A DNA stretch of 64,000 nt, from positions 1 to 64,000 of the forward strand of contig JAVYOA010000002.1 in the NCBI GenBank assembly GCA_038734945.1, in the 5' to 3' direction. This document shows positions 1 to 64,000 of the stretch, piece by piece. The DNA is from Fervidicoccaceae archaeon. GTDB lineage: Archaea > Thermoproteota > Thermoprotei_A > Sulfolobales > Fervidicoccaceae. Positions within the stretch are counted from its first letter, which is position 1. The number at the start of each line of letters is the position of its first letter. The position numbers were made by a program, and so were the translations under genes. The notes beneath the pieces are model-generated. The model searched no databases. It was not told the origin of the DNA and saw only the letters and a program-made list of their open reading frames with translations.

Positions 1-600
1 CTGTGAAATTGGACAATCAGCTATAGCATTTTTTCTGAATCCCATATTTGCCCCACCTAGAAGTGCCGAGAGAATTGTTCTTCCATTGCATTCTTTATTT
101 CCCCCCAGCCCTGAGACTGAAATCCATTCACAGTAGTTTTTATACTCAGGGAGAGGCTTTCTATGGATTGAACTTCTTGCAATGGAGTTGTCATAGAAGA
201 ACTCATCTTTCAATTCAATACCTGCTTCGGATACGATAGCTCTATATACAATACCTGAGGCTCCACCAGCCTCTGGGTACAGATGGAAAAAATCCCTATA
301 TTTTTCTATCCAATCTTTTGAAGCTACTGCATCGTCGTCGAGAAAGAGAATTAATTCTTCGTTCTTGCATGCTCCTATTCCAATCTCATAGGCAAGAGCA
401 AAATTACCCTCCTTTTGAAAGATTATTTCATAGTTTAGACCAGCAGCATGCTTCTCAATAACTTTTTCGCTCTCATCCCCAGATGGCTTTACAACGAAAA
501 CAACTTTATCAGGAGGAATGGTTTGCTGTTTTAGCGATCCTATAGAATATGGGAGGGCCCATGCCCTTCTATATGTAGCAATCACAACACAGATTTTCAT
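1..600 (-). CDS. glycosyltransferase family 2 (runs off window edge)
   Basis: Manual translation MKICVVIATYRRAWALPYSIGSLKQQT...LILFLDDDA...GGANMGFRK gives a GT-A N-terminus and DxD motif; open to position 1; not in the ORF track; alternative ATG at 609. Confidence 0.9.
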   Translation of the reverse strand, partial: MKICVVIATYRRAWALPYSIGSLKQQTIPPDKVVFVVKPSGDESEKVIEKHAAGLNYEIIFQKEGNFALAYEIGIGACKNEELILFLDDDAVASKDWIEKYRDFFHLYPEAGGASGIVYRAIVSEAGIELKDEFFYDNSIARSSIHRKPLPEYKNYCEWISVSGLGGNKECNGRTILSALLGGANMGFRKNAIADCPISQ

Positions 601-1965
601 GGAAATCATCCTTTACATCTTATTTGTTTTTAACAAGCCCGTTTTAATTTAAAAATGATAAGCCTCTCAAGTATATTTTTATAAAATTCAACACGGAATC
701 CCTTCAGGATGGATAGCAATAGATGATAAATTATTATCACCAAGCACATGCATTCAGTGAGGTTATGCGTAAAATTTTCTTTTTCACCTAGCTGAAATCC
801 TCTGTTAAAGCAAAAATTCAGAAATAAGATATAATCACAGCTATAATATAATACCTCGCTATTATAGAGCTCAGGTTTAAGAAAATTAATTTCTAGCTTT
901 GGTTTTTTCAAATATAGCTTTGTAGAGCTCTCTTATTTTTAAATATTAAATATGCTAAGCTTTTTCACTGCTTTTTTATCTAAGGCTTCATTACAGCTTA
1001 GAGAACTGTCTCGAAGTTTTCCATCATTATGCTGTTCCATACATTACTTTAGGAATAAATTTTCTCTGATGCTGGTTTCAGCTCTACTCCTATTTAATCA
1101 ATTTTCATTTTTATTCTCGGTTTTAAGATGCACAAAATGAAGGAAAAGAGCACAGCTCGAATTAAAAGAAAAAAATTTAGCCATATGAGCTTAGCAGCGA
1201 ATTTTTTACTGCTTAATGCACGAAACAGTTCATCGATGGATGTACTTTGCAGTACACTGCAAAAATTTTATTATAAAAATCATCTATTGCATATTCATTT
1301 CGAGAAGTAGGCTGTAACTGTAAAGCATAAATTTTTACGTGCTACTCCTTATTTCTTCGAGCCAAAAAGAGTGATAATGCATATAGCTCCTATGTTGAAA
1401 GAGTAGGGCTAAGAAAAAAGGAGTATTTCTGAACAAGCAATATGTTTCAAAGATATAAACAAATCATAGTATTTTCCTCTTTTCTCTTTATTTTCATGGG
1501 AAGTAGCTGCATCTTAGTATTGAGCTGCTTTTAATGCAGAGGAAGCTCTTTCCTTACTGTCATGAAAAATATGCTTTTTTCATCCCTTCAAAGTATACAT
1601 AAAAGAAACAGCTTTCCTAAATTCATAGAAAAGATGGTGCTCTCATTCAGTATTTGGATTCTCTGCATAGAGCATGATGCTTAGCTATTATGCTCTTATT
1701 TGTTTGAAAAAATCTCTCTGGGAGCGTCCTCTCTCTTATAATGTCTCCAGGATCTCTATTCTAGAGTGGAGGTGCTTGGCATAGACGAGTTCAATCGGCT
1801 CGGACGCGAAAAATCTCCCGACAAGCGGGAGGGAGTTTTGAAGAGGTTAAATCAACCGCCGGTGTTTTTAATCTCCAGTTAAATACACCAGTTCTCAAGC
1901 TTGAATAAATGGGCAATTGCCTCGGATGTTTTGATGACCCCCCTACCCCCCTTTACCCGGATTTT

Positions 1966-2865
1966 CTATAGCATGTGGTAGACAAGGAGAACAATGGGTA
2001 GGCTCACTACTGTGAGGAGAAATGATGAGGATGCAACGAAGTCTGGCCTCCAGTTGTATCTCATTGCCATAACAGTGTTCAGACTGGCTGGAGGCATGAA
2101 TGATAGAATGATTACCTCGTTTCTGTAGAGGTGGGGAAGAGAGAAGAAAGACAGAAGGAGCAAGTTGACTGCTGGATTTAGAATGAACTTGAAGACAGTG
2201 GTAGCAATCACTTCACTTTTGTACTTCTTTATTGGCTCGGGATCCATGCGGAGTGCCAAGCCTGTTGCAAATATGGAAAGATAGGAGAGAAAGGATGGAA
2301 CCCAGAAGAAATATGTTGATATGTATGAGGACAGTTCTGGAGAAGTATAGTGAATGAACAGACCGATGGCCATTCCAATTATTACGGGATTCTTGAGAAA
2401 TGCTAACAAATAGAAATTCCCCCTTCCCATGAGGTCAGGAACTAGTATGACGAGAACAAAGGCCACGAATCCAAAGTAAATGGACATTGTAGCATCTCCA
2501 TATAGGGAAAAGAGCACGGGAAAGCCAACAAACAGGTTGTTCTGAATTGTGCTGTTTAGTATTACTCCCCTCTCTATGCTCTTTTCATCAGCTATTTTCA
2601 GCACCTTTACTATTACCCATACTATTATGATGAGAAGCGTAGATGATGCTAGAGGAAGAACTAAGTCCTTCGACAGACCTCTCGATGAGAAAGTATCTAT
2701 GAAGGTGAGAGGCACGAGAAGCCAGTAGATGAAGCTTATGAGTCCTTTGGAGAATTTTTCGAACCAGCTCCTGCTAGAGAAGTAGGCCCTGAATATGGAG
2801 CCGAGAATCATTAGAGAGAAGAGGAGCGAGATCGCTAGAGCAGCCTCCATCATCTCACCTAGCAC
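1966..2865 (-). CDS. AEC family (auxin efflux carrier-like) transporter
   Basis: ~10 TM; NNLFVGFP, KNP and MPPAS motifs. Confidence 0.85.
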   Translation of the reverse strand: MLGEMMEAALAISLLFSLMILGSIFRAYFSSRSWFEKFSKGLISFIYWLLVPLTFIDTFSSRGLSKDLVLPLASSTLLIIIVWVIVKVLKIADEKSIERGVILNSTIQNNLFVGFPVLFSLYGDATMSIYFGFVAFVLVILVPDLMGRGNFYLLAFLKNPVIIGMAIGLFIHYTSPELSSYISTYFFWVPSFLSYLSIFATGLALRMDPEPIKKYKSEVIATTVFKFILNPAVNLLLLSFFSLPHLYRNEVIILSFMPPASLNTVMAMRYNWRPDFVASSSFLLTVVSLPIVLLVYHML

Positions 2866-2948
2866 TGCATTTCTCTGCTATCTGCTAGGGCAAAGGAGCT
2901 AATAAAGAGGAGTTCAGGAAGCAAAATGGTTCCTCAGCTCTAAAAATG

Positions 2949-3818
2949 CTAGAGCTTGACGCCATGAGGAAGCTTTATTACAAAAACGCTCTCGGCATCT
3001 CCTTTAGATGTGCATCTTACTTCTTCTATGGCATCATCATTGAGTTTAATTCCCAGCAACTGCTCAAGGAATCCCTTGTAAACTCCTCTCTGATGCTCAC
3101 CGCAGTCCTTTATTCCATTTTCTCTGAGTATTTCTTCCTCAATCAGCCTGTCAAACGATACTCTTATGTATATCCCCTCACTATCCTCAAAGACCTCTGT
3201 TGATTTGAGGTGGAGGAATCCCTTCAATTCTCCCTGAGAATGCAGAATTTCTAGACAAGCTCTTATTCCATAGGGTAAGCAGTCCCTCTTCATTTCCTCC
3301 CCCAGTGTTCTTCCAAAGAGCTCACCAATCTTGTTTACAAGCATCTTGCCAAATGCATCTCCATACTCCTTTCTTGGTAGAACGAAGAGCCCCAGAAGAT
3401 TCTCATAGCTGAAAAGAACTACGTTTTTCCTCCTAGCATCATATAGTGAGTAGATGTTGTGGTCTACTATGTATCCATTCCTCAGTGGGAAGACATAGTA
3501 GTATTTATCTATGAGGTTGCTTTTGCTCATGCTCTGGAGAGCTTGATTTAGATGGATCTCGAAAGTACCTCTGTCAGTGCTGAACTCAATTATGGCTGTC
3601 CAGAGATATTCGCTGCTGTCCATTTCCTTCTGAATGTTCAGATAGAGGATAAGAGCTCCAAGGGGATTCAGCTTGTTGGCGAGATACTCTATTACCTGCT
3701 CCTTTGGCTTGTTGGACCAGAAAACCAGCTTGACTGACTTCTCTGGATTTTCCATTTTGGCGTAGAGTGGAATGAAGCGAAGCAATTTCATTTCTCTCTC
3801 GTTTGCCATTGTTAACAT
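2949..3818 (-). CDS. V4R domain-containing protein
   Basis: C-terminal C..HQRGVYKGFLEQ...EEVRCTSKGD..SVF pattern of V4R ligand-binding domains. Confidence 0.75.
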   Translation of the reverse strand: MLTMANEREMKLLRFIPLYAKMENPEKSVKLVFWSNKPKEQVIEYLANKLNPLGALILYLNIQKEMDSSEYLWTAIIEFSTDRGTFEIHLNQALQSMSKSNLIDKYYYVFPLRNGYIVDHNIYSLYDARRKNVVLFSYENLLGLFVLPRKEYGDAFGKMLVNKIGELFGRTLGEEMKRDCLPYGIRACLEILHSQGELKGFLHLKSTEVFEDSEGIYIRVSFDRLIEEEILRENGIKDCGEHQRGVYKGFLEQLLGIKLNDDAIEEVRCTSKGDAESVFVIKLPHGVKL

Positions 3819-3903
3819 CCATATTGATATTTGTTTTAGAAATCATATAAAAAAATTCCTTTTTGTAAAATTTCAAGTAAATATTATATAGAGTATTACT
3901 TAT

Positions 3904-5199
3904 TTAGGATTTTCCGCTTCCTCCAGCTCTTAGGGAGTCAAGCAGCTCCTTTGCCCTCTTGTAGGTAATGTTTCCTTCCTTCTCCAAAATTTCCGCGATT
4001 TTCTCTGCCTCCTCATATGTTGCTCCTGCCATAACAGCGAGGCTCTTTGCATGAAGCCTCATGTGCCCCCTCTGTATGCCCTCGGTCACAAGGGCCTTGA
4101 GAGCAGCGAGGTTCTGTGCCAGCCCAACTGCCCCCATTATTTCTGCCAGCTCTCTGGAAGAATTGACTCCAAGGATCTTTAAGGAGAGCCTTGCCATCGG
4201 ATGCACCCTCACAGTTCCTCCAACAGTTCCAACTGCTAGCGGCATTTCCAGAACTCCGACGAGATCCCCCTCTGGGGTTGCCTCCCATCTGGAGAGGGGG
4301 AGGTACTTTCCAGTTCTCGATGCATATGCGTGTGCTCCCGCCTCTATTGCCCTGTGGTCTTGACCTGTTGCGAGAGCAACTGCTATGACCCCATTCATTA
4401 TTCCCTTATTGTGGGTAGCAGCTCTATAGGGATCTGCAAATGCTATTGATGATGCCCACTCGATTCTCTCAACCACCTCTCTTCCACCAATTTCCTCTGC
4501 TCTGATATAGCCTCTAACTCTTACAAGTCTTTTGTCAGCTAGGTTGCTCAGGATTCTAAGAACAGCCCTCCCTCCCGTCAGATCTTCCAGCAATGGGGAT
4601 ACTTTTTCAGCCATTGTATTGACAGCATTGGCACCCATGGCATCCCTCACATCAACGAGGAGATGAACCGTTAGCACCTTCCCCTTCTCGGTTTCAAGAA
4701 CTCTGACCTCAATGTCCTTCGCTCCTCCTCCAAGAGAAGTAAGAACCTGATCTGCTGAGTTTGCCAGGTCCAAGATTTCCTTCTTCCTCTCGAGAAGGAT
4801 AACCGCTTTGTGCTCTGGATTGCTCACGTTTATGAGGTGTATTTGGCCTATCATTATTGGCTCGGTTGAAATTGACCTTATGCCCTCTCCTTCCCTCATT
4901 AGTCTAGCAGCATTGGATGCTGCTGCTACGACGCTTGGCTCCTCTATTACCATTGGAATCAAATGCTCCCTGCCGTTTATTCTGAAGTTCGGCGCAATTG
5001 CATATGCATAGGACATTGCACTGATAGCGTTCTCTATCATTGTCTCTGCTACTTTGCTGTCCATGGAGCCCCATTTTCTCAGCAGCTCGACCTCCTCATC
5101 GGAGAGATTGGAGAATTCTCTGACTATTCTGAGCCTTTCTTCCTGGGTGAGCTTGTGAAATCCCTGTATCCTGGATGATTTACCAGTCAGTGCACTCAT
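3904..5199 (-). CDS. mvaA: class II hydroxymethylglutaryl-CoA reductase
   Basis: EEPSVVAA, DAMGAN, THNKGIMNG and GIQRGHMRLH motifs. Confidence 0.93.
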   Translation of the reverse strand: MSALTGKSSRIQGFHKLTQEERLRIVREFSNLSDEEVELLRKWGSMDSKVAETMIENAISAMSYAYAIAPNFRINGREHLIPMVIEEPSVVAAASNAARLMREGEGIRSISTEPIMIGQIHLINVSNPEHKAVILLERKKEILDLANSADQVLTSLGGGAKDIEVRVLETEKGKVLTVHLLVDVRDAMGANAVNTMAEKVSPLLEDLTGGRAVLRILSNLADKRLVRVRGYIRAEEIGGREVVERIEWASSIAFADPYRAATHNKGIMNGVIAVALATGQDHRAIEAGAHAYASRTGKYLPLSRWEATPEGDLVGVLEMPLAVGTVGGTVRVHPMARLSLKILGVNSSRELAEIMGAVGLAQNLAALKALVTEGIQRGHMRLHAKSLAVMAGATYEEAEKIAEILEKEGNITYKRAKELLDSLRAGGSGKS

Positions 5200-5315
5200 T
5201 CAGCACCATCTCATGACAACTTTTGGAGACTAAATCAGTTGTATTTGCTTTTTCAATGTCATCCATATAAATTGATTTTCCGTTGAAGGTGAATTGATTC
5301 TATGAAGGAAAAAGG

Positions 5316-6656
5316 CTATTTCTTTTTTCGAGAGAGGAAATCCTCAATTACATCCTTGAGAGTGGGCCTTCCAATTTCCTGAAGCTCGTAAGTAACTCTG
5401 ACATGGGGCTTGTTTATCTTTAGTATTCTTCCAAGGTTCACTGGAGTTGCTATGATAACGAGGTCAGCATCTGAGGCATTTACGGTTTCTTCGAGCTCTT
5501 TTATCTGCTGCTCTCCATAGCCCATTGCTGGAAGTATGCCTTTGAGGTGAGGATACTGCTCAAAAGTTCTCTTTATGCTTCCCACGGCAAATGGCTTTGG
5601 ATCAACTATCTCTCCCGCTCCAAATTTTCTCGCAGCAACATAGCCTGCACCGAAGTTCATTCCTCCATGCGTCAGGCTTGGGCCGTCCTCTATTATTAGG
5701 ACTCTCTTCCCCCTAATCATTTCATAGTTCTCAGCGAAGATCGGAGATGCTGCTTCAATGACGATTGCTCTTGAATTGTATTTCCTAATGTTCTCTCTGA
5801 CGAGCTCAATCCTCTCGAGGCCAGCACTATCAATTTTGTTTATTACTATGACATCTGCACTTCGGAAGCACGTTTCTCCAGGATGGTATGTGAGCTCGTG
5901 GCCTGCTCTGAGGGGGTCTGCTACTGCTATCCAGAGATCGGGTTTTATGAAGGGAAAGTCGTTGTTCCCTCCATCCCATATTATGATGTCGCTCTCGCTC
6001 TCAGCCATCCGCAATATTTTCTCGTAGTCCACCCCAGCATAGACAACGTTTCCCCTCAAGATGTGGGGCTCGTACTCCTCTCTTTCCTCTATTGTTACCT
6101 TTGCCTCGTCAAGATCCTTTAGGCTGGAGAACCTCTGCACAGCTTGATTCCTCAGATCCCCATACGGCATGGGATGCCTTATTACTGCTACTTTATATCC
6201 AAATTCCTTAAGAATTTGGGCTACTTTCCTCGAGGTCTGGCTCTTTCCGCTTCCAGTTCTAACTGCTGTTACAGCTATGACAGGCTTCGATGACTTGAGC
6301 ATTACGCTCTTCGGTCCAAGAAGCCAGAAGTCGGCGCCGTGCTTGTGGGCGATTGAAGCTAAGTGCATGACATGCTCATGAGATACATCGGAATATGAAA
6401 AGACAACTATGTCCACGCTGAAGGCATCCAGGATTTCCTCGAGCCTCTCTTCTGGATAAATTGGAATCCCATTTGGATATAGTGGTCCGGCTAGCTCAGG
6501 AGGATATGTCCTGTTCTCTATTCCAGGAATCTGCGTGGATGTGAATGCCACGACTCTGTACTGAGGATTGTTTCTGAAGAAAACGTTGAAGTTATGGAAA
6601 TCTCTCCCGGCTGCTCCTAGTATGACGACGTTTCTTCTCTCGGTCAAGGGAAACAC
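5316..6656 (-). CDS. arcE: P-loop cDPGS-like 'GTPase', likely arginine synthetase ArcE
   Basis: ILGAAGRDFHNFN start, RTGSGKSQ P-loop, RHPMPYG, TIEEREEYE, WDGGNND. Confidence 0.75.
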   Translation of the reverse strand: MFPLTERRNVVILGAAGRDFHNFNVFFRNNPQYRVVAFTSTQIPGIENRTYPPELAGPLYPNGIPIYPEERLEEILDAFSVDIVVFSYSDVSHEHVMHLASIAHKHGADFWLLGPKSVMLKSSKPVIAVTAVRTGSGKSQTSRKVAQILKEFGYKVAVIRHPMPYGDLRNQAVQRFSSLKDLDEAKVTIEEREEYEPHILRGNVVYAGVDYEKILRMAESESDIIIWDGGNNDFPFIKPDLWIAVADPLRAGHELTYHPGETCFRSADVIVINKIDSAGLERIELVRENIRKYNSRAIVIEAASPIFAENYEMIRGKRVLIIEDGPSLTHGGMNFGAGYVAARKFGAGEIVDPKPFAVGSIKRTFEQYPHLKGILPAMGYGEQQIKELEETVNASDADLVIIATPVNLGRILKINKPHVRVTYELQEIGRPTLKDVIEDFLSRKKK

Positions 6657-6775
6657 CCAAAGGAGCTTTTAAGGTTAAAGACTGACATTTAATGTTAAAC
6701 TATAATTTTAAATATTAATTTTTCGTTATCAATATATGCATTTTCATGATTTAAAAGTAATTTAATGTGATCAAA

Positions 6776-8074
6776 ATGGGGGAGAAGAGCCAGAGCATAA
6801 TAGAAAGGAGCAAGAAGGTTCTTGATTCTCTAACACAGGATGTTGATGTGCTTCCTCTTGTCCCTGATAGAGGAGAGGGAGTGCATCTTTGGGATGTAGA
6901 TGGGAGGAAATATCTTGACTTCTCAAGCGGCTATGCAGTTGTCAGTCTTGGACATGCTAATCAGAAAGTTGTGGATGCTATAATAAAGCAGGCTAGAAAG
7001 CTCGTTCACTATCCTGTGGCAGACTTCTATCATGAGCTAGCTGCTGAGGTTGCTGAGAAGCTCTCTTCAACTTGCCCAGGAGGAGGGGAGAAGAAGGTAG
7101 TTTACACGAACAGCGGAGCAGAGGCAAATGAGGCAGCAATAAAGCTTGCTAGGTCTTCAACGAGGAGGGGGAGGATCCTTGCTTTCTATGGGGCATTTCA
7201 TGGAAGGACTATGGGAGCTCTTTCCCTGACTGCCAGCAAGGCTGTGCAGCAAATGGGCTTCTTCCCAACAATGCCTGGGGTCGTTCACGCACCTTTTCCG
7301 AATCCCTTCAGGAATATTTGGAAGATTAACGGCTACGAGGACCCTGGAGAGCTGGTGAGCAGAGCAATAAGCTACATTGAGGATGTTATATTTAGGGCAT
7401 ATCCTCCGGATGAGTTTGCTGCTGTATTCATAGAGCCAATACAGGGAGAAGGAGGATATGTTGTCCCTCCACACACGTTCTTCCAGGAGCTATTCAAGCT
7501 GGCAAGAAAGCATGGAATACTTATCATGGATGACGAGGTTCAGATGGGGATGGGAAGGACTGGAAAGATGTGGGCAATAGAGAACTTCAATGTCATACCA
7601 GATGCCATTCAATTCGGCAAGGCAATAGCTAATGGAATCCCTCTGGGAGGAGTCATACATAGAGGGGATTTCACGTTCAGGCAGATGGGACAGCACTCCT
7701 CAACATTTGGAGGGAATCTCCTTGCTCTCAGCGCAGCTAGTGTTGTCATAGATGAGACATTGAAGCTGCTGCCGAATGTGGAGAGGGTGGGAAAGCATCT
7801 AGGTAGAAGGCTAACAGAGCTCATGGATGAGTTTGAGATAATAGGGGATGCGAGGGGGATAGGGCTTGCAAGAGCTATAGAGATAGTTAAGGGGGATGGT
7901 TCAAATTCCCCTGACCCGAGAAAGAGAGATGATATAATAAGGGAGGCTCTGAGAAGAGGACTTATACTAATAGGATGCGGGGAGTCCTCAATAAGGATTG
8001 TCCCTCCAATCAATGTGGATATTGAAACGATAGATAGAGGTATTGATATTCTGAGGGATTCACTCAGAGCCTGA
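6776..8074 (+). CDS. class III PLP aminotransferase (ornithine aminotransferase-like)
   Basis: SGAEANE, FHGRT, EPIQGEGG, DDEVQMGMGRTG, FGK. Confidence 0.9.
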   Translation: MGEKSQSIIERSKKVLDSLTQDVDVLPLVPDRGEGVHLWDVDGRKYLDFSSGYAVVSLGHANQKVVDAIIKQARKLVHYPVADFYHELAAEVAEKLSSTCPGGGEKKVVYTNSGAEANEAAIKLARSSTRRGRILAFYGAFHGRTMGALSLTASKAVQQMGFFPTMPGVVHAPFPNPFRNIWKINGYEDPGELVSRAISYIEDVIFRAYPPDEFAAVFIEPIQGEGGYVVPPHTFFQELFKLARKHGILIMDDEVQMGMGRTGKMWAIENFNVIPDAIQFGKAIANGIPLGGVIHRGDFTFRQMGQHSSTFGGNLLALSAASVVIDETLKLLPNVERVGKHLGRRLTELMDEFEIIGDARGIGLARAIEIVKGDGSNSPDPRKRDDIIREALRRGLILIGCGESSIRIVPPINVDIETIDRGIDILRDSLRA

Positions 8075-8135
8075 AGCTTTTTTAAAAGCTTCACGTACTT
8101 GCCTCATATATATAAGGAGACTACTCCTAATTTTT

Positions 8136-9383
8136 TTGATTCCTCATAAGGGGAGAGTATTGCTGAGAAGAGGAAGTCAGCTGAAGAGATTGCTCGTAAT
8201 AGGTCCTGCTACAGTAGTTGCAGTAGCCTACATAGACCCTGGAAATTTTGGAGCGAACATTCAGGCAGGATCGAAATACGGGCTCTCTCTCCTCTGGGTC
8301 GTGTGGCTGTCAGGAGCAATGGCTGTAATGTTTCAGTACATTTCTGGGAAGATAGGAATAGTTTCTGGGGCGGGACTCACAGATATTGCAATGGGTCAAA
8401 TGAAGAGGAGAAGAATGAAGCTTCTCTACTTCATTGGCCTTTTTATAGCAATTCTAGCAACGGATATGGCCGAGTTCATAGGGATGGCTGTCGGTCTCCA
8501 CCTCCTTTTCAAGATCCCGCTAACAGCCTCTGCTTTTCTCTCAGTCGTGGATGTTCTGATACTGTTCTTCCTAACAGAGGATTTGGGAAAAATGGAGGTT
8601 CTGATAGCAGGCCTGGTTGGAGTAGTTGGGCTAAGCTATCTTGTGGAGCTGGCAATAGTTCATGCAAGCCCAATGGAGATAGCTATGCATTCTTTTGTCC
8701 CTTCATTGAAGGGGGGAGCTATGGCGCTCACGGCAGTGAGCATAATTGGAGCGACAGTAATGCCTCATGCAGTGATTCTGCATTCATATTTGTCTGCTGA
8801 AAGGCTAGTGAGGGAGGGATGGGAAAGGGATAGAGAGCTCAAGCATCATTTGAAGGAGACTGTGATAAATTTGGGAGGAGCGAGCCTGGTGAACGCAGCT
8901 ATACAGATAATGAGCTATTATGCCTACTATAAGAATGGACTGAACGATATTGTTAGCCTGGACAATGCCTACTATACGCTGATTCCGTTCTTCGGTTCAG
9001 TTGCCTCCACCATATTTGCAGTTGCCCTCTTTGCCTCAGGCTTGAGCTCATCTATGGTGAGCGTACTGGCTGGAGTGAAGATTGTGGAGAGCTATTTTGG
9101 AGCTCCAACAAAGCAGTGGAAGGTCAGGCTAACGCTCAGGCTGATAAACATGGTTCCCTTTCTAATAGCAGTGTACGCTGGCTTCAGCACCATGGAGCTC
9201 CTGGTATATACCCAGGCTATTCTCTCCTTTACTCTTCCACTGGTCCTCTTTCCTCTCACATTCATTGGAAGAAGTGAGGGGATAATGGGAGAGAGAAAGA
9301 TAGGCAGAGCTCTTTTCTATCTATCTCTCATCTCCTCCATTTTCATATTGCTCATTAATTTTGCTATTCCCTTCTATGGGTGA
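8136..9383 (+). CDS. mntH: Nramp family divalent metal transporter
   Basis: YIDPGN and GATVMPH motifs; start uncertain. Confidence 0.9.
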   Translation: MIPHKGRVLLRRGSQLKRLLVIGPATVVAVAYIDPGNFGANIQAGSKYGLSLLWVVWLSGAMAVMFQYISGKIGIVSGAGLTDIAMGQMKRRRMKLLYFIGLFIAILATDMAEFIGMAVGLHLLFKIPLTASAFLSVVDVLILFFLTEDLGKMEVLIAGLVGVVGLSYLVELAIVHASPMEIAMHSFVPSLKGGAMALTAVSIIGATVMPHAVILHSYLSAERLVREGWERDRELKHHLKETVINLGGASLVNAAIQIMSYYAYYKNGLNDIVSLDNAYYTLIPFFGSVASTIFAVALFASGLSSSMVSVLAGVKIVESYFGAPTKQWKVRLTLRLINMVPFLIAVYAGFSTMELLVYTQAILSFTLPLVLFPLTFIGRSEGIMGERKIGRALFYLSLISSIFILLINFAIPFYG

Positions 9384-12300
9384 TTTTCCTCTGGCAGGGT
9401 TGATGAATGAAGATATGCAAGGTAAAGAGCTATGGCTCTCAGCTTCATATATGCCTCTATTTTCTGCTCCTCATCGCTGAGCAGCTTCGAATATTCTCCC
9501 TTTTTTATCTTCTGAACTATTTCGAGGACGCTTTCGAGGGATGCTTCAGAAAGGGTATTGCCATAGATGCTCTTTGCGAGGGCCATGTAGGGCTCAAGGC
9601 TTGGCGGGGAGATTGCTCTCTCAATCTGCTTCATGACATCTATTCCAGACCTCTCTGCTGTCTGGGGAAGTCTTCTGAGACCCATGGAGAGAAGCGCTTT
9701 TCCAATGCTCTCGGATGGGATGAGAAGCTTGAACTCTCCATAGCTGATCATGTCCTCAAGCTCGTTTTCATATCTCTTCAGAGCTTCGTCAGGCTTCAAT
9801 CCGGGGGCTATTGGTGTTATGCTTGCATGCGCCTCGGCGCTCTCTCCATCGAAGTAAGACATTGCTACTAGATAGAGAAAAGGCCTTTCTCCACCCTCTA
9901 CGGGCTCAATTAGGGCATCGAGAGAGACGATCTTCAGATCCCTGGAAGGCCTCGGTATCCTCGCAAGGCTTCCTGATATGAGCACCTCCATTGTCCTGCC
10001 CTGGTTCAAGTACTCGAGTATCTTTTCGGCATACTGCTTCACGGAGTCCCAGTCGAAGCCAAGCTCAATGAAATCTGCATAGGCTAGCTCATCTATCTCG
10101 TTGAGGAGGATCATGTCGAGGTCATCTGGTACGTAATTTCTCACCTTCTCCTTGAATGAGAGCCAGTCAAAGTTCTCTATGAAACCAGCACTAGCACTCT
10201 CATGGAGATCGAACATCTTCTTTCCTCCAACAGTGACTATTCCATATTCTAGAAGATTCAACGGTATGCTCTCTGCTCTTCTAAGCACTATAATAATGAG
10301 GGCTAGACCCAGCCGGATCAGTCTCTCATCAAGCCGTTCATCAACTTCGTAGATGTAGCCATATGTGAAATCTGAGTATCTGCCATGAACCTCTACGGGA
10401 ACCTCTATGGGCCTCTTGCTTCGAGAGATAATCGTTTTTCCCTTTACAGTGAAGACTTTTGGTTTGGATGATGAGGCTATCCATAGGACCTTATCTGGAA
10501 TCTTTACCAGCTGGCCAAAGCCATTTCTTGGAGGATAGACGGTTAAGACAACTCTAGAGGTTAAAAATCCGTGGGAAAGATCCTTCATGAAGGAGGGCTC
10601 TTCCCCCCATCTGTACTTAGTCTCCATGTATTCTTCCATGGCCCTAGCAAAGGACTCATCCTCCCAGAAGTTCACGTCCTTGATCCTCTTCTCAATGACT
10701 GCTGTTACCCCCCTTCCCTTCTCTATTATTCTGTGCGAATATACAATGGAATCATTTGAGTAGTCGAAGCATCCTCTTTGAAAGAGCTCAACGAGGTCGC
10801 AGAAGCCTATTGGCTCAAGCAGTCTCAATCCCTTCTCTTCCTCAATTGCTCTCTTTATTCCATATGGAAGGGAGAACTCATAGAAGTTCATTCTTTTCCA
10901 TATGTACTCTAGTCTCTTTCTGTTCAGACCTCTCTCTCCTATGATTCCAGCCCTTCTCAGAGCCTCCTCTTCAAGCTCAGTTAGCTCATTTTTCCTGTAC
11001 CAGGTTGTCATGAGCTTAACGATTCCGGTGAAGAGCTTCTGGTAGAGGTTCCTTGGATTAACCATAGTTTTCTCCAGAGGAAGCGATAGCCATTTATCGA
11101 GAGCGTCAAAGCCTCTCGACAGGAGCTCCCTGTCCCAGCTTCCAAACGGAATAATTACTGTCTCGGTGAATGGTATTCCAGCCCTCCTTCCCTTTCTCCC
11201 CTCTCTCTGCTTGAACTCCCTAACGCTGTCTGGAAGACCGACGTGAACTATTCTAATTACCTTTCCAATGTCAATTCCCTGGGATAGGGTCCTAGGAGAA
11301 ATAATTATTTTCATCTCGCCCTTTCTGGCCTTCTCCTCTATTTCTTTTCTTCTCTCCTTAGATATGAGGTGGTGATGGGTTGAGACGCGCAGATCGCTAT
11401 CCCCCAGCCTCATCCTGAGAGTCCTTCCTATCTCCTCAGCCCTGTTTATGCTCCTGGTGAAAACGATTGTCAAGCCATCATCATCCAGGTATCTCTGGAG
11501 TATCTCAACGATGTCCAGACCAATTGATGGCACGGGAACTCCGAGGGCCTCAATGTAGCTCAGCACCTTGTAGGATCTCTCCTCGAAGGCCTCAAAGCTC
11601 TCAAGGGCCTCAGCTATTTCTTTTTCTTCCCTTATCCCGCTCTCCCTCATCTTCTTAAAGATCTCGCCCCTCTTCTTTCTTAGCTCCTCCCAAATAGCTC
11701 TTAGGTTCTTCCCCATCACTACATGCACTCTGTTCTCAACGTGGAATGCCTCTCCTCTTACAATTTTGTAGCCTCTGCCTGTAATGCTCTTCAAATACTC
11801 CCCGAGCTCATCAGGATTCGATAGGGTGGCTGTCAGAATGGCAATTTGTGGTTTCTCCTCGGCAGAATCTGAAATCAGCTGCAGCATTCCGAGAAGGAGG
11901 CTAATGCTCCTCGGATCATAGAAGTCGAATTCGTCGAGCACAATGAGGTTGACTGAGCTGAAGAAAGGCTCGAGAAGGCTCTTGTCCCTCTCTATCATGT
12001 ACTTCTTGAGCTCGCTCATGAGATAGGAAGGATTTGTCAGAAGTATGCTGCTTCTAGCTATTTTCCTTCTTATTCCTCCTGTTCCCTCAGCCTTTCTGAT
12101 CTCCTCTTTCGTTGGGGAATCCAGCCTCAGTACCTCGACTGAAAATGTTTTGGCATAGGATGATATTCTCTTTATTTGGTCCTCCGCTAGAGCAAGCGTA
12201 GGGTACATTACTATTGCCTTGAAGTTTCTTCTCTGAGCAGACATCCTGAGCGCTGGAAGGGCCCATGCCTCAGTTTTTCCTGAGCCAGTTCCAGAGATCA

Positions 12301-12535
12301 TGATGAGATTCATACCGGAAGACAGAGCATCAATGGCTTCCAGCTGGTGCTCATAGGGGTTTGCTGATGCCAGCCTTCTGGAAATTTCATCGCTTCCGTT
12401 TGAGAGCTCTGGAAAGAGATCTGAGAAAGAGGAAGCTATCCTTCTGGGCTCAACTGGAGGATCTATTCTCGTTATTAACGTGTAGCCGTCTGCCTCCAGA
12501 GATGCTCTGGAATCCAGAACCTTCATAATTTCCAT
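9374..12535 (-). CDS. SF2 DEAD/DEAH helicase (Hrq1/MrfA-like) with long C-terminal extension
   Basis: PYEHQ, GTGSGKTE, DEFD, TATLSNP, QGIDIG, QREGRKGR; start trimmed to avoid the divergent speB. Confidence 0.88.
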   Translation of the reverse strand: MEIMKVLDSRASLEADGYTLITRIDPPVEPRRIASSFSDLFPELSNGSDEISRRLASANPYEHQLEAIDALSSGMNLIMISGTGSGKTEAWALPALRMSAQRRNFKAIVMYPTLALAEDQIKRISSYAKTFSVEVLRLDSPTKEEIRKAEGTGGIRRKIARSSILLTNPSYLMSELKKYMIERDKSLLEPFFSSVNLIVLDEFDFYDPRSISLLLGMLQLISDSAEEKPQIAILTATLSNPDELGEYLKSITGRGYKIVRGEAFHVENRVHVVMGKNLRAIWEELRKKRGEIFKKMRESGIREEKEIAEALESFEAFEERSYKVLSYIEALGVPVPSIGLDIVEILQRYLDDDGLTIVFTRSINRAEEIGRTLRMRLGDSDLRVSTHHHLISKERRKEIEEKARKGEMKIIISPRTLSQGIDIGKVIRIVHVGLPDSVREFKQREGRKGRRAGIPFTETVIIPFGSWDRELLSRGFDALDKWLSLPLEKTMVNPRNLYQKLFTGIVKLMTTWYRKNELTELEEEALRRAGIIGERGLNRKRLEYIWKRMNFYEFSLPYGIKRAIEEEKGLRLLEPIGFCDLVELFQRGCFDYSNDSIVYSHRIIEKGRGVTAVIEKRIKDVNFWEDESFARAMEEYMETKYRWGEEPSFMKDLSHGFLTSRVVLTVYPPRNGFGQLVKIPDKVLWIASSSKPKVFTVKGKTIISRSKRPIEVPVEVHGRYSDFTYGYIYEVDERLDERLIRLGLALIIIVLRRAESIPLNLLEYGIVTVGGKKMFDLHESASAGFIENFDWLSFKEKVRNYVPDDLDMILLNEIDELAYADFIELGFDWDSVKQYAEKILEYLNQGRTMEVLISGSLARIPRPSRDLKIVSLDALIEPVEGGERPFLYLVAMSYFDGESAEAHASITPIAPGLKPDEALKRYENELEDMISYGEFKLLIPSESIGKALLSMGLRRLPQTAERSGIDVMKQIERAISPPSLEPYMALAKSIYGNTLSEASLESVLEIVQKIKKGEYSKLLSDEEQKIEAYMKLRAIALYLAYLHSSTLPEENHP

Positions 12536-12593
12536 GAAAGTGGCCTCCTCTTTATTAACTATAAAACAGGGATTTAAATGCAGGAGGTTTGTC

Positions 12594-13490
12594 ATGAGCT
12601 GGAGGCTGAGGCTGGAGAGGGGAAAAACCTTTGCCAACTTCTCATCTTCAAGAGATAGAACAAAGATAAGCATCATCGGAGCTCCTCTTGATATATCGAA
12701 CTCGCATGCTCCTGGGACAATGTATGCTCCTGACGAGATAAGAAAAATAGCTGAGAGCCTAGAATGGTATTCCTTCATTTCTGAGAGAGATCTAACTGAG
12801 TTTGGTCTGCATGATGAGGGGAACCTCGTTCTCTATCCAGGAGAAATTGGAAAAAGCATTGATCTCATATCCGAGGCCCTCTCTGATTTGAGAGGAGAGG
12901 GAAGGATACCTTTTTTGCTTGGTGGAGAGCACACTGTGAGCATAGCTTCTTCGAGAATTGTTTCTGGGGATTGTCTGGTAATAGTTTTCGATGCCCATCT
13001 TGACTTAAGGGATGAATATCTGGGTTCCTATGTGAATCACGCAACTGCTATGAGGAGGCTGTGGGAGCGATCAGGATCTCCAAAGTTCGCATTTATTGGA
13101 ACCAGGGCTGTCTCTCCAGAGGAGCTGGAGTTTGCAAGGAAGGAGGGGATGGAAATATTCACAAGCAGGACTATATGGAAGTATGGATCATCGGAGGCCG
13201 TGAAGAGGATAAATAGGATGATCGAGGAAGCGAAATGCGTTTACATATCATTTGACATGGATGTAGTAGATCCAGGCTTTGCTCCAGGTGTTGGTACCCC
13301 GGAGCCCCTAGGGCTAGAGCCAAATGCTGTTGCAGGAATGCTTGTATCATTGGTTGGGGAAAAGCTAATTGGGTTCGATATGGTCGAGGTCAATCCCATG
13401 AGAGACTGCGGAGAGGCAACAAGCGCTCTGGCTGCAAAGCTAATAATAGAAGCTATAATTAAGTATGAGATCAGCAGGAAAGCTAAATAG
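12594..13490 (+). CDS. speB: agmatinase
   Basis: GGEHT, DAHLD, SFDMDVVDP, PGVGTPEP ureohydrolase motifs. Confidence 0.9.
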   Translation: MSWRLRLERGKTFANFSSSRDRTKISIIGAPLDISNSHAPGTMYAPDEIRKIAESLEWYSFISERDLTEFGLHDEGNLVLYPGEIGKSIDLISEALSDLRGEGRIPFLLGGEHTVSIASSRIVSGDCLVIVFDAHLDLRDEYLGSYVNHATAMRRLWERSGSPKFAFIGTRAVSPEELEFARKEGMEIFTSRTIWKYGSSEAVKRINRMIEEAKCVYISFDMDVVDPGFAPGVGTPEPLGLEPNAVAGMLVSLVGEKLIGFDMVEVNPMRDCGEATSALAAKLIIEAIIKYEISRKAK

Positions 13491-13653
13491 CCTTGATCCT
13501 CTTTACATATGGCTTTCTCACTTTATATACAATTTTGCTTCCGCAGTAAACACACTTTATGCTATGAAGCAGCTCGAAGTCCTGAGGCTTCAATTCCTTC
13601 CCGCATCTGGCACACACGTAAATAACTTCTCCTCTTGCCGGCACTTCCTCCAA
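13483..13653 (-). CDS. rpoP: DNA-directed RNA polymerase subunit P (Rpo12)
   Basis: YVCARCG...IKCVYCGSKIVYKVR zinc ribbon; TTG start after GGTGG. Confidence 0.92.
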   Translation of the reverse strand: MEEVPARGEVIYVCARCGKELKPQDFELLHSIKCVYCGSKIVYKVRKPYVKRIKAI

Positions 13654-13754
13654 AATAGACCACCATAGATAAAGCAAGCATGAGGAATAATAAATCTGAT
13701 TGTTTGAAGAAATTTTTTTATTTTGAATGATAGAGCATAGAACAGTGATGCATC

Positions 13755-15698
13755 TTGGGACTTACTATTGAGGACCTGGATAAATTGGTTCTTGTTTCCG
13801 ATCCAAAGCTCTCTCCTGACTCGAAATTTATAGCATTTGTTGTGACCAAGCCCTCAGTGAAAGATGATAGATACAGCTCATCAATATGGCTGTACAGTCT
13901 AGAGGATGACTCGAGCTTTCCATTAACGGATGGTCCAAGCGATTTCTCTCCCTCATGGAGCCCAGATGGTAGGTTCTTGAGCTTTGTGAGGAGGGTGGAA
14001 CAGCAGGACTCAACATTCTTCGAGCTTAGAATTGCTGACATGAAGCACAATGCTCAGCAGAGAGCGCTTCTGAGAACAGAGAAGGGGATATGGGGGGTGA
14101 GATGGAGCAGAGATGGAAGGGAAATAATGTTTCTCAGCAGTAAGGGAGAGATTGAGAAGGATGTGAAGCACATAGAGGACATACCCATATGGTTCAATGG
14201 AAAGGGCTTCACGTATAACATAAAGTCAAGGGTATTCATAGCAGACGTATCTTCCGGAAACTACAGAGAAGTTGAAATCAGCGAGAAGGAAGATATATCT
14301 CAGGCTGAATGGCATCCCAGCGGGAGGAAGATCGTTTATTTATCATCTTCCGATAGTTCAAGGCCGTACATATCAGATCTTCACATCTTCGATCTGGAAA
14401 GCAAGATGGATGAGAAGATAACCAAAAGCGATATGTCTATAGAGGATTTTGATTTGAATATGGCAGGAACGAAAGCAGTGATAAGGGGGCTGGATCTATC
14501 GAGGGGGCTAGCTGGACACAACAGGCTATGGCTCGTTGATCTAAGAAATGGAGAGATGGAGGAGATTTCTCTTCCTGATAAAGATGTGTCCAATTCAATG
14601 AACTCGGATGTGAGGGGGCCGAGCAGTGGAAAGAAGCTGCAGTGGATCGGCGAATATATTTACTTTCCACTCATGAATGGATACAGAGCATCTCTTTACA
14701 GGTGGAACGAAAGCGATGGATTCTCTCCTCTTGTGGAAGGAGAGTTCACTGTAGAAGATTATTCCGTGGGAAAAAATGTTGTTGCCCTGACAGTGATGAG
14801 CTCGACTGAGCTCCCTGAGCTCTTTCTCCTGAGGAATGAAGAGCTGAGGAAGCTTACATCCTTCAATGATTCCCTATTGAGGCAGGCAAAGCTGACCAGG
14901 CCTGAGAAGTTCGCTGTGAAGGCAAGTGATGGAGAACAGATAGATGCATTTATTTTGAAGCCATCTTCATTCGAACCTGGCAGGAAGTATCCGGCCATTT
15001 TGTATATTCATGGAGGTCCAGCAACAGCATATGGAGAGTCATTCATTCACGAGTTTCACGTCCTCTCTAATGAGGGTTTTGTGGTCATCTATTCTAACCC
15101 AAGGGGGAGCTCGGGATATTCAGAGAGCTTCAGAGATATAAGGGGAAGCTATGGAACTAGAGACTTCCAGGATATAATGGAGGTTCTGGATGAAGCATTG
15201 AGAAGGTATGATTTCATCGATTCCCAGAGGCTAGGAGTAGCTGGTGGAAGCTATGGAGGATTCATGACCAACTGGATAATTACTCATACCGATAGATTCA
15301 GGGCAGCTGTTACCCAGAGATCAATAAGCAATTGGATAAGCTTCTACGGCACTTCGGATATAGGGTTCTACTTTGCCGAAGATCAAATACTTGGAAGGCT
15401 GGGTAAGAGGCTGTGGGAAGAGGGATCCTTTCAGAAGCTGTGGGATGCCTCTCCTCTCAAATATGCTGGTAATATCTCGACTCCAACGCTAATACTGCAC
15501 TCAGATGAGGACTATAGATGCTGGCTTGATCAAGCAATACAGCTGTTCACAGCTATTAAGCTGAGAGGTGTTCCTACGCGGCTCGTGATTTTTCCAAGAG
15601 AGAACCACGATCTCTCAAGGAGCGGAAAGCCAAAACATAGAGTGGAGAGGCTGAAGGAAATAGTGCAGTGGTTCAATAAGTATCTCAAGATGCCCTGA
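13755..15698 (+). CDS. S9 family peptidase (acylaminoacyl peptidase-like)
   Basis: Propeller repeats, HGGP, GGSYGG, HSDEDYRC, ENH. Confidence 0.93.
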   Translation: MGLTIEDLDKLVLVSDPKLSPDSKFIAFVVTKPSVKDDRYSSSIWLYSLEDDSSFPLTDGPSDFSPSWSPDGRFLSFVRRVEQQDSTFFELRIADMKHNAQQRALLRTEKGIWGVRWSRDGREIMFLSSKGEIEKDVKHIEDIPIWFNGKGFTYNIKSRVFIADVSSGNYREVEISEKEDISQAEWHPSGRKIVYLSSSDSSRPYISDLHIFDLESKMDEKITKSDMSIEDFDLNMAGTKAVIRGLDLSRGLAGHNRLWLVDLRNGEMEEISLPDKDVSNSMNSDVRGPSSGKKLQWIGEYIYFPLMNGYRASLYRWNESDGFSPLVEGEFTVEDYSVGKNVVALTVMSSTELPELFLLRNEELRKLTSFNDSLLRQAKLTRPEKFAVKASDGEQIDAFILKPSSFEPGRKYPAILYIHGGPATAYGESFIHEFHVLSNEGFVVIYSNPRGSSGYSESFRDIRGSYGTRDFQDIMEVLDEALRRYDFIDSQRLGVAGGSYGGFMTNWIITHTDRFRAAVTQRSISNWISFYGTSDIGFYFAEDQILGRLGKRLWEEGSFQKLWDASPLKYAGNISTPTLILHSDEDYRCWLDQAIQLFTAIKLRGVPTRLVIFPRENHDLSRSGKPKHRVERLKEIVQWFNKYLKMP

Positions 15699-15702
15699 GA
15701 TG

Positions 15703-16191
15703 CTATTTTTTCCCTTCATCTATTAGCTTTCTAAGGAGATCGTCGTGTCTCAGCTCATCCTCTCCAATTAGCATCAGCACTTTTGCTATTTCTCCGCGAC
15801 TCTCCTCGGAAAGGATTCTAGAAATGGAGGAAACCATGGCCTCCTCGTAGATTTTTCTCTCGACTGATGAAGTGCACTCAAGAAGCTCCTCGAGTTCCTT
15901 TTCATCTATTCTTTCTATATTCGATATTCTCTCTCTGAGCTCGCTGTTGAGCTTAATGACATCTCTGTACATTTCTCCGAGAAGCTCTGAGCACAGCTCT
16001 GGGTTCTCAGATTGCTCTTCTCCAGCTAGTCTGGAATAAATTAGATAGTGCTTCAGCGTGTCGAGTGATATGAATAGAATTGTTCCTCTCTCTTTGCTAT
16101 CCTCCATTTTTGAATAGAGGTCGTCATATAGCTTGTAAGTCTCCTTTTCCATATATGCGAGACAGCTGAGAACTTCCTTGATTTTCTCCAT
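15703..16191 (-). CDS. ferritin-like (rubrerythrin-type) four-helix protein
   Basis: E..YKLY / DTLKH and E..IY / DELRH pairs. Confidence 0.6.
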   Translation of the reverse strand: MEKIKEVLSCLAYMEKETYKLYDDLYSKMEDSKERGTILFISLDTLKHYLIYSRLAGEEQSENPELCSELLGEMYRDVIKLNSELRERISNIERIDEKELEELLECTSSVERKIYEEAMVSSISRILSEESRGEIAKVLMLIGEDELRHDDLLRKLIDEGKK

Positions 16192-16581
16192 ACATACTCA
16201 CTCCGAAATATTATGAAATATTCTAATACATAATTTTTTCCTAAAGTTCCTCAAATTAAGGAGATTTGCGTCGAGATTTTCAACCAGCTCTGCAGCTTCA
16301 ATGCAAAATAGGAGAAATGTTGTCTTTAAAGAATAAAAAGCTAGCTCAATATCCGCTTTCTTGCAAATAAACAACCGATTTGCTTCTACAAGACTTGAAG
16401 AGCGCCCATGACCTCATGCAGAGTGTCTGGCAGCTGCAGTGAATCGTAGAGCAGAAAGCATGTAGCAAACGAATGTGCTTGATATTGAAAAATTTTCTAT
16501 ATACTTCAATTTTATTCTTTTTAAAAAGTATTACGGTATGGATCTTCTCTCCTTAATGCTTGCGAGCTCCTTTTGCTAGGA

Positions 16582-17088
16582 TCAGAAACCAACTAAAGAA
16601 AAAATTCTGTATAAAGTCATAACAACGATTAATAGCCCAAACAGCTTTTTCAGTAGAATGGATGGCACATACTTGGAAGTTATCCTAGCACCAGCATATG
16701 AAGCTATTGTAGAGGTAATGAGCAGTATAGCTGTCAATTGGAGATCCATGCTAATATTCCCCAGCCTTGGTATTAGTGCTGAAAAAGAGGGGGGACAGAC
16801 AGCAACAGCATTTATTCCAGCTGCTTTCTTCGGCTCAAGGCCAGCAATAATCAAAGTTGGCATAAGCAGAAATCCTGGCCCAACGCCAAGAAATCCTGCA
16901 AGTATAGAGATGGGAACTGCTAAGATAAGTGCTAGTTTATATCTCTCTTTACTTGCAGTGGCTTTAACTGGCTTGAATAACCTGTAGGCAAGATAGAGGA
17001 CTGAAGCAAAGTAGATAAACCACACATAGAGCTGCGGAACTTTTAATACCAATATAGAGCCTATGGGTGCTGAAAGAGTTGTAACTAG
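16582..17088 (-). pseudogene. 5'-truncated TauE/SafE (TSUP) transporter
   Basis: Only the second repeat (GFLGVGPGFLLMP) is complete; in-frame TAG at 17089-17091 and no N-terminal repeat. Confidence 0.7.
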
Positions 17089-17153
17089 CTATTAGGTGAT
17101 TCTCTCTCATTCTAATTTTTTTCATGCATTGAATAATGAAAAAAGAGGAGATT

Positions 17154-17405
17154 TTATTGGGATTTCTTGAGCTCCTCTATTCTGGAGTCTATGTCCTTTA
17201 GGACAAAGTCAGTTATGTATTTTCTCAGGTCCTCTAGATATCTGAGCTCCTCCTCTTTTGAGAAGAAGCCTCCAGCATAGGTTGGAGTGTACCGGAATGG
17301 CAGGCCATAGCACCATCCTCTGCCATACCAATATCCAGGTCTTTCCCATGGAGGAAGATCTGACCAAGGACCGTTTCCAGGATATAATCCTCTTCTCCAC
17401 CACAT
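17154..17405 (-). CDS. DUF5320-like small protein
   Basis: W/G/P/Y-rich N-terminus, then KEEELRYLE...IDSRIEELKK coiled coil; follows DUF134. Confidence 0.7.
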   Translation of the reverse strand: MWWRRGLYPGNGPWSDLPPWERPGYWYGRGWCYGLPFRYTPTYAGGFFSKEEELRYLEDLRKYITDFVLKDIDSRIEELKKSQ

Positions 17406-17439
17406 TTTTTGATCACCAATTTTGAAATATGTTTCAGAA

Positions 17440-17799
17440 TTAATAAGCTTTTTGGTCGTTTTTTTCCTCCAAATTTCCTCCTTTTTTTGAAACAAGTTTT
17501 ATTGGCTTTCCAAAAAATAGAGCATCAGCAAGCTTCATTCTGCATGATTCCAATATACGCCAGAAAGTGGCCTTTGAGACTCCCATAATATTTGCTGCCT
17601 GATCCGTGGAGAGACCGTCAAGATGTATTAGCTTGAGAGCTTCTATCTCATAATCATAGATTTCAACAATGTTCTTTTGCTCTATCCCAACTGAGCCTTT
17701 CACTGGGAGAAAGATCAGTTCCTCCACTTCTAGTCTAGATCTCACTTCTATGGGAGGCCTTCCCCTGCAGCCGCGGCGGCCCTGCATCCATCTTGGCAT
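17440..17799 (-). CDS. DUF134 domain HTH protein
   Basis: RGRPP start; EIEALKLIHLDGLS...AANIMGVSKATFWRIL. Confidence 0.88.
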   Translation of the reverse strand: MPRWMQGRRGCRGRPPIEVRSRLEVEELIFLPVKGSVGIEQKNIVEIYDYEIEALKLIHLDGLSTDQAANIMGVSKATFWRILESCRMKLADALFFGKPIKLVSKKGGNLEEKNDQKAY

Positions 17800-17874
17800 G
17801 ATGATTATTTCCCTAATAATAATAAGGCGAAGGGATTATTATTGCATTTGCTTATGCTCCTTATGCTAAAGAAA

Positions 17875-19434
17875 TCAGAAGTTGGGGTTTCGGCTCTGCT
17901 GGAGTGGTGCTTGTGCTGACTGAGCTGCCTTCTCCCTCATTCTGAGTGAAGGCAGCTGTTTGGCTATGCTGTTCACTTTTCTCTCCACATACCACATGAA
18001 AAATTCAAGGAGTCCTCTAAGGGGTAAATATGCGGGAGATCTCAGATATGATTTCTCAAGTATTTGCTTCCCCCAATAGATGGAGTGCTGATAGGTCTTG
18101 TAGAGAATCTGCATATGAAGTTCGCTCATCATCTCTCTTCTGTAGAAATCTCTGTCCTTGAGTGCCCCCATTGGCACGAACATCATGGGCACTATGAGGC
18201 TCCTATATTGCTTGAGCTTGTCCAAGAGCTCAAGCGTCTGAATTAAATCATTTTCGGTTTCCTCTGGCAGCCCAATAATGAGGGTAACTGCAGGTATTAT
18301 GCTGCTCTCATGCATTATTTTGAAGGCCTCCTCAACTGTTTCATGCCATCTCTCAACTGGGTATGGAGCTGATTTTGCAGGCATTATTTTCTTAGCAAGC
18401 TCAATTCCTCCAGTTTCAAGGCCTACCTCAACACCAAGAAAGTCCTGCTTCTCCTTTATCATTTCCATCAGCTTCGTTATTAGCTTGTATTTTTCCTCTG
18501 AGTATCTAATTGCTGCGAGGCTGGCATGACTCCAAGCAATATTCTCAACATGCTTGAGAGCCATTTTATGAAGCTGAATGAGGGGATCCTCTCTTGGCTT
18601 AACCCCATCAGATCCGTAGAGAAGCACATCTTCGCTGTGAAGCAGCCCTATATTCACGCCATACTTCACGTTGACTAGAATTTCCCTCTCGATTTTTTCC
18701 AGAGGAATGTGCCTCAGAGGTCTAAGAGTAACGCTGCAGAATCTGCACCCTCTTGGACATCCCCTCATGATCTCAACAAGCCCATTTACGCTTGGCCTAA
18801 CTATTTCAGGTATCTCATCAATTGAGGGAACATCTTTTATTCCCGCATAGAGATAGCTGGGAAGCTCCTCGTTGTTCAGGGCTTTTCTAACAAGGCTTCC
18901 AATTAGCTTTTCGGATTCTCCCTCGAAAACCGTGTCTACTCCCCACTTCTTCCACTTTTCCACCTCATAAAGCCACTGCCATGCTGCTGGCCCCCCCACA
19001 ATTATCTTTGCACCATTCTTCTTCATTTTTCTCACAGGCTCGCTTTCCATAAGTCTGATGAAGCTGATTCTGTTTATAGGCTCCTTTCCTGTTATTAGCC
19101 ACCATTCATTGCTAGGAGGACCGTAGGCAAAGTAATCATGATGGCCAATGAGCAGAACCTTAGCCTCTTCTTCATATTTTTTCAGATAGTCAGGATCGAT
19201 TACTCTTGCATCTATCCCCTCCCTTATCAGAGCTGCCTCTACCTTTCTCAGTCCATAGGGAGCTTCCAGAGGCTCCCCATCCTTCATGATCTTCGGCTTG
19301 GGTGACGATATCCACAGCCAGAGCTTCTCAGGAAGAGCTATTGGTGGTCCGGTAGATACGAAGCCAAGGAATTCCTTTCTATGATGGTTGGACATCATAG
19401 TTCTATCTGTTGTTATAATGACATCAGCTTTCAC
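17875..19434 (-). CDS. radical SAM protein (B12-binding-like N-terminal domain)
   Basis: MRGCPRGCRFC CxxxCxxC; APYGLRKVEA; VGGP. Confidence 0.88.
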   Translation of the reverse strand: MKADVIITTDRTMMSNHHRKEFLGFVSTGPPIALPEKLWLWISSPKPKIMKDGEPLEAPYGLRKVEAALIREGIDARVIDPDYLKKYEEEAKVLLIGHHDYFAYGPPSNEWWLITGKEPINRISFIRLMESEPVRKMKKNGAKIIVGGPAAWQWLYEVEKWKKWGVDTVFEGESEKLIGSLVRKALNNEELPSYLYAGIKDVPSIDEIPEIVRPSVNGLVEIMRGCPRGCRFCSVTLRPLRHIPLEKIEREILVNVKYGVNIGLLHSEDVLLYGSDGVKPREDPLIQLHKMALKHVENIAWSHASLAAIRYSEEKYKLITKLMEMIKEKQDFLGVEVGLETGGIELAKKIMPAKSAPYPVERWHETVEEAFKIMHESSIIPAVTLIIGLPEETENDLIQTLELLDKLKQYRSLIVPMMFVPMGALKDRDFYRREMMSELHMQILYKTYQHSIYWGKQILEKSYLRSPAYLPLRGLLEFFMWYVERKVNSIAKQLPSLRMREKAAQSAQAPLQQSRNPNF

Positions 19435-19795
19435 TGCTGATCACCTCTCCATCAAAAATTCTTATGGGGAGAGAGCCGTCAGTTTTTATAGCCTCGAGAA
19501 TCCCAGAGGCAGCTCTCTCTAGGTAGAGAGAGTCGATCTCGTGTGAAGCTATAATATTTTTGAGGAGCTCTACGTCGAGCTTCTTGGTTATAATTGATAA
19601 TGTCACGCTGTGATTGATTGAGATTAGGGGGAGTGCTGAGATGACCTGATCTGGAGGATCCATATCGGAAAAGATGAAAAGTTTTAACCTGAAGTTCTTC
19701 CTTCTAGCGAGCTGAAGAAGCTCTGCTGCTGTGGCATGTGATATGCTCCTTCCGCTCGAAATGACGAGAGCAACTCTGAAGCAATCATTTTCCAA
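19424..19795 (-). CDS. hypothetical protein
   Basis: Fills the gap between the regulator and radical SAM gene, overlapping the latter. Confidence 0.6.
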   Translation of the reverse strand: MENDCFRVALVISSGRSISHATAAELLQLARRKNFRLKLFIFSDMDPPDQVISALPLISINHSVTLSIITKKLDVELLKNIIASHEIDSLYLERAASGILEAIKTDGSLPIRIFDGEVISSES

Positions 19796-19810
19796 AAATC
19801 TCCCCTCAGC

Positions 19811-20182
19811 TTATTTGGTTTTCAAGATCTCATCCAACTGGCTGAGGATAGAGCTGAGCTCATCGTCTTTATGGGCAAACTGTAAAGCAACTGGCTGAAG
19901 GAATTCCCTGATCTCAGCAAGATGTTCCTTTATTATATTTGAAATAGCCCTCTCTTTCAGCTTGAACATAGTTTTTTTGTTCTCGCAGAACCTCTCCACT
20001 ATTTTCATGGCCTCAAGATTTTTCAGTGTTAGAGAGACATGTCCCTTTGCATATCCGCTCTTTTGGACAAGCTCTCCAAATGTTAATGGCTTCTGGCTCT
20101 TCAGCATTATCCCAAGTATTACTGCAGCAGACAAGGTAAAGCCAAGCTTGAGAAAAAGCCTTGTGAATTCTAGGTCACTCAT
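19811..20182 (-). CDS. winged-HTH transcriptional regulator
   Basis: PLTFGELVQKSGYAKGHVSLTLKNLEAMKIV. Confidence 0.8.
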   Translation of the reverse strand: MSDLEFTRLFLKLGFTLSAAVILGIMLKSQKPLTFGELVQKSGYAKGHVSLTLKNLEAMKIVERFCENKKTMFKLKERAISNIIKEHLAEIREFLQPVALQFAHKDDELSSILSQLDEILKTK

Positions 20183-20248
20183 CGTGAAGACCTGTTCTAT
20201 TTGTTTTTCCTTTTTAAAACAATAATGCATTTTGCAAGATAAAAATTT

Positions 20249-20310
20249 TTGGCTCAGACCTCACACGGCTCAGCATTTCTTCTCAGAAATAGGTCGGTCA
20301 TCACTGCCAA
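20249..20310 (-). ncRNA. box C/D guide sRNA
   Basis: TTGGC-A-GTGATGA(C)-CCGACCTATTT-CTGA(D')-GAAGAA-ATGCTGA(C')-GCCGTGTGAGGT-CTGA(D)-GCCAA with 5-bp terminal stem. Confidence 0.88.
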
Positions 20311-20346
20311 TCTTTTATCGGGTTCCTAGAAAATAGGCTTATTGCT

Positions 20347-21036
20347 CTATCTCATGAGGTACTGTGCTCTGAGCTTCACCTCTCCGTTGACGTAGTAGAA
20401 GACTCCCCTTCTAACTCCCTCTTTCACTACCTCCTCGATGTGGATTGGGGGATCTATTTCATATGATTTTTTGAATTCATTTTCTATTTCAGCTATGCTC
20501 CACTTTCTAGAAGCATCTGACTGAAGAATTTTCTTCACGAGGTTTACTGAATCCTCGTAGTAGTTCCATGGATACATGTACCAGTACCATTCTCTGACTT
20601 CCTCAGCATAGTAATCGGGCTTGTACTTCGATATTGTGCTTATATACTGCATAGCAGCTGTCCTCAGCTCAGCAGGTTTAGAATTCCTAATTATGTGCTC
20701 TCTAGCTACCTCTATGCTCTTTCCAGTATCACATATATCGTCTACAAGCAGTACTTTCTTTTTGGAGAGATCGGTATCGAAGCCATACTTGATTGTCGCA
20801 TTCTCCACATGAGCAGCTGTTTCAAGCCAATGCTCCACCTTTATTGATAGCAGATCTATTACGCCGAGATAGTCGCATAGAAGCCTTGCTGTAACAACTC
20901 CTCCTCTTGCAATTGCTACAATAACATCTGGGTTATAGCCATCAGATACAATCTTTTTGGCAAGCTCTTTGCTCCAGGAAACAACATCCTCCCACTTGAC
21001 AAGCTTTACGGGGATTCTCGGCAGTTCAATCACCAT
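20347..21036 (-). CDS. purine phosphoribosyltransferase (type I PRT)
   Basis: IARGG, VLLVDDICDTGKS, W..YPW. Confidence 0.88.
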   Translation of the reverse strand: MVIELPRIPVKLVKWEDVVSWSKELAKKIVSDGYNPDVIVAIARGGVVTARLLCDYLGVIDLLSIKVEHWLETAAHVENATIKYGFDTDLSKKKVLLVDDICDTGKSIEVAREHIIRNSKPAELRTAAMQYISTISKYKPDYYAEEVREWYWYMYPWNYYEDSVNLVKKILQSDASRKWSIAEIENEFKKSYEIDPPIHIEEVVKEGVRRGVFYYVNGEVKLRAQYLMR

Positions 21037-21257
21037 AAATAAAAAGGAATAAGCATTTTTTATTTCTATTCTTTCGCTTTTCAATCCGAAGAGGATTTTT
21101 GCCAATTAAAAAAATTGGATTTTCAATTTTAAAATTAGCATTCTCTCTTCATACATATCAAATAGCCAAGAACAGGCTTCTGAACTCAAGAATATTTTTT
21201 TAATGTGTTCTTGCTATGAGATCTTGGGTGTTTTATTTGGAGAACTGGCTGAAAAAG

Positions 21258-22073
21258 GTGGAAAGCAGGGAGAGGAAGCTTGCTGATATAGCGATAATAG
21301 GAGGAAGCGGCTTGTATGATGCATCATTCCTTTCAGAGACAAGTGAGATCTGGATAAATACTCCATATGGCTCTCCAAGTGACTCAATAATTGTGGGAAA
21401 GATAGGGGAGAGGAATGTAGCATTTCTTCCCAGACATGGAAGAGGCCACAGGATCCCTCCACATAAAATTAACTACAGAGCCAACATGTGGGCTCTAAAG
21501 ACCATTGGAGTGAAGCTGGTAATATCTGTGAGCGCCGTTGGAAGCTTGAGAGAAGACTATAGGCCAGGCGACCTGGCTGTTCCAGATCAATTCATTGATA
21601 TGACGAAGAGGAGAGAATATACCTATTTCGATGGTCCAAGGGTGGCCCATGTTAGCATGGCAAGGCCATTCTGTGAGTATCTCAGAGGAGAGCTTCTCAT
21701 GGCTGGAAAGAGGGAAAACGTGAGAATGCATGGTGGAGGGACTTATGTGTGCATAGAGGGACCTAGATTCAGCACAGTGGCTGAAAGCAAAATATTCAAG
21801 GATGTTTTCAAGGCAGATCTCATAGGCATGACGCTGGTTCCAGAAGTAAATCTGGCATGTGAGCTTGAGATGTGCTATGCTACCTTGGCCATGATAACTG
21901 ACTATGATGTGTGGGCAGAGAGACCTGTTACAGCAGAGGAGGTCTCAAGGGTAATGGCAGAGAATGTTGAGAAGGCTAAGAGGATTGTCTATTCTGTAAT
22001 ACCGAATTTAAGGACTGAGCTAAAAGAGGATGAATGCAGTTGCTGCAGGAGCCTGGACACAGCTCTTCTCTGA
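21258..22073 (+). CDS. mtnP: S-methyl-5'-thioadenosine phosphorylase
   Basis: IIGGSG, PRHG, EGPRFST, GMT, TDYD. Confidence 0.93.
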
Positions 22074-22087
22074 ATAGGGAGCAGCTT

Positions 22088-22960
22088 TTGACGGAAGTTG
22101 AAGGAATAATCCGAATAGCAGAAAGGGCAGGAGAAAAGATAGGAGGCTTCCTGAAAGAAGAAGCAGCCATAATATATAGTGGTATGGGATATCCAGGCGC
22201 ATATGTTCTGAAGAGCTATATGCAGGTACTGAGATGGGGAAATGCTCCGAAGCTGATGAATGCTGGCGAGTTTCTATTCAGTTTCATGCCATATTCCGAG
22301 GGAAAAATAAGAGCAATATATTTCATGGGAAGCATTAGAGAGAGAAGCCTGGCTTTAGCAGTTGCAGAAGGAGTCAGGGTGATGGGAGGAGAGATCATAG
22401 TTGTTACTCCGTTTCCCAATGATCCAATTATTAGAGGGAAAATTGGAGAGAGCAGCTTAGTCTCAGTGGAAGGCTCAAGAGATCCCCTTCTCTCCGAAAT
22501 CATCGCATCTGCCTTCGCTGGCATGATGAGTGCCGAGATGTCTGGTAGAAAGGAAGATATGAGAATTGTAAGATTGAGAAATGAGCTTAGATCATTGGCG
22601 GAGGTCTATCCCGATATAATTGAACAGAGCTGCCCAGACCTGAAAAAATTTTCGGATGAGAGGAGCAAAATAGATGTGCTATTTTCATCATCACTCTCTC
22701 CTCCAGCAAATCTGATTTGGTACAAGCTGGTTTCAATGGGAAAGGATTCAAGGCTCTTAGAAGTTGATGCCTCCTTGCCTATAGCTGAAAAGCTCTGGCC
22801 AGCTATTGTTCTTTATACGTCTGTTGAGGAAGGTGGAATGAAAGAATTGCTATATAGGCTGAGGACTATGAAAAATGAGGGAAAAATGATCCGTTTCAAT
22901 ACAGATCCGCTTACTGCGCAGATATATGCTTCTTTTCTGTCAAGATGCTTTATTCAGTAG
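22088..22960 (+). CDS. hypothetical protein, possible degenerate SIS-fold
   Basis: Long ORF with genome-like codon use; IIYSGMG resembles a SIS GMG loop. Confidence 0.55.
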   Translation: MTEVEGIIRIAERAGEKIGGFLKEEAAIIYSGMGYPGAYVLKSYMQVLRWGNAPKLMNAGEFLFSFMPYSEGKIRAIYFMGSIRERSLALAVAEGVRVMGGEIIVVTPFPNDPIIRGKIGESSLVSVEGSRDPLLSEIIASAFAGMMSAEMSGRKEDMRIVRLRNELRSLAEVYPDIIEQSCPDLKKFSDERSKIDVLFSSSLSPPANLIWYKLVSMGKDSRLLEVDASLPIAEKLWPAIVLYTSVEEGGMKELLYRLRTMKNEGKMIRFNTDPLTAQIYASFLSRCFIQ

Positions 22961-23997
22961 AGGCTCTTCACAATCCCAAGAGTTCTATCTGTTTTCTCTA
23001 TGCTCCTTTTCCCATCGCTCTCCAGCTCCATGGCAGCTCTAATAGCATCGATGTTTTCAGGAACAACTATGCTCTCATTTGCTGTTCCCCAAATGAGATA
23101 GAGTTCATTTTCCTCGGCCTTCATAAGGTCAAGCCATACAGGGACCTCGTATAGGTCTCCTCTGGTTCTGTTGAGATCTCTTGATAGCTCGAAGATGCTG
23201 TTCAGTCCAGCAACTCCGTCTGATGCTTTTACAAACACAACTCTCGGTTCGTCTCTCAATACATCTATGGCATCATTAAGCTCTATCCTCTTGTCAAACT
23301 CAAGCATCCCCATGTGCATGTGAAACAGATTATGGCTGCCCTTGACAGCTATTGTGAAGATGTTAAGTCCATCAACAACAGTTCTCGCATCTTCTCCATG
23401 ATGGCTTGGCACCTTGGTCTCAGGCACAACAGTGTTTATGGCTCCGCTCTCATGGCTTTCCCAAACGTCTACTGCTCTTCTCACTATTGTGACCCTTGCC
23501 TTTTTTACTCCAAGCTTTTCATGAAGCCCTCCAACAACTCTGGAGATCGCAGTTGTATTGCAGCTCACTACCCTTATGAACTGCTTTCCGATAGCTTTTT
23601 CGTAGTTTCTCTGAGCAACGAAGCTGACATCGGCTATGTTTGCTTTCTCTCCTCCTTGAAAAATTGCCTTTACCCCATATTTTTTATATAGATTTTCCTT
23701 GTTTTTGTATCCAATGTCCTTTGGAGTAGCATCCACAACTATATCTACGCTTCCGGATCGGATAAGCTCTTCAACTGTTCCTTCTAAGGGTAATCCAGAA
23801 GCTTTCATTTTAGGTAGGGCTTCCTGCGTAGCAGCATATATTCTGTATCCTTTTTTAACGGCAAGCCTAATTCTCCAGTCTGATGATACATCTCCGATTC
23901 CAATTAATGTCATATCATCCTGAGCTGAAACTGCATCTGCAACTCTCTTTCCAATAACGCCATAGCCCATAACAAGAACTCTTGCTTTCCCCTTCAT
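22954..23997 (-). CDS. gap: archaeal type II glyceraldehyde-3-phosphate dehydrogenase
   Basis: GYGVIGKRVADAV, FQGGEK, VVSCNTT, PSHH, ESIVVPENIDAIRA. Confidence 0.95.
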   Translation of the reverse strand: MKGKARVLVMGYGVIGKRVADAVSAQDDMTLIGIGDVSSDWRIRLAVKKGYRIYAATQEALPKMKASGLPLEGTVEELIRSGSVDIVVDATPKDIGYKNKENLYKKYGVKAIFQGGEKANIADVSFVAQRNYEKAIGKQFIRVVSCNTTAISRVVGGLHEKLGVKKARVTIVRRAVDVWESHESGAINTVVPETKVPSHHGEDARTVVDGLNIFTIAVKGSHNLFHMHMGMLEFDKRIELNDAIDVLRDEPRVVFVKASDGVAGLNSIFELSRDLNRTRGDLYEVPVWLDLMKAEENELYLIWGTANESIVVPENIDAIRAAMELESDGKRSIEKTDRTLGIVKSLY

Positions 23998-24141
23998 GTT
24001 TCAACACGGAAAAAATTAGTATCTTATCTTATTTATTTCTTTAGAGAGAATGAGCAGTGGAACTTGAAAATTGAAAATGAGAAAAATTATTATGAGGATT
24101 TAATTAGGGTAATTTGATCACGTTAACATGTGGGGAAAAAC

Positions 24142-24741
24142 ATGAGTGAACAGCCATTTCAGGGAGCAACGGTTGTAGGTATAAAGTTCAGCAATGGAGT
24201 GGTAATAGCTGGAGAGAGAAGAATGACATATGGAAGCTACATACAAAGCTCGAATGTCAAGAAAGTATTTTTGATCAATGAGAGAATGGCCATTGGGGCA
24301 GCAGGGACTATAGGGGATCTGCAGAATATTATAAGGTTGCTTAGGGAGGAAATAAGGTACTATGAGGGGGAAACAAAGAACAGGATGAAGGTTAGAAGCG
24401 CTGCAAAGCTGCTTTCGAATATACTATATTCCCTCAAGATTTTTCCTGCTATGGCAGAGTTCGTAGTCGGAGGCATTGAGGATGACTCTCCAGTACTGGC
24501 AGTTCTTGATCCTGTCGGTTCAGTTCTAGAGGATGACTTTGTTGCTGTGGGGAGCGGTGGAAGCATTGGAATAGGAATAATTGAAGAGCTTTACAAACCT
24601 GGAATGAGCGAAAATGAAGCCATAGAACTTGCAGTAAGAGCAGTTAAGCAGGGAATAAGGAGAGATGCTCTTTCTGGAGGAGATATCGATTACGTTGTGA
24701 TAACTAGGGAGAAAAGCTATGAGGGGAAAGCTAGAATTTAG
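24142..24741 (+). CDS. psmB: proteasome beta subunit
   Basis: GATVVGI, GSG, RDALSG Ntn fold. Confidence 0.92.
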   Translation: MSEQPFQGATVVGIKFSNGVVIAGERRMTYGSYIQSSNVKKVFLINERMAIGAAGTIGDLQNIIRLLREEIRYYEGETKNRMKVRSAAKLLSNILYSLKIFPAMAEFVVGGIEDDSPVLAVLDPVGSVLEDDFVAVGSGGSIGIGIIEELYKPGMSENEAIELAVRAVKQGIRRDALSGGDIDYVVITREKSYEGKARI

Positions 24742-24750
24742 TGTGGGAAA

Positions 24751-25392
24751 ATGCGATTTTTATTTGAGAAAGCAGCTAGAGCCCAGGAGGGGATGGCAGA
24801 GCTCATAGAGGAAAGAGACACGCTGAAAAACGAGCCTAGAAATGTTCTTGGGCTTGATGCTTCCTATTCTGGGAAACTAGTTTCTGCTGCTGCTGTTCTA
24901 TACAACATTGCGAAGAAGAGGGTTGAGCAGTACTCGGTTGCTATCATGAGGGTTAAGCTGCCATACGTTCCTGGCTTTCTGGGATTCAGGGAGATCCCTG
25001 CATTCATGGCTGCATTGAAGCAAATAGATTTGAATTCCGTTGATCTAATAATAGTTGATGGTCATGGAAGATTTCATCCGAGAATGGCTGGCTCAGCATC
25101 TCACATTTCACTTGCTGTTGGGAAGCCAACAATCGGTGTTGCTAAAAGTGCTTTGAAGGCTGATAGAATTGATAATAAGATAATTTATATGAGGGGAAGA
25201 CCTGTTGGAATGATTTTAGATGAGCCAGAGGGTTCGAGGAAACTGTATGTAAGCGTTGGAGGGGGCCTGAGTCTGGAGAGAAGCTATTATTTAATAAAGA
25301 AGCTCAGAAAAGGGAAAGGTCTTCCTTCGCCATTGGAATTTGCTGATCAACTTAGCAGGAGGGCTCTGAAAGATGCTCTATCGGGAGGCTAA
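24751..25392 (+). CDS. nfi: endonuclease V
   Basis: GLDASY, PYVPGFLGFRE, VDGHGRFHPR, GVAKS. Confidence 0.93.
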   Translation: MRFLFEKAARAQEGMAELIEERDTLKNEPRNVLGLDASYSGKLVSAAAVLYNIAKKRVEQYSVAIMRVKLPYVPGFLGFREIPAFMAALKQIDLNSVDLIIVDGHGRFHPRMAGSASHISLAVGKPTIGVAKSALKADRIDNKIIYMRGRPVGMILDEPEGSRKLYVSVGGGLSLERSYYLIKKLRKGKGLPSPLEFADQLSRRALKDALSGG

Positions 25393-26056
25393 AAAAGTTC
25401 TCTTCATTGCTCTGGCTTTTGGCGGGAAGAGAAGAGTCAGAATAGTTCAGCAGGCCTTGGCTTCCAGGATGGGGATGAGCCAGCAATCTGTCTCTAGGCT
25501 TCTGAAAATTCTTGAGGAGGAGGGATACATAATGAGATCAGTGAAAGGAAGGGGAGAGTTCATCGAGATAACTGAGAAGGGCCTCTCCGCTATGGAGGAG
25601 CTGTACGGATATATATCAAGGCTCATGAGTGAGGAGGCTAATATCGTAATTCTGGAGGGAAAAGTTGTAAGTGGACTGGGAGAAGGCCAGTATTACATGA
25701 AGCTTCCCTACTATAGGAATAAAATAGGTGAAATTTTGGGTTTCGATCCTTATCCTGGGACCCTGAATGTTCAGCTTGATGGTGAGTCATCTATTAAAAG
25801 GCTGGTCCTAACCAGGAGCAACGGACTTAGAATAGAAGGATACAGGAATAAGGAGAGATTCTACGGAGGAGCAACCCTTTTCAAGTCCAAGATAAATGGA
25901 TATGAGAAGGCTGCTATAATTATTCCAGATAGAACCAGTCATCCGAAAGATGTTATAGAAGTTATAGCTCCTGTATATCTTAGAGGGGAGCTTGGATTGA
26001 ATGATGGAGACAGGGTTGTCTTGGAGGTTAGCCTAGAAAGTGGTGTGAATGAATGA
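25373..26056 (+). CDS. ribK: CTP-dependent riboflavin kinase with N-terminal HTH
   Basis: SQQSVSR HTH; VSGLGEG, PYPGTLN, EVIAP.YLR. Confidence 0.93.
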   Translation: MLYREAKKVLFIALAFGGKRRVRIVQQALASRMGMSQQSVSRLLKILEEEGYIMRSVKGRGEFIEITEKGLSAMEELYGYISRLMSEEANIVILEGKVVSGLGEGQYYMKLPYYRNKIGEILGFDPYPGTLNVQLDGESSIKRLVLTRSNGLRIEGYRNKERFYGGATLFKSKINGYEKAAIIIPDRTSHPKDVIEVIAPVYLRGELGLNDGDRVVLEVSLESGVNE

Positions 26057-26814
26057 TACCAACGGGAGATGAGAATATAGAAATCGAGAGACCTGTGGTC
26101 AATGAGCTTCTAATCGTGATAAACACAGCTGTATTCATTGTGACATATTTCTTTCCTGGCTATATTCTACCAGGAGCAACATCTATAGATGATATAATTA
26201 ACGTTTATGGGTTCAAGCCGTACTTTCTGATAAAGGGAGAAGATCTATGGACGATCTTTACCGCAATGTTCATTCATACAGGCTTTTTGCATATAATGGG
26301 CAACATGCTCTATTTGTACATTTTCGGAGATAATGTTGAGGCAGCAATGGGGAAAGCGAGATACTTTCTCTTCTATATTTGCTCGGGAATTGGTGCAGTT
26401 GTCTTTCACGTTTTGAGCGTTGCTGTTTCAACATCTCTCTCTCCGGCCACTTCATACGGTCCCCTGTACAACCCCTGGCTGATTCCAGCTGTAGGGGCTA
26501 GCGGAGCTATAAGTGGAGTCTTGGGGGCATATTTGATAATGTATCCTGCAGGAAGTGTTAGGGCTCTGGGCCTCTGGTTCGTTATTCCGGTCTTATTTAG
26601 GATACCTGCCATTGCTTTCATTGGTTTTTGGTTTGTCTATCAGCTTATTCTTGCAGTGGTATCTCTTTCAGGCCCCTATGTTGGAATTGCCTTTTGGGCT
26701 CATGTGGGAGGATTCATCACGGGCATTGCGCTTGTACCAATATTTGCGAGCAGAGAGAGGATTAGGACACTGAGAATCCTTGCTGAAATGAGAAGGACAC
26801 CTGCTTTTGAGTGA
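26053..26814 (+). CDS. rhomboid intramembrane serine protease
   Basis: H..GNM, GASGAISG, AHVGGF. Confidence 0.93.
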   Translation: MIPTGDENIEIERPVVNELLIVINTAVFIVTYFFPGYILPGATSIDDIINVYGFKPYFLIKGEDLWTIFTAMFIHTGFLHIMGNMLYLYIFGDNVEAAMGKARYFLFYICSGIGAVVFHVLSVAVSTSLSPATSYGPLYNPWLIPAVGASGAISGVLGAYLIMYPAGSVRALGLWFVIPVLFRIPAIAFIGFWFVYQLILAVVSLSGPYVGIAFWAHVGGFITGIALVPIFASRERIRTLRILAEMRRTPAFE

Positions 26815-26829
26815 GGTGATTGCAGTTCA

Positions 26830-27666
26830 ATGGAGAGAAGAAAGAGAAGTGCGCTAATATATATCCTTGCTTTTTCCTTCCTAGGTGGTGCCTTTAAAAT
26901 ATATGGAGGAATTGTTTACAATTCAAAGTCGGTCCTGGTTGATGCTCTTACATCGGTGGCAAATTACATATCGCTGGTTCTAACTGTTTTGTTCATAAAG
27001 AAGAGCTTTGAACCGCCAGACAAAGATCATCACTTTGGACACTATAGGCTGAAATTTGGAGGATCCATTTTTACCTTGATGACTTATTCCTTTGTTGCTG
27101 GAATAGCACTTATGGAAGTTATCTCTCCTCACCCATATGAAATTTCTCCAGGAGCACCGGTCATGGCAGCTATAGGATTATCGTTCTATTTGATTTCAAT
27201 TGAGCTTTCGAGGAGAAGCGGAGATGATCCTTTGATTTACTACTCAAAGTTCACGTTCAGTGAGATCATAGAGGGGGTGACGGTCATATTCTCCTCTTTG
27301 CTGGGGGTGTTCTATAGCTATATTATTGATTATCTAGGATCCGTCGTTCTCACAGGCTATATATTATATGAGCTTTCAATGTCATTCAGAGAGCTGATTT
27401 TGAGGATAAGCGACCTAGCTCCACCGGAAGGAGTTGTCGATGATATAAAGAGGAGATTCATTGAGAGAGGTGTTGAAATAGAAGATATAAAGATGAGGTA
27501 TGTTGATGAGAAAAAGCTGGAAGGTCACCTCACGCTTATTGGAGATGATAAAACTAGAGAGGAAATGGAAAAGATTGTTGATGAGGCAAAAAGGGAAGTA
27601 TTGGAGAAGTATGAAGCAGATCTCTTTGTCGAGATAAAGGAAAAAAGAAAAGGAAGAAAAGATTAG
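26830..27666 (+). CDS. cation diffusion facilitator family transporter
   Basis: VDALTS, PPDKDHHFGH. Confidence 0.85.
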   Translation: MERRKRSALIYILAFSFLGGAFKIYGGIVYNSKSVLVDALTSVANYISLVLTVLFIKKSFEPPDKDHHFGHYRLKFGGSIFTLMTYSFVAGIALMEVISPHPYEISPGAPVMAAIGLSFYLISIELSRRSGDDPLIYYSKFTFSEIIEGVTVIFSSLLGVFYSYIIDYLGSVVLTGYILYELSMSFRELILRISDLAPPEGVVDDIKRRFIERGVEIEDIKMRYVDEKKLEGHLTLIGDDKTREEMEKIVDEAKREVLEKYEADLFVEIKEKRKGRKD

Positions 27667-27673
27667 GAGCCCT

Positions 27674-28282
27674 CTAAAGTATTGGAGCCCATTGGGCAAA
27701 TAACTTGAGGTGCTGAGGTACTGAGTTAGCAGATATATAAGCTGCCAGCAGTCCTGTCAGCACGAGCAGAGCAGCTTCCAATATAAGCAGTCCTCTATTT
27801 ACCTTTCCCCTGTCAAGCTGATATGAGGCAAAGTAGAACAGAACTGATGATAATCCTGCTCCTCCGTAGAGGAGAAACAGTGCCAGAGGCTCCTTCGTCA
27901 TGTTGTTGGCATAGCCCACAGCTCCATAGTATATTGTTACTATTCCGAAGACAAGAGCGAGAAATCCGATATATTCTAGTTTGTAGTTGTACTTGATGCT
28001 TATAGCCAAAGCAATCAGCCCTACTCCAAGAAGAGGATAGAGGTCATAGAATAGAATATTGTAGCTCCCTGGAAGAGGCCACAGCAAATTGCCAAATATT
28101 CCGGAAACTGCTATGTAGATTCCCAGCAGAAGAATGGGAATGTATAATGGCTTCAATTCCTTCATTATTTCTTCATATGTCGTATGAAGCATTGAGATTT
28201 TTGCAAAAGCATAGCCTATTAGTATGAAGGCTCCAGCCATGGCGAAGAGCTGTGCTGTTAGGGGATCTATGAACAGTGCCAT
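27674..28282 (-). CDS. DUF981 family membrane protein
   Basis: MALFIDPL start; WPLPGSYNILF. Confidence 0.8.
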   Translation of the reverse strand: MALFIDPLTAQLFAMAGAFILIGYAFAKISMLHTTYEEIMKELKPLYIPILLLGIYIAVSGIFGNLLWPLPGSYNILFYDLYPLLGVGLIALAISIKYNYKLEYIGFLALVFGIVTIYYGAVGYANNMTKEPLALFLLYGGAGLSSVLFYFASYQLDRGKVNRGLLILEAALLVLTGLLAAYISANSVPQHLKLFAQWAPIL

Positions 28283-28562
28283 TTTTTCACCCCAATTTTT
28301 CGAAAAGTACCTTAAGGAAATAATTTTCACGTATATACGGAAAATTTCTTAAAAAAACTAAAATTAATTAAACAAAGAAATTACTTAGCTCTTCTTCCCG
28401 GATCTTTAGCACTTTTGATTTGCCCTGGGACGTCGTGCTGAAAGAAAGTTAAAATAGAGCTCAGGAATTATTTGAAGGCGGTTGAGTTTCTCAGCTATTG
28501 AGTTTGCTGTAGAATATTTGGTTTTACAGTTTGTTTTTCCTTTAAAACTTATTCTTGAATAT

Positions 28563-30089
28563 TTAAACTTTGGCATTGCATTTGTCTTGTTTGCTCAATT
28601 TATTCACAAGCTGACTTTTATAGAAAGATCTGCTTCCTGTAAGAAAATAGCTCATAGAAGCGGAAACAACTGTGGGAATTATGTAGCTCGGACCCATAGT
28701 TTCAGCAACCAGAGTTATACTTGCCAAGAGGGACTTGCTCGTTGCAGCTACTACTGCAGCCATTGATAGTATGACATACAAAGCAGGAGGCTGAAGGTTA
28801 AAAATTTGTGCGTAAATTAGTCCAAGTACCCCCCCAACATAAAGCGATGGAATGAATAGCCCTCCGTTTCCACCGAAATTCATTGTTATGCTTGTGGCTA
28901 CAATTTTTAGAATTAAAAGCGCGATCAAATTTGTCAAAGTTAGTTTTCCTAATTCGGCTATGGAGATTTTATGAATGAAATCATAGCCTACCCCAAGCAC
29001 TTCAGGGTAAAAAAAGCCTATGATACCGAGAATTAATCCGGCATTTATTGTCATAAGCAGCATTGGAACTCTGCTGGAAACCCATTTGCTTATGGTGTTT
29101 AATATTTCAAATACTTCCATGAATGCAAAAGCGACTACTGCCGAGAGGATCCCTAGAAAAACTGCATGCATAAGGGTGGAAAGAGTTGGTTTAATAAATA
29201 TTGGAGTTGGAAAAATTGTTTCTGTTCCAAGAGTTATAGCGGAAATAAAATAGGCAGAAACAGAGGCAATAGATGCAGGGATAAAAACCTCGGCTTCTAT
29301 GTCTTTCTTGTAAGGTATTTCAAGGGCAAGCAATATCCCCGTCAATGGAGCTTTAAAGATTGCTGAAAATCCTGCTGCTGCTCCAGACAGAAACAGTGTT
29401 TTCACGTCTTTTTCATCCAACCTAAGCCTTCTAACAATAAACGAAGAGAGCCCTCCACCCAACAAAAGGCTTGGTCCCTCTAATCCAGCGCTTCCACCAA
29501 AACCCATGGTTATCACAGAGGCTAAAGTTTTGCTTAATGTATCTCTCAAGCTAACAAAGCCGCTTTTGAAATGATATCTTTCAATTAAAAGTTCTGTTCC
29601 GCAGCCACTCTCTTTATCTTCCGCCAAAAGTCTTACAGTTAAATATCCTCCGAGAAGGGCAATGATTGTTGAAACTAGGAGAAATGAAGAATTCCAGCTT
29701 ATAATAATAAATGATAAATAGTTTAGCAATTTGTAAGTGTAGAAAAGGAGGAATATGGCTAAGCCTATTACTGAACCTAAGATTAAGGGGAGCAACCAAT
29801 ACTTTGCTACTTCAAAAAATCTTTCGCTGCGCAGCTTCTTAAATTCCTCTTTAACGGCAAGTAAGTACTTGAGTAGCTTAGCACGGATTAGGTTGAAATA
29901 TTCGCCTTCCTCATGCTGGATAGAATTTTCAGCTTTCTTAACAACAAACCTAGTAAATGAGATGCCAGTCCTCTCAGCATGTCGCTGCAAGCTCCCGAGC
30001 ATCTTCAAAATGAGATAGTATGCATAGAACACTCGATCCTTAATTTTGCGCCTCTTACCTCTATCAGGTTTCATCGCAATCATGAACAA
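28563..30089 (-). CDS. ClC chloride channel/antiporter family protein (no CBS domains)
   Basis: GCGTE, GSAGLEGP, FKAPLTG, GGLFIP; start uncertain. Confidence 0.88.
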   Translation of the reverse strand: MFMIAMKPDRGKRRKIKDRVFYAYYLILKMLGSLQRHAERTGISFTRFVVKKAENSIQHEEGEYFNLIRAKLLKYLLAVKEEFKKLRSERFFEVAKYWLLPLILGSVIGLAIFLLFYTYKLLNYLSFIIISWNSSFLLVSTIIALLGGYLTVRLLAEDKESGCGTELLIERYHFKSGFVSLRDTLSKTLASVITMGFGGSAGLEGPSLLLGGGLSSFIVRRLRLDEKDVKTLFLSGAAAGFSAIFKAPLTGILLALEIPYKKDIEAEVFIPASIASVSAYFISAITLGTETIFPTPIFIKPTLSTLMHAVFLGILSAVVAFAFMEVFEILNTISKWVSSRVPMLLMTINAGLILGIIGFFYPEVLGVGYDFIHKISIAELGKLTLTNLIALLILKIVATSITMNFGGNGGLFIPSLYVGGVLGLIYAQIFNLQPPALYVILSMAAVVAATSKSLLASITLVAETMGPSYIIPTVVSASMSYFLTGSRSFYKSQLVNKLSKQDKCNAKV

Positions 30090-30131
30090 GAAAATAATAA
30101 TACAAGTATTTATAATTTAACAGTGAATCAG

Positions 30132-30216
30132 TGCGGGGGGTGGGATTTGAACCCACGCAGGACTACTCCATCGGAGCCTCAGTCCGACCCCTTTGACCAT
30201 GCTCGGGCACCCCCGC
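30132..30216 (-). tRNA. tRNA-Leu(GAG)
   Basis: GCGGGGG...TCGGA-CT-GAG-GC-TCCGA, long variable arm, GGTTCAAATCC, CCCCCGC-A. Confidence 0.96.
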
Positions 30217-30326
30217 TCTATTTGTATATCGTGAAATATGGTTTTATATTGATTTCTCAATCATTTGTTATGAGACTTGGCAGATTTAAAAAATTGCCTT
30301 TCATTTAGGTTTTGATAATAAAAAAG

Positions 30327-31418
30327 TTATAGAACGAATCTTTTTATCATAGCATAATAAATAGCTATGGAAAATACTGCTATCGAAAGCGCTAGGAAAA
30401 CAGATATTGTTAGGATTGCTGGAAACACGCTCTGTATGCTCATGAGCGGATTTGCCAGGCTCTCGATGCTTATTCCACTGCTGCCCAGAACGACCATGTA
30501 TGGATAGCGAGATCCGTCATTCATGAACTCTCCTGTTATTGCTACAGCTATGGCAAGAATACCTATATATTTTCCATATGATGGAATGGTATTTGCTCCC
30601 AGTCTCCTCATTAAATGAATTGAGGCCGCTAGAAGAACTGCAAAAAGAAAGAGCTTTACTGCTAGAACTGGCATGAATTCTCCCGAAGTTATGCTATTAG
30701 CTATATACTGAGCATTATTGGATAGAATTAGATAGTAGGCAGTTCCTGCTATTGGCTGGAGCAGGAGGAATATAGTCGCAAAGAGTAGAGCTTTTCTGGA
30801 CCATAGTACATCTCTATCCATTATCATGATTGCTGCAACCATGAATGCTCCTACAGAAACAGCTGCTATTACTGTATGAGCATAGAGTCCCCAGAAAACG
30901 GGATCTGTATATGCATAAAGCAATGATGGCTGCGTTCCCTGAAGAAGAGCTGCTACTGATCTTGGAGAGGTAATTTCGGCGAATATTGTTCTGAATCCAA
31001 ACGGAATTCCAAAGCCAGACAGACCCATAATGAATCCGATTATGCTGTGGAGCTTTGGACTTACCTTCCCCCATGTGTACCAAAATATTGCTATTGAAGG
31101 AACTCTTATCATTATGCTAGCAATTGATATAGCAAGGGGACCAAACAATGCGCTGGCAGCTATTGCAGTTAGGGATGGGAAGAATCCTGCTAGGAATACA
31201 GTTATCACGGTTCCCCATACACCCGAGAAGAGCTCCGTTACAACCAGCAGCCTAAATGCTCTTCTGGCAAATGCCTCTAGATTTTGATCTTTTCTAGCAT
31301 AGGAAAGATATCTGTAGACGGCTACTATAATACCTACTCCGAGCGTAGTGGTTACAAAGCCTATATGTACAATAACAGCTATTCCAAGAAGGAGAAACTC
31401 GATAAATCCTGGAGTCAT
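30327..31418 (-). CDS. cydA': cytochrome bd oxidase CydA'-type second subunit
   Basis: CydA-like HIGFVTTTLG, SGVWGT, AHTVIAA and GEFMNDGSRYPY; overlaps cydA by 4 nt. Confidence 0.75.
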   Translation of the reverse strand: MTPGFIEFLLLGIAVIVHIGFVTTTLGVGIIVAVYRYLSYARKDQNLEAFARRAFRLLVVTELFSGVWGTVITVFLAGFFPSLTAIAASALFGPLAISIASIMIRVPSIAIFWYTWGKVSPKLHSIIGFIMGLSGFGIPFGFRTIFAEITSPRSVAALLQGTQPSLLYAYTDPVFWGLYAHTVIAAVSVGAFMVAAIMIMDRDVLWSRKALLFATIFLLLQPIAGTAYYLILSNNAQYIANSITSGEFMPVLAVKLFLFAVLLAASIHLMRRLGANTIPSYGKYIGILAIAVAITGEFMNDGSRYPYMVVLGSSGISIESLANPLMSIQSVFPAILTISVFLALSIAVFSIAIYYAMIKRFVL

Positions 31419-33052
31419 GAGTTCTCACCTCTTATTTTATTTAATAGCTCCCTGAAGTATTCTGAGACCTTGTCTGCGTTGAGAGCTACGTAGGCCATAG
31501 CAGCCAGACCAAGGATGTTAACAGACAGTATTATCAAAAATGCAATCAGCAGAAAAGACAGAGAATATGCAGTTGGCACAGTTGTTGCTAGCTCGCTTGG
31601 ATAGAGAAGACCGTATACTGTCCATGGCTTTCTTCCAACCTCTCTTACATACCATCCTAGAACCGATGCGGTAGCTGCTCCAAGAGCTATGAGGACTGCC
31701 AAAATCAAAATGGTCCTCTCCTTTCTGCCACCGAGCAACTTATCTATTGCTCTGGAGATAGGAGAGATCAGCGGTATTCTGTAGAGGAGGCCTGCTAAAG
31801 CTAATGAGGAAAGAAGAGCGAGTATTCCTCCAGCTATCTTAGTATAGTAGAGCACATTTATTGTTGGCAAGATTGACAAGTCAACGCTAAGATCTTGCTT
31901 ACAGACATCAGCTGCTGTTATGTTGAGAACTCTAGAAAGATTTTCATCCGATAGCTCTATATTTAGTAAGCCTGCAATTTGCTTAATGCTCTGAGCAGTT
32001 AAGTTATATTGTGAAGCGATTTGAGATAGGGTTTTGTTTCCCAGCAATTCGCATGAATTCTCATAATCTTTTATACCCATTATGGGATGGTTCGGATTTC
32101 CATAGGCAAGTAGGCTGACCAATGGATTGCTAATTTGCTCTACAGCTCCTTCCATCATTGAAAATTTTGTTGGATTGTATTCAACTACGGATGTTCCCAT
32201 TAGATGGCCGAACAAAGTTGGTTGAAGGATCATTAGAACTAGAAAAGGAATGAAGAAGGATGCGAGTATTTTCACATATCTATCATCTTTTGTTTTATAA
32301 TATCTGTAGGACCATGCTAATATGGCAATGGAAGTCCCTATTATGATGGCTGCTGTGATGTTGTGTATGGAAGACGAGATGTTGTATGGATTTTTGAGGG
32401 CAATGTAAGGATCTGTTATTAATATGCCAACTTTCTGAGCGGCAATTGGGTCTTGTAATACTGATTGAAGTGGCAACCCTGTTGCCAGCATTATGATTTT
32501 GACTGCAAGCAGCTTTGAAGGATCCATTGCTGCTGGACCGTAGTCGGGCATGAATGGATATATGCTTTCAGCAAGGTTGCCTGTTCCCCATGGAGAAACA
32601 AGCCAAGAATTTACTGAGGTAATCAGTATTCCAGAAAGAATAGCAAACGCCCAGTATGATAGTATTATCGTTAGGCTCTTTTTTGCAGAGAATTTTCCTA
32701 GGGTTACATAGAACAATATCAGAAGAGCTACCTCCATTACAAATGCTATGAGTTCCGCTGCCAATGGAGCAAATGCCGATGTGGCTATAGCAACAAGGGT
32801 TCCAGACCATATTTGAACTAGGCCGAATTCAACTAATGTTCCGGTAATAGCTCCAAGAGCGAAATTAATCATCAGTATAATTGTCGTAATTCTGGCAGCT
32901 CTCAGTAAAGACTCGTCACCAGTCCTGCTATATTTATAAAGAAGGGAAGCAATTGCAAGAGGAAAGCCAAGGGTTATTGAAACTGATATTGCATGAAAGT
33001 ATATTCCTGTAGCAGAGAGATCGAGGAGACCAGCAATCTGCATTGAATTCAC
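31415..33052 (-). CDS. cydA: cytochrome bd ubiquinol oxidase subunit I
   Basis: FHAISV, NFALGAITGT..EF, KFSMMEG, GWYVREVGRKPW. Confidence 0.9.
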   Translation of the reverse strand: MNSMQIAGLLDLSATGIYFHAISVSITLGFPLAIASLLYKYSRTGDESLLRAARITTIILMINFALGAITGTLVEFGLVQIWSGTLVAIATSAFAPLAAELIAFVMEVALLILFYVTLGKFSAKKSLTIILSYWAFAILSGILITSVNSWLVSPWGTGNLAESIYPFMPDYGPAAMDPSKLLAVKIIMLATGLPLQSVLQDPIAAQKVGILITDPYIALKNPYNISSSIHNITAAIIIGTSIAILAWSYRYYKTKDDRYVKILASFFIPFLVLMILQPTLFGHLMGTSVVEYNPTKFSMMEGAVEQISNPLVSLLAYGNPNHPIMGIKDYENSCELLGNKTLSQIASQYNLTAQSIKQIAGLLNIELSDENLSRVLNITAADVCKQDLSVDLSILPTINVLYYTKIAGGILALLSSLALAGLLYRIPLISPISRAIDKLLGGRKERTILILAVLIALGAATASVLGWYVREVGRKPWTVYGLLYPSELATTVPTAYSLSFLLIAFLIILSVNILGLAAMAYVALNADKVSEYFRELLNKIRGENS

Positions 33053-33342
33053 CTTCTTTATAAAATCAAGTCTATTGATATAAAAAATTTACTCATAGAA
33101 AAATGAAATATTACAAAGTTATTTATTTATTCGGATATTTCGCTATTTTTTATGAGAGAGTTTTATTAAAGAGCGGTTCGTTTAAAGTTGAGCATCCACA
33201 TAAAGGGAGCTGTAAAAAGTATTAATAAGTTATCTTTTAAATATAAATTAATAAAATTACTTAAAAAATTGTTATTTTGTTTTACTATTTTGGAAAAGTT
33301 TTTATATATCATGTTTAATAAACTTAGAAATTGGGATAGATT

Positions 33343-34557
33343 ATGGTTGCTTGGAAAAAATATGCATTGATCCTTGCTATAGCGGTTGGGTTTATCATAG
33401 GGATAGCTGTTGGATTTGCCTACGGAAAATCAGCAGGTGTCCTGAAGCCTCTTGGCGACTTCTTCATTAGATTGATGAGAATGATTGTGACTCCTTTAGT
33501 CATAATTACCATATCCGCAGCAGTAGCTTCGATTGCTGATCTAAGAAAGCTTGGAAAGCTGGTTTTAGGGACCTTCTTCTTCTTTATTTTGCTTTCTGCT
33601 ATCGCTGCTACTTTAATGCTGTCTGCTGCCCTTGTATTTAAGCCTGGAGCAGGCGTTGGGCTAAAACCCCCTGCTGGATATACCCCGCCAACTCCTCCTA
33701 GCGTAGTTGATATATTGTTGAATTTAGTTCCAACTGATTTTGGTAATATATTGAACGTTTCAGGTCTGCTTCAGGCAATAGTGTTCTCCATTTTGCTTGG
33801 ATTGGCAGTTAGCCTCGCTGGAGATAGAGGAAGGCCAGTAGCTGAAGCTCTTAATAGACTATCGGAAATTATGATCAAGTATGTTTCTATTATTATGTGG
33901 TATGCTCCAATCGGAGTATTCGGCTATGCTGCCTATGTGATAGGAACGTATGGAACCGGCATACTGGAGGCATATGGAAGATTGCTGCTTGTTGACTACA
34001 CGTTCAGCTTGCTTTTCTTCTTCGTTGGATACACGATAGTTACCTGGGCATCTGGTATAAATCCGCTTGTATATTGGAGGGCAATAATAGAACCAGCAAT
34101 AGTAGCCTTCACTACTAGAAGCAGTGCAGTTGCACTCCCAGTTAACTTCAGAGCAGCAAAGAGAATTGGAGTTCCTGACTATGTAGCTCAACTGGTGCTG
34201 CCTACTGGAGCTACATGCCACATGGATGGGACAGCAATGTACCAAGTTCTATCGACAATTTTCATAGCGCAGGTCTATGGCCTTGCAGTTGCCCCTGCCT
34301 TGTACCCAACCATAGTTTTGGTGGGAACTTTGGCAGCTGTTGCCACAGCAGCAGTTCCTGGAGGAGGATTGCTAATGCTTGCTATGACTGTAGGAGCAGC
34401 TGGAATGCCGCTAGAGGGTATAGCTTTGATTACAGCCATAGATCCTCTTCTGGATATGCTGAGAACAATGATAAATGCGGAAGGCGATGTGGCTGTATCC
34501 ACGTTGATGAGCAGAATAATGGAAGGTCCCAGATGGTGGGAGAAAACAAAAACCTAA
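33343..34557 (+). CDS. dicarboxylate/amino acid:cation symporter (GltPh-like)
   Basis: TRSS, GATCHMDGT, AVPGGG, DMLRTMIN..GD. Confidence 0.92.
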   Translation: MVAWKKYALILAIAVGFIIGIAVGFAYGKSAGVLKPLGDFFIRLMRMIVTPLVIITISAAVASIADLRKLGKLVLGTFFFFILLSAIAATLMLSAALVFKPGAGVGLKPPAGYTPPTPPSVVDILLNLVPTDFGNILNVSGLLQAIVFSILLGLAVSLAGDRGRPVAEALNRLSEIMIKYVSIIMWYAPIGVFGYAAYVIGTYGTGILEAYGRLLLVDYTFSLLFFFVGYTIVTWASGINPLVYWRAIIEPAIVAFTTRSSAVALPVNFRAAKRIGVPDYVAQLVLPTGATCHMDGTAMYQVLSTIFIAQVYGLAVAPALYPTIVLVGTLAAVATAAVPGGGLLMLAMTVGAAGMPLEGIALITAIDPLLDMLRTMINAEGDVAVSTLMSRIMEGPRWWEKTKT

Positions 34558-34647
34558 TATTTTTTTAATTCTTCCTTTTTAAAAATACGAAGAGCTGAGG
34601 AACAAAAATAACATTTTAAAACCGCTTGTTCATTACTTTACTTTGTT

Positions 34648-34742
<95 letters not shown>

Positions 34743-34767
34743 TCGTTTCATAGAAAAGGTGAAAGAA

Positions 34768-35007
34768 ATGTCTGAATACAAGGGAAAGAAGAGGCCGATC
34801 GATGTAATCAAGATTTCAGATGCTGAAATACCAATAACGGAAGATCTATTGAAGATACTGAAAAAATATGTGATGACCCAGATGACACTTGAGGAACTTG
34901 CTAGAGAGCTTGGTCTGGAAAGTTGGGAGAAGGCATATGAGTTCATCAAAGCCGTGCCTGCCTGGCTGATATGGACTCCGTTCACGATGTGGGAAATAAC
35001 AGAGTGA
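34768..35007 (+). CDS. small hypothetical protein (HTH-like)
   Basis: MTLEELARELGL...AYEFIK. Confidence 0.65.
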   Translation: MSEYKGKKRPIDVIKISDAEIPITEDLLKILKKYVMTQMTLEELARELGLESWEKAYEFIKAVPAWLIWTPFTMWEITE

Positions 35008-35699
35008 TTTTTGACTTGGTAGTTGACGGCAAAGGTGGAGGCTATCTGTCATCGCTATCAGAAGCTTTGAAAAAGTATGAAATTCCCAAGGAGAGCGCTT
35101 TCATTGTTTTTAATGTCATCCAGAAGCACCCGAACAATCCTTTTATTACGCTAGTCAGCATCATTCTTTCCCAGAACACCAGTGACAGAAATGCTATGCT
35201 AGCTCTTGAGAGGATGGAAAAATACGGAATGACATCGCCGGAGGCTATATTGAAAGCTGGATACCAAAAAGTACTTGAAGCTGTTTATCCGTCCGGAATG
35301 GGCAAAATAAAAGCGAGAAGAATTCTTAACATATCCCAAATTGTCTTAGAAAATGGGGATTTTCTGGAAAAGGTCTGCGAGTTGGGGGAAAAAGGAAAAG
35401 AGCTTCTAATGCAGCTTGAAGGCGTTGGTTTAAAGACGGCAGATGTCTTCATGATTTCCTATTGCAATTATCCTTCATTTCCAGTCGATAGGCACATTGC
35501 TAGAATTACGGAGAGAATTGTTGGAAGAAAGATGAAGTATGAGGAAATTTCGAATTTTTGGAAGGAGAAATTGGGAGCATCTGACTATAAAATAGCGCAC
35601 ATGAAGCTGATAGCTATTGGAAGGGATATTTGCAGAAAAAGAAACCCGAAGTGCGGAATGTGCCCGCTCAGGGAATTCTGTGCTTCGAAGAGGGGGTGA
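35004..35699 (+). CDS. nth: endonuclease III (HhH-GPD, 4Fe-4S)
   Basis: LSQNTSD, LEGVGLKTA, FPVDRH, CRKRNPKCGMCPLREFC. Confidence 0.92.
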   Translation: MIFDLVVDGKGGGYLSSLSEALKKYEIPKESAFIVFNVIQKHPNNPFITLVSIILSQNTSDRNAMLALERMEKYGMTSPEAILKAGYQKVLEAVYPSGMGKIKARRILNISQIVLENGDFLEKVCELGEKGKELLMQLEGVGLKTADVFMISYCNYPSFPVDRHIARITERIVGRKMKYEEISNFWKEKLGASDYKIAHMKLIAIGRDICRKRNPKCGMCPLREFCASKRG

Positions 35700-36231
35700 A
35701 AGTCACATAGAGGAAATCAGAGGTATTCTAATAACAACAAGAACAAACAGAGAGAGAAGTGCAGAAAATGAGCTTGGAAGCTTGCTAATAAGCAGAGGAA
35801 TACCCTTCAGGATGGGGGCCGAGCTTGGTAATGGAGCAGTCCTCTTTTCAACAGAATTTCCATTTAAAGCATATAGGGCAGTAATTTCTTCTCTGCTCTC
35901 TGAACCGATGAGAGTTTATCCTCTTGTTAAGCTGAAGGACCTGGAGAGAATTCTATCATTGGTGAAAATAGATAAGATGAGATGCTATTTGAGGAAAAAA
36001 ATGGAAATCTGCAATGATATTGAGAATTATGCAAGGAAAATAATTGTAGGTAAGAATTTGGATAATACTCAGAGCTCTCTACATGTGATGCTGCACATAC
36101 AGGGATTGGGAGTATTTTATGGATATTCCCCCATTCCAAGAGATTGTGAGAGGTACGAAATGATTTTAAAGATGAGCAACCTTCGGGGATTCTGTTCTTC
36201 ATATGCAGATAAAGTATCAGCCTTGCTGTAA
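35617..36231 (+). CDS. hypothetical protein (N-terminus reminiscent of THUMP-associated domain)
   Basis: ILITTRTNRERSAENEL; start uncertain. Confidence 0.5.
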   Translation: MEGIFAEKETRSAECARSGNSVLRRGGESHIEEIRGILITTRTNRERSAENELGSLLISRGIPFRMGAELGNGAVLFSTEFPFKAYRAVISSLLSEPMRVYPLVKLKDLERILSLVKIDKMRCYLRKKMEICNDIENYARKIIVGKNLDNTQSSLHVMLHIQGLGVFYGYSPIPRDCERYEMILKMSNLRGFCSSYADKVSALL

Positions 36232-36268
36232 AGAGGAGAAATGGCGGCGGGGCCCCGCTCTTGAAAAG

Positions 36269-36356
36269 TAGCGGGGGGTGGATTCGAACCACCGACCTCG
36301 GGGTTCCTCCGAGGCCTCAGGCCCCTTATGAGCTTCGCGGGTTCGGGGCTACCGCC
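36269..36356 (-). tRNA. split tRNA-iMet(CAT) 3' half (positions 31-73 at 36333-36269) with leader 36356-36334 and 22-nt intron 36305-36326
   Basis: GGCGGTAGCCCCGAACCCGCGAA|GCTCATA[intron]ACCCCGAGGTCGGTGGTTCGAATCCACCCCCCGCTA; no D arm; leader complementary to the trailer of the 5' half. Confidence 0.9.
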
Positions 36357-36377
36357 ACTGCTTTATATGCATGGAAA

Positions 36378-36391
36378 GGATTAAAAGGTTT
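36378..36391 (-). promoter_or_regulatory. BRE/TATA-like promoter for the tRNA 3' half
   Basis: AAACCTTTTAATCC about 25 nt upstream of the GGCGG leader. Confidence 0.55.
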
Positions 36392-36393
36392 TA

Positions 36394-36900
36394 CTATTTG
36401 AGAACTGTGTCATTCAAAACAGATTCAGCCCATTTCCTTCCATAGAACCTTGAGACTTCCTCGAAATTTTCCTCTACGAAAATCCTGAGGGCTTTTCTGC
36501 TCAGGACATCTGCTGCTTCGTTGTTCTCCCTTGGAATCCACTCGATTTTATATGACTTGAAATTTCTGAGAAGATTGATAGATTTGTTGTAAAGGGGGAT
36601 CAGCCTGGGTGCCTTTACTCTGTATTTGCCAATGAGTTGCTTGATTACGAGCTGGGAGTCTCCTCTTATGGTAATATCTTTTTCAGAAAGATCGCTTTCA
36701 ATAATTAGCTCCAGCCCTCTTATCAGAGCTGTGTACTCAGCAACGTTGTTTGAAACATTGTCTCCTCTAAATCCAGCACCTACAATTCCAAATTCTTCTT
36801 TCAGAACCTTTTTATTCTCGAAGATGACAACGCCGTATGTAGCTATCCCTCCAGGATTGATAGGCTCACACAGACCATCAAAATATAAAAGGAGACCCAA
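36394..36900 (-). CDS. rnhA: ribonuclease HI
   Basis: YFDG, SNNVAEY, GDSQLV, WIPRENN..AD. Confidence 0.93.
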   Translation of the reverse strand: MGLLLYFDGLCEPINPGGIATYGVVIFENKKVLKEEFGIVGAGFRGDNVSNNVAEYTALIRGLELIIESDLSEKDITIRGDSQLVIKQLIGKYRVKAPRLIPLYNKSINLLRNFKSYKIEWIPRENNEAADVLSRKALRIFVEENFEEVSRFYGRKWAESVLNDTVLK

Positions 36901-36911
36901 GCATTTCCACC

Positions 36912-37709
36912 TTAGAGCTTATAAACCGCAGTGTTTCTCTGCTTCAGCATGGGCAGCTTCCTTCTCACTTCTTCTATTTCGGAAACTTCTATGGTGATTT
37001 CTCTGTATTTTTCCCCTACACCAAGATCGTATATTACTTCTCCCATTGGACCTATGATGGTACTTCTTCCTGTAAAATTCTTTCCATACTGATTTACTAT
37101 AGCTAAGAATATTGTGTTCTCATGCGCTCTGGCCCTCCCCAATACATGCAGAATTTCTTCCTTCATGTCTCCCCTATACCAACCAGAAGGAACGATCACG
37201 AGCTCAGCACCTCCTAGGGCATAAGTTCTGAATAGTTCTGGAAACCTTATGTCATAGCATATTGCTACTGAGATTTTCGTGCCTTTCAGCTCGATTATTG
37301 AAGATGGTGCGTTTCCCGGAAGCATGAATTCGGATTCTCTATAGTCGTAAGCATCAAAGAGATGAGCTTTTCTATATCTCAGCAGAATTTCTCCTTTTGG
37401 ACTGAAAATCACTGCTTCATTATAGACCTTTGGTTTAGAGGCAGGAGTGAAGAGCGTTGCTAAGATGTGGACGCCTAGTTTGCTTGCCAATTCTTTTAGT
37501 GAAGAAGCAAAAGCTCCATCCAATTCTTCTGCCATCATATATATTCTATCTGGTTCATCTCCTGTAGGATTGTACATGAAATACTCTGGAGTAATAATGA
37601 GATCTGCTTCCCTCAAGTTTATTATATTATTCAACTTTTCTATGTTTTTTGCCTTATCCTTAGTGCTTTCCATCTGTACTATGCCAAGAGTTATACTTCT
37701 ATTTTTCAT
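36912..37709 (-). CDS. carbon-nitrogen hydrolase (nitrilase/Nit family)
   Basis: E-K-C triad: TPEY, YRKAHLFD, ICYDIRFPE. Confidence 0.9.
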   Translation of the reverse strand: MKNRSITLGIVQMESTKDKAKNIEKLNNIINLREADLIITPEYFMYNPTGDEPDRIYMMAEELDGAFASSLKELASKLGVHILATLFTPASKPKVYNEAVIFSPKGEILLRYRKAHLFDAYDYRESEFMLPGNAPSSIIELKGTKISVAICYDIRFPELFRTYALGGAELVIVPSGWYRGDMKEEILHVLGRARAHENTIFLAIVNQYGKNFTGRSTIIGPMGEVIYDLGVGEKYREITIEVSEIEEVRRKLPMLKQRNTAVYKL

Positions 37710-37927
37710 TTTTATTCCCCGAGGAATGTTCAAAGCTTATTTTTAATTTGATCACTAAGAAAAAATCCTCGAGAATGTATAAATATTATTTGGAAAGCAT
37801 GGAGTCTGATGTCCTCTCTCTCATAAAATATGAAACTTTTAGGTTGTAAATAAGCTAGTAGGGAAATACTTATTATTCCCATCCGATAGAGAAAAAGTTG
37901 TCATAACATAAACGGAAGGTATGAATT

Positions 37928-38389
37928 TTGAACGAAGAAAACGAATCTGAAAGAAATGTAACAAAAAAAGTTATGGAGCTAAAACAAGGCGAAAGCTCCA
38001 TAACAATAAAGGGAAGGGTTCTTGAAGCAAACGAACCAAAAACCATAGAAACGAAGAAAGGGACAAGAACAATAAGTGAGGCAGTTCTAGGCGACGAAAC
38101 TGGTAGAGTGAAGATGACATTGTGGGGAGATAAGGCAGGAAGCATTGAGGAAGGACAGGCTGTGAAGATAACGAACGCATGGACCACTGGATATAGAGGG
38201 AAGGTTCAACTGAATGTTGGGGCTAGCTCAGAAATAACTCAAATTGGAGATGAAGAAGTTCCCAATGCTGAGGAGATCCCCGAATCAGAGCCAGCAGCTC
38301 CTATGGAAGAGAGGAGGGGAGGCTTTGATAGGAGAGGAGGAAGGCGAGATTACAGACAAGGCGGTGGCTTCAGAAGAAGAGAATGGTGA
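37928..38389 (+). CDS. ssb: crenarchaeal single-stranded DNA-binding protein
   Basis: Single OB fold (GDETGRVKMTLWG) with R/G-rich tail. Confidence 0.9.
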   Translation: MNEENESERNVTKKVMELKQGESSITIKGRVLEANEPKTIETKKGTRTISEAVLGDETGRVKMTLWGDKAGSIEEGQAVKITNAWTTGYRGKVQLNVGASSEITQIGDEEVPNAEEIPESEPAAPMEERRGGFDRRGGRRDYRQGGGFRRREW

Positions 38390-38397
38390 GCTGCTAA

Positions 38398-38682
38398 ATG
38401 AGCTATGCGGAAATAAAGGAAAAGAGATTTATGAGAAAGGGAGAAGAAGCAGGAACGAATAACGAGAACTTCTACATTACAGATGAATCTAATGTAACCT
38501 ATGAGCTATCTGCAGCTGTCTATTATGTCTGGAAGCTTGCTGATGGTATCAAGACAGTTGAGGAAATAGTTAAGCAAGCCAGTTCTGAGCTGAATATGCC
38601 AGAAGAAGAGCTTCAAGAACCAATAGCTGTTATCATGCTCAAGCTGCTCGAAAATAATCTTGTTTCAGAAAGCCTTGAATAA
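38398..38682 (+). CDS. PqqD-like (RRE) small protein
   Basis: YELSAAVYYVWKLADGIKTVEEIV...LLENNLV. Confidence 0.75.
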   Translation: MSYAEIKEKRFMRKGEEAGTNNENFYITDESNVTYELSAAVYYVWKLADGIKTVEEIVKQASSELNMPEEELQEPIAVIMLKLLENNLVSESLE

Positions 38683-38695
38683 AAATATATAAAAA
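38681..38695 (+). promoter_or_regulatory. BRE/TATA-like promoter for the tRNA 5' half
   Basis: AAAAATATATAAAAA about 25 nt upstream of the GGCGGGG leader at 38718. Confidence 0.6.
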
Positions 38696-38730
38696 CCCTT
38701 GGCCTAATTTTTTTATTGGCGGGGAAAAAA

Positions 38731-38780
38731 AGCGGGGTAGGGCAGCCAGGTAGCCCGCGGGAGGTGCGTGGGCTACCGCC
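38731..38780 (+). tRNA. split tRNA-iMet 5' half (positions 1-30 at 38731-38761) with complementary trailer 38762-38780
   Basis: AGCGGGGTAGGGCAGCCAGGTAGCCCGCGGG|AGGTGCGTGGGCTACCGCC; acceptor 5' strand, D arm, part of anticodon stem; T-run follows. Confidence 0.9.
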
Positions 38781-38809
38781 CTATGATTTTTTCCAAAAAC
38801 AGAAAAAAT

Positions 38810-39052
38810 CTAGAGCTTCTGAACTCTTATAGCTCCAACCGGACAAGATCCGGCTGCTTGTACGGCGCATTCATAGAGATCCTCGGGTATTTCTCCTTCT
38901 GAAAGTGAATCCGTCAAGTTAGTGGAGTACTTATCCACAACTCTGTTTTTGCCGTTATCGCTTCCAAGAACGAATACTTGCGGACATACTGTGGGAGCTA
39001 CACCACATGCTATGCATGTATCTCTGTCAACTGTTACCTTTACTTTTGCCAT
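38810..39052 (-). CDS. monocluster ferredoxin
   Basis: VDRDTCIACGVAPTVCP...CPVGAI. Confidence 0.85.
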   Translation of the reverse strand: MAKVKVTVDRDTCIACGVAPTVCPQVFVLGSDNGKNRVVDKYSTNLTDSLSEGEIPEDLYECAVQAAGSCPVGAIRVQKL

Positions 39053-39238
39053 TGAGTTCACCCAGATTATTTTTAAACTCGTTATATTTAAATATGCAAC
39101 AATTGTTCCGAAAGTTCACATTTAAAAGTAATATCTTTCTTAGAAAAGGGATTTTTGGAAAGAGATCTATTTTGAATTGATTTGGCAAACGAGTCTCTAG
39201 CATAAAGTATTTAAATAGAATATAGTTGCAGAGAAGAG

Positions 39239-39967
39239 CTATTTGTTGAATAGAGTATTCTCAAGATTTTTCAAGAATTTTATGTCTCCAGCTGTCGATA
39301 TAATGACGCCGCTAACAAGATCTTCTATTTTATCTAGCACATTCTTAACGGTTGAAGCATCATAGCTCGGCTGGGAAATTCTCTCTATTATGCTCAAGTT
39401 CTTCTCTGTTTTTATTATGATATATGGATAAAGCTCTATCTTCAATTCTCTGCCTCTTTCAGAAATTCTCTCGAGCTTTTCAATTTCTTCCATAGTCATT
39501 CTGAGGATCAGGAATTTTTTGAAGCCCAGTGATAGTCTCTCCAAAATTTTTTGCTCATCATATCTCATGCTTATAATTGCTCCCAGCTTTTTTTCCAATT
39601 TGTAGTTTTTTGCCAGGGATAGGGCCTCTTCGGTAGTTATCTGGCTTTTAAATCCTCTCTCATCCTTCTCACCGGAAGTAACAAAAACGGCATCAATCCC
39701 AGTTAGATTAGCTGCCGAAACAAGTGAAATGAAGGAAATTGGGTTGAGATCGCTCAGCCTAATATGAGAAAATATTTCAGCTTTGGGACACTGTTGCTTT
39801 AAAATGCTGCCTATGACAATGGAGTTTGCTGAGGGGATGCTGAGTGGAGATTCAGGAATGTCCACTCCTGAGAAGATTGATTTCTCCTCACATATGAGAG
39901 AGTTTGCCTGCTTTAGTCTCTTTTCCTCCTTTCCTAGCTCAAATGATAATTCGGCAAAAAGCTTCAA
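39239..39967 (-). CDS. methylenetetrahydrofolate reductase (MetF)-like protein
   Basis: VDIPESP..P, HIRLSDLN, VTSGE resemble the MTHFR barrel; divergent from the metE pair. Confidence 0.55.
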   Translation of the reverse strand: MKLFAELSFELGKEEKRLKQANSLICEEKSIFSGVDIPESPLSIPSANSIVIGSILKQQCPKAEIFSHIRLSDLNPISFISLVSAANLTGIDAVFVTSGEKDERGFKSQITTEEALSLAKNYKLEKKLGAIISMRYDEQKILERLSLGFKKFLILRMTMEEIEKLERISERGRELKIELYPYIIIKTEKNLSIIERISQPSYDASTVKNVLDKIEDLVSGVIISTAGDIKFLKNLENTLFNK

Positions 39968-40095
39968 AACTCCTTCACCTTTTCCTGTAATGTGCTACAC
40001 GTTTTTTGTGTAAGAAAGTATAGATATGAAATGCTTAAAAAGCTCATTATATAAGATACTAAGACTCAAGCAAGGAGGTCATTGAGGTAAAAGAA

Positions 40096-41079
40096 ATGAA
40101 GGTTGTTCTTAGCTTTTCCGGCTCATTTCCAAGAGACGAGGGTGTCGCAAAAATTCATTCTATGAGAAAATCAGGCGAAATAGATGATACATCATTCATT
40201 GACAAAATAGCAACAAAGGAGCTGAAGCTGTTGAATTTGCTTGAAGCTCTTGGCTTCTCGCAGAGCACTGATGGAATGCTATGGTCGGATGATATAATCA
40301 ATCCAGTTGTTTCCATGTCAAATGTAGGAGTTAATGGACTAGTAAGATTCTTCGATAACAATTTCTTTCTAAGAGCCCCCATTGTTAAAGAAAGTATATC
40401 GTTCAGGGAGGGAGAATATATTAATTGGATAATAAAGATCAGAGAAAAATTGAAAGAAAAGAACAAATTAGAGCTCAAAGTTGCATTTCCCGGTCCAGCT
40501 ACACTTTCTCTCTTCTCTCAGAATAGCTTCTATCCTTCAAGCAAAGATCTAGTAATTGCTTGGGGAGAGAGCTTCCTCTTTCCCTTGATAGAGAGGTTGA
40601 AAAAGGAGGGATTTTCCACATTTGAGATTCATGAGCCAGCCATGACAAGCAGGAGAACTAGCAGAGAAATGAAGCAGGCTGCTTCTGAGGAATTATCGAA
40701 TTTGTTTGAAAATTTCAAGACGAGCAACTTCATTTTACTAACTTACTTCGACCTCAGTTTGAGAGATTGGAATACTCTTCTGAAGGTCGTGCGACCAAAC
40801 TCAATATTAGGCATAGATCTTCATGTTAGAAATTCGCGGAAGGCTGTAGAAGCTCTCTCCGAAATTGGAGAAAAGAGAATTTACATGGGTGCTCTGAATT
40901 CTAGAAATCCGATTAGAGAGAGAGCCTCATTTATCAAGAAATGGATCTTCAGAGCTCGGGACCTTGGCTTCAATGAAATTTTTGTAGGAAACAACGCACC
41001 TATGGACTTTATACCTCCAAAGTGGGCGATCAGCAAGCTAAGAAAGCTTTCAAATGTGGTTTCAGGGATGAGGTGGTAG
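40096..41079 (+). CDS. split MetE, non-catalytic subunit
   Basis: GSFPR, RFFDNNFF.R.P, PGP, EIHEPA; no HxC/C zinc ligands. Confidence 0.75.
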   Translation: MKVVLSFSGSFPRDEGVAKIHSMRKSGEIDDTSFIDKIATKELKLLNLLEALGFSQSTDGMLWSDDIINPVVSMSNVGVNGLVRFFDNNFFLRAPIVKESISFREGEYINWIIKIREKLKEKNKLELKVAFPGPATLSLFSQNSFYPSSKDLVIAWGESFLFPLIERLKKEGFSTFEIHEPAMTSRRTSREMKQAASEELSNLFENFKTSNFILLTYFDLSLRDWNTLLKVVRPNSILGIDLHVRNSRKAVEALSEIGEKRIYMGALNSRNPIRERASFIKKWIFRARDLGFNEIFVGNNAPMDFIPPKWAISKLRKLSNVVSGMRW

Positions 41080-41081
41080 AA

Positions 41082-42101
41082 ATGGTGGAACTTCCTATTT
41101 TACCCATTTCTGTCATTGGTTCCTATCCAAAGCCAAAATGGCTGAGAGAGAGCATTAAGTTGAGGAAGGCAGGAAAAATAGAGGATTCCCATATGGAGGA
41201 AGCATATAGGGATGCAGTTTCCTCCGTAGTTAGAGAGCAAGAGCTGCTGGGAGTTGATATACCATCAGATGGGGAAATGAGAAGGGAGGAAATGGTAGAA
41301 TATTTTGCTGAAAGAATTGAAGGGTTCAAGTTCTTCGGAAACGTCAGAGTGTGGGGAAATAACTATTTCAGGAAGCCTGGAATTGTGGGTCCATTGAAAT
41401 GGAAGGGGCCTATGACAGTTGAGGAATATAAGCTTCTCAGAGAAGTCTCAACAGCAAAGGCTGTAAAGATTCCCATAACTGGACCTTATACCATAGCAGA
41501 TTGGTCCTACATAATATATTATAGGAGCAAGGAAGAAGCAACCTTCGAGTTAGCTAAAATTATTAACAGAGAGCTTAAGGAGTTAGAGGGAGCAGGAGCA
41601 ACATTTGTGCAAATAGATGAGCCCGCCCTAACAACACATCCTGATGAAATGGAGTGGGCAGTGGAAGCTATAAATGAGGCCGTTAGAGGAATTAACATGA
41701 AGATAGGCCTTCATGTTTGCTATTCTGATTACAGAATATTGAAACCGTTTTATGATCGATTGAAAGTATCTCAATTTGCCCTCGAGTTTGCAAATAGAGG
41801 ATTCAGCGATCTTGAAGTTGTAGAGGGACTAGGGGTGGAGCTCGGCTTTGGAGTTGTAGATGTTCATAGCAGAAGAGTAGAATCTCCAGAGGAGGTTGAA
41901 GCCGCTATAATGAAGGTACTGAAGTATGTGAAGCCTGAATGCCTCTACATTAATCCTGATTGTGGACTCAAGCTTCTACCTAGGAGCATAGCTAGAGAGA
42001 AGCTGAAGTCTATTAAGCTAGGTACTGATAGAGTTAGAAGGAAGTTAGCAGAGAATGGGAATGAAAAAACTATACTGACAAATACCCCGAAATGCCAATG
42101 A
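41082..42101 (+). CDS. metE: cobalamin-independent methionine synthase, catalytic subunit
   Basis: GSYPKP, DGEMRR, QIDEPA, LHVC, LEFA, NPDCG. Confidence 0.9.
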   Translation: MVELPILPISVIGSYPKPKWLRESIKLRKAGKIEDSHMEEAYRDAVSSVVREQELLGVDIPSDGEMRREEMVEYFAERIEGFKFFGNVRVWGNNYFRKPGIVGPLKWKGPMTVEEYKLLREVSTAKAVKIPITGPYTIADWSYIIYYRSKEEATFELAKIINRELKELEGAGATFVQIDEPALTTHPDEMEWAVEAINEAVRGINMKIGLHVCYSDYRILKPFYDRLKVSQFALEFANRGFSDLEVVEGLGVELGFGVVDVHSRRVESPEEVEAAIMKVLKYVKPECLYINPDCGLKLLPRSIAREKLKSIKLGTDRVRRKLAENGNEKTILTNTPKCQ

Positions 42102-42103
42102 TT

Positions 42104-42952
42104 TCATAGAATGGAATGCTTGGTCAGCTCTGATAGCTTAGCCATTCCCTCCCCATACTTTATTTTTCCAATGTAGAACTCTCCATTGTTTATTGGTATC
42201 CAGGAGGAAATATCATCATCATAATAGTAGTCGATTGCAGTAGAAGATGAAACGATCAAGCTGTTTCTCTCGTTCTTCAAGTATAGCCTGTAATAAGGTG
42301 CATGATCAGCATTTATAAAATAGCTTCCGAATAGAACCTGGATCTCTCCCTCTGCTATTAGAACTGCTATTAAATTCAGAGCTGACTTCACGTATTCTTT
42401 ATATCTTTTGATTGTACTTATATCGAAACTTTTCCCCAATTCCGTTGAGAGAGACTGACCTAGCATGAATGTATCGCTGTATCTATTAGCAACACCTTCT
42501 GGAACCAATGAGCCTATTTCTGAAACCAATCGCTCTTTGTCAACTGAGCCGTTGTGAGCTATTATGAGCTTTTCTCCTGTCCTAGTCGAGAACTCGAATG
42601 GCTGAACGTTGAATATGCTGACTTCTGTATCAGGAGAAGCTGCCCTCGCATGAATTAGATCAATGATGAATGGCTTGAAGTATTCAGAGTCGACGGAATT
42701 GCCGGGTATTATTTCAGGCTTCTTCACATAAATTGGGTGCATGTGCTTAATTATCGAATATGAGATGTTTCCGCTATCCAAGTATAAGGTTGCTCTTCCC
42801 CATCCATGCTTGTGTGAGGAGCCCTTAGGACCAAATATTCTCTTGGCATATGGATCATAATATGCAGAAGAAACAAGTGCACTCACCATTTTCTCATAGG
42901 TATTTATAGAATGAGTAGATGGCATTCCCATCATTGCTAGCATTCTGCACAT
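42104..42952 (-). CDS. class II glutamine amidotransferase (YafJ/EgtC-like)
   Basis: MCRM, H.HGWG, HARAAS, HNG, SDT. Confidence 0.85.
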   Translation of the reverse strand: MCRMLAMMGMPSTHSINTYEKMVSALVSSAYYDPYAKRIFGPKGSSHKHGWGRATLYLDSGNISYSIIKHMHPIYVKKPEIIPGNSVDSEYFKPFIIDLIHARAASPDTEVSIFNVQPFEFSTRTGEKLIIAHNGSVDKERLVSEIGSLVPEGVANRYSDTFMLGQSLSTELGKSFDISTIKRYKEYVKSALNLIAVLIAEGEIQVLFGSYFINADHAPYYRLYLKNERNSLIVSSSTAIDYYYDDDISSWIPINNGEFYIGKIKYGEGMAKLSELTKHSIL

Positions 42953-43065
42953 TTTAATGTTACCTCACTTCAACTGGAGTACGATTCTAAATTAGCTTTT
43001 CTCCTTTTTTTGATTTTGCTCGGGATCTTGCTTATTAATCCAGTATTCAGAATCTCTAACGTTGA

Positions 43066-43674
43066 ATGGTGCTAAACATGCAGATCTCTCAGGATTCAAT
43101 CATCCCTATTGTAGTCCAGCTTTATGCTGTGATGAATCCTCTTGTGGCGATTCCAAAGTTCCTGGAAGTAGTTGAATCAACTGAGGGAAGCTTTTTCAGA
43201 ATGGTTAATAGAGTATTTTTTGCCATATTATTACTTACGACTCTGTTCGTTTTAGGTGGAAACTATATTTTGAGCATTTTTGGAATTAGTCTTTCCAGCT
43301 TGAAGATTGCAGGGGGCATAATACTTCTGTCGGTTGCCATTGATACGCTGATAACGGGACATAAGCCCGAAAAGGTGGAAACAGGAGATCTGATCGTGGT
43401 TCCAATTGCTACCCCTCTAATAGTTGGTCCTGGGACAATGACTACTTTGATACTCCTCAGTGGGCTGAAAGGAATAGCAGCCACACTGCTATCCTCCTTC
43501 TTAGCATGCTTTCTAGTATACCTCACTCTATTGGCATCAACCTTCCTATCAAGATTACTGGGTCCTACATTTGTGAATGGATTGGGAAAGTTCATGTCGC
43601 TGATAATTGCTTCATTTGCTATAGAGATGCTATTGGGTGGACTGCAGAGCTATTTTCCCAAATTTTTTCAATAG
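43066..43674 (+). CDS. MarC family membrane protein
   Basis: MNPL, AGGIIL, VPIATPLIVGPG. Confidence 0.9.
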   Translation: MVLNMQISQDSIIPIVVQLYAVMNPLVAIPKFLEVVESTEGSFFRMVNRVFFAILLLTTLFVLGGNYILSIFGISLSSLKIAGGIILLSVAIDTLITGHKPEKVETGDLIVVPIATPLIVGPGTMTTLILLSGLKGIAATLLSSFLACFLVYLTLLASTFLSRLLGPTFVNGLGKFMSLIIASFAIEMLLGGLQSYFPKFFQ

Positions 43675-43769
43675 TACTTGGTGAAGTTGGAAAATAATTT
43701 ATTTATGCGAGTAGAAATTGAAAAAGCTAAATATAACTTAAATTGAACATAAAGAGATGATGATGACCG

Positions 43770-44426
43770 TTGAGGGAAGAAAAAGGTTGTGTGGGGAGTA
43801 TTTGCTGTCGATATATTCGCAGTGAAGAAAGCATAGAGAAGAATTACTTAGTTCTCCTCCATGGATATACGTTCAATAGCTTAGTTTGGAAAGAAATTGG
43901 ACTTCTGCAGAAATTGGAAGAGGAGAGAATTCCATTTTTCGCACTTGACATGCCATATGCTACAAGAAGCGAATGCACTAGAAGAACTACAGATGCGCTA
44001 ATGAACTTAACCTTTTTGGAGGATTCCATTGAGAAGCATCTGGGAGGAGTAGGTGCACCAATATTATTGGGTGCCAGCATGGGAGGCTATTTTGCTATCC
44101 TGTATGCTGAGGAGAGACCTGCTAGGGGGCTTATTCTTGTTGGTCCGGTTGGAACTGAGGAGGAAAAGGTGAGAATGAAAATCGGCAAAATCGATAGTCC
44201 AGTATATATAATACTCGGAGACAAAGATACAATAATTGATTTTGAATCGATAAAATCCTTTGCTTCTCTCGCAAAGAGATCGAAAATTGTTATTTATGAA
44301 TCCTCAGGACATCCTGCCTATCTCTATCAGAAAGACAGATTCATTAAGGATGTAATTTCCTTCTATAGAAAGAACAGCTATAGAGAGAGCTCAGCTGCTG
44401 AGAGATCTGAAGATTTCTTCCCTTAG
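43770..44426 (+). CDS. alpha/beta hydrolase
   Basis: LHG, GASMGG, GDKD, GHPAY. Confidence 0.88.
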   Translation: MREEKGCVGSICCRYIRSEESIEKNYLVLLHGYTFNSLVWKEIGLLQKLEEERIPFFALDMPYATRSECTRRTTDALMNLTFLEDSIEKHLGGVGAPILLGASMGGYFAILYAEERPARGLILVGPVGTEEEKVRMKIGKIDSPVYIILGDKDTIIDFESIKSFASLAKRSKIVIYESSGHPAYLYQKDRFIKDVISFYRKNSYRESSAAERSEDFFP

Positions 44427-44609
44427 CTTGTAGTCCTCCTCGGATGCCTTGGATATTATCACACCAGCATGCACTACAACATAATCCCCAACCTCTACAT
44501 CCTCAAACGAAGCATCGGCTTGTACAATGGCTCCTCCTCCTATGTCCACCTTTGCGATCTTCTCCTTTTCATCCTTGCTGATAACCCTGCCTATTATTCC
44601 AAGACACAT
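44391..44609 (-). CDS. hypC: hydrogenase maturation chaperone HypC
   Basis: MCLG start; VGDYVVVHAG. Confidence 0.93.
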   Translation of the reverse strand: MCLGIIGRVISKDEKEKIAKVDIGGGAIVQADASFEDVEVGDYVVVHAGVIISKASEEDYKLREEIFRSLSS

Positions 44610-44621
44610 CTTTGTTCCACC

Positions 44622-45653
44622 TCAGCATATTCTCGGCACAATAATTCCGGAAGGGGGATCCAGAATCCTGAGCCCCCCTATTCTAGTTCTAAGCAGGACT
44701 TCGCTTCCCTTCCCAGTAACTTCTCCTATGATTTCAGCTTCCGGGAATCCGCTCCTTCTCATCTCCTCTAGGAAGATCTCCGCTATCGAGGATTCTACAG
44801 CTATCACTGCTCTACCCTCACTTGCAAGTGAAAGAGGATCTATTCCGAGCAAATCCGAAATGCCTTTTACCCATGGTTTAATGGGAATCTTTTCCTCCAT
44901 GACCACGATTCTCACTCCATTCAGCTCTGACCAATCGTTTAAAACCATTGAGAGCCCCCCTCTTGTTGGATCTCTAGCAGCGTGCACAAAGCTTCCGAAT
45001 TTTTCAAATAGGGGGAGCAGGCTCATAAGAGGAAGAACGTCGCTCTTAGCATCCTCATTCAGCTCAAGGCCAAACTGATGTGCAGCTATCACAGCACCGT
45101 GTTCACCAATGCCTCCAGTCAATATGATTTTGTCCCCTATTTTTATTCTGTCATCAGTGATGGGTCTCTTTGTCAATCCTATTCCTGCTGTAGTTATTGT
45201 AAATCCGGAAATTTGACCTCTAGGCATTACTTTGAAATCTCCTCCAACAATCGCTACTCCAAGAGATTTGCTCTCTCTTATCATATCATCAGCAGCCTTT
45301 TTGAGGAGATCTATTTCAGTTCCTTCCTCTGCTACTATGGCATCGAGTATGGCTAGTGGGGTAGCACCAGAAACCACCAAATCGTTCACTGTTCCATCCA
45401 CAGCTAGCTTTCCAATGCTGCCACCTTTGAAAAAGATTGGCTGTATTGTAAAAGAATCTATTGTTATAGCTAAATAGAGATCTTCATTGATCCTTATGAA
45501 GCCTGAATCATCCATTATATCTAGGCCGATTATTCCTTTGGTTCTCCATGTTTTTGCAAGGGATATTGCCTCAGAAAGCAGATCTCTCACTAGTTTTTCT
45601 GTTTCTATGCCACCTGCTCCATCTGCCAGCGTGATATTTGATTTCTTCAGCAT
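44622..45653 (-). CDS. hypE: hydrogenase maturation protein HypE
   Basis: GTVNDL, GGDFKV, RDPTRGG, C-terminal PRIC. Confidence 0.95.
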   Translation of the reverse strand: MLKKSNITLADGAGGIETEKLVRDLLSEAISLAKTWRTKGIIGLDIMDDSGFIRINEDLYLAITIDSFTIQPIFFKGGSIGKLAVDGTVNDLVVSGATPLAILDAIVAEEGTEIDLLKKAADDMIRESKSLGVAIVGGDFKVMPRGQISGFTITTAGIGLTKRPITDDRIKIGDKIILTGGIGEHGAVIAAHQFGLELNEDAKSDVLPLMSLLPLFEKFGSFVHAARDPTRGGLSMVLNDWSELNGVRIVVMEEKIPIKPWVKGISDLLGIDPLSLASEGRAVIAVESSIAEIFLEEMRRSGFPEAEIIGEVTGKGSEVLLRTRIGGLRILDPPSGIIVPRIC

Positions 45654-45723
45654 GATTCTACTCCTCAAAATACACAAGAAAAATTAGGCTATACTCGTTA
45701 AAAAATCAAATGTGTGAGGAGCT

Positions 45724-46791
45724 TTGCTGGAAAGCGCTCTAAGCGAGATTCGAAAAATTGCTGAAAAATTGGGAAAAACCAAGATAATGAGCTTTTGTGG
45801 CACACATGAGCACACTATCGCTTCGAGCGGATTGAGAGCTGTTTTACCGGGCGAAGTGGAGCTAATACCTGGGCCAGGATGTCCTGTTTGCGTTACACCT
45901 GCCAGCATAGTTGATGAAGCCATAAGGCTTTCTTTGGAAGGAGTTGAAGTAATAACTTTTGGGGATGCTTTCAGGCTTCCCGGAAAAAAATGGATTAAAA
46001 GCGATTTTCCAAAGAGCCTGATGGAAGCGAAGCAGAGAGGAGGATATGTAAGAGTAATATATTCTCCATTGGAAGCGATAATAAATAGGAGCAGAGAGAG
46101 CGTTTTCCTTGCTATTGGTTTCGAGACAACTGTTCCTGCTACTGTGTCACTTTTGGAAAGAAAAAATAATGTTAAAATATTGAGCGCTCATAGGCTAACT
46201 CCCCCAGTCATGAAATACACGCTTGAAAAGCACGGTAGAGGGGGCTTAAGGGGAATAATAGCGCCTGGACATGTTTCCGCAATAGTTGGAGCAAAGGCAT
46301 GGGAGTTTCTTCCAAGGGACTATGGTATCGCAACTGTTGTTTCCGGCTTTGAGCCAGAAGATGTTTTAATATCCATTCTTGAACTGCTCAGGATGATTGA
46401 GAGGGACGCCCCTTCCCTGAAAAATACGTACAAGAGAGTGGTCAAATATGAGGGAAATTTGGAAGCTCAGAGAGCCATTGAAAAGTGGTTTGAGATATCC
46501 GATGCATCTTGGAGAGGTTTTGGAGTTATTCCAAACAGCGGTCTTGTCCTGAGGGAAAAGTGGAAAGACCTTGATGCTATGTGGCAGTATGGAATTAGAG
46601 CTGATAGAGATTCTGGCAGCGATAACCCTCCAGGATGCAAGTGCGCTGAAGTAACTCTTGGCATGAGCTTTCCAACTAGTTGTCCCCTCTTCATGAAAAC
46701 GTGCGTTCCCGAAAATCCATATGGACCATGCATGGTCAGCACTGAGGGAACATGCTACATATGGGCGAGGATGCTTGGAAGAAGAAGCTAG
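45724..46791 (+). CDS. hypD: hydrogenase maturation protein HypD
   Basis: CGTHE, GPGCPVC, GFETT, PGHVS, GPCMVSTEGTC. Confidence 0.95.
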   Translation: MLESALSEIRKIAEKLGKTKIMSFCGTHEHTIASSGLRAVLPGEVELIPGPGCPVCVTPASIVDEAIRLSLEGVEVITFGDAFRLPGKKWIKSDFPKSLMEAKQRGGYVRVIYSPLEAIINRSRESVFLAIGFETTVPATVSLLERKNNVKILSAHRLTPPVMKYTLEKHGRGGLRGIIAPGHVSAIVGAKAWEFLPRDYGIATVVSGFEPEDVLISILELLRMIERDAPSLKNTYKRVVKYEGNLEAQRAIEKWFEISDASWRGFGVIPNSGLVLREKWKDLDAMWQYGIRADRDSGSDNPPGCKCAEVTLGMSFPTSCPLFMKTCVPENPYGPCMVSTEGTCYIWARMLGRRS

Positions 46792-49090
46792 AAAAATCAT
46801 AGTTATAGGAATAGTTCAGGGAGTTGGCTTCAGGCCGTTCATATATAGATTGGCTAAGAGGCTTGGCTTGAATGGATATATAAGGAACTTGGGCGGAAGT
46901 GAAGTTGTGATCCATGCTGAAGGTGAATTGAATAGAATTCAAGAGCTTATACTGGCCATAGAGAGGAATCATCCTCCTAGGGCTGTGATTGAGAAAATAG
47001 AGGTAGAGGATGCAGAATTAGAGGGTTGGAAAGATTTCTTCATCCTTCCAAGCGAGGAGAGAAAGGAGGAGAAATCAGTAATACCTCCTGATATAGGGAT
47101 GTGCGATGAATGTCAGAGAGAGATCTTGGATCCATGCTCAAGATTCTATCGATACCCTTTTCACTCCTGTGTGAACTGCGGTCCTAGATATAGTATGATG
47201 ATTAAGCTTCCTTATGACAGAGAGAACACATCCATGTCACTCTTTCCACTATGTGAAAGATGCAGAAGTGAGTACGGAGATCCGAATAATGCTAGAAGAT
47301 TCTATGCTCAGGGAATTAGCTGTCCTATTTGTGGTCCTAAACTGAGCCTCCTCGATTCCTATGGAAGAAAAATCGACGTTGAGGATCCCATTCAAGAAGC
47401 TGCAAGCTTAATAAATGAAGGACATATAGTAGCTATAAAAGGCATAGGAGGATATCATATAGCAGTTCTGGCAACTTCCTCAGATGCTGTATCCAGGCTA
47501 AGAGAGAGAAAGAGGAGGATGAGAAAGCCTTTTGCCCTAATGGCAAGAGATATAGAAACTATTGAAAAAAATGCATACGTGGGAGAAATCGAGAGAGAAG
47601 AGCTTCTATCACCTTGGAGACCAATAGTTCTGCTAAGAAGGAAAGATGATAGCATAGTATCTCCAGAGGTCGCTCCAGGACTAAACACTTTGGGTTTCAT
47701 GCTTCCCTACTCACCTCTTCACTTTCTTCTGATGAGGGAAGTGAGAGATGGAATAGCTGTAATGACAAGTGCAAACATATCAGGAGAACCTACGTGCACT
47801 GATCTTTCATGTTTGCTTGAAAGTCTTGGAGACTCAATTGATTACGTTCTGGATCATGATAGGCCTGTATTCAATAGAGTAGACGACAGTGTGGTTAAAT
47901 TTGTTGATGGAGAAAAGGTCATCCTGAGAAGATCTAGGGGCTTTGCTCCTGCCTGGATTGAAGTTAAAATCGATTTCTTGAGGCCTGTAATAGCCCTGGG
48001 GGCATTTCTGAACAATGTTGGTGCAATCGCCTTTGATAACAAGGTCGTTCTAACGCAGCATATAGGAGACATGGACAGCTTCAGCTCGTTGCAGTTTCTA
48101 CTCTCTACAATAAATAGATTGAGCTCGTGGTATGGTATTCAGGGATCTCCATCAACAGTTGTCATGGATAAGCATCCAATGTATCCTCAAAACAGGCTCT
48201 ATAGAAATAGAATTCGCATGGAAATTATAGAAGAATTGAGAGTTCAGCATCACTGTGCCCATGCTCTTCAGGCTACAGATGGAGATTGGAATGATAGTCT
48301 TCTGGGATCGACGGCAATAGCGATTGATGGAACAGGCTATGGAGATGATGGTAATATTTGGGGAGGGGAAGTGCTGATGATAGAGAAAAGCGGATGTGAG
48401 AGAGTGGGTTCTCTCAGCGATTTCCCTCTAATTGGAGGGGATTTGGCGGTTAAGGAAGCAGTTAGGCCCCTGGCAGGGCTTCTTTTTTCCTATTTCGGAG
48501 AAGATGCCCGAGCATTGTTGAGGTCTTTCCGTCTAATGGAAAAAGAGTGGAAAGGCGATGGGGAGAAGTTGATTGATGTTCTAACAAACGGAAGATCTGT
48601 CTTTCCTAGTTCTTCAAGCTTAGGCAGGCTCCTTGACGCTCTCGGCTGTGCCCTTGGATTGAGATGCTATGCTGATTATGATGGGGAAATACCAATGATG
48701 ATCGAGGATTTTTCCTTGAATGGGAAAGATAGAGATGATATAGGCGTGAAAATAAGGAAGCAGGGATGTGAGAGAATCGATCTGGGCGAGGTTCTCTTAA
48801 AGCTCTCTGAGATAAAGGAAAGGGAGGAAGCAAGGGACTTTCTATACGCTCTTCAGCTTGAGCTTGGTAGAGCTTTAGGAAAAGTAGCTTCCAAATATTC
48901 TAGAAGTGGTATTGTTCTCCTTGGTGGGGGGGCTGCTGTGAACTCAATAATTACGAGAGGAATTAGGGAAGCAGTAAGCGAAGAGGGGCTCAGTTTGAGA
49001 TTTGGAAGAAAAGTTCCTCCTGGTGATGGAGGAATAGCTCTTGGTCAAATTATATATGCTGGGCTCAAGCAAAATGGAGTATTGGGTTAA
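46775..49090 (+). CDS. hypF: carbamoyltransferase HypF
   Basis: VQGVGFRP, two CxxC zinc fingers, KGIGGYH, QHH.AH, DGTGYG, GDGGIALGQ. Confidence 0.95.
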   Translation: MEEEARKIIVIGIVQGVGFRPFIYRLAKRLGLNGYIRNLGGSEVVIHAEGELNRIQELILAIERNHPPRAVIEKIEVEDAELEGWKDFFILPSEERKEEKSVIPPDIGMCDECQREILDPCSRFYRYPFHSCVNCGPRYSMMIKLPYDRENTSMSLFPLCERCRSEYGDPNNARRFYAQGISCPICGPKLSLLDSYGRKIDVEDPIQEAASLINEGHIVAIKGIGGYHIAVLATSSDAVSRLRERKRRMRKPFALMARDIETIEKNAYVGEIEREELLSPWRPIVLLRRKDDSIVSPEVAPGLNTLGFMLPYSPLHFLLMREVRDGIAVMTSANISGEPTCTDLSCLLESLGDSIDYVLDHDRPVFNRVDDSVVKFVDGEKVILRRSRGFAPAWIEVKIDFLRPVIALGAFLNNVGAIAFDNKVVLTQHIGDMDSFSSLQFLLSTINRLSSWYGIQGSPSTVVMDKHPMYPQNRLYRNRIRMEIIEELRVQHHCAHALQATDGDWNDSLLGSTAIAIDGTGYGDDGNIWGGEVLMIEKSGCERVGSLSDFPLIGGDLAVKEAVRPLAGLLFSYFGEDARALLRSFRLMEKEWKGDGEKLIDVLTNGRSVFPSSSSLGRLLDALGCALGLRCYADYDGEIPMMIEDFSLNGKDRDDIGVKIRKQGCERIDLGEVLLKLSEIKEREEARDFLYALQLELGRALGKVASKYSRSGIVLLGGGAAVNSIITRGIREAVSEEGLSLRFGRKVPPGDGGIALGQIIYAGLKQNGVLG

Positions 49091-49092
49091 AT

Positions 49093-50472
49093 TTACCTCA
49101 CAGCTTTTGAGAGCCATTCTCCCTTTTTTGCCCATAAGTAGCCTCCGATTCCAGCGTATAAATTGCTTAAGGAAATAGCAATCCAAACTCCCAATTGACC
49201 GAGACCGAAAAGAAAGCCTAGTAGGCCGCTCAGTCCTATTCTAAAAACATAGAGTCTAATTATGGAAAGTATTGTGAAATTCAACGTGTGGCCAGATCCA
49301 GTGGCAAGGGCACTGCTGGTGAAAAAGAGCCCTAGAAATGGGAGTGAAGCAGCAAAAGCTATCATCAGAGAGGATCCCACTGAAGCAACAGCATCATCGT
49401 TTATAAATGCTCTTATGAGTGGTATTCTGAAGATTGAGATTAAAGTGGCTCCGATGAGGAGAGAGAGGAAAACGAACCTGTGGGCAATTGATGCAACCTT
49501 CTTTGCTCTCTCATATATTTCTGCTCCTATGGCTTGTGCTATCATTATAGATAATCCTCTATTTATTCCCCATGTGAACGATTGAACTATATCCAAAAGC
49601 CTCAGAGTGACGCCATACGCTGCTACTGCAGCATCCCCGAAATGTGCTACAATAGACATCATTATCAAGAAAGCTAAGTTTATAGTTATGTTCTGAATGA
49701 CAAGCGGAAAACCTACTTTATTAATTAGCTTGAAAATGTAGCTATTGGGAAACAGATCATCCTTGGACGGCTTCATCCCTCCTTTTTCTCTGAAGAGGAA
49801 AAGAAGCAATAGAGAAGCTTGAAATCCCCTTGCTATGTTCGAAGTTATGGCTGCCCCCTTTACTTCCAATCTTGGGAATCCGAATAAGCCGAAGATAAGG
49901 ATGGGGTCAAGAATCATGTTCAGGATGATGCTAGCTATATTGATTTTTGTTGGAGTTCGAGTGTCACCATATGAGTTCATTATGGATGTCAGGGAAAATG
50001 AAAGAAAGACGAGAGGAGTACCAAGGATGCTTAGCTTCATGTAAGAAACTGCAAAGGGATATACGTCCGATGGGGTATTCATAACGGAGATGATCCATGG
50101 AGTTGCCATGTAGACTGGGATCGAGACAAAAAGGCTTAGGATAAAGAGAAAGGTAATGCTGAAGCCTGACGATTTTGAAGCTCTTTGTAGGTCTCCCCCA
50201 CCAAAATATTGGGAGATTATTGTTGAGCCAGCAGTAGAATATGCCATTCCAATAGATTGAAAGAGCCAAATAACAGTCGAAGTTATTGTCGGGGCATCAA
50301 ACTGTTCAACTCCAAGCCTTCCAAGCCAGAGAGCATTGATTAAGTTATAAGCCATGTTTACATAGTTTGCTACAATTGCTGGCCATGATAGCCAAAGCAA
50401 GGTGTTCAGGGGAGATCCGTACAAGATCCTTGTTCTGTTCTCAAGCAGCTCCCTATTCTCCCCTTTCTCCAT
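49093..50472 (-). CDS. MATE family efflux transporter
   Basis: 12 TM; GDTRTP, NMILDPILI, LEVKGAA. Confidence 0.9.
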   Translation of the reverse strand: MEKGENRELLENRTRILYGSPLNTLLWLSWPAIVANYVNMAYNLINALWLGRLGVEQFDAPTITSTVIWLFQSIGMAYSTAGSTIISQYFGGGDLQRASKSSGFSITFLFILSLFVSIPVYMATPWIISVMNTPSDVYPFAVSYMKLSILGTPLVFLSFSLTSIMNSYGDTRTPTKINIASIILNMILDPILIFGLFGFPRLEVKGAAITSNIARGFQASLLLLFLFREKGGMKPSKDDLFPNSYIFKLINKVGFPLVIQNITINLAFLIMMSIVAHFGDAAVAAYGVTLRLLDIVQSFTWGINRGLSIMIAQAIGAEIYERAKKVASIAHRFVFLSLLIGATLISIFRIPLIRAFINDDAVASVGSSLMIAFAASLPFLGLFFTSSALATGSGHTLNFTILSIIRLYVFRIGLSGLLGFLFGLGQLGVWIAISLSNLYAGIGGYLWAKKGEWLSKAVR

Positions 50473-50556
50473 CTGAACCTCGCGCCTTCATTTTTATTTT
50501 TTAATTTTTCCCTTGATTGGTTTAAAAATTAATTAGGGGTAAATGATCTTCTGCTA

Positions 50557-51114
50557 TTGGTGGTTTCTACTGTGAAATTGAAAGATGCTGTTGAAATTTC
50601 GTTGATCGCTGGAGGTTATGCGGCTTTAACTATAATGGTTGCTCCAATCGCGTACGGTCCTATTCAGGCCAGGATAAGCGATATTCTCCTGTCTTTGCCT
50701 TTTTCGAGGAGATTTGGATTGAAGGGAGTCATAGGATTAACTGTGGGAGCTTTTCTCTCTAACCTCGCTTCTCCCTATGGGGCATATGACATGGTTCTAG
50801 GAACGCTTGCAAATTTCACCTCATCACTGCTAGTATATGCCTCGAGAAAGTTACCATTCCCATTGAGGATATCTCTTGTTACAGGTATTGCTCTTGGGAT
50901 AGCTGCAGTAGATTTCATAATAGGATACGTCCTTCTTGGACTAATCTATCAGGTACCCCTGCTCTATGGTATGGGGGGTGTTGCTATAGGCGAGATCCTC
51001 ACATTTGGAATAGGGGGCTATTTACTAGCAACTGGGCTGGAAAAACGGTATGGAGAGGGAGCAGAGAGAAATGATTATGGAGCTAGCCAAAGTGAGGGTA
51101 AGGCTGAACGGTAG
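50557..51114 (+). CDS. queT: QueT family ECF S component
   Basis: YAALT...PIAYGPIQARIS...GLTVG..LSN..SP.G..D. Confidence 0.82.
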   Translation: MVVSTVKLKDAVEISLIAGGYAALTIMVAPIAYGPIQARISDILLSLPFSRRFGLKGVIGLTVGAFLSNLASPYGAYDMVLGTLANFTSSLLVYASRKLPFPLRISLVTGIALGIAAVDFIIGYVLLGLIYQVPLLYGMGGVAIGEILTFGIGGYLLATGLEKRYGEGAERNDYGASQSEGKAER

Positions 51115-51772
51115 AGAAGTGCTGAAAGATGTGTCTTTGAGGTTTGACCCAGGAATAACAGTTCTCCTAGGTGAGAATAGCAGTGGAAAGACAACACTGC
51201 TTAAGACAGCGGCTGGGCTAATTAGGCCAGAAAGTGGAACAATTTTCATTGACGGAAAGGACATAGGATTGATGAAACCTAAGGAAAGAGCAAGGCTAAT
51301 AGGTTATTGCTGGCAAAACCCCTACAGTGGATTCTTCGAGGAGAATGTGAAGAGAGAGGTGGAGTTTATACTGAAAAACATTGGAGCAGCAGGGAGGAGG
51401 GATGTTCTGGAAATTCTTGGGATAGAGAAGCTCATGACAAGAAATCCATTCAAGCTGAGTGGTGGAGAAGCTAGGAGGGTTTCTATTGCTAGCGTTATTG
51501 TGGCTGATCAGCCAATAATTCTCCTCGATGAACCATTCAATGAGATGGATCTGGATGGATATATATCTATTCTCAAGCTCTTGAATATGTTTAAAAATGA
51601 GGGAAAAACAGTTGTTGTTGCCCTTAACAATGCTTTGACGATCGATTCCATTCGTCCGGAGAAAGTAGTTGTTCTTAAGGAAGGGAAGGTTGTTTTAGCT
51701 AAAAAGTTTGGAGAAATAACAGAGGATGAGCTCGAAAGAAATAACATCGTAACGAGGAGAGCGATCAGTTGA
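51050..51772 (+). CDS. ECF/ABC transporter ATPase
   Basis: GENSSGKTT, QNP, LSGGE, LLDEP. Confidence 0.88.
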   Translation: MEREQREMIMELAKVRVRLNGREVLKDVSLRFDPGITVLLGENSSGKTTLLKTAAGLIRPESGTIFIDGKDIGLMKPKERARLIGYCWQNPYSGFFEENVKREVEFILKNIGAAGRRDVLEILGIEKLMTRNPFKLSGGEARRVSIASVIVADQPIILLDEPFNEMDLDGYISILKLLNMFKNEGKTVVVALNNALTIDSIRPEKVVVLKEGKVVLAKKFGEITEDELERNNIVTRRAIS

Positions 51773-52353
51773 ATCTAATAGAGGAGATAGTGAAGGCTAG
51801 AGAAGCGGGAACCGAGCTGAAAGGATTGAAGGCTAGCGTCTTGAAGGCTGCAATTTTGCTTTTATCTTTAATATCAATAGCTCTTCCTCATCAGCAAGAA
51901 ATTTCTATTGCTATAGCGATCTTATCTTCAGTTCTTCTTTCCGTTTCTGGTGCCTTCAGAGTTTTGCTAGGTGGTTACTTTCTGTTCTCCACGACTGTAA
52001 TTCCAATAGATGCTATAAGCTTAGCTTATGGTGGAAGCTTTTTCTCGATTCTGAGAGTCACTACATATACTCTCTCCACTATGCTCTCTCTAATTTTGTT
52101 CATTTCAACAACTGATAACAGTGATCTAGAGAGTCTATTTGGTAGGAGGAGAATCATTATATACACTTATTCTTCAATCTTTTACTTCATGAATTCTCTC
52201 AAAAATGTTGAGGATTCCTTTAAAAGCAGAGGATATGAAGCAAGGGTTAGAAATCCGTGGAGTTTCGTTCCTCTTCTCATATCCTATGTTTATTTCATCT
52301 TGGAAAAGATGGAGAGCGTTGCTGAGAGCATTGAAGCAAGAGGGGGAGATTAG
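51769..52353 (+). CDS. ECF transporter T component (short)
   Basis: Membrane protein with SRG and ARG motifs. Confidence 0.7.
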   Translation: MNLIEEIVKAREAGTELKGLKASVLKAAILLLSLISIALPHQQEISIAIAILSSVLLSVSGAFRVLLGGYFLFSTTVIPIDAISLAYGGSFFSILRVTTYTLSTMLSLILFISTTDNSDLESLFGRRRIIIYTYSSIFYFMNSLKNVEDSFKSRGYEARVRNPWSFVPLLISYVYFILEKMESVAESIEARGGD

Positions 52354-52364
52354 AGTTTTGTCTT

Positions 52365-52620
52365 TTACACATGCGATGATAATGCTCTTACTAGGTCTGC
52401 GATGAACACCTTGCTGTGCTTGTAGCAATTCAATAATCCTCTATATATCCTCTTGTGCTCTTGGTTCTTCACTCTGCATAGTGGGCAGGTCGAGGAAGTG
52501 TTCTCTTCATTAACGAGCTCCACCTTTATACCGTGCTCTTTTCCTACTTCGATCACTCTTCTCGCTAGACATTCCAATGTCCATGTATGAACCACTTCGA
52601 AGTTGACCTTGGAGGTTCTA
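52365..52620 (-). mobile_element. tnpB: IS200/IS605 TnpB C-terminal remnant
   Basis: HTW...GKEHGIKVELVNEENTSSTCPLC...LLNC..H..VFIADLV; N-terminal part absent. Confidence 0.8.
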
Positions 52621-52756
52621 TTGCTGTTTTGAGATATGTATTTTTGATAGCAAAATAGAACTTTGAAATACCTTTCCTGTAATTTATAGAAAGGTTCATT
52701 CAAAAAAAGAATATGTGCGAAAGATGTTTTAAAGATTTTTTCCAAAACATTTAGTA

Positions 52757-52996
52757 GTGAGAGTTATGTGCTTTGGATGCTGGGGATTTTGGCCATTTTG
52801 GGGAATGGGCATAGGAGGATTCTTCTTCCCAATGATGATGCTAATAGTATGGCTTCTTTTTATAGCAATTGGGATTGGGATCGTTGTCTATGTTATAAAG
52901 CGCATAGATCTATCAAGCAATGATAGGAAAAGATATGAGGAATTGAAAAAGAAGATAGAAGAGCTGGAAAAGAAGCTGGAGAGCTCCTCCCATTAA
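52757..52996 (+). CDS. small single-pass membrane protein
   Basis: G/W/M-rich N-terminus, TM helix, coiled-coil tail. Confidence 0.7.
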   Translation: MRVMCFGCWGFWPFWGMGIGGFFFPMMMLIVWLLFIAIGIGIVVYVIKRIDLSSNDRKRYEELKKKIEELEKKLESSSH

Positions 52997-53074
52997 TTTT
53001 TCCATTTTTTTAAAAATAAGCAGACTTCTTCGGAAAATATACTTTTATTTTCCTTCTCAGATATAGAGGTGCTT

Positions 53075-53150
53075 GGGCCCGTAGCCCAGCCAGGATTAAG
53101 GCACCGGCCTTCGGAGCCGGGGATCCCGGGTTCAAATCCCGGCGGGCCCG
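53075..53150 (+). tRNA. tRNA-Arg(TCG)
   Basis: GGGCCCG...CCGGC-CT-TCG-GA-GCCGG...GGTTCAAATCC...CGGGCCC-G. Confidence 0.95.
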
Positions 53151-53299
53151 TGGTAATTATTCCTTAGCTAAAAAATCATCATAATTGTTGACTTAAATCA
53201 AATATCCTTGAAGTGCTAATGCTCATAGCTTGTAATAGCTAATAGGTGTTTTTCAAAAATTAGCGCGAATGCCAATGCCATTTAATTATGCTTTTTCAA

Positions 53300-54133
53300 T
53301 TAACCTCCTATCTCCCTCGAAAACCCTGTTTCTTTTTTCTTTCTGCTTGCTAAATGAACACCCAGCAAAAAAACTAAGTAAAATGGGATTGCTAGCATGA
53401 ACATTGTTATTCCGGAGGGATCAGGGGTTATCACAGCAGCAATAAAGAGTATTGCTATGAAGATCAGTCTGGAATTATAGCCCTTGAGCTTTTCAGCGTC
53501 CACTACTCCAAATACGATGAGATAGTAGATGACAAGAGGGATCTCAAATATAGCTCCCGTAGTCAGTGTTATTCCTATTATGAAGGAGAGGAGTTTGGAA
53601 TAAGTCATGCTTATGAGGAAGTTCTCTGTAGGAGCTGGAGCTGCTTGTAGAAGAAGCATGATCTTCATAGTTATTGGAGCTAGAACGAAATATCCCAAAA
53701 GAGCTCCAAAAATAAATAGTCCTACTCCAGCTGCGGCTGCCCCCTTCATCCTTTCTCTCTCATTTGGGTATAGAGCTGGCTTCACATATTCATATATTTC
53801 ATATGCTATGAATGGAGAGGAGATAATCGCTGCAAACAAGAGAGATGTGTAAAGTATAACATTGAAGCCTTCAAATGGAGATGTGTATATTACAGTTACA
53901 TTGAATGTGTGACCATACCAAGTTACGTTGGAGGGGAGCACATAGCTGACCATGTCCTTTGATAGTTCAGCAACAATTGGTACGTAAGAATGTGATACAT
54001 CTATGGGAATGAATGTGATTATGATCCAAACGGATATGAAAAAAATGAGGATTTTCTTTAGTCTCTCTGAAAGCTCCTCGAGATGCTTTTCAATTGGCTG
54101 TTCACTTTGTTCAGTTCCTCCTTTCTTTCGCAT
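53300..54133 (-). CDS. tatC: twin-arginine translocase TatC
   Basis: HLEEL, PALYPNE, FEIP, AAVITPDP. Confidence 0.93.
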   Translation of the reverse strand: MRKKGGTEQSEQPIEKHLEELSERLKKILIFFISVWIIITFIPIDVSHSYVPIVAELSKDMVSYVLPSNVTWYGHTFNVTVIYTSPFEGFNVILYTSLLFAAIISSPFIAYEIYEYVKPALYPNERERMKGAAAAGVGLFIFGALLGYFVLAPITMKIMLLLQAAPAPTENFLISMTYSKLLSFIIGITLTTGAIFEIPLVIYYLIVFGVVDAEKLKGYNSRLIFIAILFIAAVITPDPSGITMFMLAIPFYLVFLLGVHLASRKKKETGFSREIGG

Positions 54134-54159
54134 TCTCTTCAGCCCAGAAATTCTGGCTG

Positions 54160-54465
54160 CTACTTTCCAATTTTCTCCTGTATTTTCTTCAGAATTTCTG
54201 CATCGCTTAGTCCATTAACATCTATGCCGAGCTTCTTTGCTATTTCAAGTATAATCTGCCTGTCACTTTCAGTTAGCGTTTGCTTAGAAGATATGGCAGA
54301 AATTTGCTTTTTCTCCTCATCAGTAGCTCCTGAAGCTGCCTTTCTGAACTCCCTTAGAGCTTCTCCAATAGATCTAGCTAGCTGCGGGAGCTTCGAGGGG
54401 CCCAGCAGTAACAAAGCAATTACCAGAATTGCTATTATCTCCGGTGTGCCAAGTGAACCTGGCAT
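54160..54465 (-). CDS. tatA: twin-arginine translocase TatA
   Basis: G.PEI...LLLGPSKLPQLARSIGEALREFRKA. Confidence 0.93.
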   Translation of the reverse strand: MPGSLGTPEIIAILVIALLLLGPSKLPQLARSIGEALREFRKAASGATDEEKKQISAISSKQTLTESDRQIILEIAKKLGIDVNGLSDAEILKKIQEKIGK

Positions 54466-54623
54466 GTTTTTTCATCTCTGTTTAAAAATAACGAATAATA
54501 ATTAAATAAATTTAACTATTTAAATGGCTATCAGCCTGTTTTCCCACTTATAATAATTGAAAAATTTATATGAAAGGTCAAACATTAACTGAATAATAAG
54601 AAAAAATTTCAGGATGAAGCCTT

Positions 54624-56549
54624 ATGGGAAAAAGTATTTTTGAAAAAATTCTGACTGAGCATCTGGTGGAGGGAAAACCAGAACCAGGAGAAGAGGTATC
54701 AATAAAGATAGACCAAACACTGACACAGGATGCTACGGGAACAATGGCTTTCCTTGAATTTGAGGCCATAGGTATTCCCAGAATTAAGACGGAATTGAGC
54801 GTGAGCTATGTTGATCATAACATGCTTCAAATTGACTACCTGAACCCAGATGACCACCTCTATTTGCAGACAGCTGCAGCTAAATTTGGAGCATATTTCT
54901 CAAGGCCAGGTAATGGAATATGCCATCAGGTTCATCTGGAGAGGTTTGCAGCTCCTGGAAAGACCCTGCTAGGAAGCGACAGTCATACTCCTACAGCTGG
55001 AGGAATAGGTTCTTTGGCCATTGGAGCAGGAGGAATGGAAATAGCAGCAGCAATGGCAGGAGTTCCTTATACATTCAAGTACCCAAAGCTAGTTAAGGTG
55101 AATTTGAGAGGAAAGCTGAATGATTGGGTATCAGCAAAAGATGTTGTTTTAGAAATGCTCAGAAGACTCACAGTAAAAGGAGGTGTTGGAAAGGCATTCG
55201 AGTTCACTGGAGAGGGAGTAAGGTACCTAAGCGTTCCTGAAAGAGCTACAATAACAAATATGATGGTTGAGACAGGTGCTACTACGAGCATTTTCCCCAG
55301 TGATGAAATTACTAGGAAGTGGCTAGCAGCCCAGCAGAGAGAGGAGCAGTGGAAACCAATAGCCCCTGATCCTGATGCATACTATGATGAGGAAATCGAG
55401 CTTGATATGAGCGAGCTGGAACCCCTTGCTGCCTTGCCTCACTCTCCAGACAATGTTAAGCCAGTTGCTGAAGTAGAGGGCTATGAGATTGCTCAAGTAG
55501 CCATAGGCTCATGTACTAATTCTTCTCTGAGAGATATGAAAATTGTAGCAAATGCGCTGAAGGGAAAGAAAGTAGCAGAGAGCACATCGCTTCTCGTGAC
55601 GCCTGGCTCGAGACAAGTAGTTCTAAATTTAATAGCCAGCGGGGAATTCTACTATATTGTTGAGGCTGGAGGAAGAGTTCTGGAAAATGCATGTGGGCCC
55701 TGCATAGGAATGGGGGGAGCCCCTCCATCTGGCTCTCTGAGCGTCAGGACATATAATAGGAATTTCAAAGGAAGAAGTGGAACTGAGGATGCTGGTGTAA
55801 TATTGACTAGCCCTGAAACTGCTGTAGCAACAGCTATAACAGGGAAGCTAACTGATCCAAGAAGGCTCGGAAAGATGCCAGAAATAGTTATGCCGGAGAA
55901 GTTCATCGTTGATGATAGAATGATTATTCCTCCTCTTCCGCCATCTCAGGCACAAAGCGTCCAGATAAGAAGAGGACCAAATATAAGGCCGTTGCCCAAC
56001 TTCGATCCGCTTCCAAAGGAAGTTGAGGGAGAGGTTCTGATAAAGCTGGGAGACAATGTAACAACAGATGATATATTGCCAGCAGGAGCAAATGTCCTCC
56101 CTCTCAGGAGCAATATAGAGAGAATATCAAAGTTCATTTTCCATAGGCTCGATCCAAGCTTCTATGATAGAGCAGTTGAGAAAAAGGGAGGAATTATTGT
56201 TGGAGGAGAGAACTATGGACAGGGGTCAAGCAGAGAGCATGCAGCCATTGTTCCCAGGTATTTGGGAATAAGAGTAGTGATGGCAAGATCATTTGCTAGA
56301 ATACACAGGCAAAATCTAGTGAACTTTGGTGTAGTTCCACTGATCTTCACCAGTACTGAGGACTACAATTCTGTACAGAAGGGAGATAGAATTAGAATTG
56401 AGCTGGGTAAGCTCGAAAGTAGGGAAGTAAAAGCTCATCTAATAGGAAAAGAAAGGACAATTTCTCTGAAGCATGATCTCTCCGAGAAGGAGAGGGAAGT
56501 TATTTTGGCAGGGGGTCTCCTGCCGTGGATCAGATTGAATTTTTCTTAA
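54624..56549 (+). CDS. acn: aconitate hydratase (single chain)
   Basis: QDATG, DHN, GSDSHT, GSCTN, CGPCIG, NRNF, GSSREHA. Confidence 0.93.
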   Translation: MGKSIFEKILTEHLVEGKPEPGEEVSIKIDQTLTQDATGTMAFLEFEAIGIPRIKTELSVSYVDHNMLQIDYLNPDDHLYLQTAAAKFGAYFSRPGNGICHQVHLERFAAPGKTLLGSDSHTPTAGGIGSLAIGAGGMEIAAAMAGVPYTFKYPKLVKVNLRGKLNDWVSAKDVVLEMLRRLTVKGGVGKAFEFTGEGVRYLSVPERATITNMMVETGATTSIFPSDEITRKWLAAQQREEQWKPIAPDPDAYYDEEIELDMSELEPLAALPHSPDNVKPVAEVEGYEIAQVAIGSCTNSSLRDMKIVANALKGKKVAESTSLLVTPGSRQVVLNLIASGEFYYIVEAGGRVLENACGPCIGMGGAPPSGSLSVRTYNRNFKGRSGTEDAGVILTSPETAVATAITGKLTDPRRLGKMPEIVMPEKFIVDDRMIIPPLPPSQAQSVQIRRGPNIRPLPNFDPLPKEVEGEVLIKLGDNVTTDDILPAGANVLPLRSNIERISKFIFHRLDPSFYDRAVEKKGGIIVGGENYGQGSSREHAAIVPRYLGIRVVMARSFARIHRQNLVNFGVVPLIFTSTEDYNSVQKGDRIRIELGKLESREVKAHLIGKERTISLKHDLSEKEREVILAGGLLPWIRLNFS

Positions 56550-56573
56550 TTAAAAAAAATCGGGTGAGTTTGA

Positions 56574-57803
56574 ATGGTTGACAGGTCCGAAATAGAAAAG
56601 GCAAAGGAGTATTTTGGGAAAATATTGGAAGAACAGCTTGCAAGGGCGGAGAAAATAAAGTCCTCCCAAGCAATTATAGATTTCACAAAGGTCAGACCAA
56701 TTGTTATAGGTGTTGCTGGAGGAGATGGTATAGGTCCAATTATAGTTAGTGAGGCAGAAAGGATCCTCAAGCATCTCCTTTCAGAGGAGATTGAAAAGGG
56801 AATTGTTGTATTCAAGGAGATTGAAGGCTTAACCATTGAGAATAGGGCACGAGTGATGAAAGCAGTACCAGATGAAGTTCTTGAGGAGATCAAGAAAACA
56901 CATGTCCTATTGAAGGGCCCCACCCATACTCCATCTCCGGGTGATCCCTGGCCCAATATTGAGAGCGCCAACGTTGCTCTGAGGAGGGAGCTCGATCTCT
57001 TTGCTAACGTGAGACCAGTTAAGAATCCCTTGCTGGGAATAGACTGGACATTCTTCAGGGAGAATACTGAGGGAGAATACATACTTGGGAGCATGGGAAT
57101 TGATATTGATGATGTATCAATAGATTTCAAAGTAATAACTGAGGCTGGCAGTGAGAGGATAATTAGGATGGCCTTTGACTATGCCAGGAAGACTGGGCTG
57201 AACAGAGTTTCCGTTATAACTAAGGCCAATGTTGTTAAAAAGACAGATGGAAGGTTCTACAGAGTTGCTGAAAGGGTTGCAAAAGAATATCCCGAAGTAA
57301 AATGGGATCACTGGTTCATTGACATATTCTCAGCCAAGCTCCTCGATCCTGAGAGAAGGAGTGACTTCAAAGTGATAGTGTCTCCAAATCTCTACGGCGA
57401 CATATTAACAGATGAGGCTGCACAGCTTCAAGGAGGTGTGGGAACAGCAGGGAGCGCTAACATTGGGGCAAGATATGCTATGTTTGAGGCAATTCATGGA
57501 ACAGCCCCTAGAATGGTGAAGGAGGGGAGAGCAATTTATGCCGATCCGGAGAGCATACTGAGGGCATCCGTTCTCATGTTGAAGCACATTGGGTTGAACG
57601 AGAAGGCTGAAATGCTGGATATGGCGCTCGACATATGCAGCATTTTCGAGAGAAAGATCGTTGTGACAGGAAGACCTGGAGGAGCCACGACAAGGCAATA
57701 TGGCGATTATGTGCTGAGCTGGATCGAAAACCCACATCTCAAGGAAGAATGGAAAAGGGCTTATGAGTCATTCATAGCAAAAGCGAGATCGGAGGGAAAA
57801 TAA
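56574..57803 (+). CDS. isocitrate/isopropylmalate dehydrogenase family protein
   Basis: GDGIGP, ESANVALRR, RENTEG.Y, TKANV, NLYGDILTD, EAIHGTAP. Confidence 0.9.
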   Translation: MVDRSEIEKAKEYFGKILEEQLARAEKIKSSQAIIDFTKVRPIVIGVAGGDGIGPIIVSEAERILKHLLSEEIEKGIVVFKEIEGLTIENRARVMKAVPDEVLEEIKKTHVLLKGPTHTPSPGDPWPNIESANVALRRELDLFANVRPVKNPLLGIDWTFFRENTEGEYILGSMGIDIDDVSIDFKVITEAGSERIIRMAFDYARKTGLNRVSVITKANVVKKTDGRFYRVAERVAKEYPEVKWDHWFIDIFSAKLLDPERRSDFKVIVSPNLYGDILTDEAAQLQGGVGTAGSANIGARYAMFEAIHGTAPRMVKEGRAIYADPESILRASVLMLKHIGLNEKAEMLDMALDICSIFERKIVVTGRPGGATTRQYGDYVLSWIENPHLKEEWKRAYESFIAKARSEGK

Positions 57804-58796
57804 ATGGTATACACTTCAAAGGGTAAACTATTTAGGGATGCTCTCCAGAGGCCTGGGCTGCTTTTCAGGCCGTGTGCCTATGATGCTCTCTCTGCTATAT
57901 TGATAGAAAGAGCTGGCTTTGAAGTTATAGGAACCACTGGCTATGGGATAGCAGCAAGTTTGATTGGACAGCCAGATATAGGGCTAGTAAGCTATGGAGA
58001 GATGGTGGAGAGAGTTAGAACAATAATAGCTGCAGTATCTAAGCCTGTTGATGTTGATGCAGACACAGGCTATGGAAATGCGCTCAATGTATATTGGGCC
58101 GTATACAATTTCTCTCTAATGGGTGCAGGAGGGGTCAGAATAGAAGACCAAGTTTGGCCAAAAAGATGCGGACACATGGCAGGGAAGCAGATAATAGCGA
58201 AGGACGAAATGGTTCAAAAGATCAAAGCTGCAGTCAAAGCAAAAAACGAGGTGGATCCTGAAATTGTTATTGGAGCCAGAACTGATGCGAGAAGCGTTGC
58301 TGGTCTGAGTGCAGTTATTGAGCGAGGAAAAGCCTATGCTGAGGCTGGAGCAGATTACGTATATGTTGAGGCTCCTCAGTCGCTTGAAGAGCTAAAGCTT
58401 ATTGTTAAGAGCATACCTGCTCCAATAGCTCTGAACATAATTCCTGGGGGGAGAACTCCACCGTTTACAGTTGAACAGCTGGAGGAGGCTGGAGTAAAAT
58501 ATCTTTCAATACCGATGATTGCCCTCTATCCAGCAACGAAAGCCATAATTGATGCTCTCAAGGTCTTCAGAGAAACGAAAGATCTCATGAAGCTAGCATC
58601 AATGGGAGTCAGCTGGAGCGAGTTCAATGAGATTGTGGGAATGAAAAAATGGAGGAGCATGGAGCTGGAGTTCTCAACGAAGGAAGATCTCATAGCAAGG
58701 TATGGAACTGACAATCTGGAAGAAATAATGAGAAGAGAAATGCTGGAAACTGAGTCAAAATGGAAGAAGTCAGAGAAGGGGAGCAACAGCACCTGA
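57804..58796 (+). CDS. isocitrate lyase/PEP mutase family enzyme (PrpB-like)
   Basis: YDALSA, DADTGYG, IEDQ..PKRCGH, ARTDA. Confidence 0.88.
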   Translation: MVYTSKGKLFRDALQRPGLLFRPCAYDALSAILIERAGFEVIGTTGYGIAASLIGQPDIGLVSYGEMVERVRTIIAAVSKPVDVDADTGYGNALNVYWAVYNFSLMGAGGVRIEDQVWPKRCGHMAGKQIIAKDEMVQKIKAAVKAKNEVDPEIVIGARTDARSVAGLSAVIERGKAYAEAGADYVYVEAPQSLEELKLIVKSIPAPIALNIIPGGRTPPFTVEQLEEAGVKYLSIPMIALYPATKAIIDALKVFRETKDLMKLASMGVSWSEFNEIVGMKKWRSMELEFSTKEDLIARYGTDNLEEIMRREMLETESKWKKSEKGSNST

Positions 58797-59474
58797 AAAG
58801 AGCAAGAGAGAGAAGAATAAGTATCCAATAAAGATCCCTGTAGCGAGGGGGACTCCAAAGCTGGCAATGATGTAGGAGTCATCTATTTTGTATTTTTCTG
58901 GATAGAGGGGATCGATTTCCACATTAGCATGGAGCCTCCTAATGCTAGAAGAAACAAGAGGGAAATAGAATTTTTTCCTGAAAAATTCCTCCTTGCTCAT
59001 AACCTCTCCAAAAATGAAGTAGTAGGCCTTCCTCAAGCTCGTCATTCCAGATGTGAGGTTATTGAACAGCTGCTTTCTTCTAAAATTAATGATAATGTTC
59101 CTCATGATTATGAAAAGGGGGAGGAAGAAGGAAAAGGCAGTTGCAATGAAGCCAGGAAAAATTGGTATTCCGAAGAATAAGATTGGGAATGGATTAAGCA
59201 AAAATACATAGGATACAATGAAAGCATCACCTCTTCCCATGAGTCCAAGAGCTGAAAGCACGAATATCATTATGAAAGATATGAGGCCCACTGCAAGGTT
59301 AACTAGAGTTGGGAGGGGGTTTAACTCATAATATATGAAATTCACAGCTGCTGTTATAGGAATCATTAGATAGAAAGCCTTCGAGGATATTTCCCTTGTT
59401 TTCCAATCCTCATAGGATAAGTAAGAATAGTAAACTAGAGTAACAGCTAGAGAGATGAATATGAGCTGATTCAT
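58770..59474 (-). CDS. A24 prepilin peptidase (PibD-like)
   Basis: EDWKTREI and MGRGD aspartyl motifs; last gene of the pilin cluster. Confidence 0.8.
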   Translation of the reverse strand: MNQLIFISLAVTLVYYSYLSYEDWKTREISSKAFYLMIPITAAVNFIYYELNPLPTLVNLAVGLISFIMIFVLSALGLMGRGDAFIVSYVFLLNPFPILFFGIPIFPGFIATAFSFFLPLFIIMRNIIINFRRKQLFNNLTSGMTSLRKAYYFIFGEVMSKEEFFRKKFYFPLVSSSIRRLHANVEIDPLYPEKYKIDDSYIIASFGVPLATGIFIGYLFFSLLLFSGAVAPLL

Positions 59475-59483
59475 CTAACATCA

Positions 59484-59831
59484 CTATTGCCTATACATTG
59501 TTGCAAATATCTGCTTGTCTTCGCATGAGATCCCCAGAACTACTTTCAAGCTCTTTTCCGGAATTTCCAATTCCTTCGAGAATCCCATGATGCCATCGTC
59601 CAGAACCCATCCAATTTTGCCGAGCTCATGAATAACAGCTCTGTCTGAAGTGTTGCATTTCTCGGATACCGTTTTCAGCTCTCTCTCTAAAAAAGGATTC
59701 TGCTTGCTGATCAGCTCTGCAGCTGCATTTGCTTCTTTTTCTGTGACTGGATGAACGATCACAACTTCTACATTCATCTTCAATATGGTAGCGTTGAATC
59801 TTTTTATAAAGAATCTGCTCATATTCTCCAT
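59484..59831 (-). CDS. hypothetical protein
   Basis: Tightly packed within the pilus operon. Confidence 0.6.
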   Translation of the reverse strand: MENMSRFFIKRFNATILKMNVEVVIVHPVTEKEANAAAELISKQNPFLERELKTVSEKCNTSDRAVIHELGKIGWVLDDGIMGFSKELEIPEKSLKVVLGISCEDKQIFATMYRQ

Positions 59832-59841
59832 ATATTTCTCC

Positions 59842-60438
59842 CTACAGATAATAATAGGCAAAGGCCCAGTATTTATTTTCTATTTGTATAAGGAAAACCA
59901 ACACTTCCTGATATTGACTGCTTGGTGAAACATTTATGAGTGTGAAGGGAGCTGATTGAAAGTCTATTTTGAAGAGCCCAATATTGCTGTTTCCCAGCCA
60001 CAGATCCAGAGAATAGTAAGAGGAATCAGATGAGTATATTGGCTGAATCATTATGCTTGAGCTTGGAACTCTGACAAGTGGAGGGAGAACCCACTGAGCG
60101 CTATCGCTTATGTTTATGTAGGGATTTCCTAGATAAGGTATTCTTATTGTATCCTGAGTGCTGTAGAGAAATGAGCTTCCTTTTACCCCCAAGATCAGCG
60201 CGTAAATTGTGGAATTGGATTTGTATGTTACTTGGTAGATGAAATATTCCTGAGAGGGGTCAGCAGAAATTTTCAACAAGTTAAGCTGAGTGGAGCTCTC
60301 GGATATCATGCTCTGGATCTGCTGCTGGTTCCTCAAATTAGATGTCGAGGACTGTGCATATATCCAAAGGGCAGCACTCATTCCGAGAACTGCTGCCACA
60401 AGAATTATTGTAGATATGAGCTCGCTAGATCCCCTCAT
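59842..60438 (-). CDS. minor type IV pilin-like protein
   Basis: Class III signal MRG/SSELISTIILVAAVLG. Confidence 0.75.
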   Translation of the reverse strand: MRGSSELISTIILVAAVLGMSAALWIYAQSSTSNLRNQQQIQSMISESSTQLNLLKISADPSQEYFIYQVTYKSNSTIYALILGVKGSSFLYSTQDTIRIPYLGNPYINISDSAQWVLPPLVRVPSSSIMIQPIYSSDSSYYSLDLWLGNSNIGLFKIDFQSAPFTLINVSPSSQYQEVLVFLIQIENKYWAFAYYYL

Positions 60439-60444
60439 TCGTTC

Positions 60445-62322
60445 TTATCCCCTCGCATATAGCTGAAAGCCTATGAACTCCAGACCAAGTGTAACTTCAT
60501 CGTTGTTCTTACCAGAACTACTATCGAATGTATATGGATCCCAAAAAGCCACTGCAACCATGTAGAGGTGAGGGATGTTGGGGACTCCAAGAGCCACGTT
60601 TATGGAAAATGAGGAAGTGCTCGGGGGCCATGTAGATTTCAGAGATGCTAGGTCCTGATATGTGAAGTTCTTCGAACTAACCACAGAATAGCTATTGTTC
60701 GCATCGAGAACCATGATTGAAAGCAGGGATCTATCAACAGCAGTTATTGTTTCGAGCTCATTGGCATCATAGACGCTATCGTGGAAGTATAGCGAAGCAA
60801 CAACATTCACTCCAAGGTACTGAGTACCATTTATGGCAACTTGTGAGAGAATGATAACGAATGGAGTTGTTGTGTAGTCAACTGCTACGTAGGTTGGATT
60901 TTGGTTTACAGTAGTTGTGTCTCCATTTAAGTATGTGTCTGCTATTGTATATCCAATTTTTTGATTTCCTCCACCAGTACTTTTGTATGAAAAAGAAAGA
61001 TCTTCAGTAGTGAAAATTAGCTCCGGATAACCATTTCCATCTGTGTCTGCTATTAAGAGGTATGGATCATATGTGCTTGGCTTTCCGGCAAGGGAGGTAT
61101 CTATTCCGTAAAACTTCACGCTGTTCGCTGTGCCCTCAAGAATAATGGTTGTTGCTGGAGTTATGGCATAAAGACCTATATTGCTATCTACTTCATCAAT
61201 GTTCCCGTAGTAGTATTTTCCTATTGCTTGAGTTCCATTTCTCCATGAATATGAAAAAGTTCCGCTGTACTGATTGTATGTGTAGTATTTAACTGAAATT
61301 TTTGTTGCATTGAGCCCATCTATCTTCACCCTCCACGCTGAATTATTAGCATTCCCATTGAGCCAGCTCGCCAGAAAATTATTGCTTCCAGAAGAGAGGA
61401 CCCACGAACTTGTGTAAGTTATGTTGAAATTGCATCCAGTAGAGCTTATATTGAAGTATCCCCTCCCGTCATCAAGCTTGTCGGCCTTGGCTGCTGCAAG
61501 AAGAATATTAAATACTGGATACTGCTGATTTCTGTTAGGGTCATTTTCCCATTCCGGCTGATACCCTATGTAAGCATTTCCAGTTAAGTTCAATCTTATT
61601 GAAATTGTCACATTATCGCATTGAGCGTAAAGCACCATAGGATAAGCTGTATTGGAGCTCAAAGAGTTAAGCCTGAATACACCTCCTGAGAGAGCTCCAC
61701 TTGAAATGAATGATCTTGTGGGAGTATTGATAAGGTTCAAGTCTATTTTTATTTTTCCACTGTTTATCTCGTCCTGCAAATTAGAGGTGAAAAATGTTAC
61801 TGGGTTCAAAAGATAGCTCGTTCCATACTGATAATTGTTGGTGAAAGAGGAAACGATGCTCTGGGTTTCCTGCACGTATGCTATGGCTCCATCAACAGTG
61901 ACCAAAGCTACTGGATAGTAGAGATACAGGGGAAATTTTAGCGTTATAGAGGAACCAGGGGAAATTGTTGTGTAAAGATCTCCTGTTAGGACACTCCCAG
62001 TGTATGAGGGAGAGAATTGAGAGAGAAAAGAAATTCCTGAGGAATTCATTGGAACCAAAATGAGATTGCCAGAGGAATTGAGAATCAAGTAAGATAATCT
62101 CTCAGCTGATGTGCCACCATTGTTTATTATAAGCGTTCCATCGGAGTAAAGGGTAAGCACCAGTGCCTTATTTATCCTGGTCATAGCGCTTCCAAGCATC
62201 TGATTTATGTTGGAAGCAAGACGCGTGGATGAAGTTATATAACTTTCCATGAGGGGGAATATAAGTGTTATGAGGATCACAACGAAAATTATTCCAGCTA
62301 TTATATTGGCACTTGATTTCAA
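60445..62322 (-). CDS. large pilin-like/adhesin protein
   Basis: MKS/SANIIAGIIFVVIL signal; S/T/N/Y-rich beta body. Confidence 0.65.
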   Translation of the reverse strand: MKSSANIIAGIIFVVILITLIFPLMESYITSSTRLASNINQMLGSAMTRINKALVLTLYSDGTLIINNGGTSAERLSYLILNSSGNLILVPMNSSGISFLSQFSPSYTGSVLTGDLYTTISPGSSITLKFPLYLYYPVALVTVDGAIAYVQETQSIVSSFTNNYQYGTSYLLNPVTFFTSNLQDEINSGKIKIDLNLINTPTRSFISSGALSGGVFRLNSLSSNTAYPMVLYAQCDNVTISIRLNLTGNAYIGYQPEWENDPNRNQQYPVFNILLAAAKADKLDDGRGYFNISSTGCNFNITYTSSWVLSSGSNNFLASWLNGNANNSAWRVKIDGLNATKISVKYYTYNQYSGTFSYSWRNGTQAIGKYYYGNIDEVDSNIGLYAITPATTIILEGTANSVKFYGIDTSLAGKPSTYDPYLLIADTDGNGYPELIFTTEDLSFSYKSTGGGNQKIGYTIADTYLNGDTTTVNQNPTYVAVDYTTTPFVIILSQVAINGTQYLGVNVVASLYFHDSVYDANELETITAVDRSLLSIMVLDANNSYSVVSSKNFTYQDLASLKSTWPPSTSSFSINVALGVPNIPHLYMVAVAFWDPYTFDSSSGKNNDEVTLGLEFIGFQLYARG

Positions 62323-62377
62323 GGCTTCTTCCTCTAGTTATATATTTAAAAAAATATAAATTAAATTTAGCGCTGTT

Positions 62378-62821
62378 TCAGGAAACGACTGTGGGAGTTA
62401 ATTCAATGAAATAGCTTCCCCCAGCATCAGTATATACAGTTATCTTGTACGACTTTCCTGGAGGGAAGTTTCCTGAGGGGGTTATCGTCAAATAGATGTC
62501 ACTGCCAGCTTTCACTGTAATTGGAAGGCTTGTTGTAGTAGTTCCCAGAGCATATGTTCCGGCAATGTTTGTTGTATCTACTCTTACTGATATTATCTTA
62601 GAGTCAATGCTTCCCGCATTCTTTATATGTAAGTATATAACAGCATTACTTCCTGTTGAACTTACATTCATGTAGCTATCCGGCATTATCTGCAACTGCT
62701 CTCTTGAACCTGCTCCCCCTATCAGGCCTGACATCCACAGCGCCACTCCAACTGCTAGTGCTATAGTTACAGCCACTAGTATTACCGTTGCTATTATTGG
62801 TGAAATTGCCCTTTCCTTCAA
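62378..62821 (-). CDS. archaeal type IV pilin
   Basis: MKERA/ISPIIATVILVAVTIALA. Confidence 0.9.
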   Translation of the reverse strand: MKERAISPIIATVILVAVTIALAVGVALWMSGLIGGAGSREQLQIMPDSYMNVSSTGSNAVIYLHIKNAGSIDSKIISVRVDTTNIAGTYALGTTTTSLPITVKAGSDIYLTITPSGNFPPGKSYKITVYTDAGGSYFIELTPTVVS

Positions 62822-62981
62822 GTTCTCACCTTTCTAAACTTATTCTAATTTAAATGGTAGGTTTAAAAAATGCCATGCGTATCATATTCTTTTTATATTT
62901 TTTGTCAATTTAATCATAATAAATTTATTTCTTTTCTTTCTTATCTAATCTTGTTTCTGATTGTAATATCTAATGTAACAT

Positions 62982-64000
62982 TCATCTTGGAATTGAAAAT
63001 AGAGGAATTAGCAAAATATTTATTGTTATGAGTGCTACTGCAACACTCGCAGCCGCCAAGATAGCAGAGTGCTTGAACCCGCCAGCCACTGATGTAGTTA
63101 CAGACTTTCCAACCAGCAGACCTGCTAACCAAGAATTCAGAATAAGGCTCAAGAGCAGCTGAAAGGTTAATGTAGAAAGGTATATTGGATTTATTGCCAT
63201 GGAAGATCCCACAGCACCTCCTGGACCCATAGGCTGCATTATGCTGATGGAGCTAACCATTAGATATATTATCATTACTGTTGACACTATGTTCAAAATC
63301 GATCCCAAGTATGGAAGAAAGGTATCGGTCCTCAGAGCTGATTTAAGCTGTGTCTCGAAGTCAGAGAGCCTTCTGCCATAAGAAGCTATTGTATCAAGAA
63401 GCTGCGGGGTTCCACCTCCATATTCTATAATATCAACTAGCATTCTCATTATTGTTCTCATGAACCAGTTCTTATATCCGAGAATTGCAAGCCTTACCGA
63501 TCTCTTTATGTTTAATCCTATTTGAAGAGATGCGGAGAGCTTTTTCAGCACTGGGTTAAAGCTACCATAGTCCCTTGAGCTAAGATAGATTATGCTCTTT
63601 TCTGGATTGAGTCCTGCTTTTCTTATCTCTGATAAATCTGTAAGGAAGGAGCCAAGGTATCTCACTACCCCTCTTTCCCTTGTATCTATCCTTTTCCATT
63701 CAAGCATTGGGGGTATTGATGCTGCAATGAAGAAAAAGCCAATAGCGGAAATTGCTATCGTCATGTTTGTTCTATCTGGAGTAATGAAGGCTTTGTAGCC
63801 TCCCATAGCCATCAATATGGAGAAAATGAGTGCTCCTGAGGGAACAGATATAAAAAGCGAAAGATACGGCTCCAGGTAGGATACGTGATATTTCGGTAAC
63901 GTTCCTCCAACAATCGCTATCATGAATATTGTCAACATGGGCATGAGTATAAAGTTGAACATTATTATCATTAGAGTGACATTTGTTGAAGTTCCAATGA
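62982..64000 (-). CDS. TadC/T2SS-F membrane platform protein (5' end beyond window)
   Basis: FLTDLSEIRKAGLNPE, GGG, GLLVGK..GFKH. Confidence 0.85.
   Translation of the reverse strand, partial: IGTSTNVTLMIIMFNFILMPMLTIFMIAIVGGTLPKYHVSYLEPYLSLFISVPSGALIFSILMAMGGYKAFITPDRTNMTIAISAIGFFFIAASIPPMLEWKRIDTRERGVVRYLGSFLTDLSEIRKAGLNPEKSIIYLSSRDYGSFNPVLKKLSASLQIGLNIKRSVRLAILGYKNWFMRTIMRMLVDIIEYGGGTPQLLDTIASYGRRLSDFETQLKSALRTDTFLPYLGSILNIVSTVMIIYLMVSSISIMQPMGPGGAVGSSMAINPIYLSTLTFQLLLSLILNSWLAGLLVGKSVTTSVAGGFKHSAILAAASVAVALITINILLIPLFSIPR

Follow-up and report, generated by a model that had tools for sequence, protein, structure and literature searches.

A split initiator tRNA gene in a Fervidicoccaceae archaeon, with relatives that suggest an origin from a mobile intron

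How does an archaeal cell initiate translation if the gene for its initiator tRNA lies in two pieces on opposite DNA strands, and how could such an arrangement have arisen? The question is raised by a 64,000-nucleotide stretch (hereafter the window; positions 1 to 64,000 of contig JAVYOA010000002.1) from a hot-spring archaeon of the Fervidicoccaceae, in which two half-genes for the initiator tRNA-Met (iMet) lie 2.4 kb apart at 38731-38761 on the forward strand and 36333-36269 on the reverse strand. The letters given for both halves in an initial annotation of the window are indeed present at these positions, and the cut between them falls at tRNA positions 30/31. As the initiator tRNA is indispensable and has only one gene copy, its splitting would make every protein produced by the cell dependent on RNA trans-splicing. 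The reading favored here, to which we assign a probability of roughly 0.85, is that the two halves constitute a functional split gene for the sole iMet of the cell, whose transcripts would be joined by trans-splicing. The initial annotation had proposed such a functional trans-spliced iMet, and the proposal is supported by all of its predictions that are testable at the sequence level, namely uniqueness, conservation, boundaries and the presence of EndA and RtcB genes.

Anatomy of the two half-genes

The 5' exon (38731-38761, +) encodes tRNA positions 1-30 in 31 nt, owing to one additional base in the D-loop; it is single-copy in the genome and identical in the two sister species of the genus, G001 and G002. 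An A/T-rich BRE/TATA-like box at 38685-38695 (+) lies ~27 nt before the predicted transcript start, and a similar box is found at the same distance in G001, G002 and the sister-genus genome G004. Between box and exon is a 7-nt outer leader tract (38718-38724, +). The trailer that follows the exon (38762-38780, +) consists of a bulged A and then 6-nt and 11-nt tracts that pair with the leader of the 3' half. A T6 run at 38787-38792 (+) is the likely terminator, to judge from its letters, and T5-T6 runs occur at the same place downstream of the 5' half in G001 and G002.

The 3' half is preceded by a BRE/TATA-like box of its own (36378-36392, -), which lies ~27 nt before the leader, is conserved in G002 and has counterparts in six other genomes, 25-32 nt before the leader. 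The initial annotation had credited each half with its own TATA-like element, and this holds for both; what did not stand is the nearer ATATAAA motif at 36368-36362, the conserved box of the 3' half being the more distant one. The leader (36334-36356, -) comprises the 11-nt and 6-nt tracts that pair with the trailer, a CGCG tract and the AA of the 3' bulge. It is followed by the first part of the 3' exon (36327-36333, -), covering positions 31-37 including the anticodon CAT on the evidence of sequence, fold and ARAGORN, then by a second intron of 22 nt, in cis at the canonical 37/38 position (36305-36326, -; folded, and given as i(38,22) by ARAGORN when run on the joined sequence), and finally by the second part of the 3' exon (36269-36304, -), which covers positions 38-73 and is single-copy in the genome. 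An intron occurs at the same 37/38 position in G002 and in G004, G005 and G006, which represent sister genera. Further downstream, the outer trailer (36242-36258, -) contains a G-rich tract, a 7-nt tract (36252-36246) complementary to the outer leader tract of the 5' half, and then GCCA, and gives way to a T-rich run (36241-36230, -). Most families of the order retain the 7-nt outer complementarity, and two genomes of family f5 show a compensatory variant of it. A T4 run is also present directly 3' of A73, and could stop some transcripts short of the outer trailer.

The interval between the halves (36394-38682) is occupied by four ordinary genes, each supported by an open reading frame and a Pfam match: an RNase H-like gene (36394-36900, -), a CN-hydrolase gene (36912-37733, -), a gene for an SSB-like OB fold (37928-38389, +) and a PqqD-like gene (38398-38682, +). 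Searches with Pfam and with an ORF profile found no integrase, transposase or LAGLIDADG gene between the halves.

Archaeal initiator tRNAs are marked by an A1:U72 pair, three G:C pairs at 29-31:39-41 and the anticodon CAU, and the corresponding A1:U72, G29-G31:C39-C41 and CAT can all be read from the joined halves. On the joined sequence ARAGORN calls a tRNA-Met(cat) of 96 nt with the 22-nt intron, or 74 nt without it, while no tRNA is called on either half alone. The spliced 74-mer folds as a cloverleaf (-36.1 kcal/mol) and is identical at 70-73 of its 74 positions to the uninterrupted iMet genes of nine relatives from four families. The clean 74-nt cloverleaf with initiator marks described earlier is thereby recovered by tRNA call, fold and homology, which together confirm, as far as such comparisons reach, that the window carries a real split iMet gene. 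It had also been anticipated that standard annotation would miss it, as proved to be the case: ARAGORN makes no call, and Rfam returns no tRNA match over threshold across 35500-39500, the 3' half scoring 15.7 bits (cut-off 29). The initiator tRNA can be expected to be missing from automated annotation of the genus by such tools. Two other subthreshold Rfam matches, Cyano-2 (21.7 bits, cut-off 40), which corresponds to the hairpin of the 5' half, and sR46 (21.8 bits, cut-off 50), which lies inside the SSB-like open reading frame, were judged spurious.

Proposed annealing, cleavage and ligation of the two RNAs

The trailer of the 5' half and the leader of the 3' half form a duplex of 11 perfect base pairs, a bulged T and 5 of 6 further base pairs (-31.1 kcal/mol), confirming the complementarity noted initially; its score is equalled by 1 of 3000 random 23-mers drawn from the window. 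The 11-nt tract constitutes an exact direct repeat on the forward strand, at 36346-36356 and 38770-38780. In addition, the CGCG of the leader can pair with C25-G28 of the exon in a feasible CGCG:CGCG helix (-36.2 kcal/mol) flanked by the bulges GG|A and AA|G. This bulge-helix-bulge (BHB)-type register lies 2.4 kcal/mol above the optimum, the best alternative register reaching -38.6 kcal/mol, so that thermodynamics alone favors another register. In the minimum-energy cofold with the full 5' precursor, the trailer folds back onto the D-arm strand of the 5' half rather than pairing with the leader. The motif is a relaxed one that has a 4-bp helix and two 3-nt bulges and lacks a 5' outer exon helix, and its cleavage would consequently depend on an enzyme of broad specificity. 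Two EndA genes are present (PF01974; 103 and 44 bits), with C1:82711 and C2:192847 as their positions, and these paralogues point to a broad-specificity endonuclease of the heterotetramer type; RtcB is encoded by one gene (PF01139; 584 bits). The letters at the exon boundaries are those of 23 cis introns at 30/31. The relaxed BHB (BHL) initially assigned to 30/31 thus has a feasible register and boundaries that match the cis 30/31 intron of the sister genera.

On the reading favored here, two RNAs would be produced from their own promoters, recognized as sequence motifs, on opposite strands, an orientation that excludes a single transcript of both halves. The 5' RNA would start at ~38718, end at the T-run (38787) and carry positions 1-30 with a 19-nt trailer, and the 3' RNA would extend from ~36357 to the T-rich run near 36235 (-) and carry a 23-nt leader, positions 31-73 and the 22-nt canonical intron. 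Three helices would bring the RNAs together, namely the trailer/leader duplex (11 + 5 bp), the acceptor stem and 7 bp between outer leader and outer trailer, and would thereby place both 30/31 ends in the relaxed motif. A heterotetramer-type endonuclease would then cut both bulges as well as the cis intron, and RtcB would join G30 to G31 and A37 to A38. A metatranscriptome run gave 0 reads at the locus from ~3% of the run, a fraction too small to bear on expression.

The long helices could also keep the halves together as a nicked tRNA that is annealed and never ligated, or each half could have a separate role. Either outcome seems very improbable, as the attached leader and trailer would block the anticodon-stem pairs G29-G31:C39-C41. 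Moreover, the boundaries read letter for letter like those of introns whose removal is required in relatives, where two exon queries matched the interrupted locus as the sole iMet locus, and genes for both RtcB and EndA are at hand.

Uniqueness and conservation of the initiator gene

Trans-splicing of the halves would be dispensable if an intact iMet gene existed elsewhere, a circumstance that the initial annotation had named, in combination with missing transcripts or junction reads, as evidence against its proposal. The genome, in 9 contigs and 99.95% complete, yields no second initiator tRNA among its 41 Rfam tRNA matches over cut-off. Its two other CAT tRNAs both have G1:C72 and are devoid of the initiator marks, one being elongator-like and the other nearly identical to tRNA-Ile(GAT). 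Each half occurs once in the genome with up to 6 mismatches allowed, and no intact iMet copy was found in G001 or G002, which have one match each.

The same divergent arrangement, with both halves and the same four genes between them, is found in G002, and G001 carries three of the four genes together with the 5' half up to a contig end, its 3' half being unassembled. Judged from these assemblies, the genus shares the split arrangement in all three of its species. No changes are seen in the exons across the genus and the complementarity persists, while the flanking intergenic DNA has diverged; the helix has only two substitutions within the genus, and covariation there is minimal. A loss of leader/trailer complementarity in relatives, likewise named beforehand as a possible refutation, was not seen in the sister species.

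These observations bear on the possibility that the halves are decaying relics, with a working intact iMet residing in unassembled DNA. tRNA genes often break assemblies, the genome remains in 9 contigs, and contigs of the DNA sequencing runs end at conserved exons. Such a hidden gene is nevertheless very unlikely given the completeness of the genome, its lack of a second exon copy and the single match in each sister species. Relics would hardly be left with unchanged exons, complementarity and promoter boxes in three species amid diverged intergenic DNA, and would not remain 70-73/74 identical to working genes.

It is extremely improbable that the arrangement is an assembly artefact in which a contiguous, intron-containing gene was broken and flipped. 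The genome is metagenome-derived, and other members of the community share its conserved exons, conditions under which such errors may occur; however, a 3849-nt contig from run X1 and a 16835-nt contig from run X3 each span 36270-38850 unbroken, and the same order and orientation recur in the separately assembled G002 and G001. A DNA inversion switch by which some cells of the population would regain an unbroken gene, making trans-splicing unnecessary, is highly unlikely as well. The split does resemble the product of an inversion, but no inverted repeats flank the 2.4-kb segment, whose sole shared tract is the 11-nt direct repeat. The orientation is fixed in three species, and no alternative joints were seen in contigs of three DNA runs, bearing in mind that contigs drop rare forms.

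Interruptions at 30/31 and known split tRNA genes

The sister genera (G004, G005 and G006) retain a contiguous iMet gene with a short intron at 30/31, the same boundary letters and the same flanking genes, from which we infer that the ancestor was probably already interrupted at this position. The split could then have originated by an inversion with one breakpoint inside the 30/31 interruption, which would have separated two conserved blocks, one comprising the SSB gene, the PqqD gene and the 5' part, and the other comprising the 3' part, a 204-aa gene and an EndoIII-like gene.

Across the order, iMet is interrupted at 30/31 in 33 of 199 near-complete genomes, with a short intron in 23 of the 33 and a form other than a short intron in the remaining 10. 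Tandem split-like forms are present in several other families. In the five long 30/31 forms examined, the pieces stand in tandem around an antisense open reading frame of LAGLIDADG fold, and one genome (G010) has lost the endonuclease and kept a 38-residue remnant. The assignment is made from the predicted fold, which matches structures of LAGLIDADG homing endonucleases, I-DmoI and I-Tsp061I among them, and not from sequence-only scores, which stay under threshold (20.7 bits for LAGLIDADG_3, cut-off 22.5; E = 0.14 for the I-DmoI chimera). A profile of this reading frame has no match in the genome of the window, and as a positive control it detected the frame in 5 of 5 genomes. In all eight long or split 30/31 forms examined, a promoter-like box precedes the leader of the 3' piece and compensatory changes occur on both sides of the helix. 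In these eight genomes, cognate trailer/leader duplexes average -38.6 kcal/mol, as compared with -28.0 for non-cognate and -15.8 for shuffled pairs. A collection-wide genome scan with a 14-base junction pattern gave only chance matches, in unrelated bacteria.

Comparison with these relatives suggests a mobile intron as the source of the split. A broader scenario, to which we give even odds, holds that a stepwise and still observable route leads from mobile intron to dispersed split gene, in a genome with four split tRNAs. In this scenario, the iMet of the order would be a recurrent landing site for BHB introns bearing reading frames. The LAGLIDADG gene would lie antisense and the 3' exon would have gained its own promoter, yielding two tandem, independently transcribed half-genes, after which G010 would have lost the endonuclease and the genus of the window would have lost all of it and inverted one half. 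The four split tRNAs would be iMet, Lys-CUU, Gln-UUG and Gln-CUG, the two Gln tRNAs with one 3' half. Whether tRNA halves are ancestral or late products of gene disruption is an old debate. Here, one gene is seen in four states in related genomes (contiguous with intron, tandem with endonuclease, tandem with remnant, and dispersed and inverted), which makes a late, intron-derived model driven by mobile elements directly testable.

The split iMet is a further case of the known archaeal split tRNA genes, with an informative origin. The initial annotation had regarded a split iMet as new to this crenarchaeal lineage, and no crenarchaeal split iMet was found in the literature searched; the 30/31 cut itself is not peculiar to the lineage. 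The available part of Chan et al. (2011, PMC3218864) describes several counterparts. Nanoarchaeum equitans has a split tRNA-iMet(CAU) whose separate halves also anneal by leader and trailer around a BHB-type motif, but it is cut at 37/38, whereas the present gene is cut at 30/31 and its 3' half has a cis intron at 37/38. N. equitans is also a reduced symbiont of a different phylum, while a contiguous intron-containing gene remains in sister genera of the present organism. The split tRNA-Lys(CUU) of Staphylothermus marinus and S. hellenicus (same source) shares the 30/31 cut, the crenarchaeal host and halves a few kb apart, and Lys(CUU) likewise appears to be cut at 30/31 in the genome of the window; it is a different tRNA, however, and the loss of iMet could not be buffered by another isoacceptor. 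In Aeropyrum pernix and Thermosphaera aggregans, tRNA-Asp(GUC) is split at 37/38. That split resembles the present one in being recent: a close relative has the gene uninterrupted, and synteny breaks off within the tRNA gene. In T. aggregans the halves also lie on opposite strands; a link to an intron-encoded reading frame is not described in the available part of that source (PMC3218864). In Thermofilum pendens, a permuted tRNA-iMet (59/60) is a similarly disrupted single-copy initiator gene with BHB processing and a retained canonical intron, but is permuted within one transcript, whereas two transcripts are predicted here (PMC3218864).

Crenarchaeal rRNA genes harbor BHB introns whose reading frames encode LAGLIDADG homing endonucleases, for instance I-DmoI and I-Tsp061I (PMC4496867, available part). 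The inter-piece iMet sequence of the relatives similarly holds one LAGLIDADG-fold reading frame. It differs in that the host is a tRNA gene, the 30/31 reading frame is antisense and a promoter-like box of its own precedes the 3' piece; unlike mobile BHB introns that bear such frames, the window itself has no endonuclease gene between the boundaries.

Lys(CUU) and the two Gln tRNAs also seem to be encoded as split genes in this genome, a status that rests on anatomy and missing anticodons; when the Gln and Lys pieces are joined, their minimum-energy structures are not cloverleaves. In Caldivirga, the split tRNAs are those for Gly, Ala and others. Caldivirga maquilingensis, with split and tri-split tRNAs (Fujishima and Kanai 2014, PMC4033280, available part), belongs to another order and splits other tRNAs, but likewise combines several split tRNAs in one free-living crenarchaeon with pieces shared between isoacceptors, as is the case here for the single 3' half apparently used by both Gln tRNAs.

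Anatomy and pairing of the two half-genes

The initiator tRNA-Met (iMet) of this archaeon appears to be encoded by two half-genes on opposite strands, separated by 2.4 kb. In the 5' half, on the + strand, a box rich in A/T (38685-38695) sits ~27 nt before a 7-nt G-rich leader tract (38718-38724), followed by a 31-nt exon for tRNA positions 1-30 (38731-38761) and a trailer of 19 nt (38762-38780); a T6 run lies beyond it (38787-38792). The 3' half on the - strand has its own A/T box (36392-36378) and a 23-nt leader (36356-36334), after which come exon positions 31-37 with the anticodon CAT (36333-36327). An intron of 22 nt (36326-36305) separates these from exon positions 38-73 (36304-36269), and an outer trailer (36258-36242) follows, with GCCA at its end and a T-rich run behind it. 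Direct reading of the window agrees with the letters and coordinates that the initial annotation had quoted for both halves, and its claim that standard annotation misses them also holds: ARAGORN calls neither on the window, and the 3' half reaches 15.7 bits with the Rfam tRNA model, whose cut-off is 29. When joined, the pieces are called by ARAGORN as tRNA-Met(cat) with a 22-nt intron. The spliced 74-nt product is predicted to fold as a cloverleaf and shares 70-73 of its 74 positions with the uninterrupted iMet genes of nine relatives from four families.

The interpretation supported by these sequences, at a probability of roughly 85%, is a functional split iMet matured by trans-splicing. What the sequences show directly is the anatomy of the gene, its single occurrence and conservation, its homology to cis introns and the presence of the enzyme genes. 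Each half would be transcribed separately, and the two RNAs would then anneal, be cleaved at two bulges and be ligated. The duplex between trailer and leader comprises 11 perfect bp, a bulged T and 5 of 6 further bp (-31.1 kcal/mol), a value reached by only one of 3000 23-mers drawn at random from the window. With the halves on opposite strands, the DNA shows this pairing as a perfect direct repeat of 11 nt (36346-36356 and 38770-38780). The candidate splice module is a CGCG:CGCG helix of C25-G28 with the leader, flanked by the bulges GG/A and AA/G. It is feasible, though not picked by plain thermodynamics, since this bulge-helix-bulge (BHB) type register reaches -36.2 versus -38.6 kcal/mol for the best alternative (-13.4 versus -16.3 kcal/mol at 80 C). 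When the 5' leader is omitted, unconstrained cofolding recovers the trailer/leader helix, the D and T arms and an acceptor stem formed in trans; adding the 5' leader brings in the outer helix, but the trailer then folds back onto the D-arm strand of the 5' half.

Two further features of the precursors deserve mention. The 5'-half trailer can also pair with the D-arm/anticodon-stem strand of the exon before it (38748-38777, + strand), and in the minimum-energy cofold this self-hairpin is a competitor of annealing in trans. This mimicry is not kept in G135 or G166, two genomes of the same order, and the hairpin caused an Rfam Cyano-2 match on the 5' half that was rejected as spurious. In addition, a 7-bp helix between the leader tract (38718-38724, + strand) and the distal trailer (36252-36242, - strand) encloses the whole gene and is spread over both halves. 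It is conserved at 30 or more related loci and is followed by R-CCA and a T-rich run, resembling a second acceptor stem with an encoded CCA. In two genomes of family f5 the enclosing pair differs in letters and is again complementary. We found no paper on this helix.

The only initiator tRNA of the genome

The genome holding the window (G000; 1.34 Mb, nine contigs, 99.95% complete) yields 41 Rfam tRNA matches above cut-off. Crenarchaeota usually have 46 anticodons, of which 41 can be read from these matches; those absent are iMet, Lys(CUU), Gln(UUG), Gln(CUG) and Trp. No intact iMet gene occurs elsewhere; the initial annotation had counted such a gene against the split if transcripts and junction reads from the halves were missing as well. 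Each iMet exon is single in the genome even with up to 6 mismatches allowed. Two further tRNAs carry CAT, but each starts its acceptor stem with G1:C72 and is without the three G:C pairs; one is elongator-like with an intron and the second is nearly identical to tRNA-Ile(GAT). A third 'Met'(cat) call by ARAGORN (C4:22843-22933) is really Thr(TGT), its non-canonical D-arm intron containing CAT. As for the processing enzymes, two PF01974 genes (a 197-aa frame at 103 bits and a 167-aa frame at 44 bits) presumably encode the two subunit types, catalytic and structural, of the crenarchaeal heterotetramer, and there is one RtcB gene (584 bits).

Disrupted genes for Lys(CUU), the two Gln and Trp, together with iMet, make up all five absent anticodons. 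Lys(CUU) appears split at 30/31 in tandem (C9:427908-428137), with the 5' part at C9:427908-427938 and the 3' part ~140 nt downstream; the parts share a 12-bp trailer/leader tract, with a T-run behind the first and an A/T box ahead of the second. They lie 9 kb apart on opposite strands in G002, a species of the same genus, and ~88 kb apart in the sister genus G004. The Gln 5' parts are on different contigs (TTG at C3:24352, - strand; CTG at C4:17898, + strand), while their common 3' part is single (C9:274216-274262, - strand), and its leader carries two overlapping tracts, each complementary to one of the two trailers. This 3' part and part of its leader are present also in G002, G004 and the remaining species of the genus, G001. 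Trp is contiguous (C9:44116-44314) and ~200 nt long, with long introns; Rfam detects its 3' end only (15.9 bits). That four tRNAs appear to be split in this one genome adds to the significance of the iMet case.

Conservation, gene order and precedents

The family is represented by eight species genomes in the collection. In G002 the two iMet halves, again on opposite strands, are 2.5 kb apart and enclose the same four genes, and G001 has the 5' half and three of these genes before its contig ends. Complementarity, whose loss in close relatives had been proposed as evidence against the split, is kept: the exons are unchanged, and the trailer and the leader have each changed at a single base. 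The positions of the promoter-like boxes are likewise kept within the genus, and the surrounding intergenic DNA differs.

The sister genera G004, G005 and G006 have a single contiguous iMet gene containing a short 30/31 intron with the same boundary letters and a 37/38 intron, to which G005 and G006 add one in the T loop. SSB-like and PqqD-like genes lie upstream of it, and a 204-aa gene, an EndoIII-like gene and an 82-aa gene downstream. Both blocks are intact in the window in inverted order, with RNase H-like and CN-hydrolase genes between them, an order expected from an inversion that had one of its breakpoints within the 30/31 interruption; the genes between the halves include no recombinase or transposase. 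Misassembly could also produce a split arrangement, and is ruled out because DNA contigs from two runs cover 36270-38850 without a break. An intron-containing tRNA-Pro(GGG) (34647-34744, + strand), 1.5 kb from the 3' half, adjoins the conserved 82-aa and EndoIII-like genes.

Split tRNA genes are an already known kind, to which this iMet adds a new case, and the indispensability of the initiator raises its weight. Chan et al. 2011 (PMC3218864) describe iMet split at 37/38 in Nanoarchaeum, Lys(CUU) at 30/31 in Staphylothermus and Asp at 37/38 in Aeropyrum and Thermosphaera, as well as a permuted iMet in Thermofilum; Fujishima and Kanai 2014 (PMC4033280) count 29 trans-spliced tRNA genes in seven genomes. 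In the literature searched (subscription journals, GtRNAdb and supplements being outside its scope), no report of a crenarchaeal split iMet was found, in line with the novelty claimed initially, nor any paper linking split tRNAs to a homing-endonuclease gene.

Interruptions of iMet across the order

The iMet 5' exon is found in 230 of 325 genomes of the order, and together with the 30/31 boundary in at least 33 of the 199 that are >=90% complete, a lower bound because the pattern misses G012. A short cis intron occupies the site in 23 of the 33, leaving ten without one: G000, G002, G010, G117, G127, G129, G142, G146, G166 and G018. The gaps of five genomes were inspected for ORFs. In G129, G130, G135 and G018 both pieces are on one strand with 1.2-1.5 kb between them, and each genome has one antisense ORF of 359-379 aa there (L212, L213, L214 and L218); in G146 (L219) the contig ends ahead of any 3' piece, and the ORF runs for 245 aa up to that end. 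G127 has a 1.4-kb spacing by its match positions, and G010, with pieces ~215 nt apart, retains a 38-residue ORF remnant with stop codons. An ORF profile that matched 5/5 positive-control genomes has no match in G000, G001, G002 or G004-G006. This apparent series of intermediate states, which would tie the iMet split to an ORF-bearing intron, gives the case further weight. Halves on opposite strands occur in the window's genus only, and a single transcript is therefore excluded there.

All eight long or split forms examined have an A/T box 25-32 nt ahead of the leader. The trailer/leader helix is kept across lineages despite differing letters, and in G135, G166 and G018 both of its sides have changed. 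Mean duplex energies over the eight forms are -38.6 kcal/mol for cognate, -28.0 for non-cognate and -15.8 for shuffled pairs, and 5 of the 8 rows have the cognate leader as best partner. Two versions of the iMet 5' region, one with the short intron and one with the ORF, occur in the G135 bin (contigs C209 and C214; 7% contamination), which could reflect two strains or polymorphism for the element.

The 30/31 antisense ORF scores 20.7 bits against Pfam LAGLIDADG_3, under the 22.5 cut-off. A structure model of the G129 ORF (pLDDT 90.1), built from a nine-sequence alignment that includes the G130, G135 and G018 ORFs, predicts that it has a LAGLIDADG fold. The best 21 Foldseek matches are all LAGLIDADG-type, at low TM-scores of 0.25-0.48, and comprise homing endonucleases and engineered variants, a maturase, endonuclease-bearing inteins and a WhiA domain; the archaeal intron-encoded I-Tsp061I is listed, with I-DmoI further down. 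Database homologues are few, and all are unnamed or 'hypothetical'. A second class consists of long iMet insertions of 1.2-1.6 kb at 37/38 (L047 in G035, L041 in G034, L215 in G118, L216 in G137, L217 in G122 and L223 in G007), with 15-bp trailer/leader helices seen by eye in G035 and G007, the two inspected. A sense-strand ORF with a similar GDG motif is present in five of the six (G035, G034, G118, G137 and G122), and G122 has a T-loop insertion too, with a second GDG-type ORF of 225 aa. The G007 insertion carries an unrelated 463-aa antisense ORF without the GDG motif.

Follow-up and report, generated by a model that had tools for sequence, protein, structure and literature searches.

How does an organism make its initiator tRNA when the gene lies in two pieces on opposite strands and the downstream piece carries an intron of its own, and do the two interruptions have to be removed in a set order? 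Both pieces are present in the window, i.e., the whole 64,000-nucleotide stretch of Fervidicoccaceae archaeon DNA analyzed here. Few tRNA genes are split, and how they arose is still a matter of debate; the excerpted text of a 2014 review gives a count of 29 trans-spliced tRNA genes from seven genomes (PMC4033280).

Two halves of a single initiator tRNA gene

Minus-strand positions 36358–36269 contain the 3′ half of an initiator tRNA-Met(CAU), which comprises a leader, a 7-nt exon, a 22-nt intron and tRNA positions 38–73. An earlier sequence-only reading placed the feature at 36299–36340; these are plus-strand coordinates that cover it, and the feature itself is on the minus strand. A TATA-like box, CTTTTAAT (36380–36387, minus strand), is the putative promoter of the 3′ half. 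The same box is present upstream of the corresponding leader in the congener G002, and the spacing sets the putative transcription start near G36358, whereas a second box, CATATAAA (36368–36361), is too near to yield the full leader. The 25-nt leader GTGGCGGTAGCCCCGAACCCGCGAA (36334–36358, minus strand) differs from that of G002 at one of 23 aligned positions. Its segment GGCGGTAGCCC (36356–36346) pairs with the trailer of the 5′ half, its CGCG (36339–36336) pairs with C25–G28, and its AA|G forms the 3′ bulge of the trans-splicing motif.

The leader is followed by the micro-exon GCTCATA (36327–36333, minus strand), which corresponds to tRNA positions 31–37, bears the CAT anticodon and is unchanged over its 7 nt in every cis or split relative listed. 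As the earlier reading proposed, this exon, on the minus strand, indeed lies between a trans junction at 30/31 and a cis junction at 37/38. The 3′ exon ACCCCGAGG...CCCCGCTA (36269–36304, minus strand; 36 nt by checked numbering) contributes positions 38–73, including the 3′ strand of the anticodon stem CCCCG, a 5-nt variable loop, the T arm GGTGG/CCACC, the acceptor strand CCCCGCT and the discriminator A. Beyond it, a trailer element (36242–36252, minus strand) consists of CCCCGCC, the complement of a GGCGGGG upstream of the 5′ half, followed by G and CCA.

The partner was found by a whole-genome search for a matching acceptor strand, which placed it in the same window, on the plus strand. Its exon AGCGGGG...CCCGCGGG (38731–38761) covers positions 1–30 in 31 nt, including 17a, and provides the 5′ strand of the acceptor stem, the D arm and C27–G30. 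The trailer AGGTGCGTGGGCTACCGCCC (38762–38781) contributes GG|A, the 5′ bulge of the trans motif, and its segment GGGCTACCGCC (38770–38780) is the exact complement of the leader segment GGCGGTAGCCC. Upstream, an A/T-rich TATA-like box (38683–38694) is the putative promoter of the 5′ half, with a spacing that points to a start near 38716–38718; at 38718–38724, the leader contains GGCGGGG, the pairing partner of CCCCGCC in the 3′-half trailer. A T6 run (38787–38792) is the putative terminator of the 5′-half transcript. The TATA-like boxes and T runs of both halves were read by eye, and the transcription starts and ends of both halves are predicted ones. The two halves are divergent and about 2.4 kb apart, with four genes between them, and as they are on opposite strands, one transcript cannot hold both.

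The trailer/leader duplex has 11 perfect base pairs plus extensions and is modeled as 18 bp (−33 kcal/mol). The adjoining trans motif at 30/31 has a central helix CGCG/CGCG, formed by C25–G28 and the leader, flanked by the bulges GG|A and AA|G. The position of this junction is fixed by sequence, since the 5′ piece runs on with A, the 3′ piece is preceded by AA and the stem needs CGGGG. An outer helix is absent, as positions 21–24 (AGCC) cannot pair with positions 32–35 (CUCA), which places the trans motif in the relaxed kind. The CGCGAA|G ending is common to 25 listed cis or split interruptions at 30/31.

The flanks contain further complementarity. In 18 of 21 initiator genes examined, the GGCGGGG/CCCCGCC flanks are exact complements of at least 7 nt, with covarying versions such as GGGGCCG/CGGCCCC and GGGCGAGGG/CCCTCGCCC; the control by per-genome shuffles is weak because the composition is G/C-rich. 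The CCCCGCC element is followed by G or A and then CCA, resembling a second acceptor end, and in the split gene the predicted pairing would add an intermolecular helix. Also, the 3′-half leader (36346–36353, minus strand) holds GGTAGCCC, an 8-mer identical to one in the D arm of the 5′ exon (38749–38756, plus strand), so that the 5′ half alone can fold into an 11-bp hairpin with its own trailer. The leader sequence bearing GGTAGCCC is kept in other split lineages even where the D arm is different (G010).

Joining of the three exons yields a 74-nt tRNA that ARAGORN calls as tRNA-Met(cat) and whose minimum-energy fold is exactly the cloverleaf. Among 13 intronless loci, 11 have a 74-nt gene with 1–4 mismatches to the joined exons and no gaps; of the remaining loci, L018 has a gene of 75 nt and L020 gives no match. 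The archaeal initiator marks are both there: A1:U72, and an anticodon stem whose foot has three G:C pairs. When introns are allowed, ARAGORN reports 43 tRNAs genome-wide with three CAT calls. Two of these have G1:C72, and the third is, by our reading, an erroneous call on a tRNA whose anticodon is TGT and whose D loop contains an insert. Genome-wide, no second copy of either half was found, and blastn of the 3′ half returns itself alone. Over the window, ARAGORN and Rfam miss both halves and report three other tRNAs, and Rfam at permissive E-values over 36150–38900 gives nothing meaningful, the sole related match being tRNA-Sec-like (36269–36357, 16.9 bits, E 7.4). Elsewhere in the window, tRNA-Pro(GGG) (34647–34744, plus strand) is called at 98 nt and therefore probably contains an intron of about 20 nt. 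A search for sequencing runs that contain the sequence turned up no RNA run, and in one metatranscriptome run (X10), from a study in which the DNA is present, 0 reads fell at the locus in about 3/100 of the run, which does not amount to a test of expression. Taken from the genome sequence, the locus is the only initiator tRNA-Met of the organism, encoded as two divergent pieces plus a cis intron.

The cis intron at 37/38

The 22-nt intron AGGGGCCTGAGGCCTCGGAGGA (36305–36326, minus strand) interrupts the 3′ half at 37/38 in a bulge-helix-bulge layout. Its length and site, the hairpin GGGGCC/GGCCTC, the bulges and the central helix had all been claimed from the letters, and a scripted check of the geometry bears them out. 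The bulges UA|A (5′) and GA|A (3′) are in register; the central helix consists of three standard pairs (C32-G, U33-A and C34-G) and an A35.G mismatch, and the inner hairpin GGGGCC/GGCCUC is 6 bp long with a UGA loop. The letters by themselves would allow the splice points to shift by one base in either direction, and the symmetric bulge rule sets them at 37/38. The outer helix is the anticodon stem (27–31/39–43), which exists only when the 5′ half is paired or joined.

Several lines of comparison point to the intron as a conserved element. An intron at 37/38 with the same motif layout is found in all 20 related initiator-tRNA genes tabulated. Of these, 19 keep three pairs to C32, U33 and C34; the same A.G at the fourth position and an inner hairpin of at least 5 contiguous bp are each found in 14. 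Most of the related introns are visibly homologous, being of an approximately 21-nt AGAGGCTGCCGCCTCGGAGAG type that occurs across the order. Removal of exactly these 22 nt restores the match to the intronless orthologues. Between this genome and G002, exons differ at 0 of 43 positions and introns at 7 of 22 columns; the 3′ exon is identical at 36/36 positions, and the 5′ exon is identical at 31/31 positions in this genome (G000), G001 and G002. On these sequence comparisons, i.e., the conserved site, the exact removal and the divergence of intron relative to exon, a chance match to the motif is excluded.

The cis motif is never the minimum-energy fold, in any state. The intron segment GGCCUCGG (36311–36318) pairs over 8 bp with exon C41–C48 (36291–36301, minus strand), and this helix dominates every minimum-energy fold; a similar competitor helix is present in G002. 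By our reading of the list, CCTCGG occurs in 12 of the 20 related introns, and its pairing with C41–C48 could be chance, a trace of intron origin or a folding switch.

Proposed order of the two splicing rounds

The genome has one endA gene above the cut-off (118 bits), a second EndA paralogue whose best matches are ‘subunit beta’ models at scores below their cut-offs, and RtcB (584 bits). Judged by these profile matches, the endonuclease is of the two-subunit type, which is reported, in the parts of the source consulted, to cut relaxed motifs and non-canonical introns (PMC5829648). The enzyme must in any case tolerate a missing outer helix, since the trans motif has none.

As a whole, the locus is best explained, with a probability of roughly 0.6, by an initiator tRNA made from two transcripts in a trans step followed by a cis step. 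The transcripts would be held together by the trailer/leader duplex and by pairing in the acceptor stem, probably with extra pairing in the flanking GGCGGGG/CCCCGCC helix, and a relaxed bulge-helix-bulge motif with a long inner helix and no outer helix would form at 30/31. The two-subunit endonuclease would cut this motif and RtcB would join G30 to G31. Joining would allow the anticodon stem to form, completing a canonical motif around the 22-nt intron, which a second round of cutting and joining would then remove. That the gene is split, contains a cis intron and undergoes two cut-and-join rounds is very probable; that the trans junction usually comes first is favored only by a modest degree.

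The two motifs overlap. The sequence-only reading had equated the outer helix of the cis motif with the anticodon stem and assigned two of the four stem bases on the 5′ half to the trans motif. The first part stands, but the trans motif takes up all four bases, with C27 and G28 going into the helix and G29 and G30 into the bulge. As positions 25–30 of the trans motif overlap positions 27–30 of the cis outer helix, the motifs cannot both be complete at once. While positions 25–30 are engaged in the trans motif, the cis motif is thus barred from forming its full outer helix, as it is in the 3′ half alone, and to this extent the idea that trans-splicing has to come first is sound; as an obligatory order it is unproven, given the two-subunit EndA, the relaxed trans motif and mild energy differences.

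Nearest-neighbor energies at 37°C were calculated for enforced structures because minimum-energy folding recovers neither splice motif; they ignore proteins, tertiary folding and the true growth temperature, and are rough guides only. For the annealed pair (minimum −84.7 kcal/mol), the trans motif is reached at −81.0 (cost +3.7), both motifs together at −74.3 (+10.4, i.e., +6.7 atop the trans motif) and the anticodon stem plus cis motif as a three-way junction at −71.2 (+13.5). In the 3′ half alone, the cis motif costs +9.5 (−30.3 vs a minimum of −39.8), and in the joined intermediate, the full canonical form costs +5.9 (−46.7 vs −52.6). These values suggest that the trans motif is the easiest to reach and that joining aids the cis motif only modestly; in the model, folding energies therefore mildly favor a trans-first order. 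Published cases run in the same direction. For closely spaced archaeal introns, one is described as having to leave before the second motif can form (PMC8450103), and the 37/38 motif is described as processed last in three red-alga tRNAs (PMC3728597), as far as the accessible text of both sources goes. For genes in cis, these cases fit an order in which the junction other than 37/38 is processed first.

The two rounds and their order are inferred, and a contending view, with clearly less than even odds yet far ahead of the remaining ones, is that no fixed order exists, the 37/38 intron being cut as a relaxed motif, made up of the central helix, one bulge and the inner hairpin, from the 3′ half or the annealed pair, before or independently of the trans junction. 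The enzyme type and the lack of an outer helix in the 30/31 motif itself both speak for this view, as do the 6-bp inner hairpin of the cis motif and the possibility of drawing the annealed pair with both motifs formed, at the cost given above. Among relatives, each interruption is also found without the other, which counts against the trans-first explanation: a 30/31 gap occurs without a 37/38 intron in G203, G009, G212, G107 and G231, and G022 has the 37/38 intron alone. The view that no fixed order exists is weakened by the cis central helix, with only three standard pairs and an A.G, and by the cost of the cis motif in the 3′ half alone. Moreover, in G002 the inner hairpin is nearly gone, with just 1 contiguous bp, which leaves the outer helix as the main support of the motif, and the outer helix should therefore matter more there.

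Coexistence of the two relaxed motifs on paper would also permit all four cuts to be made on one pre-assembled complex before any ligation, with a protein holding the 7-nt exon. After four cuts, however, the structure leaves the micro-exon with 3 bp to the excised intron and one pair to C39; by our inference, an exon tied only to a leaving intron argues for two rounds separated by ligation, and no known precedent of a four-cut complex was found, making this route very improbable. Scarcely any weight falls on the notion that the split locus is a decaying relic and that a working initiator tRNA gene lies in unassembled DNA. The assembly is a draft of 9 contigs, but it is 99.95% complete and contains no intact initiator tRNA gene or other copy; two or three species of the genus share the same exon sequence, whereas intron and flanks vary among them. 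Contigs from three more hot-spring runs, which belong to two studies, also cover the locus: a single 16.8-kb contig of X3 reaches from the 3′ half to the 5′ half, and in X2 and X4, separate contigs cover pieces. Two of the three runs share a study with the probable source sample and are thus not independent. A split gene read from two transcripts, with the trans step preceding the cis step, remains the favored explanation.

Relatives, origin of the split and known systems

The family has 8 species representatives. In G002, the 5′ half (C7:34022-34090, minus strand) and the 3′ half (36596-36688, plus strand) are likewise on opposite strands, separated by about 2.5 kb. The 5′ half and its neighbor genes recur in G001, whose contig stops inside the nitrilase gene, short of the expected 3′ half. 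In genera g3, g4 and g5 (G004, G005 and G006), the gene is contiguous and contains a short hairpin intron at 30/31, the GCTCATA micro-exon and the 37/38 intron, with an additional T-loop intron in G005 and G006. Genus g2 (G007 and G003; L032, L022, L004 and L031) has an initiator gene without a 30/31 intron that is interrupted after position 37, with 16-nt complementary arms on one strand about 1.6 kb apart; the interruption is a giant intron or else a 37/38 split.

Gene order indicates where the break occurred. In G004, an OB-fold gene and a PqqD-like gene precede the initiator gene, on which orf204 and the endonuclease III gene converge. In the present genome, the OB-fold and PqqD-like genes stay with the 5′ half, orf204 and the endonuclease III gene stay with the 3′ half, and the RNase H-like and nitrilase genes lie between the halves. 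The order kept on each side places the break within the 30/31 intron of an ancestral gene that was still contiguous.

Across the order, a 63-nt query comprising the leader, micro-exon and intron matches 23 of 325 genomes (E<=0.001). The 30/31 interruptions include short cis hairpins, pieces 1.27–1.58 kb apart on one strand, pieces 252 nt apart (G010) and pieces on opposite strands, the last class comprising this genus, G009, G212 and G231. In 13 long-gap or opposite-strand cases, a trailer/leader duplex of 16–25 bp is present, and its sequence varies by lineage while complementarity is kept. A 14-mer scan of public genome contigs was unspecific and gave chance matches; among the matches listed, the real relative is L143 (‘Desulfurococcales archaeon’). 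In L183–L187 (G127, G129, G160, G203 and G208), the last 15 nt (positions 60–73) lie 0.27–0.8 kb downstream of the middle piece as a third piece with its own TATA-like box, and in G127 and G129 the leader of this piece has 16 nt exactly complementary to the middle-piece trailer. Together with the 30/31 gap, this makes three-piece genes in G127, G129 and G203, the middle piece containing a cis intron in G127 and G129. The G135 bin (L169 and L176; 7% contamination) contains both long-gap and short cis 30/31 versions with identical downstream introns, which suggests two co-occurring strains or a very recent change.

Of the 325 genomes of the order, 12 contain an ORF of about 360–385 aa that bears the motif LAxFLAGxIDGDG (loci L189–L200; e.g., L179:1996-2688, minus strand, and L192:1054-2175, minus strand). 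It is located at the 30/31 gap of the initiator gene in all 12, with one flank seen at two loci cut by contig ends, and is antisense to the tRNA pieces in the cases checked (G127, G129 and G130). Pfam support for it is weak, with matches mostly below cut-off, and a profile search of solved structures by the ORF sequence found no endonuclease; only fold comparison pointed to LAGLIDADG enzymes. The structure model (mean pLDDT 89.8) has as top Foldseek matches the LAGLIDADG homing endonucleases PI-PfuI, I-Tsp061I, I-DmoI and I-SceI, with E-values of 3e-5 to 1e-2 and TM-scores of up to 0.49, normalized to the target. The ORF is absent from this genus, including the present genome, and the trailer and leader of this genus resemble those flanking the ORF in G127 and G129. 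We tentatively consider, at less than even odds, that the 30/31 break is the remnant of a mobile homing-endonuclease insert targeting the 30/31 intron of initiator genes across the order. The insert would stretch this intron to 1.3–1.6 kb, downstream exons would come to depend on their own promoters, and inversions would then make true trans-spliced halves, with this genus as an end state in which the endonuclease gene has been lost.

Individual features of the locus have counterparts in known systems. Split tRNA-Lys(CUU) of Staphylothermus marinus, S. hellenicus and Nanoarchaeum equitans is likewise made of two halves joined at 30/31 through a G/C-rich trailer/leader duplex and a bulge-helix-bulge motif, with 13 nt there compared with 11 perfect base pairs plus extensions here, and each half has its own promoter, as the putative promoters here would provide (PMC3218864). 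It differs in the tRNA concerned, in having a canonical hBHBh′ motif, whereas an outer helix is impossible here, and in that no intron is listed in either half (PMC3218864). The present genome also contains an ARAGORN-called tRNA-Lys(CUU) (G000:C9:427908-428140) with a 156-nt ‘intron’ near 30/31, in which a T-rich run is followed by a TATA-like box and 12-nt complementary arms GCCCGATACCCC / GGGGTATCGGGC are present; this resembles the Aeropyrum type of split, in which the halves are adjacent, and the site is the one used in Staphylothermus.

The split tRNA-iMet of N. equitans is also an initiator from two transcripts, but is split at 37/38 and has no further intron, unlike the 30/31 split with a cis intron at 37/38 seen here (PMC3218864 Table 1). 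Split tRNA-Asp(GUC) of Thermosphaera aggregans and Aeropyrum pernix has nearby halves, on opposite strands in T. aggregans as here, and synteny with an unsplit relative stops inside the gene, indicating recent rearrangement by the same argument as used above; that gene is split at 37/38, is convergent and has no cis intron, whereas the halves here are divergent with four genes between them (PMC3218864). The nearest published cases are permuted genes with a 37/38 intron. The permuted tRNA-iMet and tRNA-Tyr of Thermofilum pendens are non-collinear and also contain a canonical 37/38 intron (PMC3218864), and the permuted and multi-intron tRNAs of Cyanidioschyzon merolae have several motifs of which, according to the excerpted source, 37/38 is always processed last (PMC3728597). 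The permuted genes of both organisms are single transcripts processed via circles, in contrast to the two transcripts here. The tri-split tRNA-Gly of Caldivirga maquilingensis, as outlined in excerpts of three sources, likewise has a short anticodon middle exon and one junction at 37/38, but both of its junctions are trans and its middle piece (26–37) is a transcript of its own, whereas the second junction here is cis (PMC4033280, PMC4390854, PMC4090602). A report on ‘hybrid’ split tRNAs, considered as a related case, proved irrelevant (PMC7080975).

The nesting of two interruptions appears, from the gene sequences, not to be special to the split form, since sister genera have both in cis. A 2009 PNAS paper by Tocchini-Valentini is said to describe nested or closely spaced multi-intron pre-tRNAs of Crenarchaeota whose relaxed motifs are cut by a heterotetrameric enzyme. 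Those introns are reportedly all in cis, whereas two separate transcripts take the place of the first ‘intron’ here. Neither an initiator tRNA split at 30/31 nor a split half with its own intron appears in Table 1 of PMC3218864 or in the portions of reviews and full-text literature covered, subscription journals being outside this scope. The mechanism is thus known, and the combination and the evolutionary series are new.

The locus presents an essential, single-copy initiator tRNA that would need one trans-splice and one cis-splice around a 7-nt exon, and it offers a concrete substrate on which a set order of action of the archaeal endonuclease could be tested. The cis relatives and the conserved gene order, with the break inside an intron, form a clean natural series from intron to split gene. 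If the link to the endonuclease-like ORF holds, the mobile-element hypothesis for tRNA splitting would become directly testable; were the insert scenario itself true, a homing element would be a direct cause of split tRNA genes.
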